Assembly: GCA_016839815.1 (NCBI GenBank) | Contig: JAEOTM010000036.1 | Location: forward strand, 1-39,235 | Direction of reading: 5' to 3' | Source of the DNA: Candidatus Hodarchaeota archaeon | GTDB lineage: Archaea > Asgardarchaeota > Heimdallarchaeia > Hodarchaeales > Hodarchaeaceae | DNA length: 39,235 nt | Shown: positions 1 to 39,235 of the stretch, one piece after another | Layout: each line of letters starts with the position of its first letter | How positions within the stretch are numbered: the stretch's first letter is position 1 | Program-made: the position numbers and the translations under genes | The notes under the pieces: generated by a model | Told to the model about the DNA's origin: nothing | Databases searched by the model: none | Seen by the model: only the letters and a program-made list of their open reading frames with translations

Positions 1-342
1 ATGTAGTCCGTCGGTTTCCGCTTCTTTCTTTTTCAAAGATTCTTGGAGTTTTTCTAGTTCATCAGAATCTGTTTGTACATCTTTTTTAGCGAAAGAACGA
101 GTTTTCTTTGCAATGCTTATTGAATATTGATTGAGTAAATCCTGATTGATCTTTATTAATTGATCAGTAGCTTCTCGAACGAAATTTTCAGCCTGATAAA
201 CGGGTACACTTGAATGAGCAGGAATTCGTCTTGGAATTGCCTGTAAAAATGTTTCACGAGTTTCTCCTAATCGTGTTTTGGACTCAGAAATGAGAGGATC
301 AAATAATTTCATAATAAAGTTACCAAGATCAGAATCTGACAT
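1..342 (-). CDS. Hypothetical protein, 5' part only (runs off the window); helical/coiled-coil-like
   Basis: Manual translation from the ATG at 342: MSDSDLGNFIMKLFDPLISESKTRLGETRETFLQAIPRR...DELEKLQESLKKKEAETDGLH. Open for 114 codons to the window edge; not in the ORF track because it has no stop codon here. Confidence 0.7.
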   Translation of the reverse strand, partial: MSDSDLGNFIMKLFDPLISESKTRLGETRETFLQAIPRRIPAHSSVPVYQAENFVREATDQLIKINQDLLNQYSISIAKKTRSFAKKDVQTDSDELEKLQESLKKKEAETDGLH

Positions 343-678
343 AGAATCACTTAAAGAAATTTAGTAAATGAATTGGAGAATATTCACACTTTTTAATCTT
401 GGTATTCTTGAAAGTTCTTTTTTTTCTGCTTAGTTGATCGAATCATTCTTTATTAAAGACAAATGGTGTGATAAATGGTTCTTTGGTTTTAATTTTTCTC
501 TGTTTACGGGAACTATGAAGGTTGACCTGTAATTATGGTACCTTTATAATAGATCGTTGGAAGAATAATATAGGGATAAATCTACCTTTATGTTAGATTA
601 AAAGAATCTCACTATATTGGTAAATTGGAAAAAATTCAAATTTATCTTACTGGTATTTAATAAGAAGATCATAAAAGC

Positions 679-683
679 GGTGA
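679..683 (+). promoter_or_regulatory. Archaeal Shine-Dalgarno (GGTGA) upstream of the profilin-like gene
   Basis: gcGGTGAaaaaATG immediately before the start at 688. Confidence 0.55.
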
Positions 684-687
684 AAAA

Positions 688-1056
688 ATGTCTTATCAAG
701 ATGATATGAATGCTTTGATTCAAAATGGTTATGTATCCATTGTTACGATATTAGATCCAAATGGGGCACCATATTGGACAAATCAACCAGAATGGCAAGT
801 CGATGGTGCATCTCTAATTTCTTCATGGCAAAATAAGGAACCTGGAGTGAATATTGCTGGAGTAAGGTACTCAAGTATGGTTAATGATTGGGAAGCTGGT
901 AGCTTTGTTGCACGGAACGTTGGTGGAGCAGGTATTGTATGTCTAGTACGAGCACCAAATAACTATTATTTTTTGACTTGGACTCCTGGTGAGGTTCAGA
1001 TTCCTTCTATTAATATCCATGGGGAAGTAGCCAAGATGGCTATTAAATTCAAGTAA
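688..1056 (+). CDS. Profilin-like protein (Asgard eukaryotic signature protein)
   Basis: 122 aa. N-terminal MSYQDDMNALI resembles profilin MSWQxYVD. It is followed by 'vtIldpnG..yW', 'GVnIaGvRY', 'GaGivclv', a hydrophobic strand and a C-terminal helix (GEVAKMAIKF), matching profilin length and pattern. Confidence 0.75.
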   Translation: MSYQDDMNALIQNGYVSIVTILDPNGAPYWTNQPEWQVDGASLISSWQNKEPGVNIAGVRYSSMVNDWEAGSFVARNVGGAGIVCLVRAPNNYYFLTWTPGEVQIPSINIHGEVAKMAIKFK

Positions 1057-1090
1057 CTTTTTTTCATTTCCTTCTTTTTCTTTTTTTCTT
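1057..1090 (+). terminator. Oligo-T/pyrimidine tract, probable archaeal terminator
   Basis: cttttttttcatttccttctttttctttttttctt directly after the profilin stop codon. Confidence 0.5.
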
Positions 1091-1141
1091 ATTCGACTTT
1101 TTAGTGAAGCTTGTCTCTAGTCACACCTTTTTTAAGAGATC

Positions 1142-4018
1142 TTGAGAACAAACCCCATTCTTCACTCTTTACTTCATATATATTTAGAAATAATCTCTAG
1201 ATCGCTAGATGAGAATCCAATGACCAGTGAATGGAAAGATATTTTTGGATTGATTACCAACATCAGAAATAGGTTACTTGAGTCATGTAGTTTATCTTCT
1301 GGCAAGAAGCTTGAATTTGTGGATCAATTTCTCCTTCAATTAACGGTCTTATGGGTTTTACAAAAACATCGCTTCTTTAATAATGATAAAAATTATTTTA
1401 ATAATATGTTTCAACTAATTGCCCAAAAATCTGCTGGCATTGCTTTCAATACAATCAATGATTTTATGGATTCTTTCCTAACAAGATTAATAGCATTAGA
1501 AGATTTTCAAATCAGTCAGGATTCAGATTTTGGTAGATTGCGAGGGTGTAAATCAGCTATCTTTATCGATCTGGTCTCTATCAAACAGAAAACTGACTTT
1601 CCAAATGATCTGTACTATTTAGATTCTGATAAATCGCACACGTCCAAGACGGAATCTCTGACTGCAGGGATATTCTCTATTCTCGATCGATTTGATAATC
1701 AGATCACTGGTGCATTTTTAGGATCATTATACGAAAAATTGATATCTTCCGAAAAGAAAAGGCAAGGAGGAGTATATTATTCACCTGTTGAACTAACTGG
1801 TTATATCACCCGCTATTCATTACGAGTATATTTAATGGATCAGTTAGGATCAATGGATTACTCTATGTCGGATGATATTTCTATAATCATTAAATCCCTT
1901 GACAAACCTGGAATTTTAAGATTGTATGAAAAATTAAAGGATATTTCAATCTTGGATCCTGCTGTTGGTACTGGACAATTCTTGGAAAGTGCTGCTGATG
2001 AATTGTTATTAGTGTATTCAATGGTAATTAAAAGATTTAAAGAATTACAAGAACCAATGATCTTAAATGATAATATGGATCAATCTGACAATATTATTCA
2101 CAGTGTAGACTATACAAAGGTACAAGATAAAGCAGAAACTCAATTTTATTTACTTAATTTCTTGATTTTTCCAAAATCCTTGTTTGGAATTGATATCGAC
2201 CCTTTCGTGATTCCTTTTACCAAAGCACGATTGTTTATCTATTTAGCACAATATTTTAAGGAAAATATGACACACCATTCCCTAATTCTACCTTTTCAAT
2301 GTAATCTCCAAATTGGAGATGCACTTCTACTTAATTGGAAAGATGCTTTTAAACCAATGTCAACCTCTCACGCCTTTTTTTCGCTCATTCTTACCAATCC
2401 TCCCTATATTGGAGAAAGTAATAATAAGGATATTTTTCGAACATATTCTCTTGCCTTTCCAAGTTACTATGAAGGAAAACTTGACATTTGGTATTTATTT
2501 TTCCATTTAGCAATAAATCAAGTAGTACCAAAAGGTATTGTCTCGTTTCTGACTACAAATTATTGGCTAACTGCTTCGGGAGCTTCTAAATTACGAAATA
2601 GAATATACTCCGAAACCTATATTTTGGAATTTATTGATTTTGGTGAAAATCGCGTATTTCAGGGAGCTCATGGGATTCATTCTAGTGTTATTATTATAAA
2701 AAACCTTAAGGCTCAAAATCCGACAATTAACTGTGTTTCCTATACGAATAAGATTCCTAAAGGAGAACATCTCTTAGATCATATATCCAATCAATTAACT
2801 TTCCAGATTGATCAAAAAGACCTTACTCTGGACAACTGGGATAAATATTTTCACTTTATCCCTCCGGATGTCTCCCATATATTAAGAAAAATTATAGATA
2901 ATTGCTCATCACTAAAGGATTCGACTTACAGTGTGAAAGAGGGGTTAATTACCGGTTTAAATAGAATTAATAAAAGGCAAATTCAGAAATATGGTTATCC
3001 TTCAGCATGGATAAATCGTGGAATATTTATCTTCAATCTAACAAATGAAAATGACTATAACACTCTTGAAACCTTTACTATTGAAGAAAAAAAGTATTTG
3101 AAACCTATTTACAAAAATTCTTCAATTGAACCGTATTCAACGCGGGTTCAAACCCACTTACGCTTATTGTATCTTGTTAAAAGTAATCTAGACCTTTCAA
3201 TCCTTCCTAATATAAAGAAACATCTTGATCACTATCATAAGGCACTTCGTAATTCACTCGATCATCCTCCTTACCTCAATCGTCCCCGAAAACCAGAGAT
3301 CTTTCTTTCTCCCAAACTGGTTACACCCCAAAGATCCCGAACAACGCGATTTGCTTATAATTGCACTGAATGGTTCGCCACACAAGATGTCTATTTCATA
3401 TGTGAAAGAGGAAAATCTAAGCGAAAACTTAAGATCCTTCTTTTATTTTTACAATCTAAGGTTTCTTTTTTCTGGTTTTCATGGATGGGGAAAAAAAAGG
3501 GCTCTCAATTAGAATTTTTTGGAGAATCTATTTCTAATTTTCCTATTCCAAAAGTAGTAGATAATCCGAACCTTTTGGTACGAATAACAGAATATTTAAT
3601 ATTTTTTTATACGCTTGACAAGGTACCAAGAGAGTTCCATCATATCTGGGCTTACTTTGAGGAGAAAATTGCATCTTTAATCACCTATACACATTTTTTC
3701 ACAGATTTGATTCTCTCCAGCAAAAATAAACACCAATCCTACAAAGATATATCGGATAAATTACTCCAAAATCTTAAAGAAATTAATATTGAGAAATTCT
3801 TGACCTTTCGATACTCAATTTTTGCATCATATGATCATGAATCTGCTAATAAAGATGAAAATTCTGATATAATCGAAACTTATCTAAAAATTATCGGGGA
3901 ATCATACAATAGAATCTCTAAAGATAAGCAAATCATGGATTTCTACAATTATGTAAATACTTTTTCGATTGTTAAACAAATTAACAATTTTTATGCATCA
4001 AAAAACCATAAAAAATGA
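1142..4018 (+). CDS. Large gamma-class N6-adenine DNA methyltransferase (Eco57I/TaqI-like, with TaqI_C-type target-recognition region); likely true start ATG 1220
   Basis: LGSLYE..GVYYSP (motif X), ILDPAVGTGQFL (motif I), LFGIDID, LTNPPY (motif IV), WLTASGASKLR, FIDFGENRVF, C-terminal PKLVT..RFAY..QDVYFI..LQSK pattern. No convincing PD-(D/E)xK nuclease domain seen. Confidence 0.85.
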   Translation: MRTNPILHSLLHIYLEIISRSLDENPMTSEWKDIFGLITNIRNRLLESCSLSSGKKLEFVDQFLLQLTVLWVLQKHRFFNNDKNYFNNMFQLIAQKSAGIAFNTINDFMDSFLTRLIALEDFQISQDSDFGRLRGCKSAIFIDLVSIKQKTDFPNDLYYLDSDKSHTSKTESLTAGIFSILDRFDNQITGAFLGSLYEKLISSEKKRQGGVYYSPVELTGYITRYSLRVYLMDQLGSMDYSMSDDISIIIKSLDKPGILRLYEKLKDISILDPAVGTGQFLESAADELLLVYSMVIKRFKELQEPMILNDNMDQSDNIIHSVDYTKVQDKAETQFYLLNFLIFPKSLFGIDIDPFVIPFTKARLFIYLAQYFKENMTHHSLILPFQCNLQIGDALLLNWKDAFKPMSTSHAFFSLILTNPPYIGESNNKDIFRTYSLAFPSYYEGKLDIWYLFFHLAINQVVPKGIVSFLTTNYWLTASGASKLRNRIYSETYILEFIDFGENRVFQGAHGIHSSVIIIKNLKAQNPTINCVSYTNKIPKGEHLLDHISNQLTFQIDQKDLTLDNWDKYFHFIPPDVSHILRKIIDNCSSLKDSTYSVKEGLITGLNRINKRQIQKYGYPSAWINRGIFIFNLTNENDYNTLETFTIEEKKYLKPIYKNSSIEPYSTRVQTHLRLLYLVKSNLDLSILPNIKKHLDHYHKALRNSLDHPPYLNRPRKPEIFLSPKLVTPQRSRTTRFAYNCTEWFATQDVYFICERGKSKRKLKILLLFLQSKVSFFWFSWMGKKKGSQLEFFGESISNFPIPKVVDNPNLLVRITEYLIFFYTLDKVPREFHHIWAYFEEKIASLITYTHFFTDLILSSKNKHQSYKDISDKLLQNLKEINIEKFLTFRYSIFASYDHESANKDENSDIIETYLKIIGESYNRISKDKQIMDFYNYVNTFSIVKQINNFYASKNHKK

Positions 4019-4031
4019 GAATTGATTTTTC

Positions 4032-4047
4032 AAGTATCTAGATACTT
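4032..4047. repeat. Perfect 16-bp palindrome between convergent genes (possible terminator or protein-binding site)
   Basis: AAGTATCTAGATACTT with T-runs on both sides, inside the 63-bp gap between convergent ORFs. Confidence 0.5.
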
Positions 4048-4081
4048 TTTCATCCCTTGTTAATTAGTCTAAAGTTAATCA

Positions 4082-5020
4082 TTAGTTGAAATAATAATCT
4101 AATGTTCGTGAATCAGCTTGAGAAAGAGTTTGATTCATTCGATTTCTGATAGTTTTCACATACGATGATTGCTTCAGGATGAAGTCATGATTTTGAGCAG
4201 TAAGAAACATCCAGACATTCCACAGAGCTCGGTTTGTCCATCCTTCAGCTCCTGGTATTTGAAGTGATCTGAAACAATGAAGAAAAGGTGGTTTATAGGT
4301 CTCGAAAATCTTTGGTGTTAACCATTTCCTTGTTTGTGTAGAACGTCGGACTCTAGGAATAGATCTCGACCCTTCTGGAGTATAACAGTCCCCAATAGCT
4401 GCATTTTTTCTCCATCCAATCCAATCTATTGTTTGGAGATAGTCTTTGAATATAACCTGGTGAAATGGACTCCCTAATCCAAACCCATGGAAATTTTGTG
4501 TCGTTAAGGAACGGAATTTGGCTATCCATGCAGCCACATCGTAAACACTTCCCTTTTCATTGATTTTCAAAGAAGGAACCATCCCTCCCAACCCAATGTA
4601 GGGACCAGAGTAATCAGTTAGATTGATATTCGGAAAGTGCACAACTGGCAATACTGGATGATCAATTTTCTTATCCAAAGTAGACCAATTCTGCCATGAT
4701 TTCTTCCTTTTACCAATAACATCCAAATTGATAATAGTATCCCCATCATTCACTCCTACATCCTTAAGAAATGTAATATACTTATTCAAGGGGATATCTA
4801 TTCCAGTTTGATGTGCACTATAAGCACCTGAATCGATCATTATTGGGCCATCGTATGAGAAATAATCATGTAGACCTTGGTCTTTAATTTTCTTACTCCA
4901 CTTTTTAAATTGCCAAAATGAGAATAAAATCCCATATTTACGTTTAAGCATGAACTGATTAATTAAATCTTCATACATCCAAGGAAAAAACCCATTAACG
5001 ATACCCAAGTACAATTTCAA
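4082..5020 (-). CDS. tRNA-guanine transglycosylase (TGT)/DpdA-like TIM-barrel base-exchange protein, paralog 1
   Basis: TGT-family motifs in the expected order: MIDSGAYS, INLDVIG, LPVVH, IGLGGMVP, FHGFGLG, TIDW (nucleophile Asp position), RALWNVW (normally RxxHN). Confidence 0.75.
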   Translation of the reverse strand: MKLYLGIVNGFFPWMYEDLINQFMLKRKYGILFSFWQFKKWSKKIKDQGLHDYFSYDGPIMIDSGAYSAHQTGIDIPLNKYITFLKDVGVNDGDTIINLDVIGKRKKSWQNWSTLDKKIDHPVLPVVHFPNINLTDYSGPYIGLGGMVPSLKINEKGSVYDVAAWIAKFRSLTTQNFHGFGLGSPFHQVIFKDYLQTIDWIGWRKNAAIGDCYTPEGSRSIPRVRRSTQTRKWLTPKIFETYKPPFLHCFRSLQIPGAEGWTNRALWNVWMFLTAQNHDFILKQSSYVKTIRNRMNQTLSQADSRTLDYYFN

Positions 5021-5136
5021 AACGAATCTTTCCCCTAAATGTTTATTATTGAGTATTATTCAAGGATGTAATTAATCCACTAGGGGATTGTTATCTTCCC
5101 TGAAACATAGGTACATATAGAAAAAAGTGCTAATCG

Positions 5137-5616
5137 ATGTCATCACCGAAAGGTCTTCTCATCATCTCATGTGGGAAGAAAAAGTCCCAAGAACTCAAGC
5201 ATCGTGCGTTAAGGGCGGAGGATGCATATAAAGGTCCTATGTTTCAAGTAATTAATAAAGCAAAAAGGGAAAAGAGGTGGCCTAATAGTCTGAAACTAGG
5301 AATTATCTCAGCTAAATATGGATTCTTACGATCAGATGATGAAATCAACGATTATGATCTATTTATGTCAAAAGGAAGAGCGGAAGAACTTAATGCACAA
5401 GTCATTAGCGGAATTAGAGAATGGCATGAGACAGAAGCATTTTCGATAATCTATGTTCTCACGGGTAAAGACTACTTAAACAGTGTGCACGGACTAGCTG
5501 AATTCATTAATACAGAAGTAAGGATTGAGAATATGGGAGGATTAGGAATTGGCCAGAGAAAACTTGTTGATTTTATCAATTCATTAAGTACTATTGGATT
5601 AGTAAACAGAGGCTAA
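5137..5616 (+). CDS. DUF6884-like (YaaA-related) protein
   Basis: LLIISCGKKK, AEDAYKGPMF, IISAKYGFL, I.DYD..M and LTGKDY match my recollection of the DUF6884 signature (IISCxxxK..A.dlY.g..F..ilSAkyGl..i.pYd). Confidence 0.7.
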   Translation: MSSPKGLLIISCGKKKSQELKHRALRAEDAYKGPMFQVINKAKREKRWPNSLKLGIISAKYGFLRSDDEINDYDLFMSKGRAEELNAQVISGIREWHETEAFSIIYVLTGKDYLNSVHGLAEFINTEVRIENMGGLGIGQRKLVDFINSLSTIGLVNRG

Positions 5617-5622
5617 ATTAAA

Positions 5623-6666
5623 ATGAGTTTTGCGTTGGGAACTCCTATCAGTGCCCGAGTACGACCTTGGCAGTTCGATTGGATTGTAAAACCTGATTTT
5701 CTAATGATTTCTGCGGTTGATTTTATGCAAAATCCAAATCTTTTTGAAACAATAAAGAAATCAGGCATTCATGAATATCTAGAATGGGATGGGCCTCTAG
5801 TTTGTGATTCTGGAGCGTTTTCAGCTCTAAACAGAAAGAAGAAGATGAACCTGAGTCTACAGCAGCTCAAAGTTTTTTATCGTGAACTTTCAAGGCAGGA
5901 TCCTGAAATCATCAAGATAACATTAGACTACCCTGATAAGGATATTTTGTCGAATTACTTAGAATTATTACCTTATGAAATTCAACCGGTCATTCCCCAC
6001 AACCAATTACATCTTTTGGACGAAATTGTATCAGAAGCTGGATTTTCTGACTGGAGTTTTATCGGACGCTTAGTACCTCTTATGAGAGGAGGGAGCGGGT
6101 ATAAAAATCGATTATTTAAGGCTCTAAATAATTTCAAGAGAGAAATGCAGAATTTTTCCTCGTCTGAGATAAGTAAGATATGGGCACTGGGAGTAGGTGC
6201 ACCGAGTATTCTACACGAAGTTCTATCTGCTGTAGATGGATGTGATTCTTCGCGGTGGAGAATTACAGCCTCAAATATGATACTACTTCCTTTCGGGGGA
6301 GAAAGGGGAATTGGGAGTAAGACGAAGTGGAGAGGGACTCATCATCGTATTGAAGAAGGAATGGAAAAGAAATGTGTAATCAATATCCTTAACCAGATTG
6401 ATATCCGCTCGGGAGGATTAGAAACCCTTGATAAGTCATTACAGGTGAATGCTTATCCAAAACAACTTAAAAATAATTTTGAAGTGAACCTACCAAAAAT
6501 TGGAGATTTGATCGGTAAATTACGGAATGCTGACCAAAATGTTTCAGTTTATGAATTAGAATTGCTTTTGAGGAGTTCTGGGAATCTACGCCTTATTTTC
6601 AATTACATATCAGCGTTATATTATAAATTAGACACCTCGTTTAAAAAGCATATTCAGGATAACTAA
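5623..6666 (+). CDS. TGT/DpdA-like TIM-barrel base-exchange protein, paralog 2
   Basis: LVCDSGAFS, ITLDYP, IQPVIP, FIGRLVP, IWALGVG, DGCDSSRW, RLIFNY. Starts 6 bp after the DUF6884-like gene. Confidence 0.72.
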   Translation: MSFALGTPISARVRPWQFDWIVKPDFLMISAVDFMQNPNLFETIKKSGIHEYLEWDGPLVCDSGAFSALNRKKKMNLSLQQLKVFYRELSRQDPEIIKITLDYPDKDILSNYLELLPYEIQPVIPHNQLHLLDEIVSEAGFSDWSFIGRLVPLMRGGSGYKNRLFKALNNFKREMQNFSSSEISKIWALGVGAPSILHEVLSAVDGCDSSRWRITASNMILLPFGGERGIGSKTKWRGTHHRIEEGMEKKCVINILNQIDIRSGGLETLDKSLQVNAYPKQLKNNFEVNLPKIGDLIGKLRNADQNVSVYELELLLRSSGNLRLIFNYISALYYKLDTSFKKHIQDN

Positions 6667-6697
6667 TTATTATCAAAATATTGGGGATTTTGAAATC

Positions 6698-16152: not shown

Positions 16153-16986
16153 TTACCGTAGTTTACCGTAACAGTGTGGGCAGAAAAATGCATTATTAGG
16201 CACTGGTTTCCCACAGAATTTACACCCGGCTTGTGCTCCACCCTTTGGAACCGCTTTTTTAACAATAGTTTTTTTCTGTTTAGGTTTGCCTTTACCAGAG
16301 GAAATTGCCATTTTAGGCCGCTTTTTAGCTGAACTAGATTGTGCTCCACCCGAACCACTACCCCATTGAAGGGTAGGTTCCCATCCGCCTGCGGGAGCAG
16401 CTTTTCTGCGTTTGGGTTTTGGAGCTGTTCCTTTTCTTAATCCAACAACAGCCACAATTACACCAACTAACGTAAGTAGTACGGGTGTAAGAATTCCAAG
16501 GAATTGAACGACAACAATACGTCTTGTCAATATTTGAATTGTAGAAGATCCCTGGTTATTGACTTTGATATAAAGATCAAATGCCTGATTGATGGATAAC
16601 GGGTCAAAAAATGACAGAGATATCTGCTTTCCATCTGTACTTTCTGTACTATCAACACTTCGCCTTGTTCCATCAAGAGCTGCGCCAGGATGCGGAAAAT
16701 TATCATTTTTGAGAATTAATGAAAATTCACAAGAATAAGCATTATCAGCGGAAAAGATGAAAATTACTTTTAAATTTAGCATTAATGGTGAAGCGGGGAC
16801 TCGGCCTACAAGTGCTTCTCCGTCGGGATTACCAGCAAAAATATCAACTGGTGTAGTTACGTCCGTAGTTCTTCCCCCAAAAGGCGGAAAAACAATCCAT
16901 ATAAAGTTAAACAAGGAAAATAGTAGAATTCCAATGATTGCTAAACCTATTCCAATAACACTTAATTTCGACACCATTTTGACCAC
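16153..16986 (-). CDS. Membrane protein with two TM helices, Lys-rich low-complexity tail and C-terminal zinc ribbon
   Basis: Hydrophobic stretches at the N-terminus and about aa 160-183; K-rich region; CKFCGK....AFFCPHC. Confidence 0.75.
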   Translation of the reverse strand: MVKMVSKLSVIGIGLAIIGILLFSLFNFIWIVFPPFGGRTTDVTTPVDIFAGNPDGEALVGRVPASPLMLNLKVIFIFSADNAYSCEFSLILKNDNFPHPGAALDGTRRSVDSTESTDGKQISLSFFDPLSINQAFDLYIKVNNQGSSTIQILTRRIVVVQFLGILTPVLLTLVGVIVAVVGLRKGTAPKPKRRKAAPAGGWEPTLQWGSGSGGAQSSSAKKRPKMAISSGKGKPKQKKTIVKKAVPKGGAQAGCKFCGKPVPNNAFFCPHCYGKLR

Positions 16987-17262
16987 TTTAACAACGTTAA
17001 TTCTCTAGATTTTCATGACTTAAAAACTTACTATTGAGTGTCCTTTTAGGAGTTAAATAAATATTTCTAATTCAGCAGGTATTTTTGAATGATTTGAGGT
17101 TATTAGAAGGTAAAAAATCGGTCATCGATTTTCTAAAGTAGAATACTGAATGTACTTAATCTATTGGTATAAAAATTGGCTAATAAGAGCTCTATTATAG
17201 AAGAAACTATAAACTGAAGATTTTGTTGAGAATTGGGATCTGAAAATGTATAACTTTCAGAG

Positions 17263-17451
17263 GTGTTAAAAATCATCGAAATTGACGAGAGAACTTGCGT
17301 TGGTTGTGCCTATTGTGCCATAATTTGCCCAGTGAAAGGATTCAAGGTTGAAGGACTATCGTATTTTCAAAATAGATGCAACAAATGCGGTCGATGTATC
17401 TATACTTGTCCAGTCGAGGCCATACACTCCACGTGGGAGGAAAAAGATTGA
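17263..17451 (+). CDS. 2[4Fe-4S] ferredoxin
   Basis: CVGCAYCAIICP and CNKCGRCIYTCP. Confidence 0.9.
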   Translation: MLKIIEIDERTCVGCAYCAIICPVKGFKVEGLSYFQNRCNKCGRCIYTCPVEAIHSTWEEKD

Positions 17452-18734
17452 CAAACGAGTTTGATGTATTTATAGCGGGAGGAGGCTTGGGAGGTTTGTT
17501 AGCTTCAGCATTATTAACACAACAGGGGAAATCTGTATTTTTATCGGAGCGTTTACCTTTTTTTGGAGGAAGATTTACAACACATAATCTTGACGGATAT
17601 GAAATTCCAACTGGAGCAGTACACATGATCCCACACTCTCAAAGAGGGATTCTTGGTCAAATTTTGCTAAGAAAATTGTCCATTCCTCTTAGTATCATAG
17701 ATACAGAGAATTTTACTACCTGGTATTGGAATAATCGTAAACCATTTAGTCATAAGAGCTTTTGGGGAATTTTTCGTGCCTTTCCTAAATGGAAACAACG
17801 GTATTTCACTTTTAGAAAAGTACTATTAAATCGTAGTAGGATCAAAAATGATTCAAACACATTTTATGACTACTTAAGTTCTAAAACCGAAGATCCACAA
17901 ATTTTTAAATTTTTCAATGCAATTACAGGATTTGCGCTCAGTTTAGATATTTCAGAAATTCCTGTTACCACAATGTACCAATTTCTTGATCATTTATACA
18001 AATATGGGAAAGCTGGTGTACCGATTGGGGGTTGTAAGCAGGTTATCAAATCTTTAGTGGATTTTTCAGGTAGACACAATGGAATATTGAAAAGAAATTC
18101 CCAGCTGATTTCCCTTGAGAATACTGGATCAGTGATAAGTACAGGTGTTGTTCGGAATACCAAGACAAACGAAGAAATGGAGGTTAAAGCAAAGGATTTT
18201 ATACTTAATTTAGGGGTTAATCAGACCAATAGAGTCTTGGAGAAAAGTAATATTGACTTTCGTCTTCCTACACCTCCAAGTGCAGACGGAGGAGGGTTTG
18301 CATTTAAACCAAAGAATTCTTTACTAAAAAGATCTACAGTGGCTCAATTTCCTGATTGTGAATATGTGAAAGGGGCTGTAGAACCTACTTTAGTTTCTTC
18401 TGGACTTGCACCAAAAGGGTCGCATTTATTCTTAACTCATCAAGTTTTTCAATCAAAGGATGTAGTTACTGCAACAAAACGTGCGCGAGACGAAATCTTT
18501 GAACTTTTTCCCTCTCTTAATGAAGAAGATGAACTATGTGTCCATACGTTTCATCGAGACTGGCCAGTTAATTATACCATGCAGGGAACCGATAATGAAA
18601 ACATCTCTGAAGTATTTCCAAATTTAACCTTCGTAGGTGACGGTTTTAAAGGTAGCAAAGGTTGGTTTATGACCGAAGGGGTGGCTTATGGTTCTCAGGA
18701 GGTTACCAAGTATATCCTAGGTAGGGAATCTTAA
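17448..18734 (+). CDS. FAD-dependent oxidoreductase, phytoene dehydrogenase-like (COG1233-type)
   Basis: FDVFIAGGGLGGL..A.L, ER..FFGGRF, GAVHMIP, P.GGCK, FVGDG..G...TEG. A TTG start at 17448 overlaps the ferredoxin stop (TTGA) and follows GGGAGG, so it is preferred to the ORF-track start at 17376. Confidence 0.85.
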   Translation: MTNEFDVFIAGGGLGGLLASALLTQQGKSVFLSERLPFFGGRFTTHNLDGYEIPTGAVHMIPHSQRGILGQILLRKLSIPLSIIDTENFTTWYWNNRKPFSHKSFWGIFRAFPKWKQRYFTFRKVLLNRSRIKNDSNTFYDYLSSKTEDPQIFKFFNAITGFALSLDISEIPVTTMYQFLDHLYKYGKAGVPIGGCKQVIKSLVDFSGRHNGILKRNSQLISLENTGSVISTGVVRNTKTNEEMEVKAKDFILNLGVNQTNRVLEKSNIDFRLPTPPSADGGGFAFKPKNSLLKRSTVAQFPDCEYVKGAVEPTLVSSGLAPKGSHLFLTHQVFQSKDVVTATKRARDEIFELFPSLNEEDELCVHTFHRDWPVNYTMQGTDNENISEVFPNLTFVGDGFKGSKGWFMTEGVAYGSQEVTKYILGRES

Positions 18735-18867
18735 TCTTCATCTGATATTGAGGATAGATGAATAATCTCCCCTCAGACTTTTACGAAAATTTTACTATCT
18801 GAATAAAACGAAAGGCATAAATGAAGTGAAAATGTAAATCTTTCAATACTGATTATGAGGTCTTCCA

Positions 18868-19989
18868 ATGAAAAAACAAGTTGTATGCTTTTTAGTGTTG
18901 TTTTTCTTCATACTTAATATTCAACCGTTTACCGCAAAAAATGCGCAAGGTAATGAACCGCTACAGAAAATTGCAGTAATAATTGATTCCCCAGAATTCT
19001 ATCATTCTTCTTATACAGATGATATTCTGAACGGTTTTAGATACATTAATGAAACGTATCAAATTGATTTTGACGTATTTCAACTCACGAATTACACACT
19101 TGTCAGTAGAGACCCATATAAGATTAGTTACACATACAATGGCTCTGAAACAAATCAAACTCTACTTACTGAATTACTGATTCAACGTAATGAATATGAT
19201 CTAATTGTAATGGTTGGATATGAGTTAAGAAGATCGTTTGATGTATCTACTTATCCTGAAACTGATTTCTTGTTTTATGATTTGTCAGGAGAATCTCCGG
19301 GATTTGAAGGTGAGGGTGAGAATCTCTTTGTAGTTAGCTTCAAAGAGAATGAACAAGCGTTCTTTGCAGGCTCCTTAGCAGTTGCAGAGTTTTATCCTTT
19401 ACCTTCCAAAATTGGGATAGTCGGTTCTTGGAACGGAGACGCGCGAACTCGTCAACTAATAGCAGGTTTTCAAAGTGCGATCTTTAGAAATACAACTAAT
19501 GTAGACATCTCTATCTCTTATGTTGATACCTATATTGATCAGCAAAGGGTTGAAGCTATTGGTACTGAATTCAATAATCAAGGCGTGGAACTAGTATTTA
19601 CTGCTCTTCAGGCTAATAATACCTTAATTATGCTTGAAACCTTTAATGGTGGAGATGTTGTGTGTGTGGACTTAAATCAATCCACCAGTGTAATGAAAAA
19701 TAACACTCGGGTTTTATCAGATGTTTTTAAGCATTTTAATAACACCCAAGGATTTCTTGGTGGCACAGCTACATTCAGTTTTACTGATAATGTATTTTAT
19801 GCCAATGGCTGGTCTAGTCCCTCACTAGTGAATGATACAATGGTCGGATTGTATGATGAGATTATCTCAGGAGATCTTACTGTACCTACTGAAATAAAAT
19901 TTGCCTCTAATACTCCAAGTTTTACAATCTTTCTATCAATCTTAGGGATTCCACCTCTTTTATCCATAATTAAAAAGAGGAAGAAATAA
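18868..19989 (+). CDS. BMP-family (nucleoside-type) substrate-binding protein with signal peptide and C-terminal PGF-CTERM-like anchor
   Basis: Signal MKKQVVCFLVLFFF; YDLIVMVGY, YPETDF, FKENEQAFFAG.LA, KIGIVG, AGF..; tail TPSF + TM + KKRKK. Confidence 0.75.
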   Translation: MKKQVVCFLVLFFFILNIQPFTAKNAQGNEPLQKIAVIIDSPEFYHSSYTDDILNGFRYINETYQIDFDVFQLTNYTLVSRDPYKISYTYNGSETNQTLLTELLIQRNEYDLIVMVGYELRRSFDVSTYPETDFLFYDLSGESPGFEGEGENLFVVSFKENEQAFFAGSLAVAEFYPLPSKIGIVGSWNGDARTRQLIAGFQSAIFRNTTNVDISISYVDTYIDQQRVEAIGTEFNNQGVELVFTALQANNTLIMLETFNGGDVVCVDLNQSTSVMKNNTRVLSDVFKHFNNTQGFLGGTATFSFTDNVFYANGWSSPSLVNDTMVGLYDEIISGDLTVPTEIKFASNTPSFTIFLSILGIPPLLSIIKKRKK

Positions 19990-20020
19990 CTTTGGCATAC
20001 AAAGGTGTGTAGATAATTCG

Positions 20021-20818
20021 ATGAAAGAATCAATCTGTATTATTGGGGGCTCGGGTTTTTATGATTTTTTACCCTCTCCAAAAGAGAAATTAGTAGAAAC
20101 TCCTTTTAGTTCTGAGCCAGTAGTGTTATATCATTCAACCGTCAATGATCGTGATCTATATTTTTTACCTCGCCATGGAAAAGGTCATTCTATTCCCCCT
20201 CATCGAATTAACTTCAAAGCAAATATATACGCTATTCATCTCCTCTCAATCTCAAGAGTGTTATCAACAAGTGCCGTTGGAAGTGCTCGTATAGAAATCA
20301 AACCTGGGGAATATGTGCTTTTAGACCAATTTATCGACATTATTCGTCCAATTACCTTTTTTGAAGGTGAATTCGGTGTTAAGTTCCAAGATGGAAATGA
20401 ATTAAATGGTGTAATCCATACAGATATGACACATCCTTATTGTCCAGATTTGCGAAATCATATTTCAGGTATTCTCTCAAGATTCCCATATTCACGACTC
20501 CAAGGGACATATTATTGTGCTGCCGGTCCAAGATTTGAAACACCTGCAGAAATAAAAGCAATTGCTGCGATGGGTGGAGATGTTGTAGGAATGACAAATT
20601 CCTCTGAAGCAATTCTCTGTCGTGAGTTAGGGATATGTTATAGTTCGATCGCAGTTGTAACTAATTATGCCGCGGGGCTTCAAAAGCAAGTAAACCATCA
20701 AGAAGTTATAGATTTGTTCAACCAACGAGCATCAGAGTTGAAAACAATTCTTAATGACGTAATTGAAATTCTTCCTTATACTAAAACATGTTCATGCCGA
20801 GCTCATATCTCTAAATAA
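20021..20818 (+). CDS. mtnP: 5'-methylthioadenosine / purine nucleoside phosphorylase (MTAP family)
   Basis: IIGGSG, TPF, FLPRHG..H.IPPH.IN..AN, SAVGS, DQFID, GPRFETPAE, VVGMT...EA.LCRELG, VTNYAAG. Confidence 0.9.
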   Translation: MKESICIIGGSGFYDFLPSPKEKLVETPFSSEPVVLYHSTVNDRDLYFLPRHGKGHSIPPHRINFKANIYAIHLLSISRVLSTSAVGSARIEIKPGEYVLLDQFIDIIRPITFFEGEFGVKFQDGNELNGVIHTDMTHPYCPDLRNHISGILSRFPYSRLQGTYYCAAGPRFETPAEIKAIAAMGGDVVGMTNSSEAILCRELGICYSSIAVVTNYAAGLQKQVNHQEVIDLFNQRASELKTILNDVIEILPYTKTCSCRAHISK

Positions 20819-21014
20819 GAATCAACTGTAATTATTACCTAGACTTTTACCTCTAATCTTCTCATTCACAGATCTTATTAGTTCATCAAGAGTGTGTTTC
20901 TAGATATAAAAAACACTACTCTTAAGTAAAAATCATACTATTTTCTCTAACCGTAATTAAACTGTTTTCCAGCAAAATATTTGTAGAACTGTTGAGATAT
21001 GGAAAGTTGAAACA

Positions 21015-22178
21015 ATGGTACAAACAGAACACCTTTTTACTTCCGAATCAGTAACCGAAGGGCACCCTGATAAAATGGCTGATGCGATCTCGGATAGTAT
21101 CCTTGACACGATCTTAGCAAAAGATCCAGAGGCACATGTTGCCTGTGAAACTTACCTTACTACAGGTATGGCGCTTGTTGGTGGGGAAATTTCAACCAAT
21201 ACATATGTAGATATTCAGAAGGTAGTTAGACAGAAAATTAAAGATATAGGATATTTAAATTCTGAAATGGGATTTGATTATAAGAGTGTAGCAGTTTTAA
21301 ATGCTATTCACGAACAAAGCTCCGATATAGCTCAAGGGGTAAAGCGACCAACTCCCGAAGAGCAAGGAGCGGGAGATCAAGGGATGATGTTTGGGTATGC
21401 ATGTGCGGAAACTGAAACCTTCATGCCCCTACCAATTACATTAGCTCACAATTTAACCAAAAAACTAGCTGAGGTACGAAAAACAGGAAAAATTCCTTGG
21501 TTACGTCCTGATGGGAAATCTCAAGTAACCGTTGAATATAGGGGGAATACACCGATTTCTGTAAAATCTGTAGTGCTAGCTGCCCAACACTCAGCTGAAG
21601 TATCTCATGCTCAGATAAAAGAAGAACTTATCGAAACAGTAATCAAACCAGTTATTCCTTCAATACTTCTTAACGAGAAATCCGAATTTTTTGTAAATGA
21701 AACTGGTAGATTTGTTATAGGAGGACCACACGGAGATACAGGTCTTACTGGTAGAAAAATCATTGTTGATACTTATGGGGGAGTAGGTTCTCACGGTGGG
21801 GGTTGTTTTTCCGGTAAAGATCCTTCAAAAGTAGATCGTTCTGGATCCTATGCCGCTAGGTGGGCCGCGAAGAACGTGGTTGCGGCTGGTTTGGCTGAAA
21901 AGTGTGAATTACAAATTGCTTATGCGATAGGAGTTGCAAATCCCTTATCGATATATCTAGATACCAAAGGTACAAATAAAATACCCGAAAAAATTATTCT
22001 AGACCTCATTAAGACTCATTTTGATTTTCGGCCTGGTATGATTATTCAGAAGTTAAGGCTTAAACGTCCAATTTATGCAAAAACTGCTGCATATGGTCAC
22101 TTTGGTAGAGATGATCCAGATTTTACGTGGGAACAAACTGACATTGCACCACTCTTGAAAGAAAGTGCCGGATTTTAG
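21015..22178 (+). CDS. metK: S-adenosylmethionine synthetase, bacterial/eukaryotic type
   Basis: [73 protein letters not shown]. Confidence 0.97.
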
Positions 22179-22400
22179 GAAGTGGATATATCGATTCACC
22201 AGAGTATCTGAAAAATTAGGAAAATTTTGTGTTCTAGATCCTAATCTGCACCTCTAAAGGACATCCTAGAAAGGAGCTATTCTTGCACTCTTATTTGTCA
22301 ATTTTTTCCGAGAACTGGATAAGAACTATATTAATTTAGAAGGAGGCATCTTTCTATGTTGGGTTTTCACATACATCCTTCCATATTTGGTGAAAAATAG

Positions 22401-25400
22401 TTGACACAATTATTAAAATGCACAAAATGTGATTATACAGAGTCTATCCCCATGCATTGTAGACAACCAATGCATGTTGAAACTATTAATGGAGAAGAAA
22501 AACTAGTTTGTTGGATGGGATCTTCCTGTGGAGTTAAAGATTTACCCGAACACCATGGGTCCCACATGGAGATTATTGAGTCATCTGGTTATGAAATAAC
22601 ACCTTCTGAAGGAAAAGAGATATCTACCAATATTGAAAGGATCGATGCACTAAATGATCTTACCAAGGAAGATAAAAATAAACTTGAGTTATTGTGTCAG
22701 GTTTGTGGGTATACGGAGACTATCCCTATGCATTGCAAGCAATCGATGCATCTAGAGATGGTTAATGGAGAAGAAAAACTAGTTTGTTGGATGGGACCTT
22801 CTTGTGGGATTAATGACATTCCTACCCATTGTGGAAAACCTATGGTACTTAGGAAAACCAAGTTCGCAGATATTCCAAATTCATTCTTATTATCTGAAGA
22901 GAAAAAGACAGAAATTGTGTCCAAAACTGATGGATCAACAGAAAAACACTCCTCTTTAAGGAATACAGTACTAGCCATAACCGGGATGACATGTGCTGCA
23001 TGTGTAGCAAATGTAGATAAGAAACTGAAGCAAGTTGATGGGGCTCAAACAGTTAGTGTTAATTTGATGACTGAAAAAGCCAAAATTACTTATGATTCTG
23101 GAATAACTTCTCCAGCGAAGTTGATAGCAGCAGTTAAAAGTATCGGCTACGGAGCTGAGAGTATTGAAACTAGAGAAAATACAATAGACCAGCTTGATCT
23201 AAAAATTGATGGGATGACATGTGCTAATTGTGTTATTTCTGTAGAAAAGTCGATTAAAAAGGCTGATGGGATTTTAAAAGTTAATATAAATCTTGCTACT
23301 GATAAAGCTCACATTGAATACGATTCCAAGATTGTGAGTCAACTCGAAATTATAAACCAAATCGAAAACGCTGGTTATACAGCAAGACCGCTTTTGCACG
23401 ATAGAAAAACTGAGGATCGAGAGAAATTAGCACGAGAAGCCGAGTACAGACACCAAAGAATGAGATTAATCGTTGCTATCCTCTTTACTTTACCTGTTTT
23501 TTTCTATAGTTTAGGTTATGTCCTTGGACTTAGATTACCTCTACCATTACCTGATCCTTTCATCTCAGGTATAAATTCGAGACAATTAGTGGTGATGTTT
23601 TTTACGATCCCTGTGGTTTTTATTGCTGGTTGGCAATTCCATAAAGGGGCGATTAAAGTTCTTCGACATCAACAGTTTAATATGGACGTTCTTGTCTTCA
23701 TGGGAACTAATGCTGCATTTTGGTATTCTGTAGTGTCTTTATTCATTTTGAAAGCGGAGGTTTTCTTTGAGACAGCTGCTTTTCTAATAACATTCCTACT
23801 ATTGGGGAAGTTTTTGGAAGCACGCGCCAAGGGTCAAACATCACAAGCGATTCGTAAGCTAATTGATTTGCAGGCTAAACAAGCAACAGTTTTGGTTAAT
23901 AATCGAGAGAGAAAAATTCCTATTGAAAACGTATCAGTGGGAATTATAGTTCTAGTTCGTCCAGGAGAGAAAATTCCTGTTGATGGTCTAATCGTTGAAG
24001 GAAAATCTACAGTTGATGAGTCGATGATTACTGGAGAATCAATGCCCGTCAAAAAATCCGTTGGAGATAAGGTTATAGGAGCAACAATAAATGTGAATGG
24101 TCTTCTGAAGATTAAAACTACAAAGATCGGGGCAGATACAGCGCTTGCCCAGATAATTAAACTTGTAGAAGAAGCTCAAGCATCAAAAGCTCCCATCCAA
24201 AGACTTGCAGATACAGTATCCGGAAGATTTGTACCAACGGTGATTATTATCTCATTTATTACCTTTCTTGTTTGGTTTGGTGGTCTTACCTTGGGCATTC
24301 TACCTAACTCTTTGATTACTGATCTAAATATGAGTACATTCGTGTTTTCCTTGAAATTAATGATTGCAGTATTAGTAATTGCCTGTCCATGTGCTTTAGG
24401 ATTAGCTACTCCGACTGCAATAATGGTTGGGACTGGAAAAGGAGCGGAAAAAGGAATTTTGATTAAAAATGCCGAATCCTTAGAGGCTGCAAAGAAAATT
24501 GATACAATCATCTTTGATAAGACTGGAACGCTAACAAAAGGAAAACCTCGTGTAACCGATATTGTTGTATTAAAAGAAAATTTATCTGAAGATGAAGTAC
24601 TTAAATGGGTTGCTTCAGCAGAAAGAGGTTCAGAACATCCTATAGCTCAAGCCATTGTAGAAAGTGCTAATGAGAAATCCATTTCCCTTTGGGAACCGAA
24701 GGATTTTCAAGCCGTTCCTGGAAAAGGGGTACGTGTTCGTGTTGAGGGTACAATCGTTACCATAGGTAATAGGAAAATCCATGAGGACACAGGCTTAATT
24801 ACCGATTCGATTGAAAACAGAATGAGAAAGCTGGAAGAGCAAGCAAAAACTGTGGTCTTAATAGCTTTCAATAAGGAAATAATTGGTCTGTTAGGAGTAG
24901 CTGATCCTATAAAAGCAACAAGCAAGATTACGATCCAACTTCTAAGCGAAATGGGAATCGCAACTTATATGCTAACAGGTGATAATAGACGTACAGCAGA
25001 AGCGATTGCTGTTGAATTAGGTATAAGTGAAGTTTTCTCTGAAGTTCTCCCTCGGAATAAAGCAGAAATTATAAAAGAGCTTCAGAGGAAAGGAAAATTC
25101 GTAGGAATGGTAGGTGATGGGATTAATGATGCCCCTGCATTGGCACAAGCGGATGTTGGTTTCGCGATAGGAAGTGGAACAGATGTTGCCATTGAAACTG
25201 GGGATATTGTTCTAATTAAAGAAGATCTTAGAGATGTAGTTGCTAGCATACAATTAAGTACAAAAACTCTTTCTAAAATTAAACAAAATTTGTTCTGGGC
25301 ATTTATATACAATATTTTTGGAATTCCCTTAGCAGCAGGAGTTTTATTTGTACCATTTGGTATTTTACTTGTTCCTGAAATTGCAGCTGCCGCTATGGCA

Positions 25401-25484
25401 TTTAGTTCAGTTTCTGTTGTTACAAATAGTCTCCTTCTCCGGTATTATTCACCTAGTGCTCAAAACGTTGAAGTAACACCTTAG
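22401..25484 (+). CDS. copA: Cu(I)-translocating P1B-type ATPase with two HMA domains and an extra duplicated Cys/His/Met N-terminal domain
   Basis: GMTCAAC and GMTCANC, TGES, CPC, DKTGT, SEHP, TGDN, GDGIND, YN..., MAFSS; GGTGA SD upstream of the TTG start. Confidence 0.95.
22416..22850 (+). repeat. Intragenic tandem duplication of ~50 codons at the copA 5' end
   Basis: Identical 35-mer ttaatggagaagaaaaactagtttgttggatggga at 22486-22520 and 22762-22796 (276-bp offset), with similar flanks. Confidence 0.9.
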
Positions 25485-25703
25485 AAAATTTCACTTTGAC
25501 CCTTTTTTCCCACTAGATTTTCTTTATAATTTCATATTTCTTAGAGTTCTTTGAGATTATTAAATGACGATAGAAATTTAAATATTCAAGATATTAAAAG
25601 AATCAACCCAAAGGAGTGCAGGATGTACTTCTTCCCTAATATTACTACATTTCGTCAATTAAACTAATCAAAAACAATTTTCCATAACGATTCTAAATAT
25701 GGG

Positions 25704-26723
25704 ATGAGTTGCCAAATGTATGAATCGCAGCCAATTCTAAGTTTATCTGAGGTAGACTATGCACGTGCCGATACATTTGGTGATAGAGCTTGTTCGCTAT
25801 CACGCCTCATGGCAAGAGGATATCATGTACCCAAAGGGATAGTAATTTCCACTAAAGTCTTTAAGAGGTATTTAAACACAACTCCTGGCACTAAACGTAT
25901 TGATCATCTTATTGAGCAGGTTAATCCAGCAACCATTGTAGAAACTGCCCAGGAAATACAAGACTTAATAAACTATAGTCCTGTTCCCATGCAGATGGCT
26001 AATCAAATTGCTACTGCAATTTCTTCTTTGCTAGATAAATCTCCATCCCAATCATTAATTGTGCGCACTTCTGCAAACGTTGAAGGATCATCTCGCCATG
26101 TATGTTCGGGAAGAGGAGTTCATTTTCATATGAATGATATAACCCAAATCATTCGCGTTGTCAAGAATTGTTGGGCATCTGCTTACACTGCTGATGTACT
26201 TAAAGATTTGATAAATGTTGGACTTCCACCTGATAGCGTCTGGGTAGCGGTCATAGTCGAAAAAATGGTAAGAGCAGAAGTTAGTGGGAAGATGTATATA
26301 GAAAAAGGTGATAAAGAGGAAAAGATTCATATTGAATCTAATTGGGGTGCCCAAGTTCATCAAGCTGATGAAGGTATACCCTGTGATCACATCATCATTG
26401 ATCCATCCGAAAATAAAATAGGGGAACCTATTGAAACGTTTAATGCCTATAAGCTTAAAATCTCCCAGATATCTCCTGATAATCACCAATTAGAAATTAT
26501 CGAAAACGATCCTGCTAGAAGAAATGTACTTTCACTAGATCAACAAAAAATCTCGACCCTTACCCAGTTAGCAAGAAAAATCCATGATGATTTTGAAGTG
26601 GGGTATATGATTGAATTTGTTTTTGATGAAAAAGATACTTTATGGTTATTAGATGCGGTTCCACTATCTATTCATAAAAATCTTTACAAAATAGGACAAT
26701 CTTCAACAGTGACATCGATTTAA
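25704..26723 (+). CDS. Stand-alone PEP/pyruvate-binding (PPDK_N, ATP-grasp) domain protein, degenerate
   Basis: VPKGIVIST..F, LIVRTSA.VE, V.NCWAS, AVIVEKMV...SG, IESNWG, IEF..D...LWLL. No His-swivel or PEP-utiliser domain. Confidence 0.8.
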   Translation: MSCQMYESQPILSLSEVDYARADTFGDRACSLSRLMARGYHVPKGIVISTKVFKRYLNTTPGTKRIDHLIEQVNPATIVETAQEIQDLINYSPVPMQMANQIATAISSLLDKSPSQSLIVRTSANVEGSSRHVCSGRGVHFHMNDITQIIRVVKNCWASAYTADVLKDLINVGLPPDSVWVAVIVEKMVRAEVSGKMYIEKGDKEEKIHIESNWGAQVHQADEGIPCDHIIIDPSENKIGEPIETFNAYKLKISQISPDNHQLEIIENDPARRNVLSLDQQKISTLTQLARKIHDDFEVGYMIEFVFDEKDTLWLLDAVPLSIHKNLYKIGQSSTVTSI

Positions 26724-26735
26724 TATTGACGAGGG

Positions 26736-27926
26736 TTATTTAAAGTACAGAAGTTCTAATACCTCTTTAACTGGAGAGGAGAGGCGATAGTAAACTTCCC
26801 TTCCTTCTTTAAAATATGAAATAATACCTGATTTTAATAAAATCTGACACTGGTATGTCAAAGACGAATCTTTAATCCCTGATCGTTCTTGGAGTTCGGA
26901 TCGTTGGATTGAACCTTCTAAATAGTCAAGAAGAATCATTTCTTCTAAAATTCCTTTCTTGGGAACCAAATCCTTCTTTATGCGCGATAATGAGCGTACG
27001 AATGATGGAGATAATTCCTTTAAGGGATTGAGGATTGGCCAATACTCTCTACTAGACTCGTCTTTATCTTCTTGAATAATTCTAGAGTTATTATCAAGAA
27101 TGAGTTTTATCGCTTTCTCAAAATTTAATCTTGAAACGACTTCTTGGAACTCTTCAAGTGAAATACGCTGAATTTGATTCCGTTCAATAATTCTCAAAGG
27201 CAATTTCCGCATCAACCAGAGGGCTAGTCCTGGAAGGCCGAACGAGAGTATACTTGCATAACGTAGTACATTCTGAGAAAGAAATCGGGAGCTTTCTATG
27301 ATAACCATCCTTTTTTCTAATATTTGTTGGATCTCAGATTGATTAGGTCTTTTAAAATGAAAAAATAGCGGTTTATGACCAAAAAGGACTAATTCCTCAC
27401 TTTTAGAACTTCTCCTTAACCAATGATCTTCAATTGTGTTTAATAATGTTACAACTACAATTTTATCATATTTTGAGCGCCGAAGAAGATCTTGAAAGGA
27501 ATCAAAAGATAAATCATCCCAGATAGGAAAGATTTCATCAAGGAAAAAGATCTGTGTCTGACTAAAATCGGTTTCTTCCCACCATTCCCAGAAGTGTTGA
27601 TCGTATTTGACGTATCGCGAATAATTAGAGCTTATTATAGTATTAATTTCGTGTGAGATAAAGCGCGCAGCTGAAGATTTTCCAATCCTTTGTGGCCCCA
27701 ATAGAGTTAATGAGAGTATTTCGTTTGGTAATGGAGTTGCATTGACCATTTGTCCAAGGAGATGACTTAATCTTTGAATCTCAGTTGTATTCACATAACA
27801 TTGAGGAAAAGATTCGAGAAAATCATCTTGGAAAATTCGATTAAGCATTTGAGAAAAATTTAATTGCTCACGCCAGTGCCGTGAGTGTTTTTTACCTTCT
27901 AGGAATAATTTTCCTGGAGAAACCAA
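26736..27926 (-). CDS. P-loop ATPase (AAA+/STAND-like) with C-terminal winged-helix domain
   Basis: Walker A GPQRIGKS, Walker B IFFLDE, I..IL..R, SFGLPG.AL, and C-terminal RSELQERSGIKDSSLTYQCQILLKSGII...KEGREVYYRL (ArsR-like wHTH). Confidence 0.75.
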   Translation of the reverse strand: MVSPGKLFLEGKKHSRHWREQLNFSQMLNRIFQDDFLESFPQCYVNTTEIQRLSHLLGQMVNATPLPNEILSLTLLGPQRIGKSSAARFISHEINTIISSNYSRYVKYDQHFWEWWEETDFSQTQIFFLDEIFPIWDDLSFDSFQDLLRRSKYDKIVVVTLLNTIEDHWLRRSSKSEELVLFGHKPLFFHFKRPNQSEIQQILEKRMVIIESSRFLSQNVLRYASILSFGLPGLALWLMRKLPLRIIERNQIQRISLEEFQEVVSRLNFEKAIKLILDNNSRIIQEDKDESSREYWPILNPLKELSPSFVRSLSRIKKDLVPKKGILEEMILLDYLEGSIQRSELQERSGIKDSSLTYQCQILLKSGIISYFKEGREVYYRLSSPVKEVLELLYFK

Positions 27927-28398
27927 AGAAGAAGCCTCTAGTATTATATGATTTTTTCGAACTATTTAAATTATTTGAATTTTATCTGTTCATTAGAAAA
28001 ACCGACGTAAATACGGAGACTTAGTTTAATGAGGAATTGTATTCTTCTATAATACATATAACCCATAATGACTAATATTCATCAATTGAAGTAATTTATA
28101 GCCTTTATGTATAGTTCTATGGCGTATAAGATATTGTTTTGGGGTATAGATTTAAAAGAATACCGAAGAGCCATTTTTCTACCAACAAATTTGATTATTG
28201 ACCTTTCAAGAGAATTATAAAATCATGTGATATCATTTGATCAAATATCGGGAAAAGTTAAGTTAGTCTTTTAGAATATTGAATATAACCTTTTTATCAC
28301 CTATATTGAGTCTTGAAAGACATAAATACTACTGTTACTAAAATAATACTACATTAAACCAAGTACATATGTCCACTTGACAATATGAGCGTAAGTAT

Positions 28399-29580
28399 AT
28401 GTTATCAAATTTATCATCTCGTTGGAAAGAAAGTAATAAATCTCTTAGACTCTTCATTCAAGAATTAGGGTCTTTAAAATTCTTCTTTTTCCTGCTGATT
28501 TTCGCTCATATACTCATTAGCATATTTTTTTTCCCAATATTTACTAGTGATTATGAAAGGAACCTTTTCTATGGTAGGGCATTCTGGAAGCATGGTTTTG
28601 GGGTATATGATATGACTCCACTTGAAATTGATCCTAATTACTCCATCGGTGATCCCACATCTGGTATCCTTTCTTATCCCAATACAACATATGATTATCC
28701 TACAATTCAGCTTCTATTTTGGGCTGGTATGGTAATACTTCCGTTTCCAGAGATTTCAGCGAGATGGATCTTATCTCTATTTGATATTTTCAATACTATT
28801 CTAATATTTGGTCTTCTGAAACAATTTAATCCATTAAAAGATGATTCTAGATCTCCGGAAATCTTTGAAGTGGGTTTCACGCTCTCCTACCTCTTGTTTG
28901 CAATTCCTTTTTCAGCGTTAGAGGGTCAATCGACTTCTATAACCATTTTTTTCTTTTTAATTTCGATAGCACTTTATTCACGCAATTACCAAATGAGTTA
29001 TCTTGCAATTGGTCTTGGATTCCATTGGAAATATGTAACATTACTTATTCTCCCATACATGCTCCTAAAAGATATCAAATCATGGAAGAGGATGTTTTCT
29101 GGGCTTTTAATTATGTTAGGGATAATAGTCTTTCTTTCATTTCCACTAATTTGGTCGCAGTTTATTTTGTCTTATTTCAGTTTTTTCGGAAACTTGAATC
29201 AATATTCAGGACAAATTCCCTCAAATCCATTATTATTGTCCAAACTATATATTTCCTCTATATTATCTACAATAATACTAATACTAGGGATATTTTCTTG
29301 GTTGAAACCGTTTTCAGATAACTTTAAGTTAACAATCAACGTTCAAGGAATAATTGAAAGGGGATATTGGGTGCCCTTACTTTTACTTCTTGCATTTTTA
29401 AAAATATATTCGACTGCATTTCCTTGGTACTGGATGTGGTTCTATGCATTGATTGTTATTCTTCCTTTAGATGACCGAAGATTATTGACAAAATTATTCG
29501 CTCTAACATTTGCATTCGGATTGATTGATTTTGTTGATATGACAGTAGGATTTGAGGCATTTTTCGGTTTCTTTTTGTAA
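28399..29580 (+). CDS. Multi-pass membrane protein, probable GT-C fold glycosyltransferase (GT87/PIG-M-like)
   Basis: About 9-10 hydrophobic segments; SD after TM1, loop YDYP, EGQ, G...K, PWY motifs. Confidence 0.55.
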   Translation: MLSNLSSRWKESNKSLRLFIQELGSLKFFFFLLIFAHILISIFFFPIFTSDYERNLFYGRAFWKHGFGVYDMTPLEIDPNYSIGDPTSGILSYPNTTYDYPTIQLLFWAGMVILPFPEISARWILSLFDIFNTILIFGLLKQFNPLKDDSRSPEIFEVGFTLSYLLFAIPFSALEGQSTSITIFFFLISIALYSRNYQMSYLAIGLGFHWKYVTLLILPYMLLKDIKSWKRMFSGLLIMLGIIVFLSFPLIWSQFILSYFSFFGNLNQYSGQIPSNPLLLSKLYISSILSTIILILGIFSWLKPFSDNFKLTINVQGIIERGYWVPLLLLLAFLKIYSTAFPWYWMWFYALIVILPLDDRRLLTKLFALTFAFGLIDFVDMTVGFEAFFGFFL

Positions 29581-29605
29581 TCGATAAGAACGCAACTTCA
29601 CTTAT

Positions 29606-30976
29606 TCATTGACTGAGATTAATACTATGCCCACGAGAAGGAAGAATAAGTGGAATATCAACAATTTCCTTATATTTTTCTGGGTTTTCGCTATGAATAG
29701 GAATTAAAATTTCTGGAGCTATTTCTTCAACAATATGTTGTAAATCTTTTCTAGGTGCATGTCCTGAAGCATGAAATTGACGAAAATCAAATTTAAATGC
29801 CTTTACCCACTCCATCATTCGATTATAGTCAATAATCCCTTCTTCAGAGAATGGATCCCCGTGTGAATAGAAATATGTCGCATTTTTCGGTTGGATGTCA
29901 ATTAAATCAGTTAGATTCCAAAAATCACAGTGAAAGATATATTTTTGATGTTCAAACCCAGGATCATTAATAATATGGATTTCAGGATCTTGGATAATTT
30001 CCTGTTCCCAACGATAGTACCTACCTTTTGGACGTTGATAAACTTCGATACTTGGATCATCAATAGAAGGAATATCCAAATTTATGTCTCGCTGTAGAAG
30101 TTTCAATAGATGTGCTTGTTTCAAATTTATTAACAATTTACGTGAGTTTTCAACAGCCGCAATGTAGAAACTTCTGAACCTATCAATATCTCGTAAGGTA
30201 TAGTTGGCAATAGCTAACCCTTTAGTATTTTGAATTGACTCTGAGACATCCTGTTGGACTTGAGGTTCATTTTGATCAAAATCTTCATCAATATTCGTAC
30301 CTTCCATTAACAAAATCTGTACCCCTTTCTCTTTTGCAATTCGAATGAAGTCAGCTGTTAGATCCTGTCTCCATCCATGTAATCTCACATCTCCTGAATA
30401 ACCAATTACTAGATCTTCTTTTCGATCCTCTAATATAAATGCATATGCTCCAGGTATTGAGTGATCTACATGAACAGGAGTAATTGTTAAACCTGAAATT
30501 TGGATTGTATCTCCTGTTCGAAAAGTTCGTACGTTTGATGGCCTTTTTTCAGAAGGAGGTCGAATATATGGTCTTCCAAAACGGGGACGAGATGTTTCCT
30601 GAACAGAGGTGAGAATAATTTTCGCTGTTTCTCCCATATAAACGGGTATGTCTTCGGATAGGAGATTGATATTCCCATAGTGATCCATATGCGCATGTGA
30701 CAAGAAGCAACCTTGGATCCTTTTTCTGTCACCTGGAAAATTCACATCAAAGTCATCAGCGTATAATCCATTGATCTTAGGAATGATATTGAACTCAAGG
30801 AAATCGGTCAATCCTTGGCTAGTTCTCGGGAGTAGAAAACCAGCATAGTAGATTCCTTCATTTTTGAAGGAACGACCAAAATCGAAAAGAACGTTAGCGT
30901 TTTCTGCTTCAAAGAGGAAACAATTTCCCCCAATTTCGTCTATACCTCCATAAGGCGTGAGTTTCATAATTTTCAT
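29606..30976 (-). CDS. Metallo-beta-lactamase / beta-CASP nuclease, RNase J-related
   Basis: YGGIDEIGGNC, SHAHMDH, VDHSIPGA, YSGD.R.HG, MEGT, HASGH, IPIH.E. Confidence 0.88.
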   Translation of the reverse strand: MKIMKLTPYGGIDEIGGNCFLFEAENANVLFDFGRSFKNEGIYYAGFLLPRTSQGLTDFLEFNIIPKINGLYADDFDVNFPGDRKRIQGCFLSHAHMDHYGNINLLSEDIPVYMGETAKIILTSVQETSRPRFGRPYIRPPSEKRPSNVRTFRTGDTIQISGLTITPVHVDHSIPGAYAFILEDRKEDLVIGYSGDVRLHGWRQDLTADFIRIAKEKGVQILLMEGTNIDEDFDQNEPQVQQDVSESIQNTKGLAIANYTLRDIDRFRSFYIAAVENSRKLLINLKQAHLLKLLQRDINLDIPSIDDPSIEVYQRPKGRYYRWEQEIIQDPEIHIINDPGFEHQKYIFHCDFWNLTDLIDIQPKNATYFYSHGDPFSEEGIIDYNRMMEWVKAFKFDFRQFHASGHAPRKDLQHIVEEIAPEILIPIHSENPEKYKEIVDIPLILPSRGHSINLSQ

Positions 30977-30983
30977 TCCAAGT

Positions 30984-31802
30984 TTATTTAATCTGAACCT
31001 CTAACATGCGTTTTTTAAATATTAATCCAAAATGATGATGTACATTAGAAACAAAACTATATGGATACCCGTATGGTCTTAAAGTCTTCTGATTCTGTAG
31101 CCATACTTTTTCTCCTAGAAATTTGTACCATTTATTAAGACGTAGAGGGAGTTCAAAGGCAAGAGGAATCATTTCTCCTTTATCCCTAACATTTTGGATG
31201 AATACAACCAGATGAGCCTCAGATGATAGGAGAGAATGTATATTTGCGAAGATTTTAACTAATTCATGTAAGAAATCCTCTTTATCTTCTATCATTCCTA
31301 AATCTAAAGGATTTTGGCCATATTGGAGATCCAGACCTTTATCTAAGCGCTCTTGCTGATTATAATCTTTTTTTTTCTTTAGGATCCTCCAATACGGAGG
31401 GGATGTAATACAGAGAGAGAATGATTCATTTTTTAATGTGGGTAAGATTTTTCGTAAATCGCCCTCATGAACAGGGAATTTAGTTCTAGATTTTGCCGTT
31501 TTCGCATATTTAGAGTATAGCTCAATTCCCCTCCCTAATCTTCCTGTATTTTCACATGCAACTAATGTCGAACCCGTTCCTAAAAACGGATCTAGAACTT
31601 TTTCACCTGGTTTTGTGAAGAATTTGATGAAATCCTCAATCATAGATGGAGGAAACGACGCAGGATGTAAATCGATCTCATGAGAAATGTCACTTGGCTT
31701 CCCATCAGCGATAAACCATGATTTTGTAAAGCGAATCCATTCTCTCCCCGAGAGAGTGTTAAGTTTATTTCGAGGATCAACATTTTCAGAATCTTTCATC
31801 AA
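30984..31802 (-). CDS. Small DNA methyltransferase, probably N4-cytosine (SPPY; motif I precedes motif IV)
   Basis: LNTLSGREW...TKSW, HPASFP, VLDPFLGTGST, GIEL, ITSPPYW. Confidence 0.85.
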   Translation of the reverse strand: MMKDSENVDPRNKLNTLSGREWIRFTKSWFIADGKPSDISHEIDLHPASFPPSMIEDFIKFFTKPGEKVLDPFLGTGSTLVACENTGRLGRGIELYSKYAKTAKSRTKFPVHEGDLRKILPTLKNESFSLCITSPPYWRILKKKKDYNQQERLDKGLDLQYGQNPLDLGMIEDKEDFLHELVKIFANIHSLLSSEAHLVVFIQNVRDKGEMIPLAFELPLRLNKWYKFLGEKVWLQNQKTLRPYGYPYSFVSNVHHHFGLIFKKRMLEVQIK

Positions 31803-31867
31803 ACTTCAATCTCACAATTCAATTTTCTAAGTTAAAAATATATAATAAAAATTTACGGTGTAAAATT

Positions 31868-32515
31868 ATGGCGAAGTTTCAGTGTATCATTTTTGACGTC
31901 GATGGAACTCTCCTTGATAATACAAATTCAATCATTGCATTATTTCAAGACATCGTTCTAAAATATCTTGGATCAGAGAAAAGTATGACCAAAAAGGAAG
32001 TATTATCCTTATGGGGACCTCCTGGGGATGAAATCTTTAGAAATGTGTTTCCACCTAATATAGTCGATGAAGCATGGACTGAATTTTTATCTAAATATCG
32101 TGAAACTCATACAAAACAAGGTTTTTTTTCTGCTAAAGAAATAGAAGCTTTTCGACAATATGTGGAGTATCTTGCGATATTTACAGGAAAGTCACGTTAT
32201 ACTAATACGATTTCACTAGAAGAACTCAAATTAACTGGTTGTTTTGACCTTATATACACTGGAAGTGATGTAGAAAATTCGAAACCTTATCCTGATGCTC
32301 TTTTTCGAATAATGGAGGATTTAAATCTTCAAAAGGAGGAAGTAATCTTTATCGGTGATAGCCATCTTGATATAATTGCTGGAAAAGCTGCTGGTGTAAC
32401 AACTGCGGGAGCTGAATGGGGTGCGGTTGAATTGGATAAACTTCATAAGAGTAATCCTGATCATACTTTTAAGACTCCAGATGAATTTTTTCAGTTTATC
32501 AAAGGTAGCTTATAA
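31868..32515 (+). CDS. HAD-superfamily phosphatase (Gph/PpaX-like)
   Basis: FDVDGTL, FTGK, KPYPD, IGDS..DI.AGK.AG. Confidence 0.92.
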   Translation: MAKFQCIIFDVDGTLLDNTNSIIALFQDIVLKYLGSEKSMTKKEVLSLWGPPGDEIFRNVFPPNIVDEAWTEFLSKYRETHTKQGFFSAKEIEAFRQYVEYLAIFTGKSRYTNTISLEELKLTGCFDLIYTGSDVENSKPYPDALFRIMEDLNLQKEEVIFIGDSHLDIIAGKAAGVTTAGAEWGAVELDKLHKSNPDHTFKTPDEFFQFIKGSL

Positions 32516-32530
32516 TGTGGTTCTGATTCT

Positions 32531-34675
32531 ATGACGAAAAGGATGATAGAATCGACCTTCCCAATCATTGATGTAAGTCGCCTTGCTATTCCAGAGCGAA
32601 GTAGCTATAAACCCATTTATCAGATATCTAAGTGGTTTGCACGACGATCCTCGTCGATTTTCCGAGCGATTCTTCTTGGCTGTGTTCTTAATCCTTCTGA
32701 CAATCTTATGAAAGAGTTTTTTAAGACAAAGGGGACATTCAAAGAAATTACAGTTCTTGATCCATTTATGGGAGGGGGAACGACTATTATAGAAGCTTTA
32801 AGACTCAATATGAAATGCATCGGAGTAGATATTAATCCTGTTGCTTGGTTTATTACTAAAACTGAAAGTATATTGGTTGATCTATCAGAACTACAAGGAG
32901 TTATTTCAAAGTGTGAAGAAGTTCTGGAAAATAATGTGAAACAGTGGTACAAGACCACCTGTCCAGAATGTATGAACTCTGCTGATATCATCTACACACA
33001 CTGGGTCAAAGTTCTGAATTGCTCAACGTGTAACCGTTCTATTCCAATGTTTCGTAACTTTCTTGTGAGTTATCTTGCTAATGATCCAATACTTCTTTGT
33101 CCCTCATGCTACGCGGTATTTCCTTCATCAAAACCTCTTAATTCTGATATAAATTGTCCTCACTGCAATGAAAAATTTAATCCAAGTATTGGCTATCGAA
33201 TGGGTAGAAAATTTCTTAAATGTCCTGATTGTGGAGATACAACTCATATTTTGTCCACTATCCAGAGAAGTAAGACTCCCCTCTCCAGTAAACCTTTCGC
33301 TATTGAAGGATTTTGTCCTCACTGCTCAATTGAGAATAGAAAGGATACCCAAATTTCCAAATCAAACTACAAATTTATCAAAAAGTTTTCAAAAAAAGAT
33401 TATGAACTCTATAATGAAGCTGAAGAGTATTGGAAAAATCATTCTAATAAATATCTCTGGCCAAAAGAAGATATCCCGATTGGTATTGCTACGAAAGTTC
33501 TTATAAATCATAATTACACAAAATGGTCTGATTTGTTTACTTCTCGTCAACTTTTAGCGTTAAGTCTTATTCTAACTCATATCGATGAGATTGATAATGA
33601 AATTCTACAAGAAATGCTCTTAGCAGCATTTCTTAACCTTTTGAATCATAACAATTGCTTCACACGCTATTCGCCCAAAGGACAGAAGGTAGAAGGGATA
33701 TTTTCTCGTCATGATTTTCATCCATTATCTACATACACTGAAAATAATGTTTGGGGAACAAGATATGGTAGAGGGACATGGATTAAATGTCTTAATAGAT
33801 TATTGAAAGGGAAACAATACAATCTCACCCCCTATAATTTTGAGTATTACATGAGTAAAGAGAAGATCGCTAAGCATCGTAAAGTTATAACTGGAAAAAT
33901 TGATGGAGTCGTGTTCAAAGGGGATATCAAGGATTTTCCTGATGATAGTAGTAATTTACTCCTGTTATGTCGTGATTCGGAGCATATTCCCTTGGTTAAA
34001 AATACAGTTGACCTATTAATCTCCGATCCTCCATATTCAGATAACGTAAATTATTCAGAATTATCTGATTTCCTATATGTTTGGATTCGCATAATACTTA
34101 GCAAGAGATATTCAATTTTCGAGTTTGTTGAGACTCCTAAACGTGAAGAGGCTATAGAAACAAAAAATCGAGAGACTGACTACTATACAAAGTTAGCAAA
34201 TATTTTCTCAAATTGTAAAATGCATCTTAAACCTGAAGGATTATTTGTTTTTACTTTTCATCATGCAAATCCTGATACGTGGTTAAAACTCGCTGATTTG
34301 CTTGAGAATTCAGGTTTTTATACAGTTAAGACTCATGCTTTGCAGAGTGAAGCTTTGAATGTATTGAATATTCAGAACAAGAAAGCTATTTCTTATGACT
34401 TGATCATCGTTTGTAGAAAGAAAGTTAAGGAAGATAAAGAAGCGCTTCCTTTGTCAGAATTTATGAGATGTCTAGAAGAAAATTTCAATAAAAAGATTAC
34501 ATATTATTCTAAGATCGGACTTTCGATACAAGCAACAAATAGGATTGTTGTTTTTTTTGGGGAATATTTTGAACTAATATCAAAAGTACAACCAGTCAGA
34601 AGGTCAATTCCCATGTCAAAACTCGAAATATGGAAAAGTTGTAAAGACCTTCTTTCCTCTCGAATACTTACCTGA
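32531..34675 (+). CDS. DUF1156/COG1743-type adenine-specific DNA methyltransferase with Zn-ribbon insertion
   Basis: KWFARRSSSIFRAILL, VLDPFMGGGT, GVDINPVA, six CxxC pairs, LFTSRQL, ISDPPYSDNVNYSELSDF.YVW, FTFHH. Confidence 0.88.
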   Translation: MTKRMIESTFPIIDVSRLAIPERSSYKPIYQISKWFARRSSSIFRAILLGCVLNPSDNLMKEFFKTKGTFKEITVLDPFMGGGTTIIEALRLNMKCIGVDINPVAWFITKTESILVDLSELQGVISKCEEVLENNVKQWYKTTCPECMNSADIIYTHWVKVLNCSTCNRSIPMFRNFLVSYLANDPILLCPSCYAVFPSSKPLNSDINCPHCNEKFNPSIGYRMGRKFLKCPDCGDTTHILSTIQRSKTPLSSKPFAIEGFCPHCSIENRKDTQISKSNYKFIKKFSKKDYELYNEAEEYWKNHSNKYLWPKEDIPIGIATKVLINHNYTKWSDLFTSRQLLALSLILTHIDEIDNEILQEMLLAAFLNLLNHNNCFTRYSPKGQKVEGIFSRHDFHPLSTYTENNVWGTRYGRGTWIKCLNRLLKGKQYNLTPYNFEYYMSKEKIAKHRKVITGKIDGVVFKGDIKDFPDDSSNLLLLCRDSEHIPLVKNTVDLLISDPPYSDNVNYSELSDFLYVWIRIILSKRYSIFEFVETPKREEAIETKNRETDYYTKLANIFSNCKMHLKPEGLFVFTFHHANPDTWLKLADLLENSGFYTVKTHALQSEALNVLNIQNKKAISYDLIIVCRKKVKEDKEALPLSEFMRCLEENFNKKITYYSKIGLSIQATNRIVVFFGEYFELISKVQPVRRSIPMSKLEIWKSCKDLLSSRILT

Positions 34676-34681
34676 TTTTGA

Positions 34682-35458
34682 GTGTATAGCATGAAATCCG
34701 AATCGAAATACAAGTTAGTTATAGGAGATGTTAATGAAACATTGCCAGCTATAGCTAAGGATCGATTCTTTGATTTAATAATTGCCGATCCTCCATTTGG
34801 GATTTCTTTTAGTAAATCCTCACACGAATATGGAGCTGATGACTATCACTTGTATAATGATGATTTTACACCTGATTCATATTATGAATTCTCTAAAAAG
34901 TGGGTTCAAAATAGTTACAATGCTCTTAATCCCAACGGCAGTCTTTATATTATCTCTGGATGGACAAATCTTCAGTATATTCTAAATGCACTCGAAACTA
35001 CTGATTTTCACACGTTAAATCATGCAATCTGGCATTTTTCCTGGGGAGTGTACACTAAACGTCGTTTTGTTACGAGCCATTATCATATCTTGTTGTTAGT
35101 AAAAAACCGTAAAAAATATCAGTTCGTAAAACAGAAACATTACGATGAAGATGTCTTTTTTTGGAAGGAATATAATAGAGGGAATGATCCACATCGAATC
35201 AAAGGACACCCCTGTCAGCTTCCTATTGTCCTTCTTGAAAAGCTAATTCTTACATCGAGTTCTGCAGGTGATCTAGTTGGAGATGTATTTTCTGGCTCTG
35301 GAGGAACAATATTAGCTGCACGCAGGACTGGAAGAGATGTTATTGGGTTTGAATTGAGAGAAGAATACAAAAAAATTATCGAAGAGAAAGCTCTGTTTGG
35401 TAAGTCCCTAATTAAGGAGTTTCAGAATACAACACTAGATAAATTTCTAGATAAATAA
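34682..35458 (+). CDS. Beta-class amino (N6A/N4C) DNA methyltransferase; likely start ATG 34691
   Basis: DLIIADPPF, L.PNGSLYI, HPCQLP..LLEKLI, DVFSGSG, GFEL. Confidence 0.9.
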   Translation: MYSMKSESKYKLVIGDVNETLPAIAKDRFFDLIIADPPFGISFSKSSHEYGADDYHLYNDDFTPDSYYEFSKKWVQNSYNALNPNGSLYIISGWTNLQYILNALETTDFHTLNHAIWHFSWGVYTKRRFVTSHYHILLLVKNRKKYQFVKQKHYDEDVFFWKEYNRGNDPHRIKGHPCQLPIVLLEKLILTSSSAGDLVGDVFSGSGGTILAARRTGRDVIGFELREEYKKIIEEKALFGKSLIKEFQNTTLDKFLDK

Positions 35459-35491
35459 CCATTTCTTACTCCTTTCTCAGAATGGAGTGTG

Positions 35492-37210
35492 CTAAAGAAA
35501 ACTTTCATAAGAAGAGCATTTGTATAAATTGATTATTTTTTTCTCAATCTTCTCTCTTACTACAGGTAGCATGGGAGAGGAAAGAAAAAGCTGTTCGATT
35601 GACTTTATATGATCTTCATTCTTTTCTGGAGGCTTGATTGGTAAACGTTTCAAGTTTTTAATTGAAATAGCATTAGTATATCTAGATCCAAGGTTAAATT
35701 GATTTTCATAATACCAGTTCATAAGACGAGAATTTAGTATAGCTAATATATAATAAAGGAAACTGGGATTTTGTTGCCATTGTTTTTTTAAACGAATATT
35801 ATAAACATTCTGGGTAGTAAAAGCATTTTTTAAGTCAATTGCACCGCAAGGAGACTGCTTTATCTTCTGTAAGACGATTTTAGGAGATTTGTATATGTCT
35901 TTATTTTTCTTGGATTTAAATTTAATCGAATCATTGAAATAATGACATGATTTAATATCATATTGATCAAAATCATCACCTGTAAGAATGGGAATAGTGT
36001 GCTGTGATGATTTTATAGGACTTATCAAGAAATTTGTTTGTAAGTGATCTTTATATAGAATTTTATGACATTGAGAACATTCAATATTGGGCTTACGACT
36101 GGATAATGGTACCCACATACCACATGAAATACAATACATAACCCCTCCTTTTTTACTCAGTTCTTCACCACGTTGAATCGTAACATATTCTTCTAATGAC
36201 ATTGTATCTTTTTTAATAAGTTTTAATAACTGTAAAAGTGTATTATCAGAGATTTTTGTGAATATATAATCAGTATTAGTCATATAAACATTTTGATGGA
36301 TTTTTATCTTCTCGTTAATCAGAATTTCATTGCTTAATTCTTTCATATCGATACGATGAGCAACTAAGGAAATAAATTCCTGAGTAACTTCATTGAATAG
36401 ATCATGAAAGATCAATGTTTTTATGTGAAAGTTATTAAGAATGAACTTCCGTAGATTTACATATTGATTTGAACGTGAAAGGTTCTTAGGAAGATATAAC
36501 GCTAAGTACCCAGCATTTGGTTTTAACATATTAGTACTTTGATATATAAATAGTTCAAATGAATTCAAATTTCGTTTTGAACCTGATAAATTAAATTTTC
36601 TGTAATAACGAATTCGTTCTGCTTTACTAAGATGGCTTCCCCAGGGAGGGTTCCCAATTATCAAATCAAATCCCTTAAATCTCTTAGGGATCGTTTTCCA
36701 AGAACTGAAATCGCTTTCTAAAAAATTTCCTTCTCTAATATTGCCCTCCAACCATGCTGATACTGTATTTTTGTCAATCTCCCGAATATTTTCATTCAAA
36801 ATTTTGTGACATGCTCTTAATGTCGCAATATCTAATTCCATTCCAAATAAATTTTGTAATATCACCTTTTTAGGTAAGATTGAGGATTTCATGTTTAATT
36901 CATGTAGTCGCTTTGATATAGAGTTAAAAATGTGACACAGAGCATAATATGAGGTAAGAATGAATTCTCCTTGTCCAACAGATCCATCCAATATTGTCAG
37001 ATTTGAAATATAAGATTGAATTGCTCTTAAAATTTCGATATTGTCGGACATAAGGAGAGCTTTTAGAGATAAAGATGCATCATAACAACGACGGACTTGT
37101 GTTTTGATTACCTGTTCTAGGACACGATTTGTTAGTTCTGATGCTAGTTCAGTCGGAGTATAGAATGCTCCATAGAGTTTTTTGAATGTATTTTTCTCTA
37201 TAGGAGACAA
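35492..37210 (-). CDS. Gamma-class N6-adenine DNA methyltransferase (TaqI/Eco57I-like) with a Zn-finger insertion in the specificity region
   Basis: GAFYTP, ILDGSVGQGEF, LFGMELD, IIGNPPW, PKIVLQKI, YILAILNSRLM.WYY, LKRLPI; CISC-x14-CSQC. Confidence 0.87.
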   Translation of the reverse strand: MSPIEKNTFKKLYGAFYTPTELASELTNRVLEQVIKTQVRRCYDASLSLKALLMSDNIEILRAIQSYISNLTILDGSVGQGEFILTSYYALCHIFNSISKRLHELNMKSSILPKKVILQNLFGMELDIATLRACHKILNENIREIDKNTVSAWLEGNIREGNFLESDFSSWKTIPKRFKGFDLIIGNPPWGSHLSKAERIRYYRKFNLSGSKRNLNSFELFIYQSTNMLKPNAGYLALYLPKNLSRSNQYVNLRKFILNNFHIKTLIFHDLFNEVTQEFISLVAHRIDMKELSNEILINEKIKIHQNVYMTNTDYIFTKISDNTLLQLLKLIKKDTMSLEEYVTIQRGEELSKKGGVMYCISCGMWVPLSSRKPNIECSQCHKILYKDHLQTNFLISPIKSSQHTIPILTGDDFDQYDIKSCHYFNDSIKFKSKKNKDIYKSPKIVLQKIKQSPCGAIDLKNAFTTQNVYNIRLKKQWQQNPSFLYYILAILNSRLMNWYYENQFNLGSRYTNAISIKNLKRLPIKPPEKNEDHIKSIEQLFLSSPMLPVVREKIEKKIINLYKCSSYESFL

Positions 37211-37449
37211 GATGATCCTACCTTAAAATTTACTCTTATTTATTCAATTGGATAGGGTGATATGGAGTAATTTAAATTTACCTACCAAAGAACGAGAAAA
37301 GGAAACAAGAATTTTCGTAAAAGAGGATAGAAGAAATACTAATTACGTCAGAAACAAAGAAATGATAGCAAACTTACCAGTAATTTTATAAAAATGCTTA
37401 AACACCGAAGAATCAGAACAATGATATCTAATAACCGTGGTTATTCGAA

Positions 37450-37902
37450 TTGAGAGGCCTTACACATATCATCTTTGGACTTGGTTTTATTAGTGCATCA
37501 TTAACTTTTTTACAGACCCCTATAGAAATATGGGGAGTTGGAACATTTATAATAGCTCCAATTTTTTCTCGCCTACCTGATTTTGATCAAAAGATTGCAA
37601 GAATTACTTTTAATCAAATTGTCCCTCACCGAGGTAAGCTTTCACATAACTTATTGTACGTAATCCCTGTAATTATATGTTTTTATATACCAAATTTTCC
37701 ATTTTTGCAAATGATTATAATTTCTTCATTTGGAGCTCTTTTTATCCACGTAATTGTTGATTCATTTAATTCAGGTGGCGTATGGTTTGGTTTTATTCAT
37801 TTATCAGTTGCTAATATAAGTTGGAACTCTTATTGGGGAAATCTATTTTTCAAGTTGACGGGGATAACATTACTAGGTTTATCAATATACACTTATCTAT
37901 AA
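37450..37902 (+). CDS. Membrane-bound metal-dependent hydrolase (YdjM/DUF457-like)
   Basis: M...TH, LPDFD, HRG..SHNL, H.IVD.FN..G; hydrophobic. Confidence 0.8.
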   Translation: MRGLTHIIFGLGFISASLTFLQTPIEIWGVGTFIIAPIFSRLPDFDQKIARITFNQIVPHRGKLSHNLLYVIPVIICFYIPNFPFLQMIIISSFGALFIHVIVDSFNSGGVWFGFIHLSVANISWNSYWGNLFFKLTGITLLGLSIYTYL

Positions 37903-37938
37903 GTTAGATATCATATACTGAATGGAGAACTATTCAAA

Positions 37939-38649
37939 ATGAACGAAGCACTTTATCTTAAAGAGATGTACCAAAAAGAGTTTGAAGCAGAAGTTATTTC
38001 AGTAACTGACAACAAATTTATTGTACTTGATCAAACAGCATTCTATCCTAAATCTGGAGGTGTAGATAATGATCAAGGAGTACTTATTCGGGACAATGAT
38101 GAGTTTAATGTTGTTTATGTAGGTAAATTCAGCGGTAAAATATCTCATGAAGTAGATAAACCAGGAATAAAGACAGGAGATAAAATATTGGGTAAATTAG
38201 ACTGGAATCGTCGTTATACACTAATGAGATACCATACTGCCGCGCATGTATTATCTGGTGCCTTCTACCGTAATCTAGGTGCCAAAATTACTGGAAACCA
38301 CATCTCAATTGATCAAGGGAGAATTGACTTTAATCTTCAAGATTTTGATCGCACGCTTATAGAGCAAGAAGTCAATAGATCCAACGAAATAATTTCCAAA
38401 AATTATACTGTGGAGGTTTACTCTCTTGACAGGAAGGAAGTAGAAGAGGATCCCGATTTAACAAAGCTTGCAATGGGTTTACCGAAGAATATTCAAGAAT
38501 TGAGAATTGTAGATATTAAAAACTTTGATAGGCAACCAGATGGGGGATGTCATGTGAAGTCGCTTAAGGAAATTGGCATTATTAAGATTAAAAAACTAGT
38601 AAATAAAGGAAAGAATAACAGACGTCTCTATTTTACGATTGAAGAATAA
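37939..38649 (+). CDS. alaXM: Alanyl-tRNA editing protein AlaX-M
   Basis: LY..EMY.KEFEA, LDQTAFYP..GG..D.G, DWNRRY.LMRYHTAAH, GRIDF, DGGCHV..L.EIG, KGK.NRR. Confidence 0.92.
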   Translation: MNEALYLKEMYQKEFEAEVISVTDNKFIVLDQTAFYPKSGGVDNDQGVLIRDNDEFNVVYVGKFSGKISHEVDKPGIKTGDKILGKLDWNRRYTLMRYHTAAHVLSGAFYRNLGAKITGNHISIDQGRIDFNLQDFDRTLIEQEVNRSNEIISKNYTVEVYSLDRKEVEEDPDLTKLAMGLPKNIQELRIVDIKNFDRQPDGGCHVKSLKEIGIIKIKKLVNKGKNNRRLYFTIEE

Positions 38650-38661
38650 AGAGGAATATTA

Positions 38662-39235
38662 ATGGAAATTGTTGTCATCGGAGGAAATGCTGCGGGTTTA
38701 AGTGCAGCTAGTGCCATTAGAAGAATCCATCAAGAATGGAAAATAGATGTTTACGAAAAAGATCAGTATATCTCCTATGGTTCATGCGGTATCCCATATT
38801 ATGTCGCTGACGAGGTAAAGACTCTAGATGAATTAATTACTCTTACTCCTGAAAGAGTAGAAAAGAAAAGAAAAATTCCTGTCCACTTGCAGAATGAGGT
38901 AGTAGATGTAGAATTTGATTCAAAACAGTTAACTGTTTTAGATAAAAGAACACGATCTCAATTTTCTCGTTCTTATGATATACTAGTCATTGCAACAGGA
39001 GCACACGCAACCTCCTCTCCTGAGTTCAATATTGAACATGAAAGAATATTTTATGTTCACAAGTTAAGCCATGCTGAAAAATTAAGAACATTTTTAAAAT
39101 CCTCTACTCCAGAGATACAATCTGTAGTAATTGTTGGAGCAGGTTATATTGGATTAGAAATGCTTGAAGCATATAAAGCTCATGGAATTACTGATATTTC
39201 ACTCGTTGGACCACGTTTAGTTTTTACATCACAGA
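38662..39235 (+). CDS. CoA-disulfide reductase / NADH oxidase family flavoprotein, 5' part only
   Basis: Manual translation: MEIVVIGGNAAGLSAASAIRR..YEK...ISYGSCGIPYY...YDILVIATGA...VVIVGAGYIGLEMLE; open to the window end. Confidence 0.88.
   Translation, partial: MEIVVIGGNAAGLSAASAIRRIHQEWKIDVYEKDQYISYGSCGIPYYVADEVKTLDELITLTPERVEKKRKIPVHLQNEVVDVEFDSKQLTVLDKRTRSQFSRSYDILVIATGAHATSSPEFNIEHERIFYVHKLSHAEKLRTFLKSSTPEIQSVVIVGAGYIGLEMLEAYKAHGITDISLVGPRLVFTSQ

Follow-up and report, generated by a model that had tools for sequence, protein, structure and literature searches.

The window analysed here, a 39,235-nt stretch of DNA, carries five contiguous ORFs at 1142-4018(+), 4082-5020(-), 5137-5616(+), 5623-6666(+) and 6698-9106(+). 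They encode a DNA methyltransferase (MTase-1), a TGT-like protein (TGT-A), a DUF6884 protein, a second TGT-like protein (TGT-B) and another DNA methyltransferase (MTase-2), and the layout and gaps given in the earlier note were reproduced. MTase-1 and TGT-A are convergent with 63 bp between them, TGT-A and the DUF6884 gene diverge across 116 bp, and gaps of 6 and 31 bp separate the DUF6884 gene from TGT-B and TGT-B from MTase-2. On the basis of sequence and synteny, the divergent spacer (5021-5136) is presumed to be a bidirectional promoter region; in the other clade, DUF362 occupies this position. A promoter scan of the locus, which covers sigma-70 (bacterial) sites only while the host is archaeal, gave results at chance level. 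On the right, the YjbQ/UPF0047 gene (9204-9623, +) is a constant neighbour, together with a 157-aa gene and TFIIB, and marks a fixed chromosomal site. The homologues were labelled Hodarchaeales or Heimdallarchaeota and a profilin-like gene was found at 688-1056, indicating an Asgard host, as the earlier note had proposed. No dpdB-K, que or nuclease genes were seen among the scanned ORFs of the window, again in line with that note. Values of pN/pS ranged from 0.11 to 0.41, and purifying selection acts on all five genes.

TGT-A (4082-5020, minus strand, 312 aa) and TGT-B (5623-6666, plus strand, 347 aa) both stayed under every Pfam and NCBIfam cut-off, and their relationship to TGTs was barely detectable in PDB sequence searches. 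The predicted structures were confident (pLDDT 91 and 89, respectively), and five TGT-family entries occupied the top of both structure lists. The VIA Z scores were 24.5 and 19.6 against arcTGT (1iq8) and 20.9 and 17.4 against Salmonella DpdA (7ui4), Cap10 was the weakest TGT-family match, and unrelated TIM barrels reached about 12.5 at best. By these models, both central enzymes have the TGT superfamily fold. Neither protein matched a PUA domain or a CxCxxC Zn site.

Three active-site aspartates are invariant in each family (D63, D100 and D199 in TGT-A; D62, D102 and D208 in TGT-B). The active site of TGT-A is complete (D63, Y67, D100, H128, G145-G146 and D199), with all residues invariant or nearly so among 40 homologues. 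It includes the His and Gly-Gly base pocket of viral DpdA1 (H128, G145-G146) and provides motif counterparts of the Salmonella DpdA residues D95, F99, D130, H181, G206-G207 and D256 (PMC10164549). This base pocket was not found in TGT-B, where P125 and G148-R149 are invariant among 54 homologues, as are the catalytic aspartates. Judged from the alignment, the TGT-B pocket is rebuilt, with Pro125 replacing His/Gln and Arg149 replacing Gly/Ser. A heterodimer of the QTRT1/QTRT2 type, in which one subunit lacks the catalytic aspartates, was considered and rejected because both proteins retain them. Prediction of a TGT-A and TGT-B complex scored 0.00, which counts neither for nor against pairing.

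TGT-A matched PHROG 887 (E 1e-20), and its profile matched the DpdA proteins of CAjan, 9g and STSV2 over most of the length (1e-18 to 1e-20), compared with 4e-12 or weaker for arcTGT. In a rapidly built LG+G4 tree, which had long branches and from which the DpdA2, DpdA3 and DpdA4 subfamilies were left out, TGT-A was the sister of phage DpdA1 (CAjan, 9g and Rosebush; SH-aLRT 98), outside the DpdA1 clade itself. TGT-B fell in the next larger group together with STSV2 DpdA (SH-aLRT 97), and arcTGT was separate. Grouping with arcTGT was rejected by the AU test for both TGT-A (p 9e-5) and TGT-B (p 0.010). The free tree does not join TGT-A and TGT-B as sisters, and a recent duplication giving rise to the two, for which the tree offered no support, was not rejected either (AU p 0.059). 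STSV2 DpdA was also the best profile match of TGT-B (2e-15), and arcTGT N-termini outranked phage DpdA1. The TGT-A profile did not match nt-1 or HVTV-1, structures of the nt-1/phiST/HVTV-1 type (DpdA2/3/4) were only weak matches, and TGT-B had no tblastn match among phages. A canonical arcTGT, whose presence the earlier note had suggested searching for, is encoded elsewhere in the same genome, as is ArcS. Additionally, TGT-A or related homologues have DNA MTases as neighbours both in other Asgard genomes and in a virus-like contig. These data support the assignment of both proteins to the DpdA type rather than to the tRNA TGTs. The assignment is weakened by the best solved structure match being arcTGT, above DpdA. 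It is also weakened by the 23-30% identity to any tested DpdA, by the PADLOC DpdA (bDpdA) models, which matched neither protein, and by the absence of DpdB.

The DUF6884 protein (5137-5616, plus strand; YaaA/DpdC-related) matched its Pfam family over the cut-off (E 6e-13), and PADLOC returned DpdC (4e-6, part of the model) and PDC-M57A, a candidate defence model (1e-11). It is half the length of full DpdC and contains an invariant Cys12 within a CxxxK motif, plus an SAxYG motif. Its gene lies immediately upstream of TGT-B in all 21 genus loci. Moreover, a bona fide DpdA of Paenibacillus carries a DUF6884 domain as a fusion (E 3e-11), in a dpd cluster that also contains a second TGT-like gene, YhhQ and QueC/D. 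Against the ArcS core (DUF5591/ArcS2), only the CxxxK..Y motif aligned (E 0.027, probability 1.8%), and a sequence search among solved structures found no match. DUF6884 relatives bind DNA, and one member of the family, YfjM, binds abasic sites and RNA-base lesions (PMC11701544). The DpdC relationship and the DpdA fusion support a DpdC-related accessory, and the protein is a candidate nitrile-converting or base-flipping partner.

MTase-1 (1142-4018, plus strand) is a gamma-class N6-adenine DNA methyltransferase (Eco57I, 3e-23) with a TaqI_C-type specificity domain (4e-5), and its orthologues keep motif I (DPAVGTG) and motif IV (NPPY). The ATG at 1220 is its probable start, given that its nearest orthologues have 929-934 aa. 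Residues 1-193 matched no nuclease family, and the Type IIG model aligned from residue 412. MTase-1 is the variable part of the cluster: its slot holds MTase-1 in 9 genomes and an unrelated N4C-type (SPPY alpha-class) MTase in 7.

MTase-2 (6698-9106, plus strand) matched N6_N4 (E 1e-38), and its two halves are homologous (hhalign probability 99.0, E 3e-18), the C-terminal copy carrying a 46-54-column deletion. In the N-terminal copy the catalytic motifs are gone, but an almost invariant target-recognition region remains (20 rows); the C-terminal copy keeps the beta-class Mod motifs, DPPF/Y before FxGxG, and lacks that region. Each half matched the Mod structures 4zcf, 6k0w and 7dsu. By this sequence architecture, MTase-2 is a fused Type III Mod-like pseudo-dimer, a build that the earlier note had not described. 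In the Mod dimer of EcoP15I (4zcf), one subunit recognizes the target and the other methylates it, a split that MTase-2 matches; unlike in EcoP15I, the Mod-like subunits are fused, each minus its unneeded half-function, and the block has no Res gene. No Res subunit was found beside MTase-2, and YjbQ came next wherever the locus extended far enough. About 25 DNA MTase genes were counted in the genome, including two m5C methylases. Depletion of CCGG (0.48) and CCWGG (0.74) fits these two enzymes and names no target for the module.

Throughout a Hodarchaeales genus, the block occupies a single chromosomal site (21 syntenic loci), where MTase-2 follows TGT-B in 19 loci and an MTase also stands on the left side in 16. 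TGT-B was present in 23 of the 24 genomes of the order, to which its orthologues are confined, and the distribution of MTase-2 matched that of the TGT pair. One genome (G008, 70% complete) kept TGT-A, TGT-B and the DUF6884 gene, and MTase-2 was not found in it. In the sister family the genes are dispersed and the linkage is broken. Conservation of the linkage, which the earlier note had set as a check, was seen within the genus and not in the sister family, and a single ancestral event may lie behind the linkage throughout the genus. DpdB (DndB-like ATPase, PF14072) was absent from all 24 genomes, with a working positive control; none of dpdD-K occurred in the 21 syntenic loci, and five unlinked helicases fitted other families better. 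No nuclease was found in the conserved block. Distant Asgard homologues lie near nucleases, and two other Asgard families share the layout of a DpdA with a small CxxxK protein. Type IV CBASS, which has the TGT Cap10, was rejected as an identity for the cluster, with no linked CD-NTase or QueC-like Cap9 seen in the syntenic loci and the QueC family absent from the genus. A literature search of incomplete coverage returned no description of this cluster.

QueC was found in none of the 22 genus genomes, compared with 56 of 61 other Heimdallarchaeia, whereas the YhhQ importer family was present in 20 of the 22 and in only 2 of the 61. This loss and gain likewise went beyond the earlier note. An apparent QueC (G000:C112) was ThiI-like by sequence, lay outside any preQ0 cluster and was discarded. 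QueE was not found in this genome (89.5% complete), and its two QueD-like genes may serve pterin synthesis. The absence of QueC and the presence of YhhQ indicate that the base would be salvaged, and salvaged preQ0 has been proposed to be able to enter DNA (PMC5699537). Against a DNA mark, the tRNA archaeosine pathway already accounts for the importer.

Taken together, we favour with modest confidence the reading that the locus is a chromosomal module, inherited vertically, by which a 7-deazaguanine mark is written into DNA without a cognate nuclease. Because the genus cannot make preQ0, a YhhQ-family transporter encoded elsewhere would import a 7-deazaguanine base, most likely preQ0. TGT-A would then excise the target guanine, with Asp199 forming a covalent intermediate with the DNA and Asp63 serving as the acid/base, and, as its residues and ancestry suggest, insert the base in the manner of phage DpdA1, without DpdB. 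Given its homology, the DUF6884 protein could use Cys12 to convert the dPreQ0 nitrile. The likeliest product would be the amide dADG, as with DpdC, and conversion might go on to the carboxylate. More speculatively, TGT-B would be a second active transglycosylase with a different base or site preference, in which Arg149 might accommodate a base with a 7-carboxy or 7-amido group. MTase-2 would methylate one fixed motif independently. The flanking MTases lie in the same DNA-modification neighbourhood, probably share a transcript and are probably not needed for exchange. Such a mark would probably protect the DNA of the host against foreign or viral nucleases, or serve as a heritable regulatory mark.

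The two enzymes could instead derive from viral DpdA by domestication and now act on RNA, be it rRNA, a different tRNA position or some other stable RNA, with the MTases as bystanders. Near-universal vertical inheritance at one site does resemble housekeeping, arcTGT is the best structural match, and an MTase-rich genome makes adjacency cheap. We nevertheless regard an RNA substrate as unlikely: the transglycosylases have no PUA or Zn-binding domain, the genome already has its arcTGT and ArcS and the arcTGT grouping is rejected, DUF6884 relatives are DNA-binding (PMC11701544), and in the other clade the corresponding slot is taken by a DNA MTase that is not orthologous. Repair or mark removal would also explain universal retention and the rebuilt TGT-B pocket. 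The TGT-like enzymes would restore G where guanine is damaged or modified, or strip 7-deazaguanine from viral DNA, while the DUF6884 protein binds the lesion or the abasic intermediate. No preQ0 would be required, which suits the missing QueC and QueE, and YfjM is a lesion-binding member of DUF6884 (PMC11701544). However, the Gly-Gly loop seen in enzymes that insert preQ0 is retained in TGT-A, the importer is present, and the DUF6884-DpdA fusion points towards dpd chemistry. Moreover, no repair enzyme of the TGT family is known, and this role seems distinctly unlikely.

Two further readings give the MTases a larger part. One integrated machine, in which the methyl mark of MTase-2 is a prerequisite for exchange or guides it (or vice versa) to leave a double mark at one motif, perhaps with a TGT-A/TGT-B heterodimer, would fit the co-distribution of MTase-2 with the TGT pair, its position after TGT-B, its almost invariant recognition region and the MTase on the other side in 16 loci. 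We give this little credence, considering that G008 retains TGT-A, TGT-B and the DUF6884 gene with no MTase-2 found, that members of the sister family have these genes scattered and that MTase-1 is interchangeable. The earlier note had combined exchange and methylation in one module; with MTase-1 replaced in 7 genomes, about 25 MTase genes and the linkage lost in the sister family, such coupling is not established. The same note had offered a restriction glycosylase as its alternative. In such a system, the TGT-like proteins would excise guanine from foreign DNA that is unmethylated, while self is protected by the MTases. MTases flank the TGT pair in a nuclease-free conserved block, the DUF6884 protein matches PDC-M57A, and distant homologues lie near nucleases. 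Restriction loci, however, tend to be distributed patchily and to change specificity quickly. This block, by contrast, is fixed and near-universally inherited, and its MTase-2 recognition region hardly varies. In addition, the TGTs persist where MTase-1 is swapped or MTase-2 was not found, and the general-base aspartate and the pocket for base exchange are intact, which makes restriction very improbable indeed.

A DNA-writing module has several known relatives. The viral DpdA1 DNA-guanine transglycosylases of phages CAjan, 9g and Rosebush (PMC6884629) share with TGT-A a compact TIM barrel of about 310 aa without Zn site or PUA domain, the same active-site motifs and the lack of a DpdB. Unlike them, the module is chromosomal, vertically inherited and archaeal, has two deeply diverged copies with a rebuilt TGT-B pocket and a DUF6884 partner, has no preQ0 synthesis genes, and shows only 26-30% identity to these phage enzymes. 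DNA of the Sulfolobus virus STSV2 carries dCDG, and STSV1 and STSV2 encode DpdA and ArcS2 (DUF5591; PMC10516641). There, too, an archaeal DpdA lies directly beside a small CxxxK protein with a DNA MTase nearby, and no preQ0 synthesis genes were seen in the viral region retrieved. The present module differs in its DUF6884 helper, linked to DUF5591 only at motif level, its two transglycosylases and its cellular location. The bacterial Dpd system of Salmonella Montevideo (PMC10164549) likewise pairs a cellular DpdA-type enzyme with a DpdC-related protein. It comprises DpdA/B/C and DpdD-K on a mobile island, whereas here DpdB and a block-encoded dpdD-K are absent and the locus is fixed. Both barrels share the catalytic aspartates of arcTGT, but group apart from it and have no C1-C3/PUA or Zn site. 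The module is a variant of DpdA/Dpd chemistry and not the new kind of system that the earlier note had suggested.

7-Deazaguanine in DNA occurs in bacterial Dpd restriction islands and in viruses, where it serves nuclease escape. If the preferred reading is true, the mark would depend on a scavenged nutrient. A possible but doubtful extension is a genus-wide, nuclease-free epigenetic layer. In it, two domesticated virus-type transglycosylases would write different 7-deazaguanine bases into the chromosome from an imported micronutrient (or one would write and one erase), alongside a fixed-motif methyl mark from the fused Mod pseudo-dimer. Such a layer would be the first case in a cell of 7-deazaguanine in DNA serving regulation and not restriction. 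The pseudo-dimer itself is a single-chain test case for the division of labour in Type III methylases. With its rebuilt pocket, TGT-B may have a base specificity that is new. The combination of DpdA and a small cysteine protein is also relevant to how STSV2 obtains dCDG. Hodarchaeales are among the closest archaeal relatives of eukaryotes, and a stable, vertically inherited and nuclease-free chromosomal version in this Asgard lineage would suggest that such bases can be retained for protection or regulation.

Family scans identified MTase-1 (1142-4018, + strand) as a gamma-class adenine methyltransferase, the gene at 5137-5616 (+) as DUF6884 and MTase-2 (6698-9106, +) as an N6/N4 methyltransferase. 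The two TGT-like proteins, TGT-A (4082-5020, - strand) and TGT-B (5623-6666, +), fell under every curated family cut-off and matched none of the PADLOC models; TGT-A matched PHROG 887 at 1e-20. The five ORFs, strands and gaps of 116, 6 and 31 bp described in the earlier note match the sequence, and the homologue labels, Hodarchaeales or Heimdallarchaeota, confirm that the host is an Asgard archaeon. Purifying selection acts on all five genes.

Counted over genomes that are not independent samples, TGT-B was present in 23 of the 24 Hodarchaeales genomes, with orthologues restricted to this order among 400 Asgard genomes searched, and TGT-A in 18 of the 22 genomes of the genus, where contig ends account for three of the four genomes without it, the remaining one being a 1.4-Mb assembly. 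DUF6884 lies immediately upstream of TGT-B in 21 of 21 loci, and MTase-2 follows TGT-B, directly or past an MFS gene, in 19 of these 21, succeeded by YjbQ and then usually TFIIB. The slot past TGT-A is occupied by MTase-1 in nine genomes and by an unrelated SPPY-type MTase in seven; DUF362 and MFS genes are added in the SPPY-type clade, and in the sister family the cluster genes are present but scattered. The locus is fixed and inherited rather than a mobile island.

In the MTase-1 clade the left-hand neighbour is always a profilin-like gene (window 688-1056). Variable inserts (loci L065:9778-10527, L070:13309-14367 and L001:4283-9873) comprise a Sir2 gene (three genomes), an EamA transporter upstream of DUF6884 (two genomes) and DUF362 plus MFS (one clade); that two different transporters adjoin the module could be a hint that a base is imported. 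At another locus (L072, G008:C1 ~2081000-2082600), TGT-B is lengthened to ~574 aa and MTase-2 is missing, which suggests a rearrangement or an assembly break.

The predicted structures of TGT-A and TGT-B were both confident, and TGT-family structures clearly outscored other TIM barrels in structure comparison. Z scores against arcTGT, the archaeosine tRNA enzyme, DpdA (7ui4), the DNA-guanine transglycosylase, bacterial TGT and Cap10 were 24.5, 20.9, 19.4 and 17.4 for TGT-A and 19.6, 17.4, 17.4 and 14.9 for TGT-B, a ranking by which the fold itself cannot tell RNA from DNA enzymes. Sequence separates them better. The TGT-A profile matched the validated DNA enzymes of CAjan, 9g and STSV2 at 1e-18 to 1e-20 over most of the length, compared with 4e-12 or weaker, mostly N-terminal, for arcTGT; the best match of the TGT-B profile was STSV2 DpdA (2e-15), followed by arcTGT N-termini. 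In a quick tree of 72 rows rooted on E. coli Tgt, TGT-A joins the phage DpdA1 group as its sister (SH-aLRT 98), the next larger group holds TGT-B and STSV2 DpdA (SH-aLRT 97), and arcTGTs are separate. In AU tests on this quick tree, omitting three long or duplicate rows, forcing TGT-A (p 9e-5) or TGT-B (p 0.010) with arcTGT was rejected, and joining TGT-A with TGT-B was not (p 0.059). Both proteins lack the Zn site and PUA domain, and the search of the remaining genome proposed earlier found a separate arcTGT (C127) and ArcS (C24), apart from the cluster. The clustering with tRNA TGTs that the earlier note named as a refutation is thus not seen.

The active site of Salmonella DpdA comprises D95, F99, D130, H181, G206-G207 and D256 (PMC10164549). 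By motif correspondence, the Salmonella sequence lying outside the alignment, the TGT-A counterparts are D63, Y67, D100, H128, G145-G146 and D199, which vary little or not at all across 40 homologues. TGT-B retains D62, F66, D102 and D208, an invariant Pro125 replaces His/Gln, and Arg149 sits in the loop reading the 7-substituent. Judged by its residues, TGT-B appears to be a second functional enzyme of different specificity rather than a dead partner, and Arg149 might, speculatively, bind a carboxylate or amide.

The cluster DUF6884 protein matched PADLOC DpdC at 4e-6, and a dpd survey assigned DUF6884 to dpdC (10.1101/2025.02.24.639861). The strongest tie of DUF6884 to DNA base exchange is a 689-aa DpdA of Paenibacillus plasmid pART37 with an N-terminal DUF6884 domain (E 3e-11); another TGT-like gene comes next, and the dpd cluster around them also has YhhQ, QueC/D and DpdJ (L112:1563-5537). 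Stand-alone DUF5591, the ArcS core, adjoins a DpdA-like gene in STSV2, whose DNA contains dCDG (PMC10516641), and in two other Asgard families. In the latter it forms a conserved pair with a ~375-aa DpdA-like gene (L076:7052-8777, L077:6568-8531 and related loci), the STSV2 layout placed on chromosomes. In the comparison made here DUF6884 and DUF5591 had only the CxxxK..Y motif in common, so the layouts are taken as parallel and the resemblance stays at motif level.

QueC was found in 0 of 22 genus genomes versus 56 of 61 other Heimdallarchaeia, and QueE was not found in the host genome, G000. The YhhQ/Vut_1 transporter (G000:C42) occurs in 20 of the 22 versus 2 of the 61. YhhQ transports preQ0, which after salvage has been suggested to enter DNA (PMC5699537). 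The base thus has a supply route, although the tRNA pathway alone would account for it. The sole genome of the order retaining QueC carries QueC-like genes in tandem (L038, G023:C540:10097-11325).

MTase-2 is internally duplicated (hhalign probability 99, E 3e-18). In the N-terminal copy both catalytic motifs are gone but the recognition region is nearly invariant; in the C-terminal copy the motifs are intact and the recognition region is absent. MTase-2 is thus predicted to be a fused Mod dimer that recognises a single fixed target and has no Res, as is typical of an orphan methylase. G000 carries ~25 DNA MTase genes (family matches 19, 10 and 2), so that the TGT/MTase adjacency is weak evidence of coupling. 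In other Asgard genomes and a virus-like contig, too, MTases adjoin related TGT-like genes, a recurrence that speaks for DNA as the target more than for a mechanism in common. Beyond the cluster, four more MTase genes form a second cluster in the window (30984-37210). Three are of N6/N4 type and one is of Eco57I/TaqI_C type, and no nuclease was seen among their scanned neighbours. Genome-wide, CCGG occurs at 0.48 and CCWGG at 0.74 of the expected frequency, a depletion consistent with the two m5C methylases (C49:12601-13602 and C196:20978-21913). An SNF2 helicase that scores best with HmaA (L115:1442-4807, on C49) lies some 7 kb from an m5C methylase and probably marks a defence locus of Hma or DISARM-like type.

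From the observed genes, residues, ancestry and linkage, we infer substrate, product and purpose as follows, the most likely reading, which we hold with moderate confidence. PreQ0 would be imported and inserted into DNA by TGT-A, DUF6884 would then convert it, TGT-B would contribute a second base or second site, and methylation would proceed in parallel, with no restriction. RNA as the target of the TGT-like enzymes, for which the fold leaves room and to which the tree gives little, is an unlikely alternative. Repair or mark removal appears slightly less probable again; DUF6884, a relative of YaaA, includes YfjM, which binds DNA lesions (PMC11701544), and the Paenibacillus fusion ties the domain to base exchange. 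An integrated double mark is doubtful, and a restriction glycosylase seems very improbable.

Kariarchaeaceae-like loci, a family name that is not a database label, carry either tandem TGT-like genes plus an N6/N4 MTase and PLD-type nuclease (L075:4481-10534) or a single TGT-like gene plus UvrD and a PD-(D/E)XK nuclease (L074:4160-9603), and look like real defence islands. A virus-like 145-kb contig (L003:2579-20924) encodes a TGT-A homologue, 42% identical, adjoining two MTases, a helicase and sugar-modifying genes, and is a possible donor or recipient. Paired TGT-like genes are already known from phage Megan and from plasmid clusters of Paenibacillus and Halomicrobium. In Microbacterium phage Megan (L093:670-2543), which has a full preQ0 pathway, the tandem DpdA-like genes group as sisters in the tree; TGT-A and TGT-B do not.

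The Hodarchaeales module lacks both DpdB (0 of 24 genomes, as in phage DpdA1) and dpdD-K and is not a Dpd system, but it resembles the modification half of that system in its way of working, and the chemistry is of the known DpdA/DpdC kind. A literature search found no published account of the module. Besides the TGT-B pocket and the fused Mod, the novelty lies in the form this chemistry takes in Asgard archaea: fixed in the chromosome, nuclease-free and dependent on salvage.

Follow-up and report, generated by a model that had tools for sequence, protein, structure and literature searches.

The window, by which we mean the whole 39,235-nucleotide stretch of Candidatus Hodarchaeota archaeon contig JAEOTM010000036.1 analysed here, carries two genes for TGT-fold proteins, P1 and P2, within a module that is chromosomally fixed and vertically inherited, not viral, in one Heimdallarchaeia order (the order labelled Hodarchaeales in public records). 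Taken as a whole, the locus is best explained, with a probability that we put at about 0.5, as an inherited module for base exchange in DNA, of the kind represented by 7-deazaguanines and DpdA, in which two catalytically competent enzymes would act separately, not as a live/dead heterodimer, on salvaged bases. P1 would exchange guanine as standard DpdA-like enzymes of virus type do. P2, made from a tightly spaced run with a DUF6884 helper and a tandem DNA methyltransferase, retains the residues for double displacement (Asp62 as acid/base, Asp102 for base binding and Asp208 as nucleophile) around a base pocket rebuilt via Pro125, Arg149 and Trp187; this rebuilt pocket and the gene run shared with DUF6884 suggest that P2 and DUF6884 would together write or handle a base, or a DNA context, other than that of P1. 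Base exchange of the DpdA type in DNA is known from phages and from mobile Dpd islands of bacteria; in this case the chromosome of an entire Asgard lineage carries a fixed two-enzyme module of DpdA type, together with a DNA methyltransferase and a DUF6884 helper, and if the enzymes work as we infer it would place a salvage-dependent, undescribed mark on these archaea's own DNA. The features of the locus are as follows.

1142..4018, plus strand: Eco57I/MmeI-type (type IIG-like) methyltransferase, 958 aa, in the P1-side flank (Pfam, PADLOC).
4082..5020, minus strand: P1, 312 aa, a zinc-less virus-type DpdA-like DNA transglycosylase candidate (translation).
4088-4111, within P1: C-terminal tail SRTLDYYF, which resembles a PCNA-interaction (PIP) motif.
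4832-4834 (D63), 4820-4822 (Y67), 4721-4723 (D100), 4637-4639 (H128), 4583-4588 (G145-G146), 4487-4489 (H178) and 4424-4426 (D199), minus strand: P1 active-site codons, positions checked.
5021..5136: divergent intergenic region, 116 bp, AT-rich, between P1 and the DUF6884-P2-methyltransferase unit (ORF map, sequence).
5137..5616, plus strand: DUF6884 / YaaA-like "cantaloupe-fold" gene, 159 aa (Pfam PF21818).
5170-5184 and 5308-5322, plus strand: the DUF6884 motifs CxxxK (C12...K16) and SAxxG (S58-G62).
5623..6666, plus strand: P2, 347 aa, a lineage-specific TGT-fold protein (translation).
5806-5808 (D62), 5926-5928 (D102) and 6244-6246 (D208), plus strand: Asp codons kept in P2.
5995-5997 (Pro125), 6067-6069 (Arg149) and 6181-6183 (Trp187), plus strand: altered-residue codons of P2.
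6698..9106, plus strand: DNA methyltransferase, 802 aa, a tandem of a strong C-terminal and a weak N-terminal N6_N4 half (Pfam).

P1 and P2 lie on opposite strands with the DUF6884 gene in between, and P1 is transcribed divergently from the DUF6884-P2-methyltransferase run, the intergenic region presumably holding both promoters. Within the run, spacing is 6 bp between DUF6884 and P2 and 31 bp between P2 and the methyltransferase, as compared with 1 bp and 0 bp in locus L014. The 802-aa methyltransferase matches PF01555 at E 1.2e-38 in its C-terminal half and at E 4e-5 in its N-terminal half, and in most of the orthologous loci that were examined (L013, L014, L024) the gene directly after P2 is a DNA methyltransferase; in L010 and L011 a transporter is inserted between the two, and MFS or EamA transporters occur inside the cluster in some genomes. 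The P1-side flank is variable and lies outside the conserved core: L010 and L011 have a 446-455-aa methyltransferase there instead, and in L024 SIR2 and HTH genes separate the flank methyltransferase from P1. The conserved core contains no dedicated nuclease, the type IIG-like enzyme being in the variable flank, and no preQ0 synthesis genes are linked to the module. The bacterial DpdA/DpdB/DpdC system (Salmonella Montevideo; PDB 7UI4; PMC10164549) is built, as is proposed here, on TGT-fold DNA base exchange, with two catalytic Asp residues and base recognition by Asp and His, and modifies self-DNA. However, it has a ParB-like DpdB ATPase and dpdD-K, whereas the cluster here contains no dpdD-K restriction genes and no ParB-like protein among nine neighbouring products scanned; and it has one transglycosylase, as opposed to two transglycosylase-like genes and a coupled DNA methyltransferase here.

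P1 and P2 are homologous to each other (BLASTP, 25% identity over 194 aa, E 1e-9; hhalign of the two family profiles, E 5.5e-12), and the models of both contain a TGT-type (beta/alpha)8 barrel, with Foldseek TGT-fold matches at E 2e-10 and 2e-8, respectively. The best solved structural match of either protein is the archaeosine TGT of P. horikoshii (ArcTGT, 1iq8), on which the AlphaFold2 model of P1 (pLDDT 90.9) superposes with Z 25.4 over 281 aa at 3.4 A and that of P2 (pLDDT 88.0) with Z 19.0 over 261 aa at 3.3 A. Both Asp triads align with the acid/base, base-binding and nucleophile Asp residues of ArcTGT, TGT and DpdA, roles established elsewhere (PMC10164549); furthermore, ArcTGT D95 and F99 align with P1 D63 and Y67, and the FDS nucleophile motif of ArcTGT resembles the CDS of P2. 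Fold comparison took the place of profile searches against PDB sequences, in which only the stretch around the DSG motif aligns to TGTs (E 0.005 for P1, >1 for P2). DpdA 7UI4 is absent from the PDB profile listing and from the top Foldseek and VIA rows, which carries no weight either way. Against Pfam PF01702, P1 has no match and P2 scores 16.1 bits (cut-off 26.3); against TIGR00432 the two score 29.3 and 17.7 bits (cut-off 350); and neither matches Pfam DpdA PF23859 or PADLOC DpdA, nor any other PADLOC model. The zinc site CxCxxC is found in 0/36 P1 and 0/39 P2 orthologues, CxC alone being kept in some of the former; in this the pair differs from bacterial DpdA with its CXCX2CX22H site, from ArcTGT, and from QTRT1/QTRT2, whose subunits both have zinc sites.

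Judged by its sequence, P1 is most likely a complete, standard virus-type DpdA-like guanine exchanger whose active-site set is whole. Its translation contains IDSGAYS, NLDV, PVVH, LGGMVP, HGFG and TIDWIGWR; D63, D100 and D199 are invariant (36/36 orthologues), and the family pocket residues H128, G145-G146 and H178 are all in place across the same 36. The phrog_887 profile matches P1 at E 1.5e-20 across residues 12-276, and a P1 profile search gathers 3424 relatives, ten of which were tested: nine are phrog_887 proteins of 268-349 aa, and the tenth, of 392 aa, is a weaker match. Viral short zinc-less DSGA[FY] DpdA proteins (phrog_887; HRTV-29, annotated Sulfolobus virus STSV1/2 homologues, Megan gp2/gp3) have every motif in common with P1 (DSGAYS, LD, PVxH, GG, HGFG, D-x-x-W), are of similar length and likewise lack the Zn motif; indeed, PVxH, GG, HGFG and D-x-x-W are common to P1 and some 40 DpdA-like representatives in a motif alignment. 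Those proteins are viral, in contrast to the cellular, chromosomal module described here, which is inherited across an order. The sequence-only reading, every quoted motif of which is present in the two translations, gave P1 a DW where the DS of the nucleophile would be expected. A tryptophan does follow, but the nucleophile Asp itself is D199, present in 36/36 orthologues, and the residue after it varies among S, A, W, N, T and Y in DpdA-like proteins, W being common to P1's nearest relatives. The proposed complementary motif degeneracy is consequently one-sided, affecting P2 only, with P1 having everything that virus-type DpdA-like enzymes have.

In P2 (translated motifs CDSGAFS, TLDY, PVIPH, IGRLVP, WALG and GCDSSRWR), D62, D102 and D208 are invariant (39/39 orthologues). 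Equally invariant in the 39 are Pro125, Arg149 and Trp187, which replace the His, Gly and His of DpdA-like enzymes, including all of the viral phrog_887 type; the three substitutions are unique to P2 in the motif alignment with DpdA-like representatives. DSSP on the model places these changes at the C-terminal ends of successive strands of the barrel (123-125, 144-148 and 185-188), and because they sit at these strand ends, between the catalytic Asp residues, they are predicted to lie on the active-site face. This mapping draws on alignments of sequences and profiles and on secondary structure. Of the earlier proposal that P2 handles a different substrate, then, a changed base specificity is made plausible by three invariant changes, with the Arg149 side chain perhaps pointing into the pocket; P2 could even have departed from base exchange altogether. 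If specificity has changed, P2 would represent a naturally re-engineered TGT pocket, the substrate of which could be found by assay.

P2 is also set apart by its relationships. The phrog_887 profile test fails for P2 (E 0.099), only 68 relatives are found, all within this lineage, and its best viral fold matches are phrog_887-type DpdA-like proteins at TMq about 0.5; beyond fold and motifs, no characterised enzyme is detectably similar to P2. Orthologues of P2 have a mean column identity of 65%, versus 51% for those of P1, and since P2 is the more conserved of the two it does not fit the picture of a decaying subunit. P0123 and P0124 score above P1 against the P2 profile. The neighbours of P0124, the nearest outgroup relative, were tested as a possible P2 and DUF6884 (303-aa and 152-aa ORFs) and proved unrelated. 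An apparent 574-aa P2 fusion in genome G055 was also set aside: the record is annotated as partial, and P2 continues there into a fragment of an ornithine/aspartate carbamoyltransferase, pointing to an assembly join or rearrangement.

DUF6884 is a widespread family of unknown function. The member encoded here matches PF21818 at E 6.4e-13 (49.5 bits, cut-off 30) and PADLOC PDC-M57A at E 1e-11, is weakly similar to DpdC (E 4e-6), and has both of the described family motifs, CxxxK as C12-K16 and (L)SAxxG as S58-A59-K-Y-G62; a base-flipping active site has been proposed for such proteins (PMC11701544). DUF6884 adjoins DpdA in Halorubrum virus HRTV-29 and Fusobacterium phage phiFN37, as it adjoins P2 here, and is fused to a DpdA-like domain once, in P0243. 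It therefore probably helps a DpdA-type enzyme by binding DNA or flipping bases, and if this is true the family would gain a concrete role as DpdA partner. Such a partnership also admits a different, unlikely role for P2, in which it is no base exchanger and its TGT pocket binds a flipped, already modified base that it reads, modifies or removes with DUF6884, as ArcS acts on preQ0-tRNA, DpdC on preQ0-DNA, or a glycosylase on its base, leaving P1 as sole writer. Invariant Pro125 replaces the His/Gln that hydrogen-bonds the Watson-Crick edge, with Arg149 and Trp187 added; P2 is translationally coupled to a DUF6884 protein having the weak DpdC similarity and proposed base-flipping site noted above; and modifying TGT-fold paralogues are known in ArcS and ArcS2 (10.1101/2023.04.13.536721). 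However, three invariant exchange Asp residues, the nucleophile included, would be unexpected had the chemistry been abandoned, and neither P2 nor P1 has an ArcS-specific family match. Furthermore, viruses have DUF6884 beside a canonical DpdA without a second TGT, so that a P2-type partner is not needed. We infer instead that both P1 and P2 catalyse base exchange and that their specificities differ.

The suggestion that the two paralogs are functionally linked holds up. The pair occurs in conserved synteny across the order and is near-universal there within assembly limits: strong matches were found in 19/24 genomes for P1 and 23/24 for P2, and of the four cases of P2 without a strong P1, the two that were checked are both contig ends. 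Strict co-inheritance of this kind fits a complex equally well. It is nevertheless rather improbable that the two proteins work as an obligate heterodimer whose labour is divided as in QTRT1/QTRT2, one catalysing and the other binding or positioning nucleic acid. Such an arrangement would agree with the near-constant neighbourhood of the two genes, with the real asymmetry of the P2 pocket, and with the recurrence of DpdA-like gene pairs in Microbacterium phage Megan, where gp2 and gp3 are twins, 46% identical and both canonical, and in the defence island of another Heimdall lineage (G005), where the pair is in tandem. QTRT1/QTRT2 are likewise two co-inherited, homologous TGT-fold proteins, salvage-dependent and missing de novo synthesis. 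Yet the eukaryotic pair acts on tRNA and QTRT2 is non-catalytic, whereas no catalytic Asp has been lost from either protein here in any orthologue; because P1 is complete and P2 keeps all three Asp residues, a live/dead pair of the QTRT1/QTRT2 kind is not supported. Nor does the premise that TGTs work as dimers transfer, bacterial DpdA being monomeric in crystal and solution (PMC10164549). The genes themselves are separable: P1 is a divergent transcription unit, some 12 kb from P2 in two genomes (G060 and G061), a P1-family gene stands alone on a virus/MGE-like 145-kb contig, and the most divergent P2 stands alone on a 15.9-kb contig (hmmsearch and jackhmmer of six-frame ORFs, covering L030 and L023). 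The separate unit, the 12-kb cases and the lone P1 argue against an obligate heterodimer, while contact between the proteins remains compatible with them. Moreover, it is DUF6884, not a second TGT, that is tightly coupled here and that is known as a fused or adjacent partner of DpdA-type enzymes. A quick tree also places P1 and P2 apart and not as sisters (SH-aLRT 96), although a joint clade is not rejected by an AU test (p 0.081). Prediction of a P1-P2 complex from both alignments scored 0.00, which is evidence neither for nor against binding. The value of these results for the heterodimer claim is mostly corrective, in that the residues do not fit the live/dead picture.

The two separately acting exchangers that we favour would probably depend on salvaged bases, because QueC is absent and a YhhQ-type precursor importer is present in the window's family: QueC is found in 0/22 genomes of that family versus 56/59 in other orders of the class, and YhhQ in 20/22. 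The family has thereby lost 7-deazaguanine synthesis of its own. This coincidence of QueC loss and module gain is a single phylogenetic event, not a statistical association. PF06508 "QueC" matches in the window's own genome are PP-loop/ThiI-like proteins, not QueC.

DNA is the likely substrate of P1 and P2, to judge by a separate 641-aa ArcTGT in the genome, the missing ArcTGT C-terminal domains, the DNA methyltransferase neighbours and the PIP-like tails. A role on RNA (tRNA or rRNA) instead of DNA, in which either enzyme or the two together would add 7-deazaguanine sites beside those of ArcTGT, is very unlikely. Such a role would sit with the fact that their best solved structural match is itself a tRNA enzyme, and with the retention of ArcTGT in a family without QueC, by which 7-deazaguanine use in RNA continues. 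Both proteins (312 and 347 aa versus 641 aa), however, lack C1, C2 and PUA, and with these the tRNA-binding/PUA region; P1 groups with virus-type DpdA-like proteins; the operon also encodes a DNA methyltransferase and a member of a YaaA-like DNA-binding family; and many orthologues have PIP-like tails.

Within the base-exchange explanation, a more specific but doubtful version has the module write two marks that differ chemically or in context, with P1 installing a standard 7-deazaguanine such as preQ0 and P2 with DUF6884 another base, both scavenged and both coupled to replication via PCNA-binding tails. The second base would carry, for example, a carboxylate or other polar 7-substituent recognised by Arg149, and scavenging would follow from the loss of QueC and the presence of YhhQ and cluster-linked transporters. 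If true, the archaea most closely related to eukaryotes would hypermodify their DNA as a housekeeping function that depends on salvage. As to the tails, P2 of the window has no PIP-like tail and many orthologues are without one; among P1 orthologues, 14/36 have it.

Window positions 4082-6666 resolve on the ORF map into three genes, not two: the TGT-like paralogs recognized by the sequence-only reading stand as a homologous TGT-fold pair, P1 and P2, but a third gene, encoding a DUF6884/YaaA-like protein, lies in the same region. We favor, at a probability of about 0.5, a reading in which the two are separately active DNA base-exchange enzymes: P1 would be a standard DNA base exchanger, P2, its pocket rebuilt, would work with DUF6884 and the neighboring methyltransferase, and the exchanged bases would be supplied by salvage. 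That DNA is the substrate of P1 and P2 we consider quite probable.

Genes at the locus (window coordinates)
4082-5020, minus strand: P1, 312 aa
5137-5616, plus strand: DUF6884/YaaA-like protein, 159 aa (Pfam E 6.4e-13)
5623-6666, plus strand: P2, 347 aa
6698-9106: N6_N4 DNA methyltransferase, 802 aa
10232-11230: TFIIB
Opposite flank of the region: Eco57I/MmeI-type (type IIG-like) methyltransferase, 958 aa

The translated middle gene carries both CxxxK and SAxxG, the motifs of the DUF6884 family (PMC11701544). In the 802-aa methyltransferase a strong N6_N4 domain at the C-terminus (residues 416-650) is joined by a weak N6_N4_Mtase match in the N-terminal half (residues 80-202, E 4e-5), an arrangement that resembles a tandem or pseudo-dimeric enzyme; most of the orthologous loci inspected keep this gene downstream of P2. 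The TFIIB gene marks the window as archaeal, and the names of homologous proteins indicate Heimdallarchaeota/Hodarchaeales.

P1 and P2 are distant homologues (BLASTP 25% identity, E 1e-9; family profiles E 5.5e-12). Confident AlphaFold2 models (pLDDT 90.9 for P1 with 36 orthologues, 88.0 for P2 with 39) both contain the TGT barrel and align with the archaeosine TGT 1iq8 at Z 25.4 over 281 aa (3.4 A) and Z 19.0 over 261 aa (3.3 A), respectively. Neither protein reaches the Pfam TGT cut-off, matches Pfam DpdA, DUF6610 (DpdA4) or PADLOC DpdA, or has the CxCxxC zinc motif. P1 does match the phage 'queuine tRNA-ribosyltransferase' family phrog_887 (E 1.5e-20), and its profile retrieves 3424 relatives from 1.8 billion representatives; nine of ten relatives tested are phrog_887 proteins of 268-349 aa, the remaining one being a weaker, 392-aa match. 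Sequence and profile searches of 5.8 billion proteins detect only 68 relatives of P2, all from the same lineage, and its best viral fold matches are DpdA-like proteins. A quick tree with long branches places P1 with phage-type DpdAs and P2 with ArcTGT and other Heimdall TGT-like proteins (SH-aLRT 96); a joint P1-P2 clade is not rejected by the AU test (p 0.081).

To compare active sites, P1 and P2 were aligned with about 40 DpdA-like representatives, the ArcTGT of the same genome and several viral DpdAs. Salmonella DpdA supplies the residue roles: Asp95 is the acid/base and Asp256 the nucleophile, Asp130 and His181 contact the Watson-Crick edge, and Phe99 and Leu236 stack (PMC10164549).

Active-site positions in P1 and P2
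Acid/base Asp (DSG): P1 D63; P2 D62
Stacking aromatic: P1 Y67; P2 F66
Base-binding Asp (LD): P1 D100; P2 D102
Pocket His (PVxH): P1 H128; P2 Pro125
Gly-Gly: P1 G145-G146; P2 G148-Arg149
His of HGFG: P1 H178; P2 Trp187
Nucleophile Asp: P1 D199; P2 D208

All motifs quoted earlier for the two paralogs are present in their translations; the complementary degeneracy read from them is not. Across 36 orthologues the P1 residues listed, D199 among them, show little or no variation, and because the W that follows D199 is common to its nearest relatives (the DpdA-like representatives P0123-P0125 and P0137) at a position that varies across the family, the 'DW instead of DS' once taken for a nucleophile defect is a subfamily signature. 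With the P1 set intact and the substitutions confined to P2, the degeneracy is therefore one-sided. Pro125, Arg149 and Trp187 of P2 are invariant in 39 orthologues and found in no other sequence of the alignment; by DSSP of the model they are located where barrel strands 123-125, 144-148 and 185-188 reach their C-terminal ends, positions predicted to lie on the catalytic face of the barrel. P2 is also the better conserved protein (mean column identity 65% vs 51% for P1) and has the look of a working protein under constraint whose pocket has been rebuilt.

These residues bear directly on the proposal that P1 and P2 form a QTRT1/QTRT2-type heterodimer of a catalytic and a non-catalytic subunit, which they do not support, as neither protein has lost its catalytic residues. 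Co-inheritance and adjacency do speak for such a pairing: strong P1 and P2 matches occur in 19/24 and 23/24 genomes of the window's order, with none outside that order among the 83 genomes of the class, and in two of the four genomes having P2 without a strong P1, the two that were checked, the locus lies at a contig end. However, the solved DNA-acting DpdA is a monomer (PMC10164549), P1 is a separable transcription unit, and solitary relatives of each type exist. P1 is always on the strand opposite to P2 in the loci compared, and in two genomes (G060 and G061) it lies ~12 kb away, the gap in G061 (locus L014) holding a giant surface-protein gene, a glyoxalase, a regulator and a transporter. 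The DUF6884-P2 and P2-methyltransferase gaps are tight, at 6 and 31 bp in the window and, in L014, at 1 and 0 bp. The other suggestion of the sequence-only reading, that P1 and P2 handle different bases, fits better, given the rebuilt pocket of P2.

The wider gene order runs TFIIB, a small ORF, YjbQ, the ~800-aa methyltransferase, in some loci an MFS or EamA transporter, P2, DUF6884, in some loci DUF362, and divergent P1, followed by variable methyltransferase, SIR2 or HTH genes. This neighborhood is kept in genomes whose orthologues are only ~50-60% identical, which points to a core module inherited vertically beside a variable flank. Among five loci from other genomes (L010, L011, L012, L014 and L025), the optional inserts are the transporter beside DUF6884-P2 and a DUF362 protein of 300 aa lying between DUF6884 and P1. 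In one of them (L025:6880-8604, genome G055), which lacks the 800-aa methyltransferase, the P2 frame runs on into an ornithine/aspartate carbamoyltransferase fragment to give a reading frame of 574 aa; since the public record marks the gene partial, the probable cause is an assembly join or a rearrangement.

As to solitary relatives, a P1-family gene (42% identical; L030:10001-10924) lies on a 145-kb ENA contig with no P2 or DUF6884 in the surrounding 21 kb. Its neighbors are many short, co-directional, overlapping ORFs, a Holliday-junction-type helicase, two DNA methyltransferases and then sugar-modification genes, a layout like that of a virus or mobile element, with no virion genes within the 21 kb examined. 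The outgroup proteins closest to P1 likewise stand alone, and the most divergent P2 sits on a 15.9-kb contig without P1 or DUF6884. Twin genes also occur elsewhere. Microbacterium phages Megan and Nicole72 have two DpdA-like matches each, so twins are not unique to Asgard archaea; Megan gp2 and gp3 (L031:670-2543) overlap, are 46% identical with complete motifs in both, and lie upstream of a QueC/QueD/QueE/FolE cluster. A genome of another Heimdallarchaeia family (G005, L015:1575-13991) has tandem PF01702-positive TGT-like genes of 392 and 389 aa in a defense-island-like stretch with a 341-aa gene, an N6_N4 methyltransferase, an AIPR protein, a PLD-family nuclease and a STAND NTPase. Both copies look catalytic in the Megan and G005 pairs alike.

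Gene context points to DUF6884, rather than a second TGT, as the most probable physical partner of DpdA-type enzymes: a DUF6884 homologue adjoins DpdA in two viruses that are unrelated to each other, and in one DpdA-like protein the two are fused. In Halorubrum virus HRTV-29 (L021:4986-6111) the DUF6884/YaaA-like gene is directly beside DpdA (gp32 and gp33 overlap) and has been classed as a metabolic gene unrelated to it (PMC8651126); in Fusobacterium phage phiFN37 (L022:4194-6021) the neighboring pair is followed by a queuosine-precursor transporter. The fusion, P0243 (415 aa), joins a DpdA-like domain of canonical type, matching the P1 profile at E 8e-16, to a DUF6884-like C-terminus that scores 29.9 bits in Pfam, just below the 30-bit cut-off, and matches the window's DUF6884 protein by BLASTP (E 1e-5). 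Our literature search found no paper linking the two families.

Supply of the exchanged base would rest on import. The genome of the window encodes one canonical ArcTGT (641 aa) and a YhhQ transporter (G000:C42:1859-2383); its apparent QueC matches are ThiI-like. QueC (TIGR00364) occurs in 0/22 genomes of the window's family, including those 96% and 99% complete, in 1/2 of its sister family and in 56/59 of the class's other orders, while the YhhQ/Vut_1 queuosine-precursor transporter occurs in 20/22 and 0/2 genomes of the two families within the order, a pattern amounting to one loss and one gain and carrying no statistical weight because the kin are not independent. Lacking QueC and keeping both YhhQ and ArcTGT, the family therefore seems to depend on salvage of 7-deazaguanine bases, which implies import of any that ArcTGT, P1 or P2 would use.

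Short C-terminal tails in orthologues of both proteins look like candidate archaeal PCNA-interaction motifs. P1 ends in SRTLDYYF-N (window 4088-4111), and 14 of 36 P1 orthologues have an extreme C-terminal xxxLxx[FYW][FYWL] tail, such as SLDQFF; the window's own P2 has no such tail, and TLDS(L/I)L ends about 12 P2 orthologues, all of a 357-aa subgroup. At the outer flank, a 122-aa ORF (window 688-1056) that weakly matches Profilin (E 0.0074) adjoins the type IIG-like methyltransferase, and two further genomes have an ORF of equal length at this position (L013:13962-14330 and L024:2756-3124); in L024 a SIR2 gene adjoins the type IIG-like methyltransferase.

Follow-up and report, generated by a model that had tools for sequence, protein, structure and literature searches.

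Within the window, by which we mean the complete stretch of 39,235 nucleotides of Candidatus Hodarchaeota archaeon that was analyzed, a gene on the reverse strand encodes a TGT-fold protein (TGT1) that terminates in a peptide resembling a PIP box. On the basis of this tail, the original prediction proposed that the enzyme acts on DNA and is coupled to PCNA. The locus raises the question what TGT1 modifies, and whether its tail is a ligand of the sliding clamp. The explanation that we favor, with a probability of about 0.6, is that TGT1 is a chromosomal and vertically inherited DpdA1-like enzyme for DNA base exchange that carries a real but optional PCNA-binding peptide.

Identity of the enzyme

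The gene and its active site residues are located as follows.

4082-5020 (-): TGT1, DpdA1-like TGT-fold transglycosylase of 312 amino acids, no Zn site, no PUA domain
4832-4834 (-): Asp63, general acid/base (DpdA Asp95), invariant
4721-4723 (-): Asp100, base recognition (DpdA Asp130), invariant
4637-4639 (-): His128, base-recognition His of the DpdA type (DpdA His181; Gln in tRNA TGTs), invariant
4424-4426 (-): Asp199, nucleophile (DpdA Asp256), invariant and followed by an unusual, invariant Trp200

Residues D63, D100, H128, G145-G146 and D199 are invariant over 42 rows, align with CAjan DpdA1, and match D95, D130, H181, G206-G207 and D256 of DpdA (PMC10164549). The Trp after the nucleophile is absent from the characterised DpdAs that were compared. 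A fold comparison gave arcTGT as the best match of TGT1 (Z 24.6, E 2e-9), followed by Salmonella DpdA (Z 20.5) and Cap10 (Z 17.8). Taken alone, the fold search suggested derivation from arcTGT; this reading was dropped on account of the profile comparison, the His of the DpdA type and the tree. Profile scores of TGT1 are 66 bits with STSV1 DpdA, 54-60 bits with phage DpdA1 and 27-30 bits with arcTGT. Similarly, PHROG 887 is matched with an E value of 1e-20 as compared to 3e-7 for TIGR00432, for which the score is 29 bits against a cut-off of 350. The phage matches sit beside queCDE/folE. TGT1 has no match to Pfam PF23859, and CAjan DpdA1 is likewise missed by Pfam. In a tree of 44 rows TGT1 groups with DpdA1 and apart from arcTGT with a split of 99/93, to be read with the long branches and the selection of rows in mind; it is sister to the clade containing DpdA1 rather than within it, again with long branches.

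Like the DpdA1 proteins of phages of the CAjan, Seurat and 9g type (PMC6884629, PMC7544227) and the DpdA of Sulfolobus viruses STSV1/2, TGT1 is a stand-alone TGT barrel of ca. 300 amino acids with an Asp/Asp/His/Asp site and without the Zn tetrad, PUA domain or DpdB; the identity is 23-30% over 53-75% of the length. Unlike these viral proteins, TGT1 is chromosomal, single-copy and syntenic across the genus. Its locus lacks the queCDE/folE cluster that accompanies phage DpdA1, the nucleophile is followed by Trp, and the partners are DUF6884, TGT2 and methyltransferases. With arcTGT (PDB 1iq8) the protein shares the DSG motif and three Asp residues besides the fold, whereas a conserved CxCxxC..H Zn motif and the C1/C2/PUA tRNA-binding domains were not found in TGT1, and His takes the place of Gln. 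The genome harbors a separate full-length arcTGT (646-aa frame) and an ArcS-domain gene. A 375-aa stand-alone TGT-family frame (L195) that is separate from the arcTGT-sized gene was also seen in another Asgard family (G142).

Homologs with 42-46% identity are located on contigs that are virus-like by gene content and carry DNA methyltransferases, ribonucleotide reductase, integrase or an RFC-like ATPase. A scan of IMG/VR returned no viral members. As judged from these comparisons, TGT1 would work like phage DpdA1; it is not an arcTGT and does not belong to a bacterial Dpd system. Its substrate is very probably DNA, as the original prediction held, although the support comes mainly from evidence besides the tail, namely the DpdA-type site, the lack of a Zn site and PUA domain, the grouping with DpdA1, the virus-like homologs and the stable neighborhood of a DpdC-like gene and DNA methyltransferases.

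Gene neighborhood and 7-deazaguanine supply

The genes that surround TGT1 are listed below.

5137-5616 (+): DUF6884 protein (YaaA/DpdC-like), PIP-like tail in many other species, none here
5623-6666 (+): TGT2, second TGT-fold protein, PIP-like tail in some other species, none here
6698-9106 (+): N6/N4 DNA methyltransferase, 3' of TGT2 in 19 of 21 loci
1142-4018 (+): DNA methyltransferase of the Eco57I/IIG type, convergent to TGT1, found at 9 of 21 loci; at 7 loci TGT1 adjoins another methyltransferase family

TGT1 is present in 19 of the 24 genomes of the order; a search of 277 further genomes from the phylum found it in none. Neighbors of TGT1 include methyltransferases, UPF0047 and TFB. Since DUF6884 and TGT2 occur at all 21 loci, the methyltransferase follows in 19 of these and the block adjoins TFB, the locus is a fixed chromosomal module and not a sporadic island. 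In this respect it differs from bacterial DpdA/DpdB/DpdC systems such as that of Salmonella Montevideo (PDB 7ui4, PMC10164549), with which TGT1 shares the fold, the catalytic residues and a DpdC/YaaA-like neighbor. Also unlike the Salmonella system, TGT1 lacks the Zn site and the large insertion, and DpdB (DndB/ParB-like ATPase, PF14072) was found in none of the 24 genomes, 5 of which are at least 90% complete. DpdD-K gave no PADLOC match among 8 locus proteins. The DUF6884 protein is YaaA-related and shows partial, weak matches to DpdC (PADLOC, E 4e-6, half length); one family member, YfjM, turned up among proteins that bind abasic and RNA-base lesions (PMC11701544).

The QueC cut-off is reached in only one of the 24 genomes. 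De novo supply of preQ0 was rejected for the present genome, in which the QueC matches are other PP-loop enzymes. The preQ0 importer YhhQ is encoded in 20 of the 22 genomes of the genus. The genus (G000-G021) keeps arcTGT, here together with ArcS, as well as YhhQ, and QueC was not found in it; archaeosine is likely formed via preQ0 salvage, as the gene content suggests.

The module shows some variation. In 9 genomes TGT1 and DUF6884 have a DUF362 gene between them, and in 8 an MFS transporter comes after TGT2 (L094-L099, L102, L111 and L113). The TGT2 frame of G008 spans 574 amino acids and may be fused, or joined by a frameshift, to the transporter. In G013 and G014 (L108, L109) an ORF of ca. 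2980 amino acids, along with three further genes, is inserted between TGT1 and DUF6884-TGT2. A weak profilin match (E 0.007) at 688-1056 of the window is syntenic with the module in several genomes.

The C-terminal motif

Two segments make up the tail of TGT1.

4082-4111 (-): Gln-less PIP-like box S304-N312 and stop, pocket residues L307, Y310 and F311
4112-4135 (-): variable linker from the last helix to the motif, residues 296-303, defined by column frequencies and low pLDDT

The protein ends in SRTLDYYFN followed by a TAA stop, exactly spanning 4082-4111 (-), which confirms a PIP-like motif at the extreme C-terminus; the longer tail quoted earlier, from Gln301, reaches 4120. In the PIP register S304 is position 1, L307 is position 4, and Y310 and F311 are positions 7 and 8. 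Of the canonical features, the Leu/Ile/Met at position 4 and the aromatic residues at positions 7 and 8 are present, but position 1 is Ser304 where a canonical box has Gln; the motif is likely a Gln-less PIP box. It had been described as an imperfect match in which the canonical Gln is replaced by Ser, and a replacement was not borne out. Position 1 is Gln in none of the 20 homolog tails, and in the six nearest it is Ile or Leu. Across the order, Gln is found at this position in only 1 of 17 scored RNase HII tails and in 0 of 17 tails of the AP-endonuclease-like protein. Gln-less boxes are usual in this genome as well (RNase HII, RFC-large, NucS), and Gln is lacking in 34% of confirmed PCNA motifs (PMC6881253). 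Because Gln-less tails are this common in the partners of the order and in confirmed motifs, the missing Gln is no objection to PCNA binding.

The 14 residues upstream of the motif have a net charge of +1, a non-acidic flank as found in broad-sense PIP boxes. The fold model of TGT1 is confident up to about residue 300 and poor after that: pLDDT drops to 51 and 45 over the final two blocks, as compared to 89.9 overall. This low C-terminal pLDDT suggests that the tail is probably flexible and exposed. The tail resembles the C-terminal PIP boxes of archaeal Fen1, RNase HII, RFC-large, NucS and PolB in being a terminal, flexible hydrophobic-x-x-aromatic-aromatic peptide that occupies the same PCNA pocket when modeled. 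It differs from these in its presence on a base-exchange enzyme and in only ca. 40% of the homologs, and it is Gln-less, as in most partners in the genus.

The bare core (hydrophobic-x-x-aromatic-aromatic) is present within the C-terminal 10 residues in 2.1% of the 3405 ORFs of the genome versus 1.5% of internal windows, and is weak evidence by itself. A mechanical filter that combines a terminal motif with a polar stretch upstream was run over the same ORFs and gave 21 matches where 8.2 were expected; about 8 of the 21 are attributable to chance. The 20 matches other than TGT1 comprise nine from DNA-acting or probably DNA-acting families (Fen1, RNase HII, RFC-large, NucS, a Hef-like helicase, SRAP, a Rad51-like protein, DUF72 and an AP-endonuclease-2 family protein), three non-DNA proteins (deacetylase, Fe-ADH, GNAT), three without family and five that were not family-scanned. 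Position-1 Gln is absent from six of the nine DNA-acting matches. The statistics exclude patterns like [ST]L[DE]x-aromatic-aromatic, which were picked after the motif had been seen.

The AP-endonuclease-2 family protein is a TIM barrel (L006, G000:C168:60170-61123; also L136-L155) with a Pro-G-x-L-D-Y/F-Y-F tail in 17 of 19 genomes that closely resembles the tail of TGT1. An L-x-x-F-F core is also carried by the C-terminus of the DNA methyltransferase L021.

Conservation of the tail

Homologs of TGT1 come from Hodarchaeales/Heimdallarchaeota. The seven nearest (66-69% identity) all possess the motif, in the form R-x-[LF]-x-Y-Y-F-N. Among these the majority frequency is 0.86 in the motif versus 0.49 in the linker (columns 296-304), and the motif is apparently under selection in this clade. 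Among near-full-length homologs as a whole, the tail was found in only 20 of 49 and is missing in 29. The tail-less proteins include a sister clade of nine members and another clade of six, both of which stop straight after the last helix, and related cores reappear in several separate branches. On the conservation check named in the original prediction, the outcome is thus split between the nearest clade (7 of 7) and the family (20 of 49). Since entire clades lack the tail and only 20 of 49 homologs keep it, clamp docking appears to be optional.

Counted by genome, the TGT1 tail fits a relaxed pattern in 9 of 18 cases and a strict one in 5. The same relaxed pattern is far better kept in RNase HII (18 of 22) and in the AP-endonuclease-like protein (18 of 19). 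A deacetylase that was chosen as negative control has a similar tail core, L-x-x-Y/F-W, in 23 of 23 genomes. Conservation of such a core may thus have nothing to do with DNA, and is by itself no proof of clamp binding. This histone-deacetylase-family protein (L009, G000:C149:17114-18157; also L156-L178) may carry the terminal core either as a structural helix or as an unexpected PCNA client.

The DUF6884 and TGT2 proteins of other species often bear PIP-like tails. A Gln-type box is frequent at the end of DUF6884 in the sister clade whose TGT1 has no tail, which first suggested strict complementarity with always exactly one tailed subunit. This was ruled out: some genomes have three tails, and in G001, G003 and G012 a PIP-like tail was found on none of TGT1, DUF6884 and TGT2. 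One of three tail-less loci that were checked had no tail on the partners either.

Model of the complex with PCNA

The genome has a single PCNA match (G000:C206, L001:1486-2349), which bears an acidic C-terminal extension of ca. 30 residues. A model of TGT1 residues 281-312 with this cognate PCNA gave an ipSAE of 0.79, whereas the best of three controls reached 0.03. The ipSAE mark is attained by 58 of 80 solved versus 2 of 110 mismatched pairs, counts that apply roughly to the present model, for which own alignments were used. The runs have at least 50% of contacts in common and the partner pLDDT is at least 53. Low-error contacts are restricted to TGT1 residues 304-311, with L307 surrounded by PCNA residues 45, 49-52, 235, 251 and 253, and Y310/F311 close to residues 130-135 and 234-235. 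These PCNA residues together form what we take to be the PIP pocket. The suggested modeling of a peptide-PCNA complex thus placed the tail where a PIP box would be expected, although the result may reflect memory because PCNA-PIP complexes have been widely solved. What the model predicts is a likeness to PIP docking, not binding.

Clamp-type tails in the wider family

The C-termini of four phage DpdA1 proteins (L186:3824-4744, L188:2863-3786, L189:2821-3744, L190:2863-3783) read ELF or GLF, and three of them have Gln at the beta-clamp position. TGT1 shares with these proteins a C-terminal clamp-type peptide, which is of the PCNA type in TGT1 and of the beta-clamp type in the phages. In CAjan, Me-ZS1 and PSASB_03, the genes for the phage clamp and the DNA polymerase come immediately after that for DpdA1. 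Among 146 distant relatives, which are not phylogenetically independent, Q..LF ends occur 10 times (0.11 expected) and LF ends 27 times (1.5 expected). A near-terminal [NDS][VI]xxLF[KR] motif is common to a helicase, two N6/N4 methyltransferases, the TGT1 homolog and two small ORFs on one virus-like contig (L182:579-9731), and is probably a clamp-binding variant. In a literature search that left most subscription papers outside its reach, no paper was found on beta-clamp-type ends of DpdA1, on DpdA with clamp or PCNA, or on DNA modification in Hodarchaeales.

Alternative explanations

If TGT1 acts on DNA, its tail could still pack as a short amphipathic helix against the enzyme itself or a partner (TGT2, DUF6884 or the methyltransferase) instead of binding PCNA. 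The loss of the tail from over half of the homologs, the conserved look-alike on the deacetylase and the slight terminal enrichment of the bare core all fit such a role, and the controls of the complex model did not include a scrambled tail. We nevertheless consider it unlikely, since the tail is not packed in the monomer model and has low confidence there, unrelated proteins in the module have tails of a similar kind, relatives of DpdA1 have clamp motifs, and the modeled contacts are those of the canonical pocket. PCNA coupling via the tail is in our view quite probable, going by the model score of 0.79, the motif enrichment, the DNA-acting company, the retention in the nearest clade and the DpdA1 clamp motifs. 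The original prediction is qualified in that docking would be optional and in that binding itself is a modeled property.

A PCNA-tethered enzyme might also remove bases rather than write them. TGT1 would then be a glycosylase that targets a purine which is damaged or foreign, such as 7-deazaguanine in the DNA of viruses. It would either restore guanine by exchange or leave an abasic site, and DUF6884 would take care of the lesion; such removal could also feed preQ0 salvage. Glycosylases against deazaguanine exist (10.1101/2025.10.29.685425), the DUF6884 member YfjM is a lesion binder (PMC11701544), the tail is like those of repair enzymes of the genome, Trp200 is unusual, and QueC was not found in the genus. 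Against this stand the intact set of exchange residues, the occurrence of YhhQ in the genus together with the proposal of salvage-dependent DpdA phages (PMC6884629), and the position of virus-like-contig homologs among DNA methyltransferases, which fits writers; we regard an eraser as decidedly unlikely. Still less probable is a TGT paralog that modifies RNA or protein, at a second tRNA site or by Cap10-like deazaguanylation, with a coincidental tail. The fold matches to arcTGT and Cap10 are in line with it, and TGT folds have been redirected to proteins elsewhere (10.1101/2025.04.06.647259), but TGT1 lacks the Zn site and C1/C2/PUA domains, has His where TGTs have Gln, groups with DpdA1 and is flanked by DNA methyltransferases. 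Moreover, no QueC-like Cap9 partner was found at the locus, and arcTGT is encoded separately.

Proposed mechanism and implications

The computation yields an intact DpdA-type active site, a flexible terminal motif and a fit of L307, Y310 and F311 in the PIP pocket. In the favored reading, of a DpdA1-like writer with an optional PCNA-binding peptide, PCNA at forks or repair sites would recruit TGT1. Asp199 would attack C1' of a flipped guanine, giving a covalent intermediate, after which guanine would be exchanged for a 7-deazaguanine. This would most likely be preQ0 imported by YhhQ, as QueC was not found. Conversion or protection of the product may subsequently fall to the DpdC-like DUF6884 protein. 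Docking on the clamp would increase the local concentration of TGT1 on open DNA, perhaps substituting for the DpdB ATPase, which was not found. That 7-deazaguanine is the inserted base we consider marginally favored. The original prediction further restricted the action to newly replicated DNA, for which we put the chances somewhat below even. PCNA is loaded at repair sites as well as during replication, so docking on PCNA does not separate newly replicated from repaired DNA.

Insertion by DpdA has been described as post-replicative, and no published link between DpdA and the replisome was found in the literature search. If DpdA1-type enzymes bind the clamp through a tail, this would account for their access to DNA without DpdB and for the high modification levels that they reach. 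The eukaryotic DNMT1 is recruited to PCNA through a PIP box. It resembles TGT1 in being a DNA-marking enzyme with such a box; enzyme and chemistry are unrelated, which makes this an analogy only, and one that does not extend to a maintenance preference for hemi-modified DNA. In an extended form, which we regard as somewhat unlikely, Hodarchaeales would stably write 7-deazaguanine or another exchanged-base mark in their own chromosome via a virus-derived, PCNA-riding set without restriction partner. The mark would be replication-coupled and possibly heritable, and the set would exemplify a general rule by which enzymes of the DpdA type are clients of sliding clamps. Hodarchaeales are close archaeal relatives of eukaryotes, and if true, a genus-wide, nuclease-free and clamp-coupled base-exchange module would also indicate a chromosomal mark, so far undescribed, close to where eukaryotes originated.

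The window harbors a second cluster of DNA methyltransferase-like ORFs without evident nuclease at 30984-37210. Within it, the beta-class DNA methyltransferase at 34682-35458 ends in TTLDKFLDK, a second PIP-like tail in the window.
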